A DNA stretch of 63,835 nucleotides, filler included, from Hyphochytrium catenoides (taxonomy: Eukaryota > Protista > Hyphochytriomycota): the NCBI GenBank assembly GCA_900088475.1. It is 9 parts of 9 records of this genome, joined end to end, with 100 filler letters (N's around TTAATTAATTAA, not from the genome) between each part and the next. Parts side by side here need not be neighbours in the genome. Positions count along the whole stretch, not along the records: positions 21,681 to 28,435 come from FLMG01001061.1; 8 more parts are not named here. One strand, written 5' to 3'. Positions within the stretch are counted from its first letter, which is position 1, and every line of letters starts with the position of its first letter. Both the position numbers and the translations under genes were made by a program. The notes under the pieces are model-generated. The model had not been told where the DNA came from. It saw only the letters and a program-made list of their open reading frames with translations, and did not search any database. This document shows positions 1-63,835 of the stretch, one piece after another.

Positions 1-502
1 GATCTGACTAGGCTTTGGGCTACTTCTGGCATCGGCTGTTGCGCACCCGGCCCCACTCGAGTCATTCTAGGATGGCGTTGACACATACTAAGTAAGATAC
101 ACTGAGGACGACGACACCTTCAGACAAACAGACAGACAACGAGAGCGACACAAGGAGGAGAGATGAGCTACGCATCCGAGAGAAAAAAACAAATAGGTGG
201 ACACAGAGAGAGAAGGCTGGATCGCTACTGCCTTGTCGACGCTAGATGGGGCAGACGGGAAGAAGGGACACGAATTTTCAAAGGCCAAAATGCCAACGAC
301 GACGCAGTGGGGAGCTGCCCGTTACCTGGACCCAATCCTCTATCACAAGCTTTGAGAGAACCGCGTCAATAATGGCGAGGCCGTCCTGCTCCTCATTTGC
401 TGACACCTCATCTCCTACAAGTACCCATTCCTCAGAGCTCTCACCTCCGCCAGTTGTTGCACCCTTAATTTTGCTACGAGAGTCTTCCGCGTGAGACATC
501 AT
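1..502 (-). CDS. 5' end of a spliced hypothetical protein gene that runs off the window start
   Basis: MMSHAEDSRS...LVIEDWVQ ends at a CAG|GTAACG donor. A CT-rich intron follows, then a candidate phase-0 acceptor near 67 continuing NDSSGAGCATADARSSPKPSQI. No family recognised. Confidence 0.35.
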
Positions 503-1850
503 CCTTAGAGAGTGGGATAGCGAGCCCGATGGTGATAGGCTAGCAAAAGGATGGGACAATTGGAGGGGCAACTGGCAGATGTTTCGACGAAGGTTGCAGA
601 TTCTCCGGATCCGCCTGAATAACGACTAAATTGTCTAAGGGATTGTGCCGTAGCGATAAGGCTAGAGAGCGCTTGGAGAAAGGGACACCGACGCCAACTA
701 GGCAGACAGATTGTAGAGGGCGAGGGCGACAGGGACAAGCGCCGCCGAGAGCAAGACAGTAGGACGACAAAGCCTACGGACGCCAGGGAGGACCCTTTTC
801 CAGAAGACAAACGAAGAGGAGAGACACCAATTTGATGTCGAGCACTGGATACGAACAAACTAAGATCAACAAAAGAACCGAGCGTTGGCGAAGTAAAGAG
901 CCATCTAATATCCGTTGTTCCTCGTCTATTGAGCTCCGAGCAAGCTGTCCTTCCGTGTCCCGATGACAAGTCTCTTCCCAATCTTCAACTGCAGATGCTG
1001 ACCAACATTTTATAAACGCAACTTCCAAAAGAAACGAACCAAAGTCGTTCTTTTCGGCGTTTTAATTTCGTACCATCAGTGCTAGTGCACTGTTCTTGCG
1101 TACCTCTAACGTTTGGATTCCTATGGGTTGAGAGGCTTAGGATCGGACTCTGTCTCGAATCTTTTTCCTCGTACGTTAACTTTGGGTCTAGGACACCGTA
1201 ACCCATGTTTGTACACTCTGTAACGTGTTTGTTACAGTTGTAGCTCTCATTGTGTTGGTTCTTTTTCTGCAGCACTTCTTCTATTTATCTCGCCCTCCCA
1301 CTGTCTCCCCTCTTTTCTGCTATAGTTCTACAAGTACTCTCTGTTTCTGTCTTTCTCCGGTCTCTGCCTCTGTCTCTGTCTTTGTCTCTGTATTTATTGT
1401 TGACGTAGCTGTTGACGTGCCATTCGCAGATTCTTCGAGCTTTAGAAAGCTAGGATCGCGAGATCGGTCAGGAAAGGGCATTGCGATGCTGAAGGCCATC
1501 GCGTGTGTGCGCGGAGTGTAGAGATTGTGCCAATAGTATCTTCTTCATGTCCCGGCGGGAACTGTGTGGCAAGCAAGTTGTTGGAGAATACGTCGTACGC
1601 TGAAGATAGCGACGACTATCCGTCCGCAAGCAAGTCCCTCATCACAGCCCCTCGACATGTTTCTTCGAGGAAGACGGAGGCACCGATGTTCATATACACA
1701 CGGTATCCCCTTGTACTTCTGCGCTCTAGCAGCTATTCTTGACCGGACAAACAAAGCCCTATGAACGGACGCACGGTAGTTGCTTAAAGTCACCCCCGAA
1801 AAGTACGTGATGACCGGCAAAGAGTCTGTCAGAAGCGCATGCAAAGGTTC

Positions 1851-2203
1851 TAGTTGCTTCCTCGAGATTCCAAGAGTTGAGCTGGCACTATTGATATCTC
1901 ATCAATAATGTGCAGCATGATGGCTGCTTCTTCCTGTTGGCTTTGAGAGACTGTGGGAGCAATGTGAGCATGTGGTGGCTGCATGGGTGAAGGTTTCTGG
2001 CCGAGTGCATTGTCGTGCCTTCCTTCCTTGTAGTTGCTTCTTCAAAGTTTCCCAAGAGTTGAGCTGGCACTAATGATATCTCATCAATAATGTGCAGCCC
2101 GTGGCTGCTTCTTCCTGTTGGCTTTGAGAGACTGTGGGAGCAATGTGAGCATGTGGTGGCTGCTGCATGGGTGAGGGTTTCTGGCCGAGTGCATTGTCGT
2201 GCC
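1851..2203. repeat. About 175-bp tandem duplication inside the left arm (helicase motif Ia-II segment)
   Basis: tagttgcttc...gagtgcattgtcgtgcc occurs at 1851-2019 and 2031-2203. Confidence 0.9.
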
Positions 2204-3132
2204 ACCGATGTTGAGCGCAGCGGTGGTTAGATATGCAGTTGCTTCTACGGCTTGGGGTCTTCCCCATCATTCTGCTAGAGCGTTTAATGCATGAATACCG
2301 AGTGACTCGCCTCTGCCAACCAAGCCCTCCCCCCCAAGAAAAGTTATCGCCTGCTTGTTGAGAGGCACGTGCTGCCTGCTGAGCGACTGCTTGGTCTGCT
2401 TCCTTCTTATGTCCAGGGTCACATAGAGACCGATATATGAGAGGTTTGCCTATGGAAACTATCGTTTGATGCTGCGTGTCGTCGGCACGGAAAGCCTGGA
2501 AGATCTGTGAGATAGCCGCATAGAGAGGAAGAGTCTCTGGATCTTGAGGTGGAGTGTCTGGCGGCATTTGCAATGTGCTGGCTGCTGTAGATAGCGAACT
2601 CCATTAAGGGGCGTAGGACGTATTGCGGCATGCTGGCGTTGACGCTGTCGATTGTTCACTTCTACCATTCGAGAAATTATTCATTTGTTCTTGGTGGTGA
2701 TGAAGGTTGGAGCAGGGTGTGTGAGTGGGAGGGTGTAGAGTTATGCCATTGTTTGAAAGGTATCTCCATGTCCCGGCGGAAACTGTGTGGCCAGCAGGTT
2801 GTTGGAGAATACGTTGTACGCTTCGAGGGGTATGTGAGGGGCTTGCTTGCGGACGGATCGCTGCTATCTTCAGCGTAATAAAGATACCTTTTTCAAAACA
2901 TGGCACAATTCTATACTACCCCGCTCACACACGCTGCTGCTTCAACCTTCACACCACCAAGAACAAATGGATAATCTCTCAAATGGTGACAAGTGACCAC
3001 CAGTCAACAGCGTCAACGCCAGCAGGCCACAATACGTCCTACCCGCCTTAATGTAGTTCCATCTACAGCCAGCCCCATGGCAAATGCCACCGGACACCCC
3101 ACCTCAAGATCCAGAGACTTTTCCTCCTCTGT

Positions 3133-3726
3133 ATGCCACTATCCACAGATCTCCCAGGAGCTTTCCGTGCCGACGAGACGCAGCATCGAGCGATAGTTTT
3201 CATAGGCAAACCTCTCATGTATCGGTTTCTGTGTGACCCTACCGGACATAAGGAGGAAGCAGACCAAGCACTCCCTCAGCAGCAGCACGCGCCTCTGGAC
3301 AAGCAGGCGATAATTGTTCTTGGAGGAGGGCCCTGCAGAGGCAAGTCAACGGCAATTCGTAAGGCTCTAGCAGAAAGATGGGGAAGAAGACCCCAAGCCG
3401 TAGAAGCAACTGCATATCTAACCACTGCTGTGCTCAACATCGGTGGCATGACAATGCACTCGGCCAGGAATCTTCACCCATGCAGCCACCACATGCTCAC
3501 ATCCGCTCCCACAGTCTCTCAAAAGCAACAGCAAGCGAAAATTGTGCTGCACATTATCGATGAGATATCAATAGTGCCAGCTCAACTCTTGGGAAACTTT
3601 GAGGAAGCAACTAGAACCTTCGCATGCGCTTCTGACAGACTCTTTGCCGGACATCACATACTCTTCGCAGGTGACTTGAAGCAGCTACCGTGCGTCCGTT
3701 CCCAGCCTTTGTTTGCCCAGCAATGA
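3133..3726 (+). pseudogene. Pif1-family DNA helicase fragment (motifs I-III), best-preserved copy
   Basis: ORF carries degenerate Walker A GPCRGKST, NIGGMTMHS, IIDEIS and GDLKQLPCV, and stops directly after motif III. Confidence 0.85.
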
Positions 3727-4185
3727 ATAGCTGCTAGTAGCGCAGAAATACAAGGACATACCATCTACATGAGCATCGGTGCCTCCGTCTTCAAAAAGCA
3801 TGCGCTGTCATCGTGACCAGTGGGCGCTTTCCTCGACTTAGAGAAGCCAGTGCCTGTCTCTCAAAATCGGTGGCACGACAATGCACTAGGCCAGAAACCT
3901 TCACCCATGCAGCCATCATATGCTCACATCCGGTCCCACAGTCTCTTCTCAACAGGCGGCAATCGTGCTGCCACTATTGCGATGCCAAAGATTAAGGACA
4001 TAAAAAGCGTAGTGTGAGTGGGGTGTAGACTTGTGCCATCTTCTGAAAGGTATCTTCAAGTCCCGCCGGGGACTGTGTGACCAGCAGGTTGTTGGAGAAG
4101 CGTACGTCGTACGATCGGTCGTGTTGACCCTGAGTGGGCGCAGTTCTTCCTCGAGTTAGAGAAGCCACCAGTGCATCTCTCTCAG

Positions 4186-5382
4186 CAACATCTGAGATAT
4201 ATCAACGCGAGACGATTCCAACTACCTCAGGATAGCGCGCCAGGAGTCATTCTTCCAATCGCTATCACCCTCCACAAGGTATCGCTTGCATATTTCGTTG
4301 AAAATAGCCGCTCATTCGTGTCTGCCCTAGGTTCGTTGCGCAGTCAACTTCCAGTTAACACGCTTTGTTATTCGACAGTTGCCATCAGCCAAGAGGCCCA
4401 CTGTCTATCAATGGGACGCGGAGATAATATCAAGAGGAGACTATCCCATCATCAGCTCACTTCGCCATCTTCCCGACTACGATACTGGGAGAGTCTGCAT
4501 GTCACTCGAGGCCTACTCAGGTAAACTCTATACTGCCCATACGCATTGCTTCTTGCACTCACAAAGCGAGAAGGCGTGCCCATCCAAATAGTATGAACCA
4601 TTTTCTGGGGCGCACTCGGTGTGGGCAACGGAGACAAAGGAAGTGTAGCTTGTGGAAGGCGCTATGGCGGGCTTGTGATCTTACCTCTATTTTGTGTTTT
4701 TCTGGAAGTAGAAGAAGATAGCCACTCGGAAGTCCAGGGTAGTGGGGTTGTTCTGCTCTTGATTCGCAGAGTTTCACGGGGACATAGTCTGCCACCTTCC
4801 ACCAAGAGCGAGAACTAGCCCCAAGGAACATAGTGCAGCAGCTACGGAAGGTGGTGCCAGACTATATTCTCATCAAACTCTGCGAACCAAGAGCAGAACA
4901 ACCCCACTACCCTGGACTTCCGAGTGGCTATCTTCTCCTACCTCCAGAAAAACAGAAGATAGAAATAAAGTCACAACCCCCGCCATAGCGCCTTCCGCAT
5001 AACTGTCTTCCAGGATGTTATCAGCCGGGCCTTCGCTCTCACACCTGAGAACTTACAGGGAGGCACACATCTCGGTGTCGTCAGACATGATGCAGTCTCT
5101 CCCAGCAACGTAGTTGGGAAGATGGCGGAGTGAGCTAATGTGATAGGCTGCTCTTGACCTTATCTCCGCGTCCCACTGATAGGCAGTAGGTCTCCTGGTC
5201 TGCTGGTAGTTGTTGAATGACGAAGCGTGTTACCTGGACGATGACTGCACAACGCACCTAGGGAAACATGAATTAGGGGTTAGATGCTAGCGATAGTATG
5301 TTGAGGGCGATAGCGATGGGAATATATTTTGAGACGCCCTGAGGAAGTGGATCCGTCTCGTGTTAAGATATCATAGATGTTG
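4186..5382. repeat. Large diverged inverted repeat 2 (arms about 4186-4800 and 4846-5382)
   Basis: gatagccactcggaagtccagggtagtggggttgttctgctctt (4717-4760) has its exact reverse complement at about 4889-4932. The outer arms 4186-4505 and 5080-5382 also align in inverted orientation. Confidence 0.9.
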
Positions 5383-8300
5383 GATCTGCAACAGTTAACG
5401 GAACTCAGATAAAATCGGTTCTTCGTCCTTCTTTACAGCTCATGAGGATCTGCTGCACAGGTCACCCGAGGAGGCAGGAAGTATATGATCTCACCTACCA
5501 GCTGTGTCCTCTTTCTTTTTCACCGCTTCTTTCTTTGCCTTCGTTGACGATGTCCTTGAACTCCTGAATAAAGAGAATGGACTTTACCAACCGTATTGTT
5601 CTCATCATCATCTGCATCCGGCTCAGAGGTTGGCAGAATGTGATGCCGCCGTACAGTCTGGTCTGTACGGTGGTCTGATGGCTGCTGATTAGCTTGGTTT
5701 AGCTTCTCTTGTAAGCCTTGGTTTCGGCTCTCATCTGCTCGACAAGAAGGTCAGTGAACTGGCAGACTGTGTCTGCTAGTGTTCGTGAGAGATCTTCTTA
5801 TCTGCCTTCTTGTTGTATAGACAGCAGCAGAGCAGCACTGCTCATCTAGGCCAGGGTTTGCTCAAGGGTGCGATTGTCTCGCTGCAGCATTTGGATTTCA
5901 GGGTTGCGGGTGCTTGTGCGGCTGCCGTTAGGCGGGCTGTTGGTTTCAGCCTCCACCAGTGTTGTTGGGATGCTCGCTCTTGTTGTTGAGCTTCATTAGG
6001 ATTGCGAGGAGTTGCTCCTCTTTTGGAAGGCATCCTCGCTTTAAATTGACCGGAACAACTGAGAGGTAAGGAGGAACGCAGAGGTCAGTGGTCTCGGCAG
6101 AGTTCTGCGCGCACGGCGGCGATGCGCCATCCATGTAAGGTCAGAATGGCAGGAGAAAGATCAGAATCGCATTATGTTAGAGCGCTCTTCTCCCAGCCAA
6201 TGCGAAGTGGGAAAGATCTCATTCTGGGTCCCGGGACTTGGAGGATGCCTGACGTGGGTTCCCACATCCCTGACACTACTACTTGCCTCGAAGGCTTAGC
6301 GAAACAAGAGGATTAGCCCACTTCCTACTAGAGTGTAGAAGAGCCAAGAAAGGAGAAGCACTGCGTAGCTAATAAGCCTGATAAAGACTACGAGGAAGGA
6401 AGCAGCACAAACACGCGAAAAAGAAGAAAGGGAAAAGATGAGAAGGGAGAAAGAGAATCCCCTAAAAAAAAAAGGCAAAACTAGGACAGCAGGGGAGAAC
6501 AGCGAACAAGCAACAAGAAGCAGCTCATGAAGGAAGCCACAGCAAGGAGGCAGCACGGCAGCCGCCAGAAGAGAAACCACCACCAAGCAAGCAAGTGGGA
6601 GCAGAGAAATAGCAAGCGACACACATGTACAGTATAACATGATGTGTCTGGCCTTACAACCCGTACTCCGATAAGAAATATTGGAAGTAGGTTCGACCAA
6701 GGTGTACGAGGAGCAAGCAGCAGATGGTTCAGAAGAAGCAACAAGACAACTAACAACCGGCATTTGCCCCATGATCTGGTACAACTAGGAGATCCTAGGC
6801 GATTGGCACCTCAAGCGACATTCCTAGGAGACACTGGTTTATAGATAGAACAGGAGCATTGGTTTAGTAGATACTCTGCTGGGCTAAACCTGGTCATCAC
6901 TTCTTTGGACAAGGCGTTTATATATTGAGGCAGCCCAACAACGAAGCCACAAGAAGTCCAGGTTTGAGCTCAGCAGCTTCCCACACACATCTTGTTTCTC
7001 CATTGTGGAAGCAGAGAGGCAAAGCTGGCTGGCCCTTCCCGCCGTCTCCTCCATTATCGCTGTGGCAGGATGTGGGGTTGCATCCTCTTTTCTGCACCAA
7101 GTTCTGCTTTTATCGGTACCCGTCGGTGGAAAGGTTAGAGGGCTATTAATTATTAGTTGTAATAGTAGTGAAAGATTTCGTTGAAGCAGGAGCAGCAGCA
7201 CCGCGCAGACAGGACCTAGAAGAAGAAAGTATCGAGGGAGAAACGAGGTAGTCGCCACTGTTGGGGCGGCATTGCTGCCAACATCATCATGGCTGCAAGA
7301 AGGGACGCTACAAAATAACAGAAAGGCAGTTTGTCTGAGAAGAAGGCATACTACGATGATGATGGTAGTAATGTGGAATAGCAGCTTTAGCAGAGCAGTG
7401 CACGCCGCCAGAAAAGAATGAAGAATCAGCGTACCATTCCTCCTGAGTGATGGCGCCGGGGAGGTAGTGAGGGGAGGAGGATCCACACAGCCAGTCATGA
7501 TCAAAAGGGAGTCCAATGGAGTAGGGAAGAGGAAGCCGTAGCAATACATCCTAGAGCAGCATACTTTACAATGTATGGTGCCGTAGAGGGCAAAGCATGA
7601 CATACAAATCATACTAAGATAGGCAGAAGAAGGAGGCAAAAGCAAGCAAAACAGCCGAGCACCAAAGCAAGCAGGAGTCACCAGAGGAGACTTGAGAAAG
7701 ACCCACAGACGTACAAAAGAGAGGACAAGAAAGCACGCCAAGACAGACGAGGTTGTCGTGGCCTCTCTCCTCCTTGGCGATAAGCAGCAGCAGCTCCCGC
7801 ACAACGACCTATCCACTAGTACTCGTACTATATATGACAATGCGGCCACCAGCAGCAGCCGAGCAATGGTGAGCTACGCACTCCAACTCCACGAGAAGAA
7901 GGGTGTTGCTCAGTAGGCAATGACTAATAGACGCTTATGATAATGGAGGAATAATAAGTGATGAAGTAGAAGAGGCTTACTATTCTCTGGTCAAGGAAGG
8001 AAGAGATCCAAGACAGGACGGCGTAGAGAGAAAAGAACTAGAGGGAAAGAGGGAGAGAGAAAGAGAGAGGGAGAGAGAGAGTGTGAAAGGAAGAGCCATT
8101 GCGGAGCGAGACAGAGACGACAGGGAGACAGGAAACCGAACATGAAGCCAAGGAAGAAGATCACACCTTCTTCAATCCTCTGCGCTTCCCGCCGCCATGT
8201 CCTCCTCCTCCACAGCGAGCAGAGTGAATGGATCTCTTACCTCGAGAAAGAGTGAGGAAGAGAGCAGATCTTCGCGGTGGACTTGCCATGGATTGAGAAG

Positions 8301-8803
8301 AGACAGAGGAGAGGATGACATATCTATCATCTTCGGGGTCTCCACCATACCTCCTTTTGTCCTCCTAAGCTCTCTTCTCTCTCTCCTCTCTCTCTTCTCT
8401 CTCTCTCTCTCTCTCTTTCTTTAGTTTATGGTTTCGCTATTCATGCCTTTAATTGTAGAGACGTAGAGAAGAAAAATATCTTTCTCTAATATCCAGCGAT
8501 AAGGAGGGCAAAGACAGAAGAAAGAGAGCGAGAAGAAGACGGCCATCTCGTCAGACACAAGGACAGGAAGGGAGAAGAGAGTGATGGCGAGGAAAGGGAA
8601 AGAGCCAGAAAGATTCTGAGAAGACTGGGCGGAGAAGATGTGTTGACGGTTCACAGAAGAGAAGGGCAAAAAAGGGAGCCTTGGGCTGAAGAAAAGTAGA
8701 AGAAACAAAGAGGGACGGGGAAGAAGAAGATTGATCGTAAGAAAGATAAGAGAAGAAAAGAGAGGACAGGAGAGGCTCGAGGCTGAGGATGACGCGAGGA
8801 GCT

Positions 8804-8864
<61 letters not shown>

Positions 8865-9252
8865 CTTAAAAAAGGAAGATGGAATGGTCCGCTGCACGCC
8901 TTGATGTCCAATCTCAGCCTCAGGTCCTCTAACAAGAGCTCCACATGTCAACCCCAGCAGGCAGTCTCCTCTGCCACTTTTCTTTACGCCCCTTGCAGCT
9001 CAAGGCTCAAGGATCGTGCCCCTGCCCGCCCTCACCGTTCGGCTCTTCGCAAGCTTAATTATCCTTCTCTCATCTCCATCATCTCTGTCTTGCCCCTTGG
9101 CGTTCGCTACTAGCTGTCTCTCCTTGTCTCTCTTACTCTCTGTCTTTGTCACGACGCGGGCTGCCTCGCCCTCGTCATCGTGGTATAGCCTCCGTAAGAC
9201 GTTGAGCCAAAAGCTCATCTGTTGATAACTAGCAAGCACTGTCATTCACCAC

Positions 9253-11067
9253 ATGGTGCAATCACAAGGAAGAACAGAGGCATGCCTCGCTCGAACCTTC
9301 CCTGCTATTGTTGTTCCTGGCGTGGATTCCGCCTCTCCCGTTCTTTTTAGCTCCTGCTCCAAAGTTGAGCAAGAGACCTCTTCAATCTTTGCTGCGGCTC
9401 CAACTTTGGAGAGATCTCTACGAGGCAGAAACCACCATGGCGGCGGAGCAAAAGTAAATGGGAAGAAAGGAAGGACCACGCCGCCAGGAGGAGCGAGACA
9501 TCACGAAGTCTGTGAAAAAGGGAAGAAAAGGACAGAAGAGAGTTATGACTCCTCTTCTTCCTTTGTTAGTTCTACAACTCTTTCTGCGTCCACCGATAGG
9601 GATTGCTGCTCTTCTTCTCCAACCTCATTGTCTTTTAGTCGTCCGGTAAACAAGAGACAAAGGATCACGAAGCTCCTCCCACTCGACGACAAAGAGGAAA
9701 CCACGTCTTCGAAGATGACAGAGAGGGGGAAGAAGAGGATCCAGATTCAGCGAGAAGAAAGAGGCGATAATGAACCAGTCGGCAGCTATCACCTGGAAGA
9801 AGGAGAGCAGCGTTCTGCAGGGTCCATCGTCGCCATCGCGCTGGAGGACAAGCAGCTGGGAGGACAGAGAGACAAGGACGACACAGATGCGAGAGGCAGT
9901 TGTAGTCTTTCATCATTCTCCGCTTCTTCGGCTTTGTCTGGGCTCGATCCGTACTTATCTCCGGCGCCAGGGGCACAAGCGGGCGCTGCAGAGACGACAG
10001 AGCATTCGCCGACAAAGAAGAGAGATGATCACATGGATCCACATGAGCGGAAGGTTCTGCACAACCTTCGAGAGAAGGAGCGGGTTCGGCATATCTCCCG
10101 CAAATTTTCAGAGGTGGCAGAAGTACTACGTCAGAGAGGTTATGTTCCTAGAAGAAAGGTTCAGTCTGACATCCTTGAGACAGTCCTAACCTATATCAGC
10201 GATCGGGAAGAGGAAAGAACGGCCATGGAAGCCAAGATAAAGCAACTCACCTCTATGCTTTCTTTCAACTCCTCGTCTTGTTCTATGACCATCTCACAAG
10301 GAGAACTTGTCAGGCCTGCTTGGCCAAGTCATGACAACCCCATAATAGACGTTGTGCAGGATGGTACCACCGCCGAGAGCGTGATGGACGACGCACTCTT
10401 GCTAGAAGAGGAAGGTAAGAGGATGTAAGCAGAGTAGTACTTGTTCTTGGAGAGAAATACCTCTTTCCTGTTCCATGACTTCAACGCTCTGTCTTGGCCT
10501 ATTAGCAGCGTCTCCTCTGCATCTTCTTCTTCTATATAGTCGCTCAAAATTGTGCTCGCGTGCCTCAAACTTCTTTCTGTTATAGCTCTCACATCACTCG
10601 CACTTCAAGCTGTATTCCTTTCTGAATTCGTGGTTTCGGCTTCTCTAAAAAGATTCCGGCATCGTCCTCAATCGGTGTAATCACCTCACCAGTACCCTCG
10701 TCATGGTCTACGGACAGACTCGTTGGAGACATTAATCTTCACTGATGGGGATACCAGCAGTAGCAGCCCATCACTCCAAGAAGTTCTCGGGGAGGAGGAG
10801 GATGACACAGCACTGAAGTATGGCGAGGCCGCATCGCTCCCCTCTTTGAGCACGAGCCTTGAGATCTTCTCCCCTATCGATAAAGAGAAAGAAGAGCCAA
10901 CAAAAGGGTTGTTCGAAGTAGCAGAAGATTGGGACGACATTGTGGAGGGTGTAGAAAAAGATGAATGGGTCAATGATAACACCTTCCTGGAGCTCTCTAC
11001 TTCTCCAAATCGAACCGAAGAGATGACGATAAACTCAACAGAGTCTGAGCCAGGAACAGAGGACTAA
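9253..11067 (+). CDS. bHLH transcription factor 1 (probable join 9253..10414, 10718..11067)
   Basis: ERKVLHNLREKERVRHISRKFSEVAEVL...KVQSDILETVLTYI is a basic-HLH followed by a zipper-like helix. A G|GTAAGA donor at 10415 and CAG acceptor at 10717 join in phase to an acidic ORF ending at 11067. The unspliced ORF ends at 10428. Confidence 0.8.
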
Positions 11068-11493
11068 TAGTAGAGTTTTCTCGACAAGTAGATGAGTGGA
11101 CGACATCGACACAGTCATTTTGAGGAGCAGCTATTATGGTCCTCCCTTAGGATATCAGGGGGATTTCTTGCTTTTTCAAGCTTCATTTGGCCGTCGTAGC
11201 CCTCTTTGTCGCTTCGAGGCTAGTATCAATAAACACAGCAAGCTCCACAGCCCAAAGCCAAAGACACAGGAAGCAACAACGAGTATAATAAAGCGAAGAA
11301 CTTAGACTCACTCAACAAGCCACTAAGAGCATGCGCAGCAGCAGCGGGTCTTGTTAGTTGACAAACTAGGGTCGTTTGGATGGAGCACGTGCTCTTACCT
11401 CCTTTTGATGAGTTGTTAGAGGACAAACCTCCTCCATCACCACGCAAGCAGGAAATCCACGTTTTCTTTTTTTGATGCTCCTCTTAGAGCAAA

Positions 11494-11602
11494 GACATCC
11501 TTTGTCTGCTTTAATGCTAAAGTGAAGAGCTACTCTTCTTCTTTGCTAAAGCTATGATGGGGAAGAGAAGAAAATAGCTTAGCATTAACGCCAAAGGATG
11601 TC
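11494..11602. repeat. Imperfect hairpin / short inverted repeat of about 110 nt
   Basis: gacatcctttg (11494-11504) pairs with caaaggatgtc (11592-11602); ttaatgctaa (11511-11520) pairs with ttagcattaa (11579-11588); the inner stretch pairs imperfectly. Confidence 0.7.
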
Positions 11603-12152
11603 ACAAACGAAAAGGCTTCCTATTTGTCTCTTAGGTATGATGTGGGTGGCTTCTGGGATAATGCTCTTATAAAAGTGATGTTGATGGTGGAAGAAGAAGA
11701 AAGGTTACTCTCCTCAAACGATCGTTCCCCATAGACGCGATTGGCAGAATGAGGAGGGAAGAACAGACAGACGAGGCCTCCAGGCCTCCAAGACCGTTGG
11801 CTTTGCTATAGTGCTTTCCTCCTCCTGAGCAATCTTACTATTGGCCTAATGAAGCACTATGATGCTTGGCTTCCTCTTCTCTCGCCGTCTGGTCTTCTCT
11901 GGGAGGACGTTGCCAAAAAAATACTACGCTGCTGGTGGACACCTGACGACTGCTGCTCGTTGTGCTTTCCGTCGATGATGAAGTAGGCGGTTCAAGGAAG
12001 GGATTAAGTTCGCGCAAATTATCATAAAAAGCCAATGACGACGGACTATCATCATCAATCTTCGACCACTTACAAGCAACAAAACAAAATGACTCTTTGT
12101 AAAATCCAGACTCTATAAATTTACAGCTGCAGTTGGGATGTTAGTAGGCTAC

Positions 12153-12183
12153 GCCTAACCCTAACATATAGCCTAACCCTAAC
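12153..12183. repeat. Short interstitial telomere-like CCCTAA motifs
   Basis: gcctaaccctaac occurs twice, at 12153-12165 and 12171-12183. Confidence 0.55.
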
Positions 12184-14991
12184 CATAGAGTTATAAAGGG
12201 GACAACCACCTAGGAAGCCCAAGTGCTACCCATTATCTGTGAAGGGCTACTATGGAGAATATCTAAGGAGGAGAAAGCCCCTAGCTGTATCTCTTTGATT
12301 CAAGGAACAAGTAAGCCTGATTGGAATGTGGGTTTAGTGAGGTACAGCTCTGGATTGCGACATTCATAGGAGCACTAGGGGTGAATATTGGGCAAGTGCA
12401 GAGGGGCTTTGAGGGGAACCATCCCGTTAATTCCTGCGGGCAAGGTACCCAAAGGGACTCGCATATCGTTTCCTTTTATGGTATGAACGATAATCATGGG
12501 ATGGCCTACCTAACTCTAAAATTCGGTAACAACAGCAATCAGAGAAACTATCCTCTTTTTGGGGAGGTGATACCTTTAATGCGACAGTTTAGGGTCACAG
12601 GTGCTCTGGATGGCGGTGACGCACTGCTGGACAAGGAAGAACACAGGATACGGGCCGTTAAAGAACTCTTCTGGGGCCCTTCTTTCCCGTCTCCTCCCTT
12701 CCAATAATGGCCAACATGGCGGGCTGCTGCCTTGATTTTATGGGAGAAGCAGGTGAAGGTTCACTCACCCTCAAGCTCCAGCTATCTATTGTTACTTATT
12801 ATAGTCACCAGCCCGCAGCATGGAATCTCTGAATATTCCGTAAAGTAGGAGCCTCTGTCACATAAAAGATAATACCTGTTGAGACCTTACTGATGATGAT
12901 CCTTGCTTTTCCTATTGAGACCTCCTCAGTGATAACCAACAACAGAATGCTCAAAGGGGATATACAGAATTTTGGATTCGGTTGTTATGTACAGCCGTAG
13001 TTCTATTCTAGCTGATGTCAAATGGTTTGACCAAGAGTTGGAATAACTTACTATAAAGGAAGAGCCTCTTTTTGAGGCCAAGAGGAACAATGGCAGTACC
13101 CTTGCACAGACATGATGCTGGTTGTCCGAGACACGTGCCAACATGAGTTAGCTGGTTGGGTTATGATGAGAGGAGGATCATGAGGAGATGAGGAGTCGTC
13201 CAGTACAAATGCCTGTTAATGTATCACTATTGCCTTATCTTCAATCGCATCATGGAGACGACTGCCTCATCTAAGCAGTCTCCTTGTAGAACAGATATGA
13301 CATTGCATAGGTTCGATATTAGTAATGTCTGACATCACTGTTTTGACTTACTGCATGTGACGAACGAACCACTAATAAAGGTCAAGAACTTTGTACCTGC
13401 TCCTCCCTTAAGTAAGGAGGAAGGTCATCCGTGCCTCCTTCCTGTACTAACTATTGAGCTGGGTAAGTTGCAGTGCAGTCAAAGTGCGGATCCAGTACAT
13501 CTTCTTCATCGTTATTCTTCTAGCCACCTTGATCGCTGCCGCCATTGGCCGTCTCGGTCAAGCTGGTGCGATGATCAACGATGAAACCAAGCAAACCTTC
13601 GCCTTTTGCACTCGACGTGTTAGAGTCTACATTCATCCTTATTAGCCTGCACTGCTGCTGCTCTGCACTACTTCTGGCCTCATAAAATAGATTTATTTCC
13701 TTTTCATACCGCTTGCCCCCCGTCTCTCCATCCGCCACCGCCAAAGTAATCGCTTCCTATGAAGTTGCGTCGTTGATTGGTCGACTGCGCCACAGTCAGC
13801 TCTGTACATATGCCCATGGCTGCTTCTTAGCCTTAATGGTTAACACACTCAATCAGTGGGTAAAGATGAGACTTCGTTAAGCTAAAGGCCTCCAAGGTAA
13901 ACTAAAGTGTCCCTGACATTTTCAGCCGTAACAAGTATAACTGGCCACCTGTTGCTATGGCGACTATGCTGTGCAGCTTGGACTTTGAATGACTGCTGGC
14001 TGTCCACCAGTTCTTAACTTTGACACCGAAGCATCTTGCCCTAGATAGAATCAGTTATATTGACTATTAGCACCAGTAAAGAATGGAGAAATCACCTAGC
14101 AGCAGACCCCGCAACTTTCTTCACTTCGCACCCAGTATCCAGCAGCAGCATGACCGCCCAACACCGCTCAGCTTTCCCTGTTATCGCCTTTCAGATGTCA
14201 AGTGCTGGGTTCTCCTTCGTCCTGTCAACTCCTCCTTCGACTCCTAATCTGGGAGGAAAAATTGATCGTACGCTCTATCTCCTCCTCCTTTGTCCTTCTC
14301 CTCCTTCTGTTTTGTCGTCTTCGTAAGTTCTAACTTTCTGCTCTCCCGATTCCTTCTGTTGATTGCCTCATTGTCTCTACAGCAGGTCCTTCGCCGGCCC
14401 CACGTTCTCTCAGTAAGTACTAGTAGAGTTTAATGCGTGTAAGGCTGGACATTGTACTTTATTTAGTTCTTAATTGGGGAACTAGCAAGCAGAGGTCTGG
14501 AGGAGCGAGTAACAATTTTGCTGTCAAAAGACATAAGTTCTACAACGCGCTGAGTATCTACACTCTCTTCTGTTTTGGCATCAGGCAGACTCAAAGCTCA
14601 GCCTCGGTTTCTTCGGCGTCTTCTCTTCATGCGACGATCCTGAAGCTGCAGTTTTTCAGTCGGAGGAGGTGAGACGATCCCATATTCTCCAAACTACAGT
14701 GACGCTTTGTCCAGCGAAGGGAGGAGGGGTGATGGGAGCCGGTAATTGCCCTTGTGAAGGTTGTCACACTTCTTCTGTATAATCGTCCATGGTCAAGATA
14801 GGAAGACAACTATCTCTTTAGAAATTGGAAGAGGACTTCAGCAGGCATTGTTCCTACTGCTTTACCCGGTGCTGAGTAGTCCATGAAGAGAATGCTGTAA
14901 CAAGCAAAGAAGGTGTTGCCTCGTTGGGATACTGCTTAGTAGACCTTTCCAGAAGAGAAGAATAGGAATCATCCTGCAGTGCATTGGCGAC

Positions 14992-16473
14992 ATGCCTCGA
15001 AAGAGAACTGTCGATCCGTCAGATGCTGAATACGTGCGCAAGAAGCGGTCTATACACAGCGCCAGGGAGAAGAAAAGGGTGAAAAAAATAGGAGAAGCGT
15101 TCAGCACTCTGCGGTTGCAGGTGGCGGCAATGGGCTATGGAGACCATCGCAGCCAGCTTGCCGTCCTTCTCAGGGCTTTGCAAATGGTGCAAGACATGGC
15201 TCGGGCTATAGCAGCTTTGCACAGGGAGATTGAGCTCTCCCAACGTACGGGGAGTTCAAAAGCCGAACCGTTGGTTGAACCGCAAGGACACGTCTCAATC
15301 GACATCTATGGAACGGCCAAGGCTAGCTTGCAAAGGTACAGGCATGTCGATACCTCGGCCATGGGTGAGTCTTCGGCATCTCAATCTTCTCCCCCCATTG
15401 ATCTTCCCTTGCACCCGGGGTGCGGCAGCTCAGTGCCGCCCACCGGGGAACCCCATTTGGCTCCAAGGGGAAAGGGAGAGGAAAGTAGGGTTGGTGACAC
15501 CGTCTTGCGACGACAGCCATCATTCTCTAATGACTGTGGGATAAACTCATCGGAAAAGAAGCCTTTTCTTCTACCGGCAACTTCATTGCAAGCACCGGTN
15601 NNNNNNNNNNNNNNNNNNNNNNNNNNNNNNNNNNNNNNNNNNNNNNNNNNNNNNNNNNNNNNNAGAGCAGAAGCGTTGCTGACAAGCGTGAAAAACGTTC
15701 CGTTTCAGCAGCAGCAGCCCGTGACGTTTGACATTGACACAATATTACGATATAAGAGAAGGAATAATGCAGAGCTCATGGCAAGTGAGGATACATCCAC
15801 AAAACCAGGTGCTGCACACTGCGGTAAGATGGCTCAACGACAATGTTTTCCTCTTTTCTCGGAGTGCCCTCCTACACTCCCTTATCAAGCGACTGCCTGC
15901 AGCAGCCACCAACAGTCCTATGGTCACCAAGCAACAATGGAGACTTCTGTTCCCATTCTTCCAGGGCTGCGGGGACTGCTTCCTATTACTACGTCTCAAC
16001 ACCTTCTTACCCCTCTTTCATGCTCTCCGGAGGCTCCTCTTTCATGCTCTCTGGAGGCTTCTCTTTTCAATAGTCTAGTTGACGACCTCGGTCCTCCCAT
16101 GCTTTGTTACGGCTTACTTGGCGATGACGGCAGTGCCTACTGCCTCCCTGCATCAGCTTTGCCTACCTCCTTACCGACAGGACATTGCTTCGCGAAGCAA
16201 GACCTTGTTCGATCTGAGACAGCAGAGAAGTCGCCTGGTAGTGTTCGAACGTCAAGCTCCGTCTGTGCTAAAGATATCATCCACCACTCAGAGGTACAAT
16301 CGACAGTATTAGGAAGAAACCAAAACGAGGCCAGTGGACTTGGTGCTGCTGATGCGACTACCAGAGAGAACAACCCTAGTAGTACGGGAGCAGAAGGGAA
16401 TATGATGGATGACTCCCAAAAAGACCAGCACCAAGCGATAGCTGCAGATCCAATTGCCCTACTTCTAGCGTAA
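14992..16473 (+). CDS. bHLH transcription factor 2 (N-terminal bHLH; internal N gap)
   Basis: RKKRSIHSAREKKRVKKIGEAFSTLRLQV...SQLAVLLRALQMVQDM is a basic-HLH followed by a long low-complexity tail. The frame is open on both sides of the gap at 15600-15663. Confidence 0.8.
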   Translation: MPRKRTVDPSDAEYVRKKRSIHSAREKKRVKKIGEAFSTLRLQVAAMGYGDHRSQLAVLLRALQMVQDMARAIAALHREIELSQRTGSSKAEPLVEPQGHVSIDIYGTAKASLQRYRHVDTSAMGESSASQSSPPIDLPLHPGCGSSVPPTGEPHLAPRGKGEESRVGDTVLRRQPSFSNDCGINSSEKKPFLLPATSLQAPXXXXXXXXXXXXXXXXXXXXXXRAEALLTSVKNVPFQQQQPVTFDIDTILRYKRRNNAELMASEDTSTKPGAAHCGKMAQRQCFPLFSECPPTLPYQATACSSHQQSYGHQATMETSVPILPGLRGLLPITTSQHLLTPLSCSPEAPLSCSLEASLFNSLVDDLGPPMLCYGLLGDDGSAYCLPASALPTSLPTGHCFAKQDLVRSETAEKSPGSVRTSSSVCAKDIIHHSEVQSTVLGRNQNEASGLGAADATTRENNPSSTGAEGNMMDDSQKDQHQAIAADPIALLLA

Positions 16474-19346
16474 ATAAAAGGTTTTTGGCAGTATCACTTC
16501 TGCTCCATATACTCTCTTTTGGACTAGATAGTTCTTATGCTAGGACTTCTGGTGAGGCCGTTGACTGGCGGGCTCGCTCACCGGAAAAAATCATATTTCT
16601 GCTTGCTGGGAGATTAGGTCTTACTCTGCGGAAATGGGTGACGTTGTCCAGGAACACTAACGAACAACCTTCTGGTGATGGGATAGATGCAAGATGATGA
16701 TGGAGGGGCAAACGAGAAAAGTAACTCCGAAGGAACGGCACAGGAGGACGACACTGCTTTTGACCTTTCTTTGTGGCTTATTCTCCGGCCACCCGCTCCC
16801 TCTATGTAAACCTATGACTGGCCGCACCTATCTCAAGCCGATGAAGGGGAAGCGGTCAGCTATATCGATAGAAAAGACGTTTGGGACCTTCTCCTGAAAG
16901 TATCATCAGAGTCAAGACTGCTGCCTCTAAAATGGCAGTATACCTCTTCATGATTAACAGAAGCACAACAACTAGCTCCGGGTAAAGCACCTTGTTCAGC
17001 AAACTTCGAAGGCCATCTGCGATGAGCCTCTTCACTAGCTGGTGCCGCTTGCTGTTGCTCTCCAGGCACCTTCTACTGATGCTCTTAGATGTGTCTATCA
17101 GTCTGGGTTGGTGAGAAGAACTTCCTTATTTCCCCTAATGATCAAGCCTTGCTCTCTCCCATTGCAAGACAAAGTAGCCCCACCAAACGACCTCTATCCT
17201 TTCTTGTTTGCTCTCGCCGAGTGGATGTTGGGAGGGTTTCTTTGTACTCCTGCACGATCCATCAATTTCTATCTCTTCTTCTCAAGTCATCATCAATTGT
17301 TCTTTCTTCGCTGGCTGCGCCGCCATAATAGTAGTACTAACTTGTCTAGCGCCAGGACCAATCGACCGACCAAAAATTTGATCAGCAAAAAAGCTCTTCT
17401 TCCTTCCTATTGTGACGGCACGGTTCTTCTTCTTCGTCCGTCCGCTCCTTCTACTTCCTTCATCATCGCAAGGCATCATCTTCTACTGCAGACTACCTTC
17501 AAATCTTGGTCAACAAGAAGGGTTCCAAGGCCCGTCAACAGCCAATGGACAACCCTTATCCAGTTCAGATCAACTTTATAATAACCACCGCAGATGAACG
17601 GCGAAGCCAACAAATGCTCACCTCAACGCTTTATTAAGGTAAAGAATCTAAGAAGTTCCTGCTCTTGTTAGAACAGAAGATAAGCTCGAATGTCTTAGGT
17701 TGCCCTAAATAATCACAGCAACGTTCCCGATAGTTGTTGATGGATGATGGTTGTTAACCGCCTGTCGCATAATAAATACAATACAGGTACCAGCTGGCGG
17801 CCTTATCGGCCCCCCACCAACGAGCTGGTAGATAAGAATTACCTGTGAACACTGTTGTTTTGGTGGGATCAACCTTCTCCCTATCGTCGCATAAATCTAT
17901 GCTTTATTTTATAATTTAGCTCTATGTTCACTGACAGCAGAAGCCTACAAATAACCTTGCGAAGGCGCTCTCTGTATTTGATATGGTCAGAGCCCTTCAC
18001 TTCTTGCCCTTCTTTTATGGGGTGGGGGTCCAGTGTTGCTGCTGTCCGCATTTCCTCTCTTTGGTGAACTAGAATTTTATAAGAAGTGGAAAGAACCTTA
18101 TTACTATTATTACTCCTGCCATGCTCGGATAGGCTGTTTCGTTTGGTCTTTGTGATGGCCCTACCATCTTCATTCTCCCCTCGCTGTTGTTAGAAGTTCT
18201 ATTTACTTAGTCGGTCTTGTGGGGTCTTGTAGGAAGGGAGACAAAAAGAAGAACGAAGACTCTGACACAAGTCGACGGAAAGACCAGCTATTTGCAGCAA
18301 AAGCAGCAGAAGAGAGAGCCAGGCTTTAGGTTTAGTTCTATTTGTTGGTCAAAGAGGTAGTTGCAACTTATTAGCAGCGAATAGATAGACGAGAATTAAG
18401 AATAGGGTGGAGTAGTAGACCACAGCAGAAGTGGACCAAACAGCGGGACAAGAGAAGAAGAGGAGGCTGTAAGGCCTTTATATCCCTTACGAGATGGGCT
18501 TACGGGATGGATGGATTATGGGGTAAGAAGAAGAGCGAATGTGTAAAATAATGGTGGCAGTAAAGTCACAGTGACGGAAGCTCAACAATGAGGCATCGTG
18601 GGTAGATGTGGAATTCTGCTGGAGAACCCAGTCAAGACAAGTTATAATAATAGAGGGAGGATGCTGGAATGGGATCTTTTCCTCTGCCTTGGTTGCTGCT
18701 GGCTACGATGGCATTGTGCTGCAGTTTCGAAGAAAAGAGTCGCGTTCAGAAGAACCTGGAACCTTCCAAAAGTATCAAAATGGGATGAAGAAGGAAGCGA
18801 TCCAGCATTGGTGAGACGAACGCGCACAATCCTGGCGGGTAAGCGGCCTTATTGTCTTGGACGAAGGGGGCAAGGGTCAGAACTTGCTTCACGTGAGGAA
18901 CACGACGAGGCATTGTATGAGACAATGGTTCTTTTTGGTGGCTCCATTAGTGTGACATCATCCAATAAAGGCTGCCCCCGCCACCACTGCTGTCTCTTAT
19001 ATTAAATTGTGTCGCAATAGCCAGGACTGTGAGGACAGAGGACTTAGCCACAGCCCTAAGGTAGAAGGGTGTGAGGAATGGTAGCAATGCTCCTCCCTGA
19101 CCTTCTCGTTCTGACTAATATCAGCTAGTAGGGAGATACTATATAGTGTCCAATCTCTCTTTATCCATGTCTAAAGAACCTTCGTTCCAATCTACTTCTG
19201 TCAATTCCTAGCACCTCCACCTCATACATCTTTCTAAACCTTGCTTAGGACACCCATCCTTCCTGGCGCCCTTCTCGCCCTCTTCCTTTGCTTCTTCACC
19301 ACAAGTCTCCCTTCATCATCGTAGTCCTATATGTTCTCTAAAGACA

Positions 19347-19446
19347 NNNNNNNNNNNNNNNNNNNNNNNNNNNNNNNNNNNNNNNNNNNNTTAATTAATT
19401 AANNNNNNNNNNNNNNNNNNNNNNNNNNNNNNNNNNNNNNNNNNNN
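19347..19446. other. Artificial scaffold-joining spacer
   Basis: 44 N + TTAATTAATTAA (stops in all six frames) + 44 N. Confidence 0.97.
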
Positions 19447-21525
19447 CAGCAAGGAGCTTGATAAAGGTTACCACGTACTTTTTACCCAAGATGGACAGGC
19501 CTATTATCTACCGCCTAAACCTCTATCTCAGCTGCTTTCTGTTGCACAAACCAGTACCCTTGGCGAACGCATTGGGAATCTCTTTTACGTGACGGGCTCT
19601 ACCTTAACGGACTCTACTCCAGCAAGCAGTTCTCCCAGTGCCTACACCACCTTATCCGATACTGAGACAATAGACCCTTCTGCTTCCGCTATCANNNNNN
19701 NNNNNNNNNNCGTAAAACACAACGCCCCCTTCAACTCGTCCACTCCGATGTTGGCATTGTCAATACACTTAGCCTTGGTGGTCATCGTTACAATGTGGTT
19801 TTCGTCGATGACTATACTCGTCGAGTTTTTCTATATCTCATGAAGAATAAGAGTGAAGTCATCACTCCCCTCGACACCTTCATCAAGATGGCTGGGCGCC
19901 AAACAGGACTTAAAGTTCAACGTATTCGGAGCGACCGAGGTGGGGAATACTGCTCAGAGGCTATGAAGGAGTATTGCAAGACACGTGGCATTCTACATGA
20001 GCTTACAGCTCCATACAGTCCAGCGCAGAACGGAGTTGCCGAGCGACGCCAGAGAACTCTTGCGGAGTCTGCCCGGTGCATGCTACATGCTGCCAAGCTA
20101 CCGCCCTCCTTTTGGAGTGAAGCTTTGTTAACGGCTGCATACGTAGGAATTGCATACGTAGGTAATCTCTCCCCAACAAGCGCCTTACATGGCGCAACTC
20201 CCTATGAAAAATGGTTCAATCCGGACGTTAGTCATCTCCGTGTCTTTGGTTGTCTTGCCTATGCACTCGTACCGGACTCGAAGAGACAGAAAATGGACCC
20301 CAAGTCAAAGCCTTACATATTCGTTGGGTACCCAGACAACTCAAAGGCCTATCGACTTTATGACAGAGAGAGTGGTACCATCATCATTGAGCGTAGGGAT
20401 GTTGTGTTCGCTGAAGGGGAATTTGGTTCGCTACTTCAAACCTCGCCTCAGCTGCGTGACTCTGTACTCCATCTCTTCGATGTACTTAGCGAGGAAGACA
20501 GCTCCCTCCCCAACAATTCGACTCGTAAAGGGGATTCTGATCAACATATGTCCATCCAAGTGACTCCCCCCAACGATACCTCGCCAAACAACCCGATACT
20601 GCAGCCCGCCCCTTGCCAACCCCTGAACCAGAAGACACAGTAAGCGATACCGACAATTCAGCTTCGATAGATCCGTGTTCGCCTCCCGATGACCGTTGCG
20701 AAAACCTGCGCGTTTGCCCAGACAGTCTACAAGAACCCCTTGTCCAAACCCCAGTACGAGCTACTGATTACCCACAACAAGTACCTCCCTCCCGCATTCC
20801 GCTTTTCAAACGCCGACTTCAACAAGAAGACTCTATTTTCTCCATGGCTAATAATCACCTTGGCAACTCCTTATCACCCAATGAACCCCGAACGATAGAG
20901 GAGGCTCTTTCTGGACCGGATGCGTCGGAGTGGAACGCCGCTATCCTCAGTGAAATGGCATCTATGGAAGAACACGACGTTTGGGAACTCGTGTTAAACG
21001 TCCTCCAGGAGCAAACGTCATTGGGTGTAAATGGGTGTTTCGCGTAAAATATGGAAGTGATGGCACCATCGATCGCTATAAGGCGCGACTCGTTGCTCAA
21101 GGCTAAAATCAGAAACAGGGGATTGATTACAACGAGGTCTTCGCTCTAGTGGTCAGCTATGAGTCCGTCCGATGTATCCTCTCTTTAGCAGCGATGTATG
21201 ACTTTGAGATTCATCATCTGGATACTCGAACTGCCTTTCTCCATGGAGATCTTGACGAGACCATATACATGCGTCGTCAACCGACCCCCGGGATTCACTC
21301 AACCAGGACAGGAACATCTGGTTTGTAAGCTCAAGCGCAGCATTTATGGGCTCAAACAAAGTCCTCGCCAATGGAACAAAGTATTAGACAGTTATCTTCG
21401 TGACAACGGATTTGACCCCAGCTTGTGTGAACCTTGCGTCTACATCAACGGGTCCGGGGAGGATGGCAAGCCGACCATCGTTTCACTTTCGTAGACGACC
21501 TGTTGATCTTCCCGCCAAGCAACAA
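19447..21525 (+). mobile_element. Ty1/copia LTR retrotransposon pol fragment (integrase then reverse transcriptase), degenerate
   Basis: Integrase: LVHSDV, FVDDYTR, IRSDRGGEY, PYSPAQNGVAER, HLRVFGC, FVGYP. RT: GCKWVFRVK, YKARLVAQG, TAFLHGDL, LKRSIYGLKQSPRQW, FVDDLLI. IN-before-RT order defines copia. Stops and frameshifts are present. Confidence 0.95.
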
Positions 21526-21580
21526 TCGTGCGGATCTGTTGGATTATATGGGATGATTGGACAATGTCATTATATGAGAG

Positions 21581-21680
21581 NNNNNNNNNNNNNNNNNNNN
21601 NNNNNNNNNNNNNNNNNNNNNNNNTTAATTAATTAANNNNNNNNNNNNNNNNNNNNNNNNNNNNNNNNNNNNNNNNNNNN
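21581..21680. other. Artificial scaffold-joining spacer
   Basis: 44 N + TTAATTAATTAA + 44 N. Confidence 0.97.
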
Positions 21681-22444
21681 GCGACTCCAGAAGTTGAGGA
21701 GGAGGCTGCCAGGGAAGAGACAGAGCGAATGGATAAAGATTAGAAGAGGTAAGTGAGAGAAAGAGTGAGAGAGAGCAGGGAGGAGATAGGGCGAACGAAA
21801 GCGAGAGATTTGGTTTGATGGTGAGAGAGAGACAGAAGAAGAGACCATCAGATGGACCAAAGAGAGAGAGGGAGGGGGCGAGAGAGAGACAGAGAGAGAC
21901 AGAGAGAGAGAGAGAGTAGATGGACGCTTGCGGGTTCCACCTGAAAGATAGTGTTAGCAAACTCTGGGAGTTCAAGTTTCCGTCGAATGGCCGTGATAGC
22001 CAACTGAAGAGATGCCGCCACTGTCCGTTGGTCGCCGGGGAGAGAGCCCGCGGACTTTTCTTCTCCAGTGTTGGCATGAGAGAGAGAGGAGGACGCAAGA
22101 GGAGTCGAGGGCTCTTCTGCTCGGTTATTCTGGGAACGAACGGCGCGCGTGTCTGTCGCTTTTGTCTGCAGATAGTCCAGAACTTGACTTCGGCGGAAGC
22201 TTTTCGCTCTTGTCTCTCTTCTTTTCTTCTTCTCTCTCTCTTTATTCAACAGTCTTTTCTCTCCTGCGGTTCCTGGAGTGTCGCTCGGATTGGAGGCGAG
22301 TGGAGGCAGGAGAGAGGGAGGCAGCGTAAGACCAGTCGTCCCTTCTCTTTCTTTCTCTTCAACACACTCTGGTGAGGTGTGGGGCGAGGACTGCGGAGCG
22401 CCTCCGGGAAGTTGGCCCTGGCTTCCCCAGTAGAAGGCGCTCAT
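21681..22444 (-). CDS. 5' part of a spliced hypothetical protein, truncated by the scaffold end
   Basis: MSAFYWGSQG...PEFANTIFQ ends at a CAG|GTGGAA donor, followed by a CT-rich intron and a short in-phase exon (PPPQLLES). Contains a basic patch, KEREKKKRR. No family recognised. Confidence 0.45.
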
Positions 22445-22631
22445 AGGAGAGAGAGAATCCCTGTGGCTGGCGGTGTGGAGAGGGGAAAATAGAGAGAGAG
22501 AGAGAGAAGGGTCAAAGAAAGAGAGCTAGGAAGAGTCCGTGCATCGGGTCAGAACAAGGGGAATAGAGGAATATCTGGAGAAGTAGGAGACAGGAAAGGG
22601 AGACGATGAGCTTCAGAGAAGTGGATTGGGA

Positions 22632-22662
<31 letters not shown>

Positions 22663-23074
22663 TTGATGAGCAAGAGAGAGACCTACGGGGGCGGACTTTA
22701 AATCAGAGGGAAGAAGGAGGCGGGTGGCGGTGTTAGAGTGACACGGTGTGGGCCATAGTGACCGCCCTCAGCCTGGTGAAGGAAAGAAGAGCGAACGAGA
22801 AGGACAGAGCGAGAGACAATAAAACAGGAGGCGCAGATGGTACTGTTAGATACTCGCATGTAATGCGGACAGTAGGCGAGAGGAAATGTGGAGAGGGACT
22901 TGGGAGCAAGGAGGAGATAGATTAATGGATAGATACATAGATAGATAGAGGTAATAAAGGAGAAAAGAAGAGAGAGAGAGGGAGACTATGTGTGTGGGAG
23001 AGGCTATGTACGAGGAAGAGAGAGAGACACAGGAAGGAGAGCTAGAGCGAGAGCTAGAGAGAGCTAGAGAGAGC

Positions 23075-23114
<40 letters not shown>

Positions 23115-23381
23115 AGAGAAAGAGAGAAAAAAAAGAGGGAAAAGAGAAAGAGAGAGAGGACAAGAGAGTAAAGAAAGTCGTTACAGCTCTGTAATCGATG
23201 TCGTAAATAAATTATTGCTGATATCAGAATAATATGAATGATATTCTGAATATACGAGGGAAAGAGCCAGAAAGAGAGCCAGGACGTGCGTTGTTTCGAA
23301 AGTGCACTCTCTCCCCGGTATTGATATGATAGGCTTCTCCTTCTCCCCTCTCTCTTTCTCTCTCTCTCTGATCCTTCCTAC

Positions 23382-26300
23382 TCACATCACCTGGCATCGA
23401 TGCTGCAGCTTCTGTGAGACAGACAGCTGGGCGCGGTAGATTTGATGCCCTTGGATGTGCAGCTCCGTCAGCGCTCCGTCCGCCAGCGCCCACTCCAAGA
23501 TCACGCTGTACATGTTATTCGCTGGACGGTACCGCGTGACTAGGCCCAGACCGTACGGAGTGGAGACATGGTCTCCCACTGCCGCCGGCAGTCTGCCTTT
23601 GACTTGCTTAGGATGCAGATAGGCCCGAGCCATCAAGCTTGTCGCTACCTCCGCTGGCCCTGGTAACCCTTCCGTGTGCCAGCCTCTGATGTACTGCCTA
23701 GAGATGTAGAATGGCTGTGGCAACGAGACCACGTGCACGCCATCCACAGGCCGAACTTCCGTTAAGATGCCAGTGCCAAACGTTGTAAGGACTGGACTGC
23801 CAATCTCCCCAATCACGGCGAAAGAGACAATCTCTTTCTCCTGCAGATAGCAAATAACGCCTGGCATGCTGTGGAACTGAACGGTGTAGGTATTGTCCCA
23901 AGACCGGTAGTTTACGACCTCTCCAGTCCCAAACTTGCAGCGGACAAAAGCCCCAACGGAGTACTTGGCGAGCTCAACTGGTAGAGTATCTGAATCTGTT
24001 AGCCCTCTTTCCTGACCTCCTTTCCTGCCAGCGAGGAAGCGGACGCGGTCCAGCCATGAGCGTAGGGAGTTGGCAATGTGGAACGACTCTTCTCCTTCCC
24101 CGACGGCTCTCTGGTCTTCTTTTATGAGCAAGGAAAGCTGAACATACGCTACTGGGGCATTAGACACGATAGACTGATCCCCAGCAGCAGCTGCTTTCGC
24201 GGTTGACCCTTCTCTCTCATCAGGAGGTCGGTAGCGCAGACTCTCCAGTGCCACCTCAACCACGCCATCCGATGCCGCGGCGTCAGCAATAGCTGCCGCT
24301 GCCTTCATGCTCGGAGTGCTGGGCGTAGCATGTTCGGGCCATGGCGTCCGTTTATCACCTGTACGGCAAGAGATAACACGACCGGAGCCGAAGGGGGTCA
24401 CCACTTCGGTGATGGAGTCCTTCCGGGGTCTCGTTTCCCCAGGCGTTAGTCCCTCAAGGTCTGGAAGGTCCACCGTGGAGGAGAAGCGCTTGCGGAAGAA
24501 CCTAAAGAAGCCACCAGCGCGAGACTCTTTTCCTGCTAACTCCTGCGTCGTCAGCCGCACATGTCCTGGGTTAAGGAAGGCTTCCGCGCCTGGTTGGCTA
24601 AGGAGAGAGACGCAGAGCGTCCCATCCGGCCGCGTGGCATTCAGGATCCCAACCCCGAACACGGTCGAGACTGCGCTGCCCACCATCAGGACTGTCTTTG
24701 GCGACGAAGCTGGGACAGGCGCAGACTCTGGTGTTCTTCGGCCTGCGTTAAGCCTTAGGAATGACATGATGGCAGATGCTCTGTCACCCCTGATAGTTGC
24801 TGGCTGAGGCACTGGCAACGTCAGTGAAGGCCTCACGGGAGCAACATTGGCGATCCTGACATAGGCTCTGGCTGGTGTCGGCCCCTCCATCAAAGTCCAA
24901 ATGAGAACCTCAAAGGCATGATGGCCCTCATCGTAGCGCTGTACCACGCCATATCCAAACGGAGTCCAGACCACGATGCTTGTCGTGTCTCTATTAAGGG
25001 TGAGAACCTGGCTCTTATTGACTAGAAAGCTGTGCTTCAGCTCTGCAGTGGGCTTCGACTTCAGTAGAGAGTCTCGAGGGAGAGGTGTCATTACCTTTTG
25101 ATGCAAATAGGAATACGGAGGACCCCCGTCAGAGGAGAGAGAGACAGAGTAGACGCCGTCAATCCCTCTGAAGCTCTTGATAATGCCCAAGCCAAAGGGC
25201 GTGGAAACGATCATTCCTATGCGGAAAGATCTCTGATAAGAGACTAGGTTGAAGGTCTTGATGTTATGCTGTGCCAAGATCCGATTGGCTTCCATCAGAT
25301 CTTTGTTGACCTGCCATCGCGCGGCCTCTCTCCAGCCATCTGTCTTGAATTGGATCGCCTCAAACTGCTTCAGAACGTTGCGAGCGATGTATGCTAGGCC
25401 ATTCAACCGGATAAGGCGGCGGCGATAGGCGATGATTCCGGCCCCGATGTACGAGTCAAAAAAGAAGATCCGCATGTCTCGCCACTTCTCCTCAGCACCA
25501 GCATGAAAGCCGTAAGTCTTCTCTATCGGCTGCACGCGGTGGATGAATACAGCCTCTATGGCATCTTTAAAGCTGTAGCGATAGCGCGTTAGCAGTGATA
25601 TAGAGAGACAGATGACGAGAGAACGAGAGAGAAAGCAAGCAGTACATGTCGGGAATGGAACTAGGACGCCAGAATGAGAGAGAGAAAGAGGGGTTGCATA
25701 GCTGTGTCGCTAAGACAACGTAGGCACTGGCAGACAATGGCATTTCAGAGAAACAGGAGTGACTGAGAGTATAAGAGGAACTTTCCACGTACGTTTCCAC
25801 CATGAGCTCTGCGGCCTTGACATCTCCCTGTCCGTTGTCCCCTATGAAGACATGCGTAAACTCCGGGTAGAGCTGATAATACTGGGAGAAGTTCTCAAAC
25901 TTCTTGAGCGCCATTGGGCCCAGGTCTCCCTACGGAGCAAAAAGCAGGGGTCAGAACCACGGCAGAGCAGCTCAACATGTGGACATGGCAACCACAGCGC
26001 GGAAGACGGCCACCGGCAAGTTATAGACCGACGACAACCTCAAAACGAGGAGATAAGAAGGGAAACCGCCGAGGAGACAGATGGTTTGTCTCGGTCAGGA
26101 AAAGAGTCAAAGCCAGGCAAAGCCCACCAGAGGAATCAGCTTACCGATAGCATGAAAGATGAGCCCGACTGCAGGCTTCCAGCTAGCATGCTGGGCACAC
26201 AATGCAAACCCTTTGCCGCCATTTGAGTGAACTTTTGATAGCTTCTTCTCTCTGCCAAGTCCTTATATACGTGTGGCCGGGCAGAGAGGAAGACCAGGTT

Positions 26301-28435
26301 TCCTACTCTATCAGTCTCCCATATATCTGGGCCATTAAGTCCCATATCCAGCTGCTGAAAGAACTCTAGCACCCCGGGGTAGATCTGATGGTGTGGGTAG
26401 GAGACATCAATTCCAGCTGGATACTTTCCTCCAGAAGAAAAGAGAGTGTCATCGACGTCGGAGAGAATCTTCCTCCAAGGCTTCTCTCTTCTCATTCTCG
26501 CATACTTGGTTCCTAGGGCCATGTGAGCCGCCTGTACCTTGGCTTGCTGCTGTATATGTTGGATAATATCGCCTAAGGGCACAAGCCAAACAGATGAAGA
26601 TGAGAGACTTCTGCCATTCAGGGCCGGAGAACAAGTGCAGAGGTAGGACTGATTATTCTTACAAACAAACCTACGGTTTAGAAGCAATGTTGAAGAAGCG
26701 CTCAGGCTGATGTTAGTCGACAACAGCCAAAGAGGCTCAATAGAAGTGCAATGCTAGCCAAAGTGGAGAGGGTGAAGCAGATCTTACGTCTTATCTCCGG
26801 ATCAGTTATGTCGTTGTAAACGAGCTTGTGCATGCTGTGAATATCTCCTTTGGAGTCCGTCAAGCTCTTGAGCTATGATAAAGCATTAGCTCAGGGCCCC
26901 ACGTGGTTTGAAGCCAACGAGATGGGAAGAACATAGTAGGTCAGAGGGAACAGGCAAGAGGAAGACCAGGTACGCAGCATTATGAGTGGCCGCGCAAGAC
27001 CACTAGTAAGAAGAGATTAGAAGACAGAGAAGGGGATAGAGAGGAAAGTCGCTGCTTCTACCAGGCTAAGATCGTCTCCTGTGGTCTTAAGGATAATATT
27101 GCGGACGTATCTCTGCGCTTGATGATGTGCTGAGAGTCTGAAGATCATCAGCGCGTCAAGCAGCAAAACCCGAGAAGAAATGGAAAGGTCAGCTAGGCGA
27201 TTGGCACAGAGAAGCTCCATGATTGCGGTCCGGTGCTTGGTGTCAGGGGTACCGTGGTCTTTTACCTGTCGTACAAAGGAGGACGTGATAAGCAGAGCCT
27301 TCTTGCAGTGTGGCGTAGTAAAGATAAGAGCCAAAGGATGAGGAGACATGTACCTTATACATGACCAGCGCCAGCTTGGCGTGCCTAACAATGTAGTTGA
27401 GCTCCTCTTTGGAAGCTCCGGTGAGTATACGCAGGATCTTTTGCTCCTGAGAAGATAAGACAGACCAAAACAGAGAGGAACGCAAGCCCAACAGCAGCGC
27501 ACATATGAGAAACGATAAGAATCACTCTCAACGTGTCATGTCGTGTCAACAGACGCGCCCGTGCGAACATAGGTAAGACCCACGCCGGAGAAGCAAGGAA
27601 TGTCCACAGAGCTGAGAAGAACAGGTTCTGAGCCAGATGACTATGCCACATACTCGTGCTGGTGCAACGAGAGAGAGAGAGAGAGAGAAGAGAGGAGACA
27701 CTCCAAGAGCGAGCCGAGAGACGAACGGATAAAGGAAGAGAAAGCGCGCCGATTTGTCAGCAGTCACCTGTCTTATAACTTTCTTATAATCAAAAATGCT
27801 GGACACTGTAGAGGGCAGATAGAAGCTGTCTATCTCTGCCAGACAAGCGTGAATCATCAGTGTCTTCTCTTCCGCAGAGACCTTATATTTGAAGAGATGC
27901 TCCTGACGGATGATCTTTTTCAAGTGCTACAGAGAACGAAGAGTTCAGATGTTTGAAGAATGGCCGCGGGCAAGGCACGGAGAAAGGTAGAGCAAGGCTG
28001 AGGCGCGAGGACCAGGGAAAGCAAGGGGATGTAGACTTATGTGTGTCTTAGCATCGTGCGGTGGAGAAAGTAGGAACTAATCTGACACATAGTGAAGAAG
28101 GGAGAGGAGAGACAGACACCACAATGGCAGCACAAATTGGATCCAGGATCAGCAAGAACAAGAACCTATGTGCAGAGGCTGAATGCCCCGCCCCCCAAAA
28201 ACACAGAGAGTTGGAGCCAGCGAGGACTGGCCCTAGTCAAAGGAAAGAGGCAGCGAGGTGAGAGAACCCAGAAAGAAAGACGACTCCACTACGAAGCTTT
28301 TCCCTCTCGATGAACGCACTCACCCCCCAGCTCGCATTCCTGGACATCATCGGTCGGCGACTGATTGCCACTCTGTGCAGGTGTCTATCGTAAGTGTGGA
28401 CTGCGAAGGTGAGCGAGAACACTAGGACGCCGCCG
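23382..28435 (-). CDS. Multi-exon HAD-superfamily phosphatase (APP1/DUF2183-like) with seven C-terminal TPFG-type repeats and a CaaX box; 5'-truncated
   Basis: KILSDVDDTL (DxDxT), YPGVLEFF, LVFLSARP, FIGDNGQGD, IEAVFIHRV. The last exon is about 2.2 kb, holds repeated V-x-T-P-F-G-x-G motifs and ends in CQVM-stop. GT-AG boundaries were traced for most exons. Confidence 0.8.
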
Positions 28436-28535
28436 NNNNNNNNNNNNNNNNNNNNNNNNNNNNNNNNNNNNNNNNNNNNTTAATTAATTAANNNNNNNNN
28501 NNNNNNNNNNNNNNNNNNNNNNNNNNNNNNNNNNN
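28436..28535. other. Artificial scaffold-joining spacer
   Basis: 44 N + TTAATTAATTAA + 44 N. Confidence 0.97.
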
Positions 28536-29026
28536 GAGAGAGAGAGAGAAGAGAACACAAGCAGAAGAAGAGAAGGGAAGGAGGATGAGGAGATAGTAGT
28601 TGTAGAACTAGTAGAGAGGGTTGGCAGACAGGCAGGGTGGTGAGAAGAGAGAGACAGAGCATGGAGAGATAAAGAAAGAGAGGGAGAGGAGAAACGACGA
28701 GGGAGGAGCACAGAGAGAGAGAGAGAGAGATGGCAAGAAGAGAGGAGAGGTTTGCGAAGGGAAAGTGCACTTGGGGATGGGGCACCAAAAAGATCTTTCT
28801 GCGCTTCGAAGAGTTCTGAACTTGCCCCGACGCCCGACTGACTCTCAGCTCGCGCAGTCAGCAATCTCTCTCTCCCTCTAAGCGCCTAAAACTCTCTCCC
28901 TCTCTCTTTCTCTCTTTCTGCTACTTGTTTACATTCTATCACTTTTGCACTCAAGAACCGGCAACGGCACAAGTTCCGAGCTATTATCTTCACTGTTTCT
29001 CTGTCTCTCTTTCTCAGCCTTTTCTT

Positions 29027-29069
<43 letters not shown>

Positions 29070-29283
29070 GTCTAAACCCACCCTAAGTCTGCCCTTCTTA
29101 TCTCCTCGCCATCTGATCTACACCCGTGGAGAGTTCTCTAGCTCGTAGAGAGAGAACAGCGTTCAGGTGGGGAGGATAGGATAGAGAGGCGAAAGAAGGA
29201 GAGCTTTGCAAAAGAGTGACAGCAAGAAAGCGAGAGAAGGAAGCGGCGACAGGGAGAGAGAAGAAAACGGAGAAAAGTAAAAC

Positions 29284-32200
29284 ATGCAGAAGCCCGGCAG
29301 TACCCGGCCGCCCACAATGTCACTCAGGCGTCAAAGGCTCATGAAAGATTTTCTGGTGAAGAAGTAAGACAAGGCACTCTCTTTCTCTTTCTAAGATATC
29401 TTTTCTCCCGTCTCTTCTTCTTCTCTTTCTCTCTCTTGTAACCTAAGGCACTTTCCATATGTATCCCTGCGCTCTTTCTTTTTGCTTCTACCTCTTTCCT
29501 CTCTCTCTCTCTGCCTCTCTTTTCCCCACTTTCAGGCCGCCTCTCTCGCTTTCACATCCTTCAATTTTACCTCCTTTCTCTTCTCACCACCTCCTTCTTC
29601 TCTGCTGATCTCTCTCTCTCTTTCCCTCTCTCCTTGAAACCAGAGTTCCGGGGACTGCGGTGAAGAAGAGACATGAAAACGCAGAGAGAGAGAGCGGAGG
29701 CAAGCTCCCTCCTCCATGCAAAATCAACTTTGGGGACGACACTTTTGCCGTCCCTTCTCCTTGCAAACCGCGGGCTCTGCTCCGTGATGAGAACAAGGAG
29801 AACGCTGCATCAAACCTCCCAAGTAACTTTGTTCCTTTCGCTCCCTCTGCAAACGCCGAGAAAGAGAGAGATGGTGATAGAGAGAGACTGCCTCCTCTGC
29901 CCACCTCCTCAAAGGTCTTTCGAGCTCAGCCGTCAGGAGACAGTCTACAAGGCGTAGACAGCAGAGACAGTCTCCTCTCTCAATGCAGCCAATTCAGTCA
30001 GTACAGCCAGGATGACTATCTGACGCCTGTGGACCAGCCCGTTCTTCCGTCCAATAACCCTGCCACCCCTTCCCCCATCAGAAAGAAGAGCAGACATGCT
30101 TCCTTTGCCAATAGACTCTATCTTCCGGGAGAGGAGAGAGAAAGAGAGGAAGATAGAGCTCTCAATGCGCTGGTGGAAGATATGGACATATTGGATGTCA
30201 GTAGAGGATATACACAGGAGGAGGCTGGCAATAGAGGAGAAGGCGTGGCTGAAATGGACTGCGGAGACGGTGGCAGCAGGTATTACCGTTTGTTTTCTTC
30301 CTTCTTATCCTCTCTCTATCTTAATCTTGCCTTTTGTCTCTTGTCCTTTGTGTTTCTAAAGCATCGGTCTTCTTCTCCCAGCCATATATTCAGTCAGGAG
30401 TGGACCACTCCCTCTCCCTAGTCACTCTTCTTTTCTCTTTCTCATTCTTGCCTTTACTTGCCTGTGGCTCTCTCTCTCTTTTGCTGTCTTGCTCACCTAT
30501 GCTTTGTCCTTAACGCCACCAGGGGAAGTCCTGCCGGGCATCTTCCGGAGATAAATGTAAATCCCTTCATCGCCGACCCCCACAGGGAGAAGAGAAAGAG
30601 AAGGGGACGAAGTTCGATCTCTGGTGGGTTTGAGAGGGCACCAAAGCGATCGCTTCACACCTTTTTGGTGAACGTTTTCTCTGCCCTGTCTTCATTCTCG
30701 GTCTTATCTTCCTCTTTGTCAAACTTGCACCTCTCTCGTTGTTGAACTTTACTCTGTCGCGTCAGGATCGCTCAGGCTTCTCTCACTCCTTTATGAACAC
30801 ACAGGTAACGGTCTGAGAGTGAGTCCAAATGTTTGCAGATATTTATATGACTTCTCAGAAGTAGAGGTAAGTCTTCGCTCACTTACTGCTATAAGAATGC
30901 ACTCTCAAGCCTCATTGATGCCTGGATGTTCTTTAACCTCACTCGTGCTCTCTCTCTCTCTCTCTCTTTGGCCCCCACTTCTGGCTTTCCAGATGGTCGG
31001 ATCAGGTTGCTTCTCTCAGGTCTTTAAAGTTCGTCACCGCATCGACGGTGCCATTTATGCTGTCAAAAAGTTCAGAAGAGGCTTCAAGGGAGCGGCGGAC
31101 CGGTAACTACTCATCTCTCGCACTTCCCAGACCATCTCCTGCCACACCTCCGCGTGTTCACGCCCTCTCTGCTTCCTTTCTTTATCTATCTCTCCCCCAC
31201 AGGGAACGAGGGCTGATGGAGGTCTTTGCACTCTCAGCTATAGGTAAGGAGAGGGAGGTCATCAAATAGACGGAGTGGACGTAACTAATGCACTGCTTAT
31301 CAACTTTGCTCCCTCTATCTCCCTTTATCTGTCCCCACGTTGTGCTGCTGTGTTCCTTAGCACATTGTGCCCACGTCATCCGGTACTATAACGCCTGGAT
31401 AGAGGATGATGTCCTCTACATCCAGACAGAGTTCTGCTCTGGAGGGACCCTGGAGGATGAGTACAAACGGCGCAAAGAGAAGCAGGCCTCTGCCACACCC
31501 TCGCCCAGACCTTGGTAAGGGTTGCTGATATGTTCTCTTTCTTCTCCATTCTCTCTACCGAGCCCGTGGAACCCCCGTGCGGTCTGGCTCTAGCCCTGCC
31601 AACCTTGTCTCTTTGGTCTTCCACACATCTCCCTTTGCTGCATCTGCACCTTGCATTTTCCCTTCTACGTATGCCAGAGAAAGATTGTGTGTCTCGGCTC
31701 CCTTGAAACTTCTCTCTTTTTGTGAGCTTCCCGTCCTTGAACACTATCTAGGAGTGCTCTCTTGCGAGCGGCCCTGATAACGTCTCACGACACACTGTTC
31801 TTTTCATTTCTTCACTTTAAACAGTTTGTTTCCCGAACACGTACTGAAGACTGTGATCTACCACATTGCTAAGGTAAGCAACTTAGGAAGAGAGACTTCG
31901 TTAAGGCTAGGACAGGCACTGAGTTCCCGTAAGAAAGGAGGGTGACCGGAAAGATGAGAGAGTAAGGGGCAGCTTAGCGTTTAATGTGTTGACACTGATT
32001 CTGTCACTGGCGACGTACAGGCGCTCCAGGAGCTCCATACCCTGCGGTTGGCCCACCTGGACATCAAGCCTTCCAACATCTTAATTACAGAGGATGGGCG
32101 CTATAAGGTACAAGAGACAGCTGGAGTGCCATGATAAAAGTGGATCGACAAGTGAGAGACATGCTTTCTAAGAGAGAGGGAATGTGTTGGAAGAATGGCT

Positions 32201-33694
32201 TTCTGCAGTCAGATTCTGTCAGTACCACGAATAGGAAAAAGGGCATGATGAGGAGGGCCACACAAGATGTGAGCGCCTTAGTAGCAGGCTAAACCTGGCA
32301 TCTTCCGTAGCTCGGGGATTTTGGTCAAGTTGCCCGCTTCGACGAGGAAAACGATGCGTGTGAAGGCGACAACCGCTATCTTTCAAGGTGAGGGAGTGCA
32401 AACCGTCTCAGCACATTGCCACTGTCTTGCCCTGTGTGCCGTGAAGAAGGCGTTTTCCGGAGCGTCGTTAAAGAAAGCTTATCTTCTCCTTTGTCCTAGA
32501 GAGTTGCTTGAGGGCTACAGAGGCAATCTTCAAGCTGCAGATATGTTCGCCCTAGGTGCGACAATTTATGAGCTGGTACGCAAGAAAGTCACGACTTTGA
32601 GAGCCTCCGCTCTCATCACGTCCCTGTCGTTACCTTCGTTGTGCACTTAGCTCTACGCTTCGCCGTCATAGTCACGAATATTCTCTTTGGAGCCATCAGA
32701 CTGTTTCCTAATGTATCCACCACCTTCTCCAACACTGTCTCTTGTCAGGCGCTAGCTCAGGGCAGCCTCCCAGGTCAAGGAGAGGACTGGCAGCGAATCA
32801 GAAATGGGCATCTAGTTCCCTTTAGGTTGAGAGCGTCTTTTCTCATACTTCTTGTTCGCCTTCTCTCTCTTTACTTGTACAGTCTCTCTCTCTCTCCCCC
32901 TCTCTCTCTCTGTTGGCATTGCTCTCTTTAATCCCTTGCGCGCCCCTCTTTGCCCATGAGTGACTGACAAGAGTGCTGACAGTCACTCTTCTCTGTCTTC
33001 AACTCTTTTCGTGGCCCAATATCAGACATTATTCTCCCCAATTCCAAGGTCTGTTGGCGTCTCTCATGCACCCTGACCCGCATCAAAGACCATCAGCAAG
33101 GATGCTTCTCACTTCGGAGGTCCTTCTTTCAGCAAGGCAAGAGAAGCTGTTTAGTAGAATGAGAAGAGAAAGACACCAGTTTCCACTTTCTTCTCAAGCA
33201 CTCCCCTCCCCACACTAGTACCACTGGCCATTATATCGTATCGGTCAGATCTTCCCCTTATGCACCCGCCACTGACTCTTTCTCCCTCCGATTTCCATAT
33301 TCTAGGCCGACGGACTCTCTGGAAGCAAATGGGGACGAATCTGCACAGGTTAGCTAATTACCCCGACGCTTCAACTTCCCTATGCGTCCTCTCCTTTTAG
33401 CGCTACGCTCTGGGTCTCTTTCTATGTTCTCTAGGATATGTCTGTTCTTCTCTCTTTCCCTCGCTACATGCTTCTGTCTCATTAGTTCTCCGGGATATTT
33501 CTTAGATGGCTACATTACGGGAGCAACTTGCAGAGAAGAGCAGAAGTGTTGAGGCACTGGAGGCTGTACTAGCGGCGGAGCGAGCAGAAAGGAGGAAGCT
33601 GGAGCTCAGCCTGCAGAAACTGAAAATTGCTCGACAGAGCAGCGGAGCCGAAGAAAATGGGGAGAAAGACGTAATGCAGGCTGCTGCATATTAA
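29284..33694 (+). CDS. WEE1: Wee1-family protein kinase, about 15 exons
   Basis: VGSGCFSQVFKVRHRIDGAIYAVKK, EVFALSA, HVIRYYNAWIEDDVLYIQTEFC, HLDIKPSNI, KLGDFG, the Wee1 signature EGDNRY, ADMFALG, MHPDPHQRPSA; also N-terminal INVNPF and a C-terminal coiled-coil-like tail. Confidence 0.9.
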
Positions 33695-34343
33695 GCATAC
33701 CATCCACCGCCATCATCAAGTCTATGAGTTGTTGAACACATCCCCAGACAAACTAATGGAAAAGATGTGAACACGCTATGCATAACTTGCAGTCCCTTTG
33801 CGATATTGGTTTATTGATAGCCAGAGAACTGGACGCATCCTCAGACTGGACGCGTACAAAGTCTATGACCTGCCAGACCTTGAGTCCGAAGGAGCTACCT
33901 TTTTCCTATTCTTCTGGATGAGACACTCCGCGCCAAAAGAGCTTCAAGCTGCTAGTATTGCCTTGGCTCTCCCAACACTTGGTGCTGTGCGCCAGGCAGT
34001 TCTGCAGCATCGGGTTATACCTACCACGGCCCGGCTAAGCTTCGTCTTCTCGTGTCTCGCTTACCCTCTATGTCTATGTCTATAAGTACTTCTCTTCCTT
34101 CTAGTATCAGCCTCACTTTCTCACTGCAAATACTCTTCTTCCTTCTTCTCTACCTTGAGAGATCTTCCACGGGTGGTGCTTCGTGGTATCTTAACTTGAT
34201 CTTCGTTTCAAATTATCTGTCTTCTTTCTTATAACTCTCTAGGAGTTCATCACTCTCACTTTCCTTCCTCCTACTCGAGCACACTCTCTCTTTTTGTCTC
34301 TCTATCTCTCCTTTTCATGGCTCTGCCATACAATCTGCGAGCT

Positions 34344-37300
34344 CTAGTCCATTGACGAAAATTTTTCCTTTCCTTGACCTACTTTTGGAACGTCTTTCTC
34401 CTTCTGAAACCTGGCGATGAGGGCGAGAGGGCCCTTCTCACAGTCTTTCTTTACTGCCTCGAGGATGTAGGGGAACTCTGTAGACCCAGCCGCCTCTCTC
34501 CATCTTCTATATAAATCATAGCAGAGTGCGGCATGCAGCTACCCGTTCAGGAACGGATGATTTAAAGCAGCAACGAAGACAGAGGAGAGAGACCAAATCA
34601 GCTTCTTGAGTCCAGAGCGACGGGACATGATCTATTTCTCTCTCTTCGCTTACCTCATTCATAGCAGCGAGCACTCCCTTTACCTTGTTGCAGTGAGGAA
34701 TGAGAGCTCCTGATCGTAGCGCCTTTGTAAAGAAAGAAGCAGAAAGCGAAAGAGTTGAACAGAAAAATATGTGCGCGTACGGGTCAGAGAGAGCTTAACA
34801 ACCAAACGACAGGGTTAGAGGAGAGAGAATTTAGAAGGAGACAGGAAGGACGAAAGGGGAAGTGAGGTTAGAAGATGCATAGATTCTCGTCTCAGAGAAA
34901 AAGGAGATTCACATCGGACTCTAAACGTTAGGAACCTACCAGCAAGGTGTAGAGTGAGAGGTTCACGAAGGTGCAGGCCAAAGGATACTTGGTTAGTTCT
35001 TTGAGAGAGAGACTATACATTGACTTCGTCAGGTGAGACGGGGAGTTAAGGGATCAAACAAGGAGAAAGAGCCCTGCGACCCTTCTGCGAGTAGAGAGAA
35101 AGATTCAAATCGACAGAGTACGGTCTAGAGAGACCCAGAGGGGTAGAGGGAGACAGAGAGAGAGAGACACAGAAGGTGCGAGTGAGTGACGGAGAGAGAC
35201 GAGATAGAGAGCGAGAAGAGATAGAGGGAGATGCAAGAGAGCCTGATATAATGGAGGAGAGCAGGATATCTCGCTATAGTTTTGCGTGAAGTGCAGAGCC
35301 TGCAGCAATCCTAGCATGCCCACACCGCGGAGATCTGTGGCAGGATCATTGCCTTGGAACCCAATGACCTACATGGACATTAAAGAGAAGGTAGACAGGA
35401 GATGGAGATGGAAATAAGAGGGAGAGACGGAGACGTAACCAAACCAGAGATTCCTACCTCCCAGTGCCCACCATAGCGCGGACAGTTCGTCTTGGTATCC
35501 GTCATTCTGCGATAAAGAGTCTGCAACATCCGCTGGTGCTCTCGCACTGAGTTGTCAAAAGGACACTTCGCAATGCAGAAAGCCTGACATTGGGTAAGAA
35601 GGGAGAGAAAAAGAGAGAGAGAGTTTTAAGCTTTGAAGGAAAGATAACGCGACAGACAGGAGACACTGCGCTTGGGCCACGACGAGAGAGCGCGAGTTTA
35701 TAAAAGGATCCGAGAGAGACAGGAAGGGGAAGTGAAGAAGGACAAAAGAAGGCAGCCAAGCTGAGAGCAAGCTGACCGGATCTAAAACAGAGAGAGGAGA
35801 AAGCCCGAGAGAGAGTTCCACGCTGAAAAGAGAGCGCGAGAGCCTTACCAATTCTCTTTCCTCTTCTGCTCCCGGGAAGTTCAACTTGGACGGACTTGTA
35901 CAGATGAGACAGGCAAGAGAGAGTCCTCCTCTCTCCTCGCTTCTGCTTTCGCTCTCTACCACGATATCGTCGACATGCTGCCGCACATAGGGCGCGGTCT
36001 TGAAGTGTTCCGCCACGACAGAATACTCGATCAGTGTTGGCTCATCTGGGGCACATGTTTAAGTGTCAGCGGAAGGGCCAACAGGGAGGAGAAGAGGGAG
36101 AGAGAGAGATGAGCTATGAGAAGGGAAATAGAAGGAGAGAAAGGAAGAGTACACCTATAGAGGAAGGCGGGCAGAGAGAGAGGAAAGAAAGAGATAGAGA
36201 TCAAAGAAGGAGCGAACTATAAAGCCAAGTGAACATCGAAAGCGTGAGAAGGGATGAGAGATGGAGAGAATAGAGAACGAAAGAAAAGAGAGAGAGACAC
36301 AGAAATAGAGATGGGCAGAGAGACAGAAGAAGCAGGCAAAGAGAGAAGGAGAGGACTACATGCTGAGGCAGACAGAATGCACAAGGTAAATAGACAAACG
36401 CATAGCACGTACCTTTTACATTCCTGGCATTGTGCGCGTCACTGGCCCTGCATCGCTCCGTTGAGAGCTCTTGGAACTCCTTGGCCAGCCTCTCCTCCTC
36501 TTTCTTCTCATCTTCTTTGGCCTTCTCTTCTCTTTCTTGAGCCAGACGAGCCTCCTCTTCCTCTTTCGTCTGCAGAGGGTGATTGGCACATAAAAGAAGT
36601 GAGAGGAGCAGTAAGGTAAGAGAGAAAGAGAAAGAGAGAGAGAGACTAGAAGAGACAGAAAGAAGCAAATTTGATAGAAGTAAACCTGCGGAGGGTCCCC
36701 AGCCTTTCTGTCTGGGAAAGTTCAACAGGAAATCACCTTACCTCCTCTCTTTCAAGCTCTTCCTCGTCGACTTCTTTCATGACTTCTAGGGATTTGGAAT
36801 GCAGGACTGGAGAGACAAGAGAAGGATTCTCTTCCATCTTCTCTTCCTTACTGGACGCAGAGGATGACGGAGTAGCGACCGGCTTCTCTCCCTCGCTCTC
36901 CTTCAAGACAAGGATATCTTCCATCGCCAGATCCCCGTTCCTATACTTCTCATTCAACTGGCGGAAGAGTCTTAGCTCTGTGATCATATCAACTTCTCCC
37001 TCTCCCTCTCTCTCTCTCCCTCTCTCTCTCTCTCTTCCTCTCTCTCTCTCTCCCCCTCGCTCACTCACTCACTCTCTGTCTCTTCCCTCATACTCTCTCT
37101 CATATACTCTCTCTCTCTGTCTCTCTCTCTTTCTCGCTCTCGCTCTGTGGGCGCTACGTCTCTCGGGCTTACTCGCTTGGGTCCTTCTGGTGCCTTATCT
37201 CTTAACTACTGAACCTCTTATTTGCTATCTCTCTGAAGTTTGTGTCTTTCTCTTTCTTACCTGTTGCAGCGTAGCCGCACCTGCTTTGAGAGAAAGAGAA

Positions 37301-37530
37301 GAGATACTGTCATTTTGCATCTCAGCCTCTTTCGTTTGTGTCTCTTCTTGTTCCTTTGCCTCTCTCTGAAGCTCTTGGGCGATCTCTTCCGCTGAAGCCT
37401 CGGCCCGAGCCTTTTGTCTGATGCTCTGCAGCTTTGAAGCTGCATTCTCTTCTGAGGAAAGAGACGGTAATGAAGAGGTGAGGAGAGCGAGCGGGAGAGC
37501 GCGGAGGAACTAAAAGGGGAAATTGGAGAA

Positions 37531-37581
<51 letters not shown>

Positions 37582-39620
37582 GGGAAGGAAGACCGCAAGA
37601 CAGAAGAGGAAGAGAGTCTCTAATGAACGCTACTACTGAGGAAAGAGCAGTAGAACTTCCTAGGTTAGCGAGATGCACTCTTCCAGAAGAGACAATATTT
37701 GCTCAGAGCCATAAAAGCGATTGGAGGAAACAAGAGTCAAAGGGACACCACAAACAGTGCAACTGTAGAGAGAGACACACACAGAGAGAGAGAGAGAGAG
37801 ACAGAGAGACAGAGAGAGTATGAGGTACCGAGGACGACGATAGCGCTAGGTCAGGAGAGAGATAAGCGAAGGTGGCGGGAGAGAGAGCGACAAGCGACTG
37901 AGACAAAGGAGGTAGAGGGAATCTATGGAATGTACCTGCTGCAGCGCTGTTGTCCTTCACTTCAAACTCAAACTCATCTTCCGCGACAGCAGGGCCGTCA
38001 TTCTTTATCGAGTAGCTCAATGCTTTCTGTGGGAAAAGAGAAAGCCGGCAAGCGACGGTACGGCAACAGAGAGAGAGAAAATGAGACAGGGAGCGAAAGA
38101 GAGGAGAGAGAGAAGAGAGGACGGAGTATGAAAAGAAGTTAACTGCCATTCATTTCCAGTCAGGAAGCGGATGCCGCACCATTCTAATCTTACCTCTGTC
38201 TCAGACCCTTTCAAATCTTTCTCCATGCTCTGTTCATAAAGAGAACACATTATAGATTTCAAGAAAGAGAGAGAGGAGAGAATGAGAGTTTGTACATATG
38301 AAAGAGAGAATGTCATTGAAAGAGAGAGAGAGACAGAGAGAGACAGAGAGAGAGAGAGAGAGGGGTGAGAGAGAGAGTGAGAAAGAGAATAACGAAAGGG
38401 GCGACAGTCAGAGTGAGAGTGTGCACATGTTACCTCGAACATAGGTGCAGATGGTAACTGATATTTCTCTCTCGCCCTCTTCTTCGCTGCAGCAGACTTG
38501 AAGCTGATGCCAAAGACATCATCCGTAATCGGAGCTGGGACATCGAGAGAGAGAGCTTCGGAACTAAGGGACAAGACGAGAGAGTGAGATTGGTCCCAAA
38601 AGCAGAAGAGAGGGCTCAAATTATGTAGGAGAGGGCCAAGGTACCACTCGGAAAACAGATCGCCACAGAGAGTAAGACACACATCACATTATACAGCGAG
38701 GGTAAATGAAAGAAGAGAGAGAGAGAGAGGGTAGGAGAAAAACGAGTCATAGAAGAACATCGCGAGGCCAGTTGAGCCGCCAGAGGGAAGAAGATTTAGA
38801 GAAGAAAGAGAATCAGCAGAAGAGACAATCCATAAAAAGCTATCGTTACCTTGTTTCTGACTGAGGACCGAGAGCCGCGAGAAGAGTGTTTTCCTTTCTC
38901 TCTTCTTTTCCGATCCCGTCATCTCCTTCGAAGACTTCGAGCTGCTCTTCATCGCTGTCATCGCCCCGTGGTGCAGAGGAAGAGAGAGCAGGACGAGATC
39001 TGGGCTTTATTGTTTTCCTTACTGGAGGTGAGATGGCTGCTTCCTCCTGGGAAAGAGAGAGGCAGAACCGACATAGGGCGAGGAGACGGAGAAATAACAG
39101 GGGAGACCGCAGAATATCAAGAAAGAGAGAATCGAGAGAAGGGTTGAGAACGTGTCCAATATTTTTGGAGAGGAGAGAAAAATAGAGAGAACAGCAGAGA
39201 GAGGAGAACGAAAGAAAGTGAAAGATTGTGAGGAAGAGAGGGCGATCCCCCGACAGCAAAGACGAGGATGAGGAACGCAAGAGAAGAAGAATGTGTGTCT
39301 TTTGAAGACAGAGACAGAGAGAGAGAGAGAGACATAGACTGACAGACAGGCAGACAGACAGATAGGTGACGGACTTCTTCCTCACTGGAGCTCGACTCCT
39401 CTTCCTCCTCTCCTTCTGACTTGCTCTTAGCATCCTTAGTCACTTCCTCTCGTGGCGGCGCCGCTTCTTCCTCTGCCAGCTTCTTAGGACTGCTGAACAC
39501 GTATAATACTTGCGTTAGAATATATGAAGGGCAAGTCACCGAAAGGAAGAATAGTAATTAGGTGGCAGGGCAGAAGAGTAGAACAGCGGTTCTAACGAGG
39601 TGGCAAATCAGAGACAGGAC

Positions 39621-39667
<47 letters not shown>

Positions 39668-39958
39668 AGAGAGAAAGCGGACAGAGAGACTAGGAGACCG
39701 AAAAATCATCGGAAGAGAAAATTGGCAAGCAGCCGGAAGGAGAGATAAAAATGAAAGGCAGAGAATCGGTGAGAACAGAAGGAAGGAATTGGAGAATAGT
39801 CGAAGAGAGAGACCAAAGAGAAAGAGAAGAAAGAAGAGAAAAGCATGCGAATGGGAATCTTGCCTGGTCTCTCCTTCGCTGTGAGCCTTCACGTCGAGGA
39901 TCTGTCCCTCTCCCCCGACCATGAGGTCAATCCCACGCACCTCGTCCTCCTTCGACAT
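34344..39958 (-). CDS. ELMO/CED-12 domain protein (ELMOD3-like, putative ARF/ARL GAP), multi-exon
   Basis: HQRMLQTLYRRMT...GGHWE/IGFQGNDPATDLRGVGMLGLLQALHF, YPLACTFVNLS, LYRRW...EFPYILEAVK. Long charged low-complexity N-terminus. Stop at 34344. The 5' exon model is tentative. Confidence 0.85.
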
Positions 39959-40253
39959 GACACAGCCAGCGAGACCAAGGGTTAAAAAGAGGGAGAGAGA
40001 GAAAGAATGAAGCCGCAAGACGAGAAAGTTCGGAAGTCTTTGATTGGAGAGAAAGGAGCTTCTGTGCAGTGATCTTTAGAAATGGAGGTGATCCCGCCAA
40101 CTTCCTATCTGCCTCTCTGTCTCTGTCTCTCTCCGCTATCCACCTCTTTCTGGTCGCTCAGTTGGAGAATCGAACGTGCTGTGGTTGCTTTACCTCCTCT
40201 CGCTCTCTCGCTCCCTCTATACTCTTGCCCTCGCTCTACCGTGTCTCTCTCTC

Positions 40254-40288
<35 letters not shown>

Positions 40289-40481
40289 CATCTCCGCAGA
40301 AAGCTTCCTTCTTTTCATCTTCCCGCTCGCTCTTCCCTCTCGTCCTAAGTCGTTCTTCCAATCCTAGACCCTCACATTCTCTCTTCCTCTTTCACTCTCT
40401 TTCTCCTCCTTGTCTCTCTCTCCTTACTCTCTGTCTGTTCTGCCTCTCTTTCGCGCTAGTTCTTCTTCTCTCTCTCTCTCT

Positions 40482-40581
40482 NNNNNNNNNNNNNNNNNNN
40501 NNNNNNNNNNNNNNNNNNNNNNNNNTTAATTAATTAANNNNNNNNNNNNNNNNNNNNNNNNNNNNNNNNNNNNNNNNNNNN
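40482..40581. other. Artificial scaffold-joining spacer
   Basis: 44 N + TTAATTAATTAA + 44 N. Confidence 0.97.
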
Positions 40582-40593
40582 ATTAAGAAGGAT

Positions 40594-40635
<42 letters not shown>

Positions 40636-40930
40636 GCAAATGAAGTGATGGGAAGATAGATTGGAAAGCATAGCGCAAGGTCCAGGAAGAAAGAGAGAAT
40701 AAAGGAGAGAGCGAGAGAAAAGAACAGAAAGAGCGGGTTGAAAGAAACAGAGAGAGGGAGAAGAAAGGAATAGCAACACATATATATATATAGAGAGAGA
40801 GAGACAAGGGATCGGAGAGAGTGAGAGAGACCGATAAAGGAACTGATAGAGAGAGAGAGGCCAAGAGAGAGAGAGAGATAAAATAAATCAGAAGCGAACC
40901 GTGTGCAATGGGAGACAGACACAGAGAGAG

Positions 40931-40968
<38 letters not shown>

Positions 40969-41729
40969 AAAGAGAGAATTATAGCCTTCTATACAGGAAA
41001 ACCCTAACAAATTCCCAAAGGCCTCACCTTTCCAGAGGTCAACTGATGTCCAGACCTGACCATAGTTCTTAGCGGAAGAGAGAGAGACGCGCCGATGCGA
41101 GGAGAGAGAGACAAGCTGGCGGTAAGAGCTCTGGAAGGTCTTGACGCGGGAGGGTAAGAGAGAGACTGCCGGGAAGAGAGAGAGAACGCGCGTGCAGAGA
41201 CCTTGTTACACGCTCTTTCTCTCTCTTGAAGAAAGAACTGGCTGGCAGTGCGAGACAATGATCTAAGCGTTCTCATTGAAATCTATGAGGGGGAGACTGC
41301 AGGCGGATGAGATGGTTGAAGAGTTAGTCAGAGAAGGGAACAACTTCGAACACGTGGACAGAGAGAGGGGAAGACATCAGACAGAGATAAGGAAGGAAAC
41401 GCGCCCGGAGGAGGGGGGAGAGAGAGAGAGAGAGAGAGAGNNNNNNNNNNNNNNNNNNNNNNNNNNNNNNNNNNNNNNNNAGAGAGAGGGAGAGAGAGAG
41501 AGAGAGAGAGCATCGTTTTATTCTCCTGACATCATCATCAGAACCCACAGAGCACCACAACCCTCCAGGTCGGATATTATTCATGATGAAAAACGTTAGA
41601 TTCTAGTATCATCACTGCAAAAGACTCTATATCCCGAACAGCGGAGGGCGTGTTTGCCGTCTGTCGCAGTGGGCTTCAGATCTTTGGTTGAGTCTTCTCC
41701 TCCGCGGCTGGTCTGCTTCTTGCAGCCCT

Positions 41730-41775
<46 letters not shown>

Positions 41776-42441
41776 TTTTCTCCCTCTCTCTCTTTCATTG
41801 CTCCTATCTTCTCTCTTGCATTGCTCCTATCTTCTCTCTTGTTGTTCCCTTACCCACTTGGATTCTCTCTCTCTTTCTCTCCTCTTTCAAGGTAAATGAT
41901 CTTCCTCTATCTTATAGCCGTCTTTCTTCTTCGAGGAAGATAACGCTGCAGGCACGACAGAGCAATCGCCCTTGATCTCTCACTGTTGTCGGCGACTCTT
42001 TACCGCTAGCAACTGAAGAAGAGCGCGTCTCCAGTTCTCAAAAGATAGAGACTCGCGTCCGTTTTAGAGGTATCCGCAATCTTCCTCGTTTCTTCACTAG
42101 GACCTATCGCTGTCATTGCCAAGCTAGCAGCAGCAGCTCTAGCGAGCTAAGAAGAGAGAGAGAAGAAAGCTGTTTGTGGGCTTCACCGGTGCCGCAGATG
42201 ACTTGCCAAGCGCTAGACGACGGAGAAAGAAGAGAAAGAAGACACATTTCCCCAGCGCTCTAGACTTCTGTCCCGAGGCAAGGGCTGAAGACTGCAGAAG
42301 AAAGTAAAACGCTGCTCTGTCTTTATTTATAAAAAGAAAAGTTCTATACATCTTCCATACTTCTCAGCGCTTTTCCATCTCTCTTCTGCTATCATCAGCT
42401 GCACGGCGTAGTCTACTCAGCTTCTCCACCTCAGAGTGGAC

Positions 42442-42737
42442 TCAAGAGGACAGCAGGACAGCAGAGCGGACTCCTGGCGCTGGCAGCGTGTTACCTTTTC
42501 TCGACTTTAGCCAGCACGTTCCGCCGCCGTAGTTGTTCCAAGAGAAAGCATTGCAGTTGGCAGTGGAGCGGCAAGCGTCGCAGCAATCTTCTGCCCTTGG
42601 GCGCCTCACATCCGTGAGATCATGGGCCACGTAGTCTACGTTCTCCTCAATCGAAGGACAGACAGAGCTGATGACAGCAGAGCGAACACCACGAGAGCGC
42701 TTTGTGCTTCCTTTCTGACTCTTCAGCCAGCATGTAC
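42442..42737 (-). CDS. 3' end of a tandem PAN/Apple-domain (CBEL-like) protein; 5'-truncated
   Basis: TCWLKSQKG...GVRSA then CPSIEENVDY...AEDCCDACRSTANCNAFSWNNYGGGTCWLKSRKG...GVRSA-stop: one complete PAN_4-type repeat plus the end of the preceding one. Confidence 0.88.
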
Positions 42738-42837
42738 NNNNNNNNNNNNNNNNNNNNNNNNNNNNNNNNNNNNNNNNNNNNTTAATTAATTAANNNNNNN
42801 NNNNNNNNNNNNNNNNNNNNNNNNNNNNNNNNNNNNN
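42738..42837. other. Artificial scaffold-joining spacer
   Basis: 44 N + TTAATTAATTAA + 44 N. Confidence 0.97.
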
Positions 42838-44534
42838 TTGTTGGGAGAGGTACCACTACTTTAAGGGCAAGCACATGAGGAGCGGCAGAAGAAGTATGCA
42901 GGTGATGGCGATCAGACGAGGTGGTTATTTGGTGTTCAGCAGGAGGAACTTAGTCATCATCGGTCCCGTCTAACCTCCGTACCCTCCTCACACGTCGTGA
43001 TAGAAAAAGGAGGAGGAGTTGAGGGCCTGTGCTCGCTGGTGGCACGTCAAGGTCTCTTCTACACCGTTATAACGCTCTATTCTTTACCACGTCGTTAGCC
43101 CTCTCACTCCTAAGGTCTACACTAGACACTTCTTGCAGATTATAACCTTCTGAGAGGTGGTCCTTGCTTCCCATCCTCCTCCTCCTCCTTGCTCTTCATC
43201 CTCCTGCTTCTTGTCCCTTCCCCCTCATCTCTCTCTTCGCCCCGCTCGCCTGCTGGCGGCAGTTATGGCCAGCCCAGCCCACCACCACCATGCCTTGCCA
43301 ACAGTCATCGCTTCTATCTCCTCCTGCACTTGAAAGTTCGTCTAGTTCTCGCACAGCCCATCAGCCCATCACCGACAGAGACTCTCCGTTGACTTCGCAC
43401 TACCGTTTTACAATTTGCTGTTTCCCTCTTCCTCCTATTTCTATCTGCATCTTCCTGTCAGCAGTCTCGTGTCAAGCAGCAGGCTACTACAGTACTACCG
43501 TTACGCTCAATCCAACCTCATCTCTCTTTTTCTCTCTTATCTCTCTCTCTCTGTGTCTCTGTCTCTGGTCTCTCTGTCTCTCTCTCTCTCTCTCTCTGTC
43601 TCTCTCCCTCTCCCTCTCTCTCTCCCTCTCTTTTAAGCCTTCTCTCTTTCCTTCTCTCTCTCTCTCTCTTCCCCTCGGTGCTTCCATATCTCTCTCCTCT
43701 CTCTGGCTCATTCCTTCATATCTCTCTCTCTGTCTCGCTCTATCGTAACCTGAAGTCCAACCAGTTCCTCTCTTTGTCGTTACCACTCCTGGAGTAGCTT
43801 TGGAACAGAAGCTTTCAGGTTCTCACGATATTTTCGAATCTTTCAGCGGCCCGCCCGTTATCCTTGGAGTAGTAATACAGCAGCACGAAAGGACATTGTT
43901 TGTCTGATAAACCTAACCTTAGTGCTTCAACTCATAGTAATAGGCATTGTAGTAATAATCAAGTATGAACTGTGAGTCTATAGATGTTAATATCTTGGGC
44001 TGCAGAAGTAGTAATATGCCCATCCTTTGGCAAAACAACGCAGAAACGCCCCACTTGCCACAACGTATTACTACTTCAGTAAATGGTCTGTCAGCCCTTT
44101 TGCCTGAGGCATATTATTACTTTACAGTAAGCCATACATAATGTTAGAAAGGGATCTTAGTGAAGTTATCTATGGTAAATAGAGGAAGTGGGGGTCCGTT
44201 ACATGCAGGGACCGGCACAGCCTTGGGGGGAATCGTCCATGGCTGTCTAATAGTTAGCCGCATCGAACAAAAATATGATACATTAGGTAGTTATCTTACC
44301 CTAATCCTTCTCCCAGTGGCCGTTGGTCCCATGGGAGGGTTGAGGTTTGGTGCTGGGCCCGGTAGTCGCGTCTCTCCAGATCTCAAGTCCATTCTTCCGC
44401 GTCAGCAGCCCTCTTCCTTTCCCTCTCTCTTCCCTCACACTTGGCTCTCTTTCGACTGTCTGTATCCTCTTTCTCTCTCTCTCTCTCTCTCTCTNNNNNN
44501 NNNNNNNNNNNNNNNNNNTCTTTCTTTCTCTCTC

Positions 44535-44568
<34 letters not shown>

Positions 44569-45202
44569 CTCTCTCGCTCTGTCTCCCTCTTTCCCTCTGT
44601 CTCCCTCTCTCTCTCTATCTCCGTCTCTCTCCCTCTGTCTCCCTCTCCTCGTTCTCGCCCTCTCTCATGGTTCTTCTACTGTGGCATCTCTGTCTTCTAG
44701 GTAGCCCCTCTGACTCTCAACGTCACAGCTTATTCCTATGACATAGNNNNNNNNNNNNNNNNNNNNNNNNNNNNNNNNNNNNNNNNNNNNNNNNNNNNNN
44801 CGAGACGACTATTTGCTACCTTCCTTCCTATTCCTTCCACCTGCTTTCTCGCCAGCCGCAGAGAAACCTGCTCGCTGAGGCCGTTATTACCATCTTTGGG
44901 GCAGTTTCCTTGGTCTGACGACGGTCTGGCAGAGCTCAAGCTGCAGGAGGAGCATTAAAAAAAGACCAGGCCCAAGGCGTACAGCTGAGATTTATTGATA
45001 GAAAAGACCGACATTGCGGCAAGAGCAGAGCACGCTGTCACAAGCTGGATCACTGGCAGAGGGCCTGAGCCATTCATAGAGACGCCACAGTCTTGCATCT
45101 CTGCAAAGTTCATTAGACTCTCAAACTCCTTCAAGTCCAAAAGAGAGACAGAGACAAAGAGAAAAAGAGCTCTTTCGCTCCAACTCCAACTAGAAAAGAA
45201 GA

Positions 45203-47013
45203 ATGTCAGAACAGGAGCGTATCGCGGCCATGCGCCAGGAGTTGGAGAGTCTGAAGAAAAAGATTGCAGAGTGGAAGGGCGCAGAGAAGAAGGGTGGCAT
45301 GGAAGAGTGCTCCTTCCCAGATATCAAGCCAACCGGCCCACAGCTAAAGGTGCGAGACTCCTTACTCGCTCGCTGAGCACAGACATCCTCCATCGCTCTC
45401 TTCTGACCTTGAGGGACCCTTACGGAAGCATGTCGGCCCTTGCTTGTCTATTGTCACTGCCTTTGCTCTGAGTCATCGCCTTAGCCTGCGTCGTCTCTCT
45501 CAGTCGATGTCATTTCCACTTTCCACTTATCGAGTGCATACGAGGACTCGACGGAAAGCCCTGCTTCATAGCTTGTTGATCTAATTACCCCTGCTTCGGA
45601 TAACCTCCGGTGAAAGTAAGCTTTGATTCAGAGTGAGGACTTACCGCTCTTTTCTTCACTCTCCCTCGCTCTGTGTTTTTTCCTATCGTGGGATCTCTTC
45701 TTTCTATTCTCTTTCCTTTCGGGTCCAGGTTCGCCGCGTCCTCAAGGGACACTTTGGCAAGGTTTACGCTGTGCATTGGTCTGGCGACGGCACTCAGCTG
45801 GTCAGCGCCTCACAAGACGGAAAGCTCATTGTCTGGAACGGCCACACTACCAACAAGCTGCAGGCTATCCCTCTGCGCTCCTCCTGGGTGATGACCTGCG
45901 CTTTCGAGCCTACCAAGGGATCAATGGTTGCTTGCGGAGGACTGGACAACCTTTGCAGCATCTATCAGCTTGGGCAACCTCAGGTACACTTCGTCTAACC
46001 TCATACGCTGTTTCTCTTCCCTCAGTGCTATCATAGGCTCTTCTTGCATGTCCTCCACTTGGGCATAGTTACATCAGCCAGATCCTATTGCTAATGGTAT
46101 CGTTTTTTACTTTTCTCACACTCCATTCCCTTCTCCCTTAAAAGGTCATGAGGGCTAGCAGAGAGCTTGCAGGCCATGATGGTTACCTCTCTTGCTGCCG
46201 CTTCCTTGACGAGCACCAGATCCTCACCAGTTNNNNNNNNNNNNNNNNNNNNNNNNNNNNNNNNNNNNNNNNNNNNNNNNNNNNNNNNNNNNNNNNNNNN
46301 NNNNNNNNNNNNNNNNNNNNNNNNNNNNNNNNNNNNNNNNNNNNNNNNNNNNNNNNNNNNNNNNNNNNNNATCTCTATTCTGTAGGGTCAGGGCGACAGT
46401 GTCTTAGACTCGTTATTCTGTCGTTCCATTTCACTCTCTCGCTCTACTCTGCCTCACTTTTCTGGAATTAACTCTTCCCGTCACCTCCTAGGTGTGGGAC
46501 ATCAGGACCGGAAAGTGCACACAGACGTTCGAAGGCCATGAGTCTGACATCAACAGTGTCAGCTTCTTCCCGGGCGGAACTTGCTTCGGCACCGGTTCGG
46601 ACGACAGTTCCTGCCGCCTCTTCGACCTGCGCTCTTATGGCCAAGTGAACCAGTTTGGCAATGACAAAATTCTTTGTGGAGTTACCTCTGTAGACCAGTC
46701 TACTTCTGGACGGTAAGAATTCTCACTGCTACACTGCTGAAGATACATTCTCACGCTCTTTCTCTGTTCCGTAACTCTCTCTCTTCTTCTCCTTCCCCCC
46801 GGGATCGCATGACACCTTCCTTTCAGATACCTCCTCTCAGGATACGATGACTATAACTGCTACGTTTGGGATATCTTCGCCACCCAGGAGAACCGCTCAC
46901 CCGTCTTCCAGCTGGCTGGGCACGAGAACCGTGTGTCCTGCCTAGGCATGAATAAGGAAGGCCAGGCTCTCTGCACTGGCAGCTGGGATACCCTTCTTAA
47001 GATCTGGGCATAG
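45203..47013 (+). CDS. GPB1: Heterotrimeric G-protein beta subunit (exons 45203-45349, 45729-45983, 46145-gap, 46492-46712, 46827-47013)
   Basis: N-terminal coiled coil [21 protein letters not shown], then [94 protein letters not shown]. Confidence 0.97.
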
Positions 47014-47505
47014 GTTGCAACCTAGTGAGCACGGTGCAAGGGAAAGGCAAGAGGTGAAAACGAGAGGGTGGTGACAAATGTAGGATCAGAAAGATTTAGA
47101 GTCGTTTCTCTTGAACCAATGATGGTGGTCGAGCTTGGGGGGATAGAAGCCCAAGCGTGAAGGTATTCAGCGGAGGAGGAACTATCGGCTATAAGAAGGA
47201 GACGTCGTGCCAATTACAGGGTAGACAGTCTGCCTTTAGTTCTGTGGCTTTGTTACATAATAGATAAACAAAGAGAAGCGCCTTAAAAGCAAAACTGTGT
47301 TGTCTTGGATACATTCTTTCAGAGAATTTTGATACATGTATGACAAGTGGAGGGCGACGCCATGTGAAGGACGGAGGTTCGACGTTCACACGCTAACGAT
47401 CTAAAGCTGGCAGGAAGCTACGTAGGCACCATTCGAGTTATTCTATTTGGATCTGTCTGGCAACTGGAATGTTGACTCAAAAGGATGCGCCTATTCCCGG
47501 AGATC

Positions 47506-50500
47506 TCAATCCTGAGGCAGGTCATCGTCATCCAGAGCTCTATTTTGATCCACAGGGTAGATCCACCGCTGATACAGATAGATGAGGAAGACGATGTCAT
47601 CTCTAAAGCAGCTGAGGCGATGCATTGTCGGCATGTGGATGATGAAAGCGAAGATATCATCGATGAATGTGTTCATGGCCCGATAGATCAGAAATCTGCG
47701 ACAGGGGATTTAATTGGTCAGTAGAGGCGAAGAATAGCCTGTTCTTCATCCGTTGAGATATCTTGCTCATGTCGAGTGTGACATGGCAGGGATTTCGTGA
47801 AACAAGAGGGAAAGTTATTGCCAGAGTACTAGGCGGTTTAGAGGCGAAAGAGAAGTGGAGGGCTCGAACGTCGGGTTTCAGTGAGTAAAGTTCGTATGGA
47901 ACAGATAAAGTAAACATATGCAGAGCTAGAGAGAACGGAGAGGTGGTGCCGGTCACATGAGGCTCCACGTACCTCCACGGCAGATGTGCAACCGACTTCA
48001 ATTTATAGTTGATGAAAAGCTGGGGCGTCATCAAGATAAAACCAAATGTGTAGACAACCCCTGCAGCGCTAGACAGAAGCCAGGAATACCAGCTTCGATG
48101 CTCTGAAGATGCAGAGAGGTCGAGAACGGGATCAACAACATTGGGTTGTCTAAGCCTAGCTAATAGCGTTTCCCTATAACCGCTTTTCCCAGCCCATTAC
48201 ATCTCTTCTAGTCCTTCCGCCTGTGCGTCATCTTACGTAGGCCAAAGCACGCCCCTCACTTTGTTTCAGAGTCTCAGTTTCTGCCCTGTGACCGTAGCCT
48301 CTGATCGTTTTCTCCTATGCAGTGCTCGCTCATACTTCCCTAATGCCTTACACCGCCCCAAGATCCTGTTCTAAACGACATGTTACCTTCATGAATCAGG
48401 GAGTAAATAGCATACCCCGCTATGAGAGGATAGAGGAACATGGAGAGATAGCTCATCGCAATCTTGTCAAAATTTGCGGTCTCTGAAGTGATGTTCTTTG
48501 AGTGTCCTTCACCTTTGATTGGCTCCAAAAGTCTGTCCATTGGCACAAGTCAAGAAGTTACCTTTGAGAACAACAGAATCTAGCTGGAAGTATGAAAGAG
48601 AGACGGTGACCACGTCCATACTCTGTGTTGTTGCAACAGAATCCAACTGAGTATAAAAGAGAGAGGGTGACCACAATGAGTGGCTGCAGAGAAATCCAGA
48701 CAGCACCTACCGAAGAGTTAGTCTCGGCAAGCCATGGCTCCAATCTACCTTGATAGCTGTTACCCGTCTTAGCTTCCAGATATGAATGAGGAGGCCAATC
48801 CCGGAAGGGAGGAGAATAAGAAGAGAGGTTTGTTTCTCCACGAGGAAAAGAAGCACTACGATCTGCGAGAACAAGGAGATAACCATAGTTCGTACAGAGA
48901 GGCCCTTCATGCTCTTCCTGCAGGATATAACAGCAAGCGAAGGTAAGGCCATGACTGACGTGGAACAGAGATAACAATAGGACGGTGTTGGTTGCTCTAA
49001 GGGTGCCGGCCCCCACAAAGTGTCCCTTAAGTGCGCGGCAAAACATTTAGCGCTGCGGTTAAGGTCGCTTCGTCTCATAGCAGCTGAAGCGGCGACTCGG
49101 TAATGACGGGGTCGGGGTCTCAAAAAGCCTGCAAGGCTGCCGCTTTGCTCACCTTTGTTTCCAGAAACTGATGTCGTTTTTGAAGGCCAAAAGGTCAAGA
49201 AGAGCATGTATAAGCGATATTCCAAACGTCAGAGCAAGGACAGAGATCTGAAGGTCCGCGAGCATGCTGCGGATGTCCTCAACATCGGCCTCGGTAAAGC
49301 CCATCCCTAAACCAGTGGGAGAGACACGGACGTTTAGAAGGATAGTTGGCCCTGACGGCATTCAGAAAGAGGTGGCAAAAATAGATTGACAGTTGCAGCC
49401 GCTGCTAACACTTTCTTACCCATCTGCGCCCGGATGGCATCTTGAAAGACGAGCATCAACTGCCATCGCGCCAATGAAATGGGAGCCAGCGATAGCTTCA
49501 GCGGCAGTGAGTCTACACTGCGATTGACTGCTACCAGCTTGTTTCGAGTTTGGCCAAGTTCGTCCACATACAACGCTGGAAGATACCTGTGAAGTAGCGA
49601 TTGCGTGACCTTACAGGATGGACGGGACAAGAGATGTTGAGCAGCTCCCTATTGAGAAAAGGAGATGTAGACGGAAGGCATGGCAGATGGGTGGCGCCGA
49701 GCAAGCATCCATCTAAGAGAATGTTCAAAACGACATTCGAGGAACACGGTACCTGTCCCCAAGTTCCTTCAGTCTATACTTCCTGATATTGTGGAAGATA
49801 AGATGCGGAACTTCGTAGAGAGGATAACGGGTAAAGTCCGTGACTAGATGAACTGCCATCTCAGGCTTCCAGAAGCTTTGACGGGAAAGAGAGTGCGCTA
49901 ACGCCGGATCGGGGCCTTCGAACTCATTGGGGAAATATTCAGCCGCTATATTGGGCTGCGGAGGCTTAGCTGCTCACAAACACGGAAATGAGAGCTACGT
50001 AAGTTGGCAATACTTAGCGCTAGTCACTGTCCGCACGCCTATCACGGGCGGCCATGGGCCAGCAGCTAGGAGACGAAGACAGGAGAGATGGTGTGACCAT
50101 CCCTCTCTACACCAAAGAGTCAGACAAAGGCAGAGGAAGGATGGTATGAAGTAGAAAGATATATCCTCTAATGCTGTCCAGCCTAATTCTACCTTTTTTC
50201 AAAGCTGGAAAGATGGTCCCAAGTAAACTCGTAGCGTTCCTTCCCTTTGTGGGCTCCATGCTCTTAAGAAGAGATGATGAAGCGTAGATGGTGTTCAGAG
50301 CATCGTAGGAGGGAGATGATGGGTCTGGAGAGTAGCCCTTGCGTGTCACATGCACATGTAAATAGAGGGGCTCGTAGCTCCACAACCTTTTCCAGAGCAC
50401 TCTTCTCGCTTTCCTGCGTGTGCGCGGCTAAGTTGAAGGCACCCTACTCAATGATGCTCAATAGCTCTTAATCCTTCGATTCCCTGTCCTTGACTCGCAG

Positions 50501-51311
50501 CCCCTTCCAGCTTCATTGGTTACTCGAACCCCCGACAGCCATCTTTTCGCTATCTTTTACTTGCTGAACCCCTTCTTACGCCACGTTAGCGCTTACTCGG
50601 TCGTCCCTGGTTCATCAGCATGAATCGTGAAGTTGACCTGCGCGGCATGGTCCTGCTGGGAGTCCCAGCTATAGCGAAACCCTTCCTGGTGCCATAGCCT
50701 CAGCACCGTTGGGCTTTCAAAATCTCTGCAAAGGGCGAGTCGGTAGTATTAGCGTCCAAGACCCATCTCTAGGCCAGCAGCGCACTAGCTGACCGCTGNN
50801 NNNNNNNNNNNNNNNNNNNNNNNNNNNNNNNNNNNNNNNNNNNNNNNNNNNNNNNNNNCCACAAGGCCATGGCAGTATGCCTTATGTCGAATCTGCTCTC
50901 AATGGCGCTTGACCTACCTGCCACAATGGATCCAGGCTGGGAGAGTCATCAAGGACGCCCTTAGGAACCATGATATGGTAGAGCTGGAAGACAGTGAACG
51001 AGACATAGCAGAGCTGATGGGGAGCAAGGGAGGGTGTGAGCTCGCTGTGGACCCCATTAAAAGCAATGACGTGGCGTACTTACGAAGAGGCTAACAACGA
51101 TCGGAGTGAAGGAGCAAAGCCGGCGTAGTGCTGAGGGAGTTCTTTTATGTTGGCCAGCGCTTGTAGCACTGCTGTCTTTGCCATGACTCTTGTCTCGCGA
51201 AGTTGGGAGCAAAGGCGCTACCGGATCTTCCTTTTTCTGATCAGCTGAGGCCACCTCCTCCTTACCTCTCCCTCTCTGTCTTAGCTCCGATGCTGCAGCT
51301 TCCTGCGCCAT
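47506..51311 (-). CDS. CLPTM1: CLPTM1 / CLPTM1L family membrane protein, multi-exon
   Basis: LLAFKNDISFWK, KSMKGLSVRT, MTPQLFINYKLKSVAHLPWR, NTFIDDIFAFIIHMPTMHRLSCFRDDIVFLIYLYQRWIYPVD. First exons at about 51311-51084 and 50985-50920 are inferred across an N gap. Confidence 0.92.
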
Positions 51312-52184
51312 TGTGAGCGTCAACCCTTTGCGCTAGTGCTGGCAGGGTTGACGGGGAAAGGGCATAGGAAGATGATGGCGAAGTTTAAGGCTAACTAGCT
51401 TCAGACAGGGGGCGCTACGTAGCTCGAAGCAGCTTGCTAGATATCACAGGCACTGCCTAGAACATCATCCAGTTTGCAGTGAGAAAGAGGCTAGTGTGCC
51501 TTGCGTGTCAAGAGCAGCAGCTATGCCCGCTCTGTTCCGGGCCCGCGGTGCCGCAGCGCTCTGCTCAGGATCCAGCTCTTTGGGCATCAGGAGATTATGG
51601 TTGGTGCAGGTCGAGCCGGTAACGAGCTTATCAAGCGAATCCGTGAAACTTCAACTCTGTCTCCTCACTTCGAGGTGTCTATCGGGTGTGTCAAAGGGTG
51701 ACCAGGTCGCCTCTTTGATGAGCCCAGTGCTTGGCGCTTGAAACAGCCCACATTCCCCCTTCCAAGCCATGCCGCCACTCTACTTCTTGCTGTCTATGAC
51801 TGCTGACTATTTGCCAGGGAAGGACGCATTGCTTCCTCATCCTTACTGAAGAGATTGCTGCTCTTGATGAAGCTGTGGCACGCGAAGCAGTCATATTGTA
51901 CTGGGCATTAGAAGCCTCGGAGAGTACGGGGGACAAGCTGAGCTGCCAGAAGCTCTGTCGTTAAAGAGCAAACGTACTTCTGCCGCTATTTTGCTGAAGC
52001 TCTACACATGCTCGGTCATGAGTGGATTTGATTGTCTTTCTTTCAGCAGCGGTGACAAACGAGGATTGTTTGGACGGAGTCGTGACACAAGCTATCTTCT
52101 CTTGATGCAACTACTGAGTGCAAGATCTGGAGGCATGGCAAGCTTCTCTTCTCGAAAATAAATATTTATCTCTGTCCTCTCAGG

Positions 52185-55100
52185 TCAGACAGTCCTCATT
52201 GGATCTCTTAATGCCGCAGTGAACTTCTCCAGCGCGATCTTTGCACGATCTTGCACCAGATCATCTGGGTCTGAGAGCATCATCTGTTGCAAGGCTCGAT
52301 ATATAAGCACACAGTCTTCTGATGCCGTACAGAATCGATAGCGGTGCGATGAATGAAGGTAATCCAGCGCAATGCCAGACAACACGGAGAACAGAGCAAA
52401 TGAAGAAAATGACTAGAAAGAAGCGAAGTCCCCGTACCTTGAGCCGCGCTTCAAACCCAAAGTCTCTCAGCTTTGCAACTATAGCTTTGCGTTCCCCCTC
52501 AGACGTTCGGGGCTTCTGACCTGGGGCATCCCAGAGTAGGTTGACGATACACCAGATGGCTGCCGTCCTCATCGCGCCTTCGGGATGGGCCTGCGTAACA
52601 GAAAGCTTGCGCTCAGTCGTAGCCACAGAGAGGACGGAATAGGAACGACTCGTCAGCTAGTCACCTAACTTACAGTGTAAGCTAGGACTCCCTGGAGGAT
52701 CTCGTCCTGTACGACTAGCCTCTTCTGAGAGCAACTGCGGGTGGAGAGAGGATCGTGGTGACAGGTTGTGAGTTGTCAGAGGAGCTCCCTGCTCGTAGTC
52801 TTTGGGGATTGCAGATGGCAACAACTCTCGCAACACTAAGGCAATTGCAAATAATGAAAGAGAGACAAGGAGAGATCAACCGGTAGCTCTGGTAGGACGA
52901 CGTGGTTAACGACGTTCAAGCTGGCTGGCATACCTTCCGGAAGCAACGTTGCTCAGAACATACATTGCTTGGAGGGCTACAGGCCAGAACTCGCTATACA
53001 TCTGAAGGAATGCAGTTAGCTGAGTCAGTCCTTTCTTCCCTCCTTCATTCCCTTCAACTAGTTATGGTCCCTACTCTTGTGCTGATCATGACCCTCATAC
53101 TCTCTCTTTATCTCAGAGTTCCTCGAGCCAGAAGACTATGCCCCGCGTTTTTACCTTGTCCTTTAATATTTCCACAAGAGTCTGAGCACAGGTTTGTGCC
53201 ACGTCTGGACCCACAAGCCCTGCATAGTCTGGCTGACCTATACAAAGATTCCGCATGAGAAACAGGGCTTGCTCCTCGATTTCTGGGTCCTGGTCTGCAG
53301 CTAGTCTGAATGAGGAATGAAAGAGGAAGAAAGAGCGTTAGGTACAAGAAGAAGCAGGGATGCTTAGGTAGCGGCGATAGAAGGCACGAAGAAAGCAAGA
53401 GAGCTTAAGCATCGTCAATGGCCTCATATCTTCCAAAGCCATCACATCCAGAGCAGTACCGCACTTTTGCAAGAGAGGAAAGGGCAAGGCTAAGGCCACA
53501 GCCTTCTTTACTCCTGATTCCGCCATGAAGACGAGATTCTTTAGAGCCCAAATAGCATTGAAGCGAATGGCTGAATTCGGAGACTGTGAGAGCTGTACAA
53601 AGAGCTCCACCCCGCCTTTTCCCAGGACCAGCTTTCTCATTTGCGAAAGATCCAGAATCATGTTGCTGAGGATTGCAAGGCAGACGCAGTGGAGCTCCTG
53701 CTCTCTCTCTCTTAGTATCTGAAGGAGAGAGCGCACCACAGCCTCTTCAGCTAGAGTTTGGCGCATCTGAGAACGAGAAAGGCCCTTCAATAGGCGCAGG
53801 GAGGCCGCGCAAGTGGGCGTCGCCTAAGTAACATAGCGACGTGACCGTAAGAAGTCATATCAGGTACACTTAATGCATTTGTTCAGAGACCCCAAGACGG
53901 CAGATAGGAAGTGACCGACGCCAAGACTGTGAAGGCAACAAGCAGCAGCTACTCGAGTATGTACGCTAGTTAACATCATAGGGCGGAGGTCTGCGATGTT
54001 AAGATGAGTACTTGTGTGGGGGTATGGACAAGACGTACCGAACTTGAAAGGCACTGTAGAAGAATAGGTAGCACCTTGGACTGGAAGACAATGGCCCGAT
54101 TGGCCTGTAAGGATGCCGGAAGAATTTACATGGCAAGCAGTTGGAGAGGAAAGCCCGAGAGAGAGGATACTGTTAGTTTCTGTGGTTTAGTGGTTTCCGG
54201 AACAAATTCACAGCGCCAGACTACAGACTTGAGTGGGCAGCATAGCCAACAAGACGGGGCTCACAACCTACCTCTTCGCTGTCGCAAAGCACTGCTAGAG
54301 AGGATAGAAGCGCAGCTGTCTCTTCGCTGTATCCTGGTTGAGACTGGGTGGCCTTCTTGAGTTGAGAGACAAGAACAGTGACCTATTCGGGGAACGCCGC
54401 GTTAAACAATAAATAAATAAGACCTTCCTTCCTTTAACACCGTACACATCTGGCCACCCCTTGGCACTTACAGCATCAGTCCGACCTGCCGCTCGTCCAG
54501 CATCTTTGTCCCTATCAATGAGCTGTACTAGAAGTGATTGTGCTTGTCTCCTTAAGCCGGGCTCATTATTCTCACAAAGTTTTACCAGAGTTGGTACCAC
54601 TTTGTGGTTGACAAGCTCCCGTAAGGAAGGAGCTGTCTGACGCATCGCCCGAATAGGTGGCGTAGAGTCAGTATCCGCGGCCTCTTCACGAGTATCACCA
54701 CTGCTAAACAGTATGCAAGGGTGGGGGTTAGCTCGCTCTTGCAGCCACTACCTCGCGGTTATGAGGCGGGAAGGCTGCCAGTTAGGGCTCTGCGTGGTCG
54801 TGGGAACAGGATTAAAGAAACAAAATTGACTGACGGAGGAAAAGAGCCAACCAAAACGAAGGATAACGTCTACCTTATTAGTGCCCCTAAACAGCTACAG
54901 GCCTGAAGGCGCACGGCAGCTTCTTCACTTTCTAACCGGCTCTCTGACACCCTTACTAGCTCCTCCCGCAGAGCTCCAGCTTTCAGTCCCTGAGCAGGTA
55001 AACTCTGGACAAGAGTAGCAAGGCCGCTCAAAGCCAGCTCCTAGAACACGGAGGTATAGCTTCAGTCTCATCAAGGGCTTAAATCGATGCGCACGACAGA

Positions 55101-56690
55101 GAGAGTAACGAACTAATATTTCAAGGCCTCTAATAGAACGACAGTAAGAGGTGACGAGCAGCATCTTGATCTCCTTTGCCTAAGCATAAGCTTAATAGAC
55201 CAAACTAAGGTTAGGCCCAGGAATGACTACAGGAGATCCATACCTCAATAGTTTGAGGGCATCTTTGAGTGCTTAAGCTGTCACAAAGGAGAGCAATGGC
55301 TCCCGCCGCGATAAGTTCTTTTCTCAGACTGCGAGAGGCGGACGCTGCAGCTATTATCAGGGCCAAGGCGTTCTCCAATGAATCCTTCTGAACTCTCCTG
55401 CATGATGGTAAAATCGAGGCGTAGACAAGCAAAGAGAGCAGAGTATATATGAGAGAGAGAGAAGGTGAACGACAAAAGGCATCCTGATGTATGCTAATCA
55501 CGGATCGACCTCAGAGCATAATCGATCCCACTACTGACCATTGAAGCTCTTGGCCAGAGTGAGCACAACAAAAGGAGATAGATACTTGACCTATCTCTCT
55601 CTCTCAGAATAATTTTGGTTCACGGGGGCGTACCGAAGCTTCGTGTCTCTGATAATTGGAGCTATAAGTGATAGCAGCTTCTGGTACCGACTATCTGCCA
55701 GCAGCCAGTCGACGAAGTCTCCCTCACCATCCTCCGATTCAGCGAACAACTTTAGGCAGCGCAAAGAAGAGCGTACTAGGCGCTCGCCAGACAGCAAGCA
55801 GAGAGAGAAGATAGGATCCCGAGACTGCCGGGATACCTCAAGCTTCCGTGCGGAAGAGACCTGTTTATAAACAGAGCCATCTACGAGCCAGAAGACAGCA
55901 TAAGTCACTCATGATCATCCTCAGACAACTAGTTGAAGCATCAAGCAGATAAGGACTGAGAAACAAGCAGAGCCCCTTTGGGATGGACGCATGAGGAGCG
56001 TTTTATAGCAATGCACATCGTAAGAGGGAAGAGGACGAAGGAGAAATCTCCATCTCTTCCTTCAGGAAGGATCAAAGAGGTTGGAGCTCTAGTCATAGCC
56101 TTGGTAACGAAGCAGCTAACCTGGCGCTATAATAGGCTCATTCTGGAGGTGCCGAGGCTGTCTTTGAAAGAGCAAAGACGATAATGTGTCCAGGATGTGG
56201 ATGAGCAGCTCTGCAACAAAGACAAGAGTAGATGAGTGAAAGGGGAAGAATAAAACCTCACCTAATCGTGAAGACGGGACGACGCCACAGCTAGAGGGAA
56301 CAAGAGAGAGACAGTGTGTGTATGTGCGCGAGAGAAAAAACCGTCTGTATATAGGGAGCGAGAAAGACAAAGAGAGGAAACGAGAACCAGTCTACGAATA
56401 GGAGGAGGACTGATCCAGGAGAGAGAGTATCTAAAGCAGAACGTCATCCGGACTCGGACTCGAGACGCAGCAGGTGGCACAGGCTTACCCTCTGCCTCTT
56501 CGTCCACAGCTGCATATCGCCGTAAGGTGGCAATCAGTACCGAAGGGGCATCATGGGCAAAGAGAAGCGCTTTCGCTAAGTCATTTCCTACAACGACGTT
56601 CTTCAGATGCCTCGCGGCCTGTAGGTGCGCCCTGAAGGGCAGCGTGGCATCCTGGAGCTGCCTGAGAGCGCTTGAAAGTCGCTCCTCCAT
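52185..56690 (-). CDS. ARMC8: Armadillo repeat protein 8-like (GID5/Vid28; CTLH/GID E3 ligase subunit), multi-exon
   Basis: LKNVVVGNDLAK, GLSRS, LSNMILDLSQMR, IRFNAIWALKNLVFMAE, AAIWCIVNLLW, DPDDLVQDRAKIALEKF match the ARMC8 motif pattern. Confidence 0.8.
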
Positions 56691-57659
56691 GCCTTGGGTC
56701 TGCCTGGATCCTATCGGAGCAGTGATGAGGTTCGTCCTACCTCTCTAGGACTTGCCAAGTGGAAGAAGGGCTCTTCCCAGCTCTCAAGGCCCATCTCACG
56801 ACTGAGGTTGCTTTGGCTTTAACCTCTTCTCTTTCCTCGCTCTTCCTTGGCTCTCACACCAGTGTACTTCTAGAGGAAAGGTCAGAAATGGTGCTGATAT
56901 CACTTCCCTGCTCGAGAGAGGTCCCGAGCGCCATCGTTTGGAGCTTCAACCTCATCTGGTCTCTCTTCTTACCCTCTCTCTCCCTCTTTTTCTCCCTCTC
57001 TCTCTCTCNNNNNNNNNNNNNNNNNNNNNNNNNNNNNNNNNNNNNNNNNNNNNNNNNNNNNNNNNNNNNNNNNNCACACACACTCACTCTCACTCTCTCT
57101 CTTTCTCTCACTCTCTCTCTCTCTCTCTCTCACACACTCACTCTCACTCTCTCACTCTCTCTCTTTCTCTCACTCTCTCTCTCTCTTTCTCTCTCTTTTT
57201 CTTTTTCTCTCTCACTTCTATTCCCCGCCAACTCACTATTTCTCTGACGTCGACCTCTGTCTATCAATAATGTCTCTCTGTCTGCCTCGTTTCTCTCTGT
57301 CTTCTGTCTTCTCTCACTCTTGTGATGTTCTCACTAGCCGTTACTGGCTATCTCTATCCGTTATCATGTCGCTTGGTGTCTTCACGTCCTCTCTACACAG
57401 CCGCTCAGGCGCCAGCGCCACAGAAGTGAGCCATCAGCCGGCAACCGCCTCGCCTGTCCAGGTCAAATCTCTGCGTCTTCTTCCTCTCTAGCTCCCCCAC
57501 GACACTCCTTCTCCATCGTCACATCCTGTCGTGCGCGATCACTGCCAGTGTCTCCTGGAAGGCAGTAGAGTTCAGACAAGCTGGGCTTTTGAGGCTGGAG
57601 GACTAGCCAAAGAATAACCCGGCGTCCTAACATTCTTGACTCAGGATAGCGACTTGGTT

Positions 57660-57759
57660 NNNNNNNNNNNNNNNNNNNNNNNNNNNNNNNNNNNNNNNNN
57701 NNNTTAATTAATTAANNNNNNNNNNNNNNNNNNNNNNNNNNNNNNNNNNNNNNNNNNNN
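57660..57759. other. Artificial scaffold-joining spacer
   Basis: 44 N + TTAATTAATTAA + 44 N. Confidence 0.97.
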
Positions 57760-59224
57760 ACATCCCTTTTGCCTAGATATTTGTCTATTAGGGACGGATT
57801 TACCGTCCGTTTGGTCAAAGTAACCTAATATATTGTGTAGATGGGTCAGAGTTTATTCAGTCCAGAAAGGCAGAAAGTAAGATGTCTCCTTATGTGTTGC
57901 CAACAAAACCCCTCCATAAGGACCACTTGGGCCAGTCATTAGTTATGGAACCTCGCACTGACCCGTTTAGAGGGATCTTAAACAATGTATAGTCTTATTG
58001 TAAAGCGGTCCACTGCGGGCTGAAGTGGTCCAAGATTACTTTTTCTCCTGCCTCTATCCCGCTTGACGTTTCTCCATTTCTCCGTGGCCTGATAGGGATA
58101 AAAGCTATGAGAGAACTCGTCCTCTGTCTCACCCAATCTCGCCACTCTGTCTATCAAGCCAGCCGCTCTGTATGATCATATGATCCACTGTCCAGGTCTA
58201 GGCGCGGCATTTATTAGAGAAAATCTATGGCGCGGAGCGTGGCGATAGCTTGAGATCCTGTGGCTGCTGAGCGGAGGCAGCGCAGGAGAGAGACAGGAGG
58301 AGAGACAGGAGAGAGAGAGAGACAGGAGAGAGAAGGCGAGGTGCTTGCAGCGTGAAAGGACAGACAGAGTAGTCGTAGGAGGGTGGACGTTGGTGTGAAG
58401 AGAGCGAGCTTTTCATACGTTTTCCTAGACTTCAACATCTTCTCTCAGATAATGCAGACTCCAGAGAGTCGGGGAGAACGATAAACAATCCCATGAAGAT
58501 TCTTTTTCCGACCTGTTCAGCTCTGACATCCGAGGCTACCTGCTGTCACTTTAATGATCGACATTGTGCACTAGCGTCAGATTCCTTCCCTTTATAAAGC
58601 AGAAGAATATCATCCACTGGGCGACAGCCTACTATAGAGAGACAAGCGCTTGAAGAGGACGCCCTAAGGTTCCTTGTAGTTCTATGCACTGGTGGTACTT
58701 CGTTCCGCCTTCCTCCGTATTAGATTGGAAGCGACAACCTCAAGCAGTCCACAGGGAAACTAGGGTGTGAAAATATGTGGGCATCTAATCGTAGCCTGAG
58801 ACATCACCGCTGGAGTAGAGAGTGAACTCTTCGCTTGAACTCATGAGGTAGGCATCAGGGTCCTAGACCGCAAGCCACGACTAATTACCAAGCGCCTTAG
58901 AGCTTCCCCCCTTGTAACCTACCGCCACACGTGTATATGGCTACTGAATAGTGCAGAGACAGCATCTCTAGATGGTGTTGGCGGGTCCAGACACCAGGAG
59001 CTTTCTGTTCCAAATGCTAGGTGATTCCTATTCAAAAAGTGTACGGCTGCGGCTCATAGGTACAGTTCACTATACATTCAGTCTTTATATCTATAGAAGA
59101 CAGTCAGTCCACTCTACGCCTCCTTGCCCCTCTTTAGCTGCTGGGCGATCTGCGCGAAGTGCTTGCCATGCGCCCTGGCCACGTTGATCTCCAGCTCCGT
59201 TGGCTGACGGCTGCCGTCTCCGCC

Positions 59225-59324
59225 NNNNNNNNNNNNNNNNNNNNNNNNNNNNNNNNNNNNNNNNNNNNTTAATTAATTAANNNNNNNNNNNNNNNNNNNN
59301 NNNNNNNNNNNNNNNNNNNNNNNN
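59225..59324. other. Artificial scaffold-joining spacer
   Basis: 44 N + TTAATTAATTAA + 44 N. Confidence 0.97.
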
Positions 59325-59813
59325 GACATGGGAGGGGAGATGGAAGGAGCTTCACCACTCTTGTCATTCTTTTAATTGGGCCGTCCAACAAGCAGACCCA
59401 ATTGAATTGAAGCGATCGATGGAGCTTTGCCTACTCTCTTATCCTATCGCATCAGTGACGAACAACCTCTTCATCTCCCAAGCCCGAAGGCTTGTCCTTT
59501 ACTTCTCTCTGTCTCTCTCTCTCTTTCCCTCTGTCTGTCCTCTCTCAATCTCTTTCTTTCTCGCTCAAAGGTATCTTCTCCATCGGAGCTAAGAACGGGT
59601 GTAAGTGGGATTCTTACTTCTTTAATTAAATAGCGGGTTCTTCGCCATCAATGGCACTAGTCTATCGCAAGGCTCTGATTCCTAGAAGGAATTGAAGGAG
59701 CCCTAACATTTGCTGCTTCCTCGCCTCTCTCTCTCTTTCTTCTTTCTCACTCTCTCTCGCTCTCACTGCTTTTGTCTCTTGCTGGTTCGATCTGTACCTG
59801 CTGTGCGTATACC

Positions 59814-62160
59814 TCAGGCAAGAAACTGCTGGTAGACAGGGTTATCTGTTTCCTCTATGTAGACATAGCCCAACTGAGCCAGGAAACGCTCGAAGGGCTG
59901 GCGCGTCTCCTCTGGGACTTGAATTCCCACCAGGACACGGCCAATGTCCGCGCCATGGTTTCGATAGTGGAAAAGAGTCACGTTCCAGCCCGCAGAGAGA
60001 GAAGAGAGGAACGTATGGAGGGCGCCTGCCAGGAAATAGACGAGACACAACGAGAGACAAGTTAAAGGAAACGTGTGTTCAATGAGTCGGAAGGCAAAGG
60101 GCATAGGGTCCGAGTGACATCCGGGGCACAAGGAGCTATCCATGAGAGCGACGAGACAGATAAGAGTTATAAACGAGAGAGAGTAAGATAGAAGGTGTAA
60201 GCGCACCTGGCTTCTCGGGGAATTCGAACCTAAAGAGTCGTTCATTCGTGACTGTGGGTGCCCGACCGCCTGCCAGATGCCGACCGTGTACCTTGGCCAT
60301 CTCATTATCACTCAGATCAAACACCTACCGAGCCAAGAGGACGTGCCGGAGAGGACGGGAAGAGCGATTTAGAGGGGAGACAGAGTGTGGATTACTCTAT
60401 CAAGAGGAGAAGACAAAGCCACAGGGAGGGACGGAGAGAGACAGAGGAAGACACCAACGGTGGCAGAGCAATCAAAAGAGAGATAACGAGGAACATGGGC
60501 TATGAAGCTCTGGACAAAAAAAGCGTCAGACAAGTCACTGGAGAGAGAGCGCTAATGGCTGCCAAATCAAAAAGAGTAGTCCTGCTGAAGAAAGGGAAAG
60601 AGTCAACACCCTCTTCTTTTCCTTTGTCTCACCTTATACCTCTCTCCTATTGCTTCTATCACGCTACCGCTATCCTCTTTACTCCTAGACTGGAAGCTCA
60701 TATAGATGCACGCTTGAGAGCTCGGCTGCCAGCGGTAGCTGAACTCTGTCACGTTGCGAGGGTGAACGTACTTGTACAAGTCCTAGAGAAATAGAGAAGG
60801 TGGCCACAGAGGAGAGCGCTCAGCATCAAAAACAAAAGTCGGAATCTTTAGGAGCGCATCTCTTTCCCCATCTCGCACCTCTGCCATTTCTGGCCCTCTC
60901 ACTGCCTCTTCCCTTCCGTTCGTCCTCTGTCTCACTCCTTCTCTTCGTCCCCTCTGGTCTGATCAACTGGCTCTCTGTCATTTACTCTTCCCCTCTCCCT
61001 CTCCTTGTCTCTTCTGATGCTTATTTGCCTCTCTCGTCCTACCATAAAAGCCCCAGGCTCCTCGGGTATAATGACTGAGATCAAGGTTTCGCTGGTATCC
61101 GCGCGGTCCGATACGAAGCGAAGGCGGTCAAAGTCCATGTTTGCCCCTGACGCGGTTGCCACAAAGGTCTGGCCCGTGCTTCCATTCGTCTGGATGTATC
61201 TGAGGAGATGAACACCGAGACCAAGAGCATAAGACAGCGAAAAGAATGACGGGAAAAGGGAGAGATAAGGAGGAGAGAGAGGAGGGAGACGAAAATTCTC
61301 TCTTTCTTATCTCTGCTATGTCCTTTCTTCTTCTGTGCTCCCATCTCACCAACTCTCTCTCTCTCTCTCTCTCTCACGCTATGTCTCTCTCTTTTCTTTT
61401 TCTCCTTCTCTCTCTTACTGTCTCTCTCTTTCTTCATGTTTTCGGAAATGCCTCTCTATCTGATTCTCACTTCTTCATTCCTGCGACAGCAAGTGCTCCT
61501 GCTGGCTCGAGAATGCTTCTCGTGTCATTGAAGACATCCTTGATAGCGGCGCATATCTCATCAGTGCTAACGGTGATCATCTCGTCCACATATTGAGAGC
61601 AGAGTCGGAAGGTCTCTTCTCCAATGTACCGCACAGCAGCCCCGTCCGCGAAGAGCCCAACGTGCTTGAGCTCTGATCTCTTTCCTGATCAAGAGAGAGG
61701 GGAACAGACAATAGGACAGACGTTTAGGCAACCGAGAGAGAGAGAGAGAGAGAGAGAGAAGGAAAGAGGGGTACGTTTGGCTGCGTAAGGGGCTTACCTG
61801 AAGCGAGAGAGACAGTCATCCCCGGCGCATCAGCAGCCTCTACGCCTATCACTTTAACTGAGGGCCGGACACGCTTCACATAGGCAGCAATTCCTAAGAG
61901 AGGGCACCAAAGAGTAGGTTGGCAAGAGTAAGAGTAAAGCTGGAAGAGCCAACCCACAACGTGCGTGCTCTAGAGTGCTTAGCGAAGCGAGAGAAAAAAG
62001 AAAGAAAGGAGGGGACAGAGAGAGATAGTCTGGACAAAAGAGGCAAAGGAATGAGAGGGAAAATGAGAGAGATGGAAAGGTCTTCGACAATAAATTGAAG
62101 AGATGATGAAAAAATGAGACTAAATGGGAGAAAGACAACACGAGCGAGAGAGCCAGGAAC

Positions 62161-62205
<45 letters not shown>

Positions 62206-62429
62206 GAGACAGGGAGAGAGAGGATGAAGTGTGCCGCCTAAACTTATAGCTGTCTCACCGGCAAGCATGCCTCCTCCACCACAGCAGACGAAGATCGCAT
62301 CAAGAGGCTTTCCGTTCCTTTCTTTTAGTATCTCCATAGCCACTGTGCCTTGTCCCGCAATGACGAGAGGGTCGTCAAAGGGATGAATGAAGGTGTAGCC
62401 TTCCTGGTCCGCTAGACGCTTTGCTTCTG
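59814..62429 (-). CDS. ilvA: Biosynthetic threonine dehydratase/deaminase with C-terminal regulatory domain; multi-exon, 5'-truncated
   Basis: [107 protein letters not shown]. Confidence 0.95.
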
Positions 62430-62529
62430 NNNNNNNNNNNNNNNNNNNNNNNNNNNNNNNNNNNNNNNNNNNNTTAATTAATTAANNNNNNNNNNNNNNN
62501 NNNNNNNNNNNNNNNNNNNNNNNNNNNNN
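62430..62529. other. Artificial scaffold-joining spacer
   Basis: 44 N + TTAATTAATTAA + 44 N. Confidence 0.97.
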
Positions 62530-62541
62530 ATGGTAGCCAAG

Positions 62542-63835
62542 CTAGAGAGTGAAGCGTTGACGATCATGAAAAATACGAAGCGCTTCTTCACCATAGGGAA
62601 TCAGATTTGCTTCTGGTTCCCAAGTGGCATCAGAGAGTGGATACCCAAGCCACTTGACAAGATATTGACGCTGCCGGCGATATTCGCGAGCTTCAAAATC
62701 TTCTCGACATGATAGTGAAGATCGTGACCAAGAGGGCCGACAAACGGAGCTGGAGGAGGTTGCTTACGCCCTTGTAAGTGTTCCGGAGAAGGACGATAGG
62801 GTTCCAGCAACGAGACATGAAAAACTGGGTTAAGCTGATACGTTTTGGGCAATGTCAGCTTGTAGGCATCGTTACCAATCTTCTGGAGAACTGGAAAAGG
62901 ACCAAGGCGACGAGGTAAAAAGGTACGCCTTCCATCGCGACTTTCCGGGTTTACGATACCTTTAGCCTTAAGCCAGACCAGATCCGTTGGGTTAAAAGTC
63001 AACTCTCGGCGAGAGCGATTTGCGAGCTCGGCTTGATAAGCTTGAGCATGAAGAAGTTGGTCTTGAAGGGAGAGGTGGATCTCCTTCAATTGATCGAAGT
63101 GCCACGCTAGCTTAGGAACAGNNNNNNNNNNNNNNNNNNNNNNNNNNNNNNNNNNNNNNNNNNNNNNNNNNNNNNNNNNNNNNNNNNNNNNNNNNNNNNN
63201 NNNNNNNNNNNNNNNNNNNNNNNNNNNNNNNNNNNNNNNNNNNNNNNNNNNNNNNNNNNNNNNNNNNNNNNNNNNNNCGAGGTAAAAAAGTACGCTTTCC
63301 ATCGCGACTTTCCGGGTTTACGATACCTTTAGCCTTAAGCCAGACCAGATCCGTTGGGTTGAAAGTCAACTCTCGGCGAGAGCGATTTGCGAGCTCGCAT
63401 GAAGAAGTTGGTCTTGAAGGGAGAGGTGGATCTCCTTCAGCTGATCGAAGTGCCACGCTAGCTTAGCAACAGTAGGAACTGGTAGGTCAGCAGGTAGACA
63501 ACTGGATACATCATAACCGTAATTTGCCTTGAAAGGTGTGCACTTGAGAGAGCTTGCAAGAGAGTTATTCACCGCAAATTCGACGTAAGGAAGAAGTTCC
63601 TTCCATGTCTTATCAGGTAGTGTTAGCAGAAGACCTCGGAGAATCTGTTTCACGGTATGTATGGTACGTTCGGTCTGACCATCCGTCTCCGGGTGACGAG
63701 CAGTGGAAAGTCGATGATCCACTCCAGTGAGTTTGGTTAGCTCTGTAGAAGCGGCTAGTAAAACGAGAATCCCCATCAGTAATGAGAACTTCCGGAAAAC
63801 CATGGTTAACCACGACTTTTTCAAAGAAGACCTGA
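62542..63835 (-). mobile_element. Ty3/gypsy (chromovirus) pol C-terminus: integrase core, GPY/F and chromodomain; frameshifted
   Basis: HGFPEVLITDGDSRFTS, STARHPETDGQTER, EFAVNN, TPFKANYG, LGPFPV...YKLTLP...VFHVSLLEPY, and chromodomain YHVEKIL/YLVKWLGYPLSDATWEPEANL. Confidence 0.95.

Follow-up and report, generated by a model that had tools for sequence, protein, structure and literature searches.

Does this locus of Hyphochytrium catenoides encode one protein in which an APP1-like phosphatase is joined to a repeat array and a prenylation signal, and what might such a protein do? Phosphatidic acid (PA) and diacylglycerol are central lipid signals, and the known soluble PA phosphatases (lipin/Pah1 and App1) reach membranes via amphipathic helices or SH3-binding motifs. 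We analyzed the locus within a window of 63,835 nucleotides, filler included, in which parts of nine records of the genome assembly are joined end to end.

A spliced gene on the minus strand

The minus strand carries one spliced gene of at least eight exons between 23382 and 28435, with GT-AG introns throughout and consistent phases. The initial annotation had assigned it a single span, 23382-26480; the elements described are present there, but the three catalytic motifs fall in two exons and the gene runs upstream of 26480 to 28435, the edge of the sequenced piece, where its 5′ end is cut off. Each exon junction is colinear and gap-free with P0001, a 1275-aa Pythium oligandrum hypothetical protein (blastp/tblastn).

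All exons are on the minus strand. Exon 0 (28324..28435), partial and cut at the piece edge, encodes part of the N-terminal helical domain; a tblastn match at 28434-28342 corresponds to residues 149-179 of P0001 and 104-130 of a second protein, P0026, and 28324 is followed by a consensus GTGAGT donor (phase 0). Exon A (27768..27926; 53 codons, AG acceptor, GT donor) continues this domain and matches P0001 182-229. It is followed by exons B (27354..27446; 31 codons), C (27062..27265; 68 codons) and D (26788..26872; 28 codons plus one base, in a phase that fits exon E), which match P0001 230-260, 261-328 and 330-357 at 58%, 59% (E 3e-24) and 68% identity, respectively. Exon E (26145..26572) holds the first part of the HAD/APP1-like domain (P0001 359-500, 63% identity, E 1e-63) and exon F (25793..25929) HAD motif IV (P0001 502-546, 78% identity). 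The last exon, G (23382..25572, stop included), is an open reading frame that covers the HAD end, a helical linker, seven predicted barrels and the CaaX box, corresponding to P0001 551-1275; a HMMER search with it retrieved 226 relatives, P0001 being the best (E 1.8e-56).

The frame is open in every exon, and conserved residues are kept. In an alignment of 50 relatives (A2), 105 columns reach 80% conservation or more; the Hyphochytrium protein retains 95 of them, and 4 or 5 of the 10 mismatches are display artefacts of a misplaced exon tail. An Rfam scan of the piece gave no match. By these sequence comparisons the locus is a real, intact multi-exon gene, with ~150 N-terminal residues missing past the piece edge. 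Since every junction is colinear and gap-free with intact orthologues, phosphatase and repeats belong to one protein, as the fusion originally proposed would have it. A search for sequencing runs listed no RNA run from this organism.

An APP1-like catalytic domain

Motif I (SDVDDT, 26445-26462), motif II (LSARP, 26274-26288) and HVYKD, which carries the HAD motif III lysine (26259-26273), lie in exon E, and motif IV (GDNGQGD, 25822-25842) in exon F, all on the minus strand; the three motifs first read from the DNA are present and intact. DVDDT, the serine of LSARP, the lysine of HVYKD and GDNGQGD are each at least 80% conserved in the 50 relatives of alignment A2, and the motifs agree with the family consensus FLSARPHvYKD / GDNGQGDV.

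The HAD domain is divided among exons E, F and G. Scanned singly against Pfam APP1_cat (PF09949), exon E has no match, and exon F aligns to profile positions 105-143 with 16.2 bits (E 0.01). All eight orthologues tested reach the family cut-off of 27.1 bits, scoring 28-37 bits, and APP1_cat is the only Pfam family that recognizes them; no LNS2, N-LIP or lipin family was found in Pfam scans of the gene's exons and these orthologues. As the cut-off is passed only narrowly, the family appears to form a distant branch, possibly with a different substrate. No significant PDB match came from sequence searches, whether with exons G and E or with profiles of the repeat and of the N-terminal/HAD region.

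An AF2 model of the orthologue segment P0001:175-745 (571 residues; pLDDT 90.8, pTM 0.90) displays a Rossmann-like HAD fold by VIA-align, here in the orthologue rather than the Hyphochytrium protein. Its top match (Z 12.1) is the Nir2 C-terminal (LNS2) domain in its phosphatidic acid-bound form, ahead of GmhB (Z 10.5), Tetrahymena lipin (Z 8.8) and dozens of HAD phosphatases, many of them at Z 8-10.5. The global matches that Foldseek returned for the whole multi-domain model were all meaningless (TM <0.2). Together, the orthologue scores and the modeled fold bear out the APP1-like assignment made at the outset: an HAD domain of the APP1 kind, DxDxT, with all four catalytic motifs intact, is supported, and we infer phosphatidate phosphatase activity from this kinship.

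The same architecture could instead house an HAD domain that acts on a non-lipid substrate, such as a soluble phosphomonoester or a phosphoprotein, with the APP1 likeness reflecting shared HAD ancestry only. The orthologues exceed the APP1_cat cut-off by just 1-10 bits, many generic HAD phosphatases acting on sugars or nucleotides come near the best structural match, and there is no PDB relative by sequence. However, the best structural match binds phosphatidic acid and a lipin is also among the matches, APP1_cat is the sole Pfam family found, and a conserved predicted membrane anchor (see below) fits a membrane-resident substrate. We regard a non-lipid substrate as unlikely, though it is the strongest of the competing explanations.

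Seven repeats resemble small SH3-like barrels

The last exon contains seven repeats of the V-x-T-P-F-G-x-G type. The pattern [VI]x[TCS]x[FY]GxG matches its translation at residues 122, 201, 301, 390, 543, 594 and 669, against a mean of 0.008 and a maximum of 2 matches in 5000 shuffles of the exon-G protein. An iteratively built repeat HMM of 49 positions, based on the Hyphochytrium repeats and relatives, recovers all seven on the minus strand, in accordance with the number first counted. R1 (25080..25226; 49.7 bits) is the positional orthologue of P0001 repeat 1, and R2 (24834..24974) and R3 (24552..24686) score 28.1 and 30.4 bits. R5 (23820..23963; 47.5 bits), R6 (23601..23807; 35.0 bits), which has an insertion ahead of its last strands, and R7 (23430..23585; 47.7 bits) find their best partners in P0001 repeats 5, 6 and 7. 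R4 (24117..24410; 12.6 bits) is recovered in part only, over its first hairpin, because of long insertions: two low-complexity stretches appear to break it, and its later strands, placed by eye, may be DGVVEVAL and APVAYVQL. Seven repeats each are found in Hyphochytrium, Pythium, Thraustotheca and Aphanomyces, with R1 and R5-R7 as positional orthologues. The shared signature reads G-x-x-V-x-T-P-[FY]-G-x-G-x-V...R-x-x-D-G-x-Y-x-V-x-L...A-Y-L.

The AF2 model of R1 (pLDDT 88.4) forms a five-strand barrel, made of four strands and a short fifth. Fold searches match it to the SGF29 Tudor and NusG KOW domains (TM 0.76-0.79), and by Z score to NusG KOW (Z 8.5) and the LBR and PHF19 Tudor domains (Z 8.1), a Z of ~8 in small barrels being a level that the fold-search tool calls common. 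Structure prediction and fold search thus agree with the SH3/KOW/Tudor-like barrels initially suspected. Across the Tudor, KOW and SH3-like barrels of SGF29, PHF1/PHF19, LBR, NusG and Spt5, the likeness extends to five strands and ~50 residues (TM 0.7-0.79, Z 7-8.5, rmsd 1.5-2 Å over at least 50 residues). Unlike these families, the repeats lie outside Pfam and have a signature of their own: none of 143 repeats matches Tudor, KOW, SH3 or any other family at E <= 0.01, and the only hits are sub-threshold ones to DUF4537, PcrA/UvrD Tudor and PTM/DIR17 Tudor. With no PDB sequence match and no paper on the architecture found, the earlier impression of repeats without a characterized family holds. 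In our reading the repeats are old and divergent SH3-like barrels of 50 residues that belong to the Tudor/KOW class and are joined by poorly conserved linkers; the first barrel probably docks on the catalytic module. Their conserved residues lie mostly at turns and core positions, a pattern compatible with a purely structural role.

The survey of taxa and partner domains that the initial annotation had suggested found arrays of 3-8 repeats in cytosolic, membrane-linked proteins of stramenopiles, and C2, PDZ, RING-H2 and TPR as partner domains in other proteins. This distribution bears on whether the barrels are true Tudor readers of methylated lysine or arginine, through which methylation of a partner protein would recruit this one, rather than generic scaffold or spacer modules. 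The closest folds include the SGF29, PHF1/PHF19, LBR and SMN Tudor domains, aromatics are conserved in the repeat consensus (F/Y in TP[FY]G, Y in DGxY, a W and Y in AYL), and weak matches to DUF4537 and PTM/DIR17 Tudor point the same way. KOW and other SH3-like barrels score equally, however, 0/143 repeats reach the threshold of a Pfam Tudor family, and the partner domains indicate cytosolic or membrane rather than chromatin contexts. Methyl-mark reading is improbable in our estimation, and we favor scaffold or spacer modules.

A conserved CaaX box at the C-terminus

The protein ends in CQVM (23385-23396, minus strand), with the stop codon (23382-23384) directly after, just as first noted. The motif lies 15 residues past R7 (12-15 in orthologues) and has the pattern of a farnesylation substrate: Cys at -4, an aliphatic a2, M, S, Q or A at X, then the stop. 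The CaaX box, flagged as a point to check in orthologues, proves to be conserved. It is present in 34 of 150 hits against an expected 1.2% (P 1.7e-32), with M, Q, S or A at X and V or I at a2. A CxxM end occurs in 45 of 54 oomycete proteins, 12-15 residues beyond the last of seven (in a few, eight) repeats, and the nine exceptions appear truncated or mis-modeled. None of 60 ochrophyte relatives has the box, so the family in general does not depend on prenyl membrane anchoring. For CQVM itself, the motif predicts prenylation of the farnesyltransferase-type CaaX kind.

A proposed membrane-tethered phosphatase and its known counterparts

The domain order is an alpha-helical (ARM/HEAT-like) N-terminal domain, the HAD domain, a helical linker, seven barrels and the CaaX box. 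The reading we prefer, and consider fairly probable, is a farnesyl-anchored lipid phosphatase of this build, positioned by its barrels. The CaaX cysteine would be farnesylated and processed, tethering the C-terminus at the cytosolic face of a membrane, and the tether would hold the HAD domain close to the bilayer. There it would dephosphorylate phosphatidate or a related lipid monoester (lysophosphatidate, diacylglycerol pyrophosphate) in an Mg2+-dependent reaction in which the first DVDDT aspartate serves as nucleophile, while the barrels would act as protein-binding or spacing modules that fix the site of action on the membrane. The analysis shows the gene structure, the domain folds, the intact motifs and the conservation of both the CaaX box and the seven-repeat layout; substrate, prenylation, the role and ligand of the barrels and a multivalent scaffold function are here all proposed from sequence and models. 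More tentatively, and less likely than not, the barrels may be a previously undescribed ligand-binding repeat family, its named members so far all stramenopile, that directs a farnesyl-anchored phosphatidate phosphatase to one specific platform on a membrane or the cytoskeleton.

App1 is recruited via its own proline-rich motifs, which bind SH3 domains of other proteins. The present enzyme shares a DxDxT HAD catalytic domain with App1 of Saccharomyces cerevisiae (actin-patch phosphatidate phosphatase, PF09949); unlike App1, it combines an ARM-like N-terminal domain and a CaaX box with seven SH3-like barrels of its own, and sequence similarity of its orthologues to the App1 family is marginal (28-37 bits). 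PMC11832324 describes yeast App1 as a peripheral, non-biosynthetic phosphatidate phosphatase of broad lipid-phosphate specificity, with lysophosphatidate and diacylglycerol pyrophosphate as further substrates. Another protist DxDxT protein, GRA38 of Toxoplasma gondii, is of the APP1 kind by structure comparison but is a dense-granule protein of the parasitophorous vacuole lumen, according to PMC12711892, in whose searched text no mention of a CaaX box or prenylation was found.

Phosphatases with a C-terminal CaaX, here a predicted anchor, have precedent. INPP5A/INPP5E and PRL/PTP4A are held at membranes by a farnesyl group on a C-terminal CaaX; unlike the present protein, they have unrelated catalytic folds (5-phosphatase and PTP) and no barrel repeats. 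Apicomplexan prenylomes include PRL orthologues.

Lipins target membranes through an amphipathic helix, a step controlled by phosphorylation; the Nir2 LNS2 domain is lipid-binding and is not known to be catalytic. The HAD fold here resembles that of lipin/Pah1 and Nir2 LNS2 (PDB 9jtz, 6tzz), which binds or hydrolyzes phosphatidic acid in those systems; unlike them, the protein has no N-LIP/LNS2 signature and no PDB sequence match, the resemblance being structural only, and unlike lipins it would be targeted by a predicted prenyl anchor. With the PA-bound Nir2 domain as top fold match, the HAD-like domain could be a non-catalytic sensor or tether that binds phosphatidic acid without hydrolysis. 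Every catalytic motif is nevertheless intact and conserved across the 50 relatives, as expected of an active enzyme, and we give the sensor slightly less credence even than methyl-mark reading. Least credible is a gene-model artefact, in which phosphatase exons and repeat exon belong to adjacent genes, or a pseudogene, given junctions colinear with more than 100 full-length orthologues, frames that are all open with conserved residues retained, and an F/G junction that falls within a codon of the HAD domain itself.

A stramenopile-wide family

The architecture is not confined to the Hyphochytrium genome: judged by sequence, the gene is an oomycete-type member of a widespread stramenopile family of ~1100-1300-aa proteins. 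From Albugo to Phytophthora and Saprolegnia, all the oomycete genera sampled have the family, as do diatoms and brown algae; all named relatives are stramenopile. Its hundreds of database entries carry no annotation beyond "hypothetical" or "APP1 catalytic domain-containing", and a literature search found no published study of the family or its architecture. Word-index protein searches with exon G gave no match, the protein being too divergent for shared 5-mers; the ESM Atlas feature search yielded no usable match and NCBIfam none. A coccidian (Toxoplasma-like) origin, guessed from the CT-rich introns, was rejected, as the named relatives are all stramenopile and the gene groups with the oomycete type. 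Among the rows examined in Toxoplasma prenylome Table S5 are several CaaX "hypothetical proteins", none of which ends in CQVM.

Conservation across oomycetes, with no named member beyond stramenopiles, makes the family a candidate lineage-specific lipid-signaling node, in organisms that include major plant and fish pathogens. If our preferred reading is correct, a permanently lipid-anchored PA-phosphatase-like enzyme with a reader-like barrel array would be a different solution to membrane targeting. On the more tentative reading, with the barrels as a ligand-binding family that targets the enzyme, it would be a new way to place PA-to-DAG conversion in space, present in every oomycete genus sampled, including major crop pathogens, and absent from animals, plants and fungi. 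The repeat, as an undescribed domain family, could enter domain databases. A "phosphatidate phosphatase APP1" (PVIT_0002769.T1) is listed in a Plasmopara viticola proteome paper.

Exon structure of the locus

The piece derived from FLMG01001061.1 (21681-28435, G+C ~52%) contains a single long uninterrupted ORF of 717 codons, located on the minus strand. Further reading of this strand reveals a string of short open segments with AG and GT borders, from which we derived eight minus-strand exons. Exon 0 (28435-28324) is partial and runs into the edge of the piece, while exons A (27926-27768), B (27446-27354), C (27265-27062), and D (26872-26788) are AG/GT-bounded open segments. Exon E (26572-26145) carries SDVDDT, LSARP, and HVYKD; exon F (25929-25793) carries GDNGQGD; and exon G (25572-23382, stop included) carries all seven repeats (R1-R7) and the terminal CQVM-stop. 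The introns are all GT-AG, span 88-397 nt, and have consistent phases. The catalytic motifs, repeats, and CQVM terminus described in the initial annotation are thus all present, but its interval of 23382-26480 is too short, as the gene is larger and is cut at its 5′ end by the edge of the piece. Gauged against P0001, a 1275-residue hypothetical protein from Pythium oligandrum, ~150 N-terminal residues are predicted to lie outside.

The left third of the piece contains (AG)n microsatellites. Three (AG)n/(GA)n tracts (21861-21916, 22630-22662, and 23017-23158) occupy the downstream flank of the gene and are CT-rich on its strand. ORFs in this flank were rejected as genes, being low-complexity translations of these repeats.

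The phosphatase domain

When window exons were scanned singly against Pfam, only exon F matched APP1_cat, and weakly (16.2 bits, E 0.01), as expected because three exons share the domain. Each of the eight orthologues examined exceeds the APP1_cat gathering score (28-37 bits vs 27.1), and the Pfam scan found no other family in them. An AF2 model of P0001:175-745, built from an alignment of the window exons with their relatives, has a pLDDT of 90.8 and a pTM of 0.90. In it, a helical N-terminal domain precedes an α/β HAD core, which a helical linker joins to the first barrel. The high pTM of this R1-containing model suggests that R1 is docked on the catalytic module.

Foldseek returned no informative match for the multi-domain model. 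Comparison with 48,161 chains by VIA-align scored highest against the LNS2 domain at the C-terminus of Nir2, solved with bound phosphatidic acid (Z 12.1); GmhB followed at Z 10.5, Tetrahymena lipin reached Z 8.8, and dozens of HAD phosphatases lay at Z 8-9.6. The N-terminal helices matched ARM/HEAT-like proteins at Z 8.5-10. Both the HAD fold and the intact catalytic motifs are established, and the catalytic domain belongs to the APP1 kind as a distant branch. Its marginal APP1_cat membership and its resemblance to LNS2 and lipin point to lipid phosphates as the likely substrate class. The APP1/LNS2-like HAD domain would then remove phosphate from phosphatidate or a lipid phosphate akin to it; the substrates of App1 in yeast are phosphatidate, lysophosphatidate, and diacylglycerol pyrophosphate (PMC11832324). 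A non-lipid substrate is the likeliest rival, with GmhB and the many other HAD phosphatases among the matches on its side and the LNS2 and lipin resemblance against it. Less probably, the protein could be a phosphatidate sensor without catalysis, a reading that suits the top-scoring Nir2 complex and is harder to reconcile with intact catalytic motifs.

The nearest characterised protist APP1-like protein is Toxoplasma gondii GRA38. GRA38 is nonetheless something else, since it belongs to the dense granules and is found in the lumen of the parasitophorous vacuole (PMC12711892). Hundreds of orthologues of the window protein are present in databases, labelled only as ‘hypothetical’ or ‘APP1 catalytic domain-containing’. 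The domain architecture is well supported yet unstudied, and it introduces no new principle.

The barrel repeats

The repeat motif occurs seven times, whereas 5000 shuffled versions of the protein average 0.008 occurrences. An iterated repeat HMM of 49 positions (consensus FAVGDRVLTPYGVGVVVSFRPSDGIYEVELDLAWGAATAYLQASSVKKL) identifies 492 repeats in 146 of 154 sequences (153 relatives plus window exon G) and recovers 7/7 window repeats, matching R4 in its first hairpin only. Long Ala/Pro/Ser-rich insertions are apparent in loops of R4 (24117-24410) and R6 (23601-23807).

AF2 modelling of window R1, with 142 other repeats as the alignment, yields a small β-barrel (pLDDT 88.4). Foldseek matches this model to the SGF29 Tudor, NusG KOW, PHF1 Tudor, and Agenet folds (TM 0.7-0.79, E ~0.007-0.05). 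VIA-align places NusG KOW at Z 8.5 and the LBR and PHF19 Tudor domains at Z 8.1, where Z ~8 is a level rated common for small barrels. The initial guess of SH3/KOW/Tudor-like repeats is borne out by this single-repeat model and fold search, which establish the predicted fold class as SH3-like, of the Tudor/KOW type; the Z values do not fix a specific family. No Pfam family matched any of 143 repeats, and a PDB sequence search with the repeat profile found nothing. The barrels have a known fold class and are outside any described family. True Tudor readers of methyl marks would agree with the Tudor matches, though NusG KOW scores at least as well by VIA-align; we favor a role for the barrels as interaction or spacing modules.

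Seven repeats are found in each of the window, Pythium, Thraustotheca, and Aphanomyces proteins. Because R1, R5, R6, and R7 each find their best partner in the same-position Pythium repeat, and window repeats resemble each other weakly, the comparison indicates that the array is old, with no recent expansion. The repeat also occurs beside other domains: P0060 combines C2, four repeats, and PDZ; P0093 and P0134 combine RING-H2 with repeats; and ESM Atlas clusters include an oomycete C2/TPR group (‘putative peptidylprolyl isomerase’) and a diatom MTHFR-domain group. A 341-member ESM Atlas cluster with the repeat, commonest in oomycetes, carries APP1_cat in 64% of its members. Given these varied partners, the barrel is a mobile module and no peculiarity of the APP1-like enzyme.

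Phosphatase and repeats in one protein

Every search with the window protein took a single exon as query. A look for RNA runs covering this stretch listed none, and the case for one gene is accordingly comparative. An exhaustive HMMER search of 1.84 billion representative proteins with exon G returned 226 relatives, headed by P0001 (E 1.8e-56). By blastp and tblastn, the exons match P0001 intervals 149-179, 182-229, 230-260, 261-328, 330-357, 359-500, 502-546, and 551-1275; the junctions show zero gaps and zero overlaps, and the alignment reaches the final residue. In a 57-row alignment, the window keeps 95 of the 105 columns conserved at ≥80%, and 4 or 5 of the ten mismatches stem from an exon tail that is misplaced in the alignment display. 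At the F/G junction, the intron interrupts a codon that belongs to the HAD domain. Colinear junctions, retained conserved columns, and this split codon together indicate that the phosphatase and repeats are parts of one conserved, intact protein, and they leave little room for their union being a gene-model artefact.

The CaaX box and its distribution

Of the 150 relatives listed, Cys occupies position -4 in 34 (1.2% expected, P 1.7e-32), with the CaaX usually 10-16 residues past the last repeat. In these 34, X is M (18), Q (8), S (4), or A (3), and a2 is V or I in 31. By CaaX rules, Met at X and Val at a2 suit farnesyltransferase. The cytosolic enzyme would be farnesylated at the CaaX cysteine, and the farnesyl group would tether it to a membrane. 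To our knowledge, no prenyl-anchored phosphatidate phosphatase has been described, and our literature search found none.

With P0001 as seed, a word search brought up 417 proteins from oomycetes (Pythium, Globisporangium, Lagenidium, Phytophthora, Peronospora, Plasmopara, Bremia, Albugo, Saprolegnia, Achlya, and Aphanomyces) and from diatoms, brown algae, and Triparma. The check on CaaX conservation proposed initially gave a branch-specific answer. CxxM ends 45 of 54 oomycete proteins, lying 12-15 residues beyond the final repeat in arrays of 7 or 8, and the other nine have truncated or altered ends; CaaX is absent from all 60 proteins of the ochrophyte block (P0232-P0291; diatoms, brown algae, Triparma). 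Ochrophyte relatives have 5-6 repeats and a Ser/Arg/Lys-rich tail 45-65 residues after the last, and several diatom forms place R or K at the oomycete Cys position (e.g., ...STRSLI, ...SRSLL). These termini imply that the two branches necessarily differ in membrane targeting. The window array counts seven repeats, with CQVM 15 residues beyond R7, a layout of the oomycete type.

Albugo candida P0225 ends in ...QCKVINIF vs ...QCKVM in Albugo laibachii P0224, which suggests that the deposited gene model has a wrong 3′ end, not that CaaX was lost. A homologue ending in CNVM on Logan contig L001 (2509-7320, SRR27418475), where the ORF calls form a row of seven short same-strand segments, is probably another intron-containing eukaryotic copy; a DnaJ gene adjoins it.

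Position among relatives

Identity to the best relative over exon G is 36%. Since the 1.84-billion-protein library holds no relative above 50% identity, the source lineage and its close kin appear unsampled in protein collections. In a rough tree built by concatenating the columns aligned for exons E and F, the one analysis to use two exons together, the window’s HAD exons group beside three named oomycetes. The intron richness of the gene stands out beside this oomycete-like position, as oomycete genes are usually far less intron-rich.
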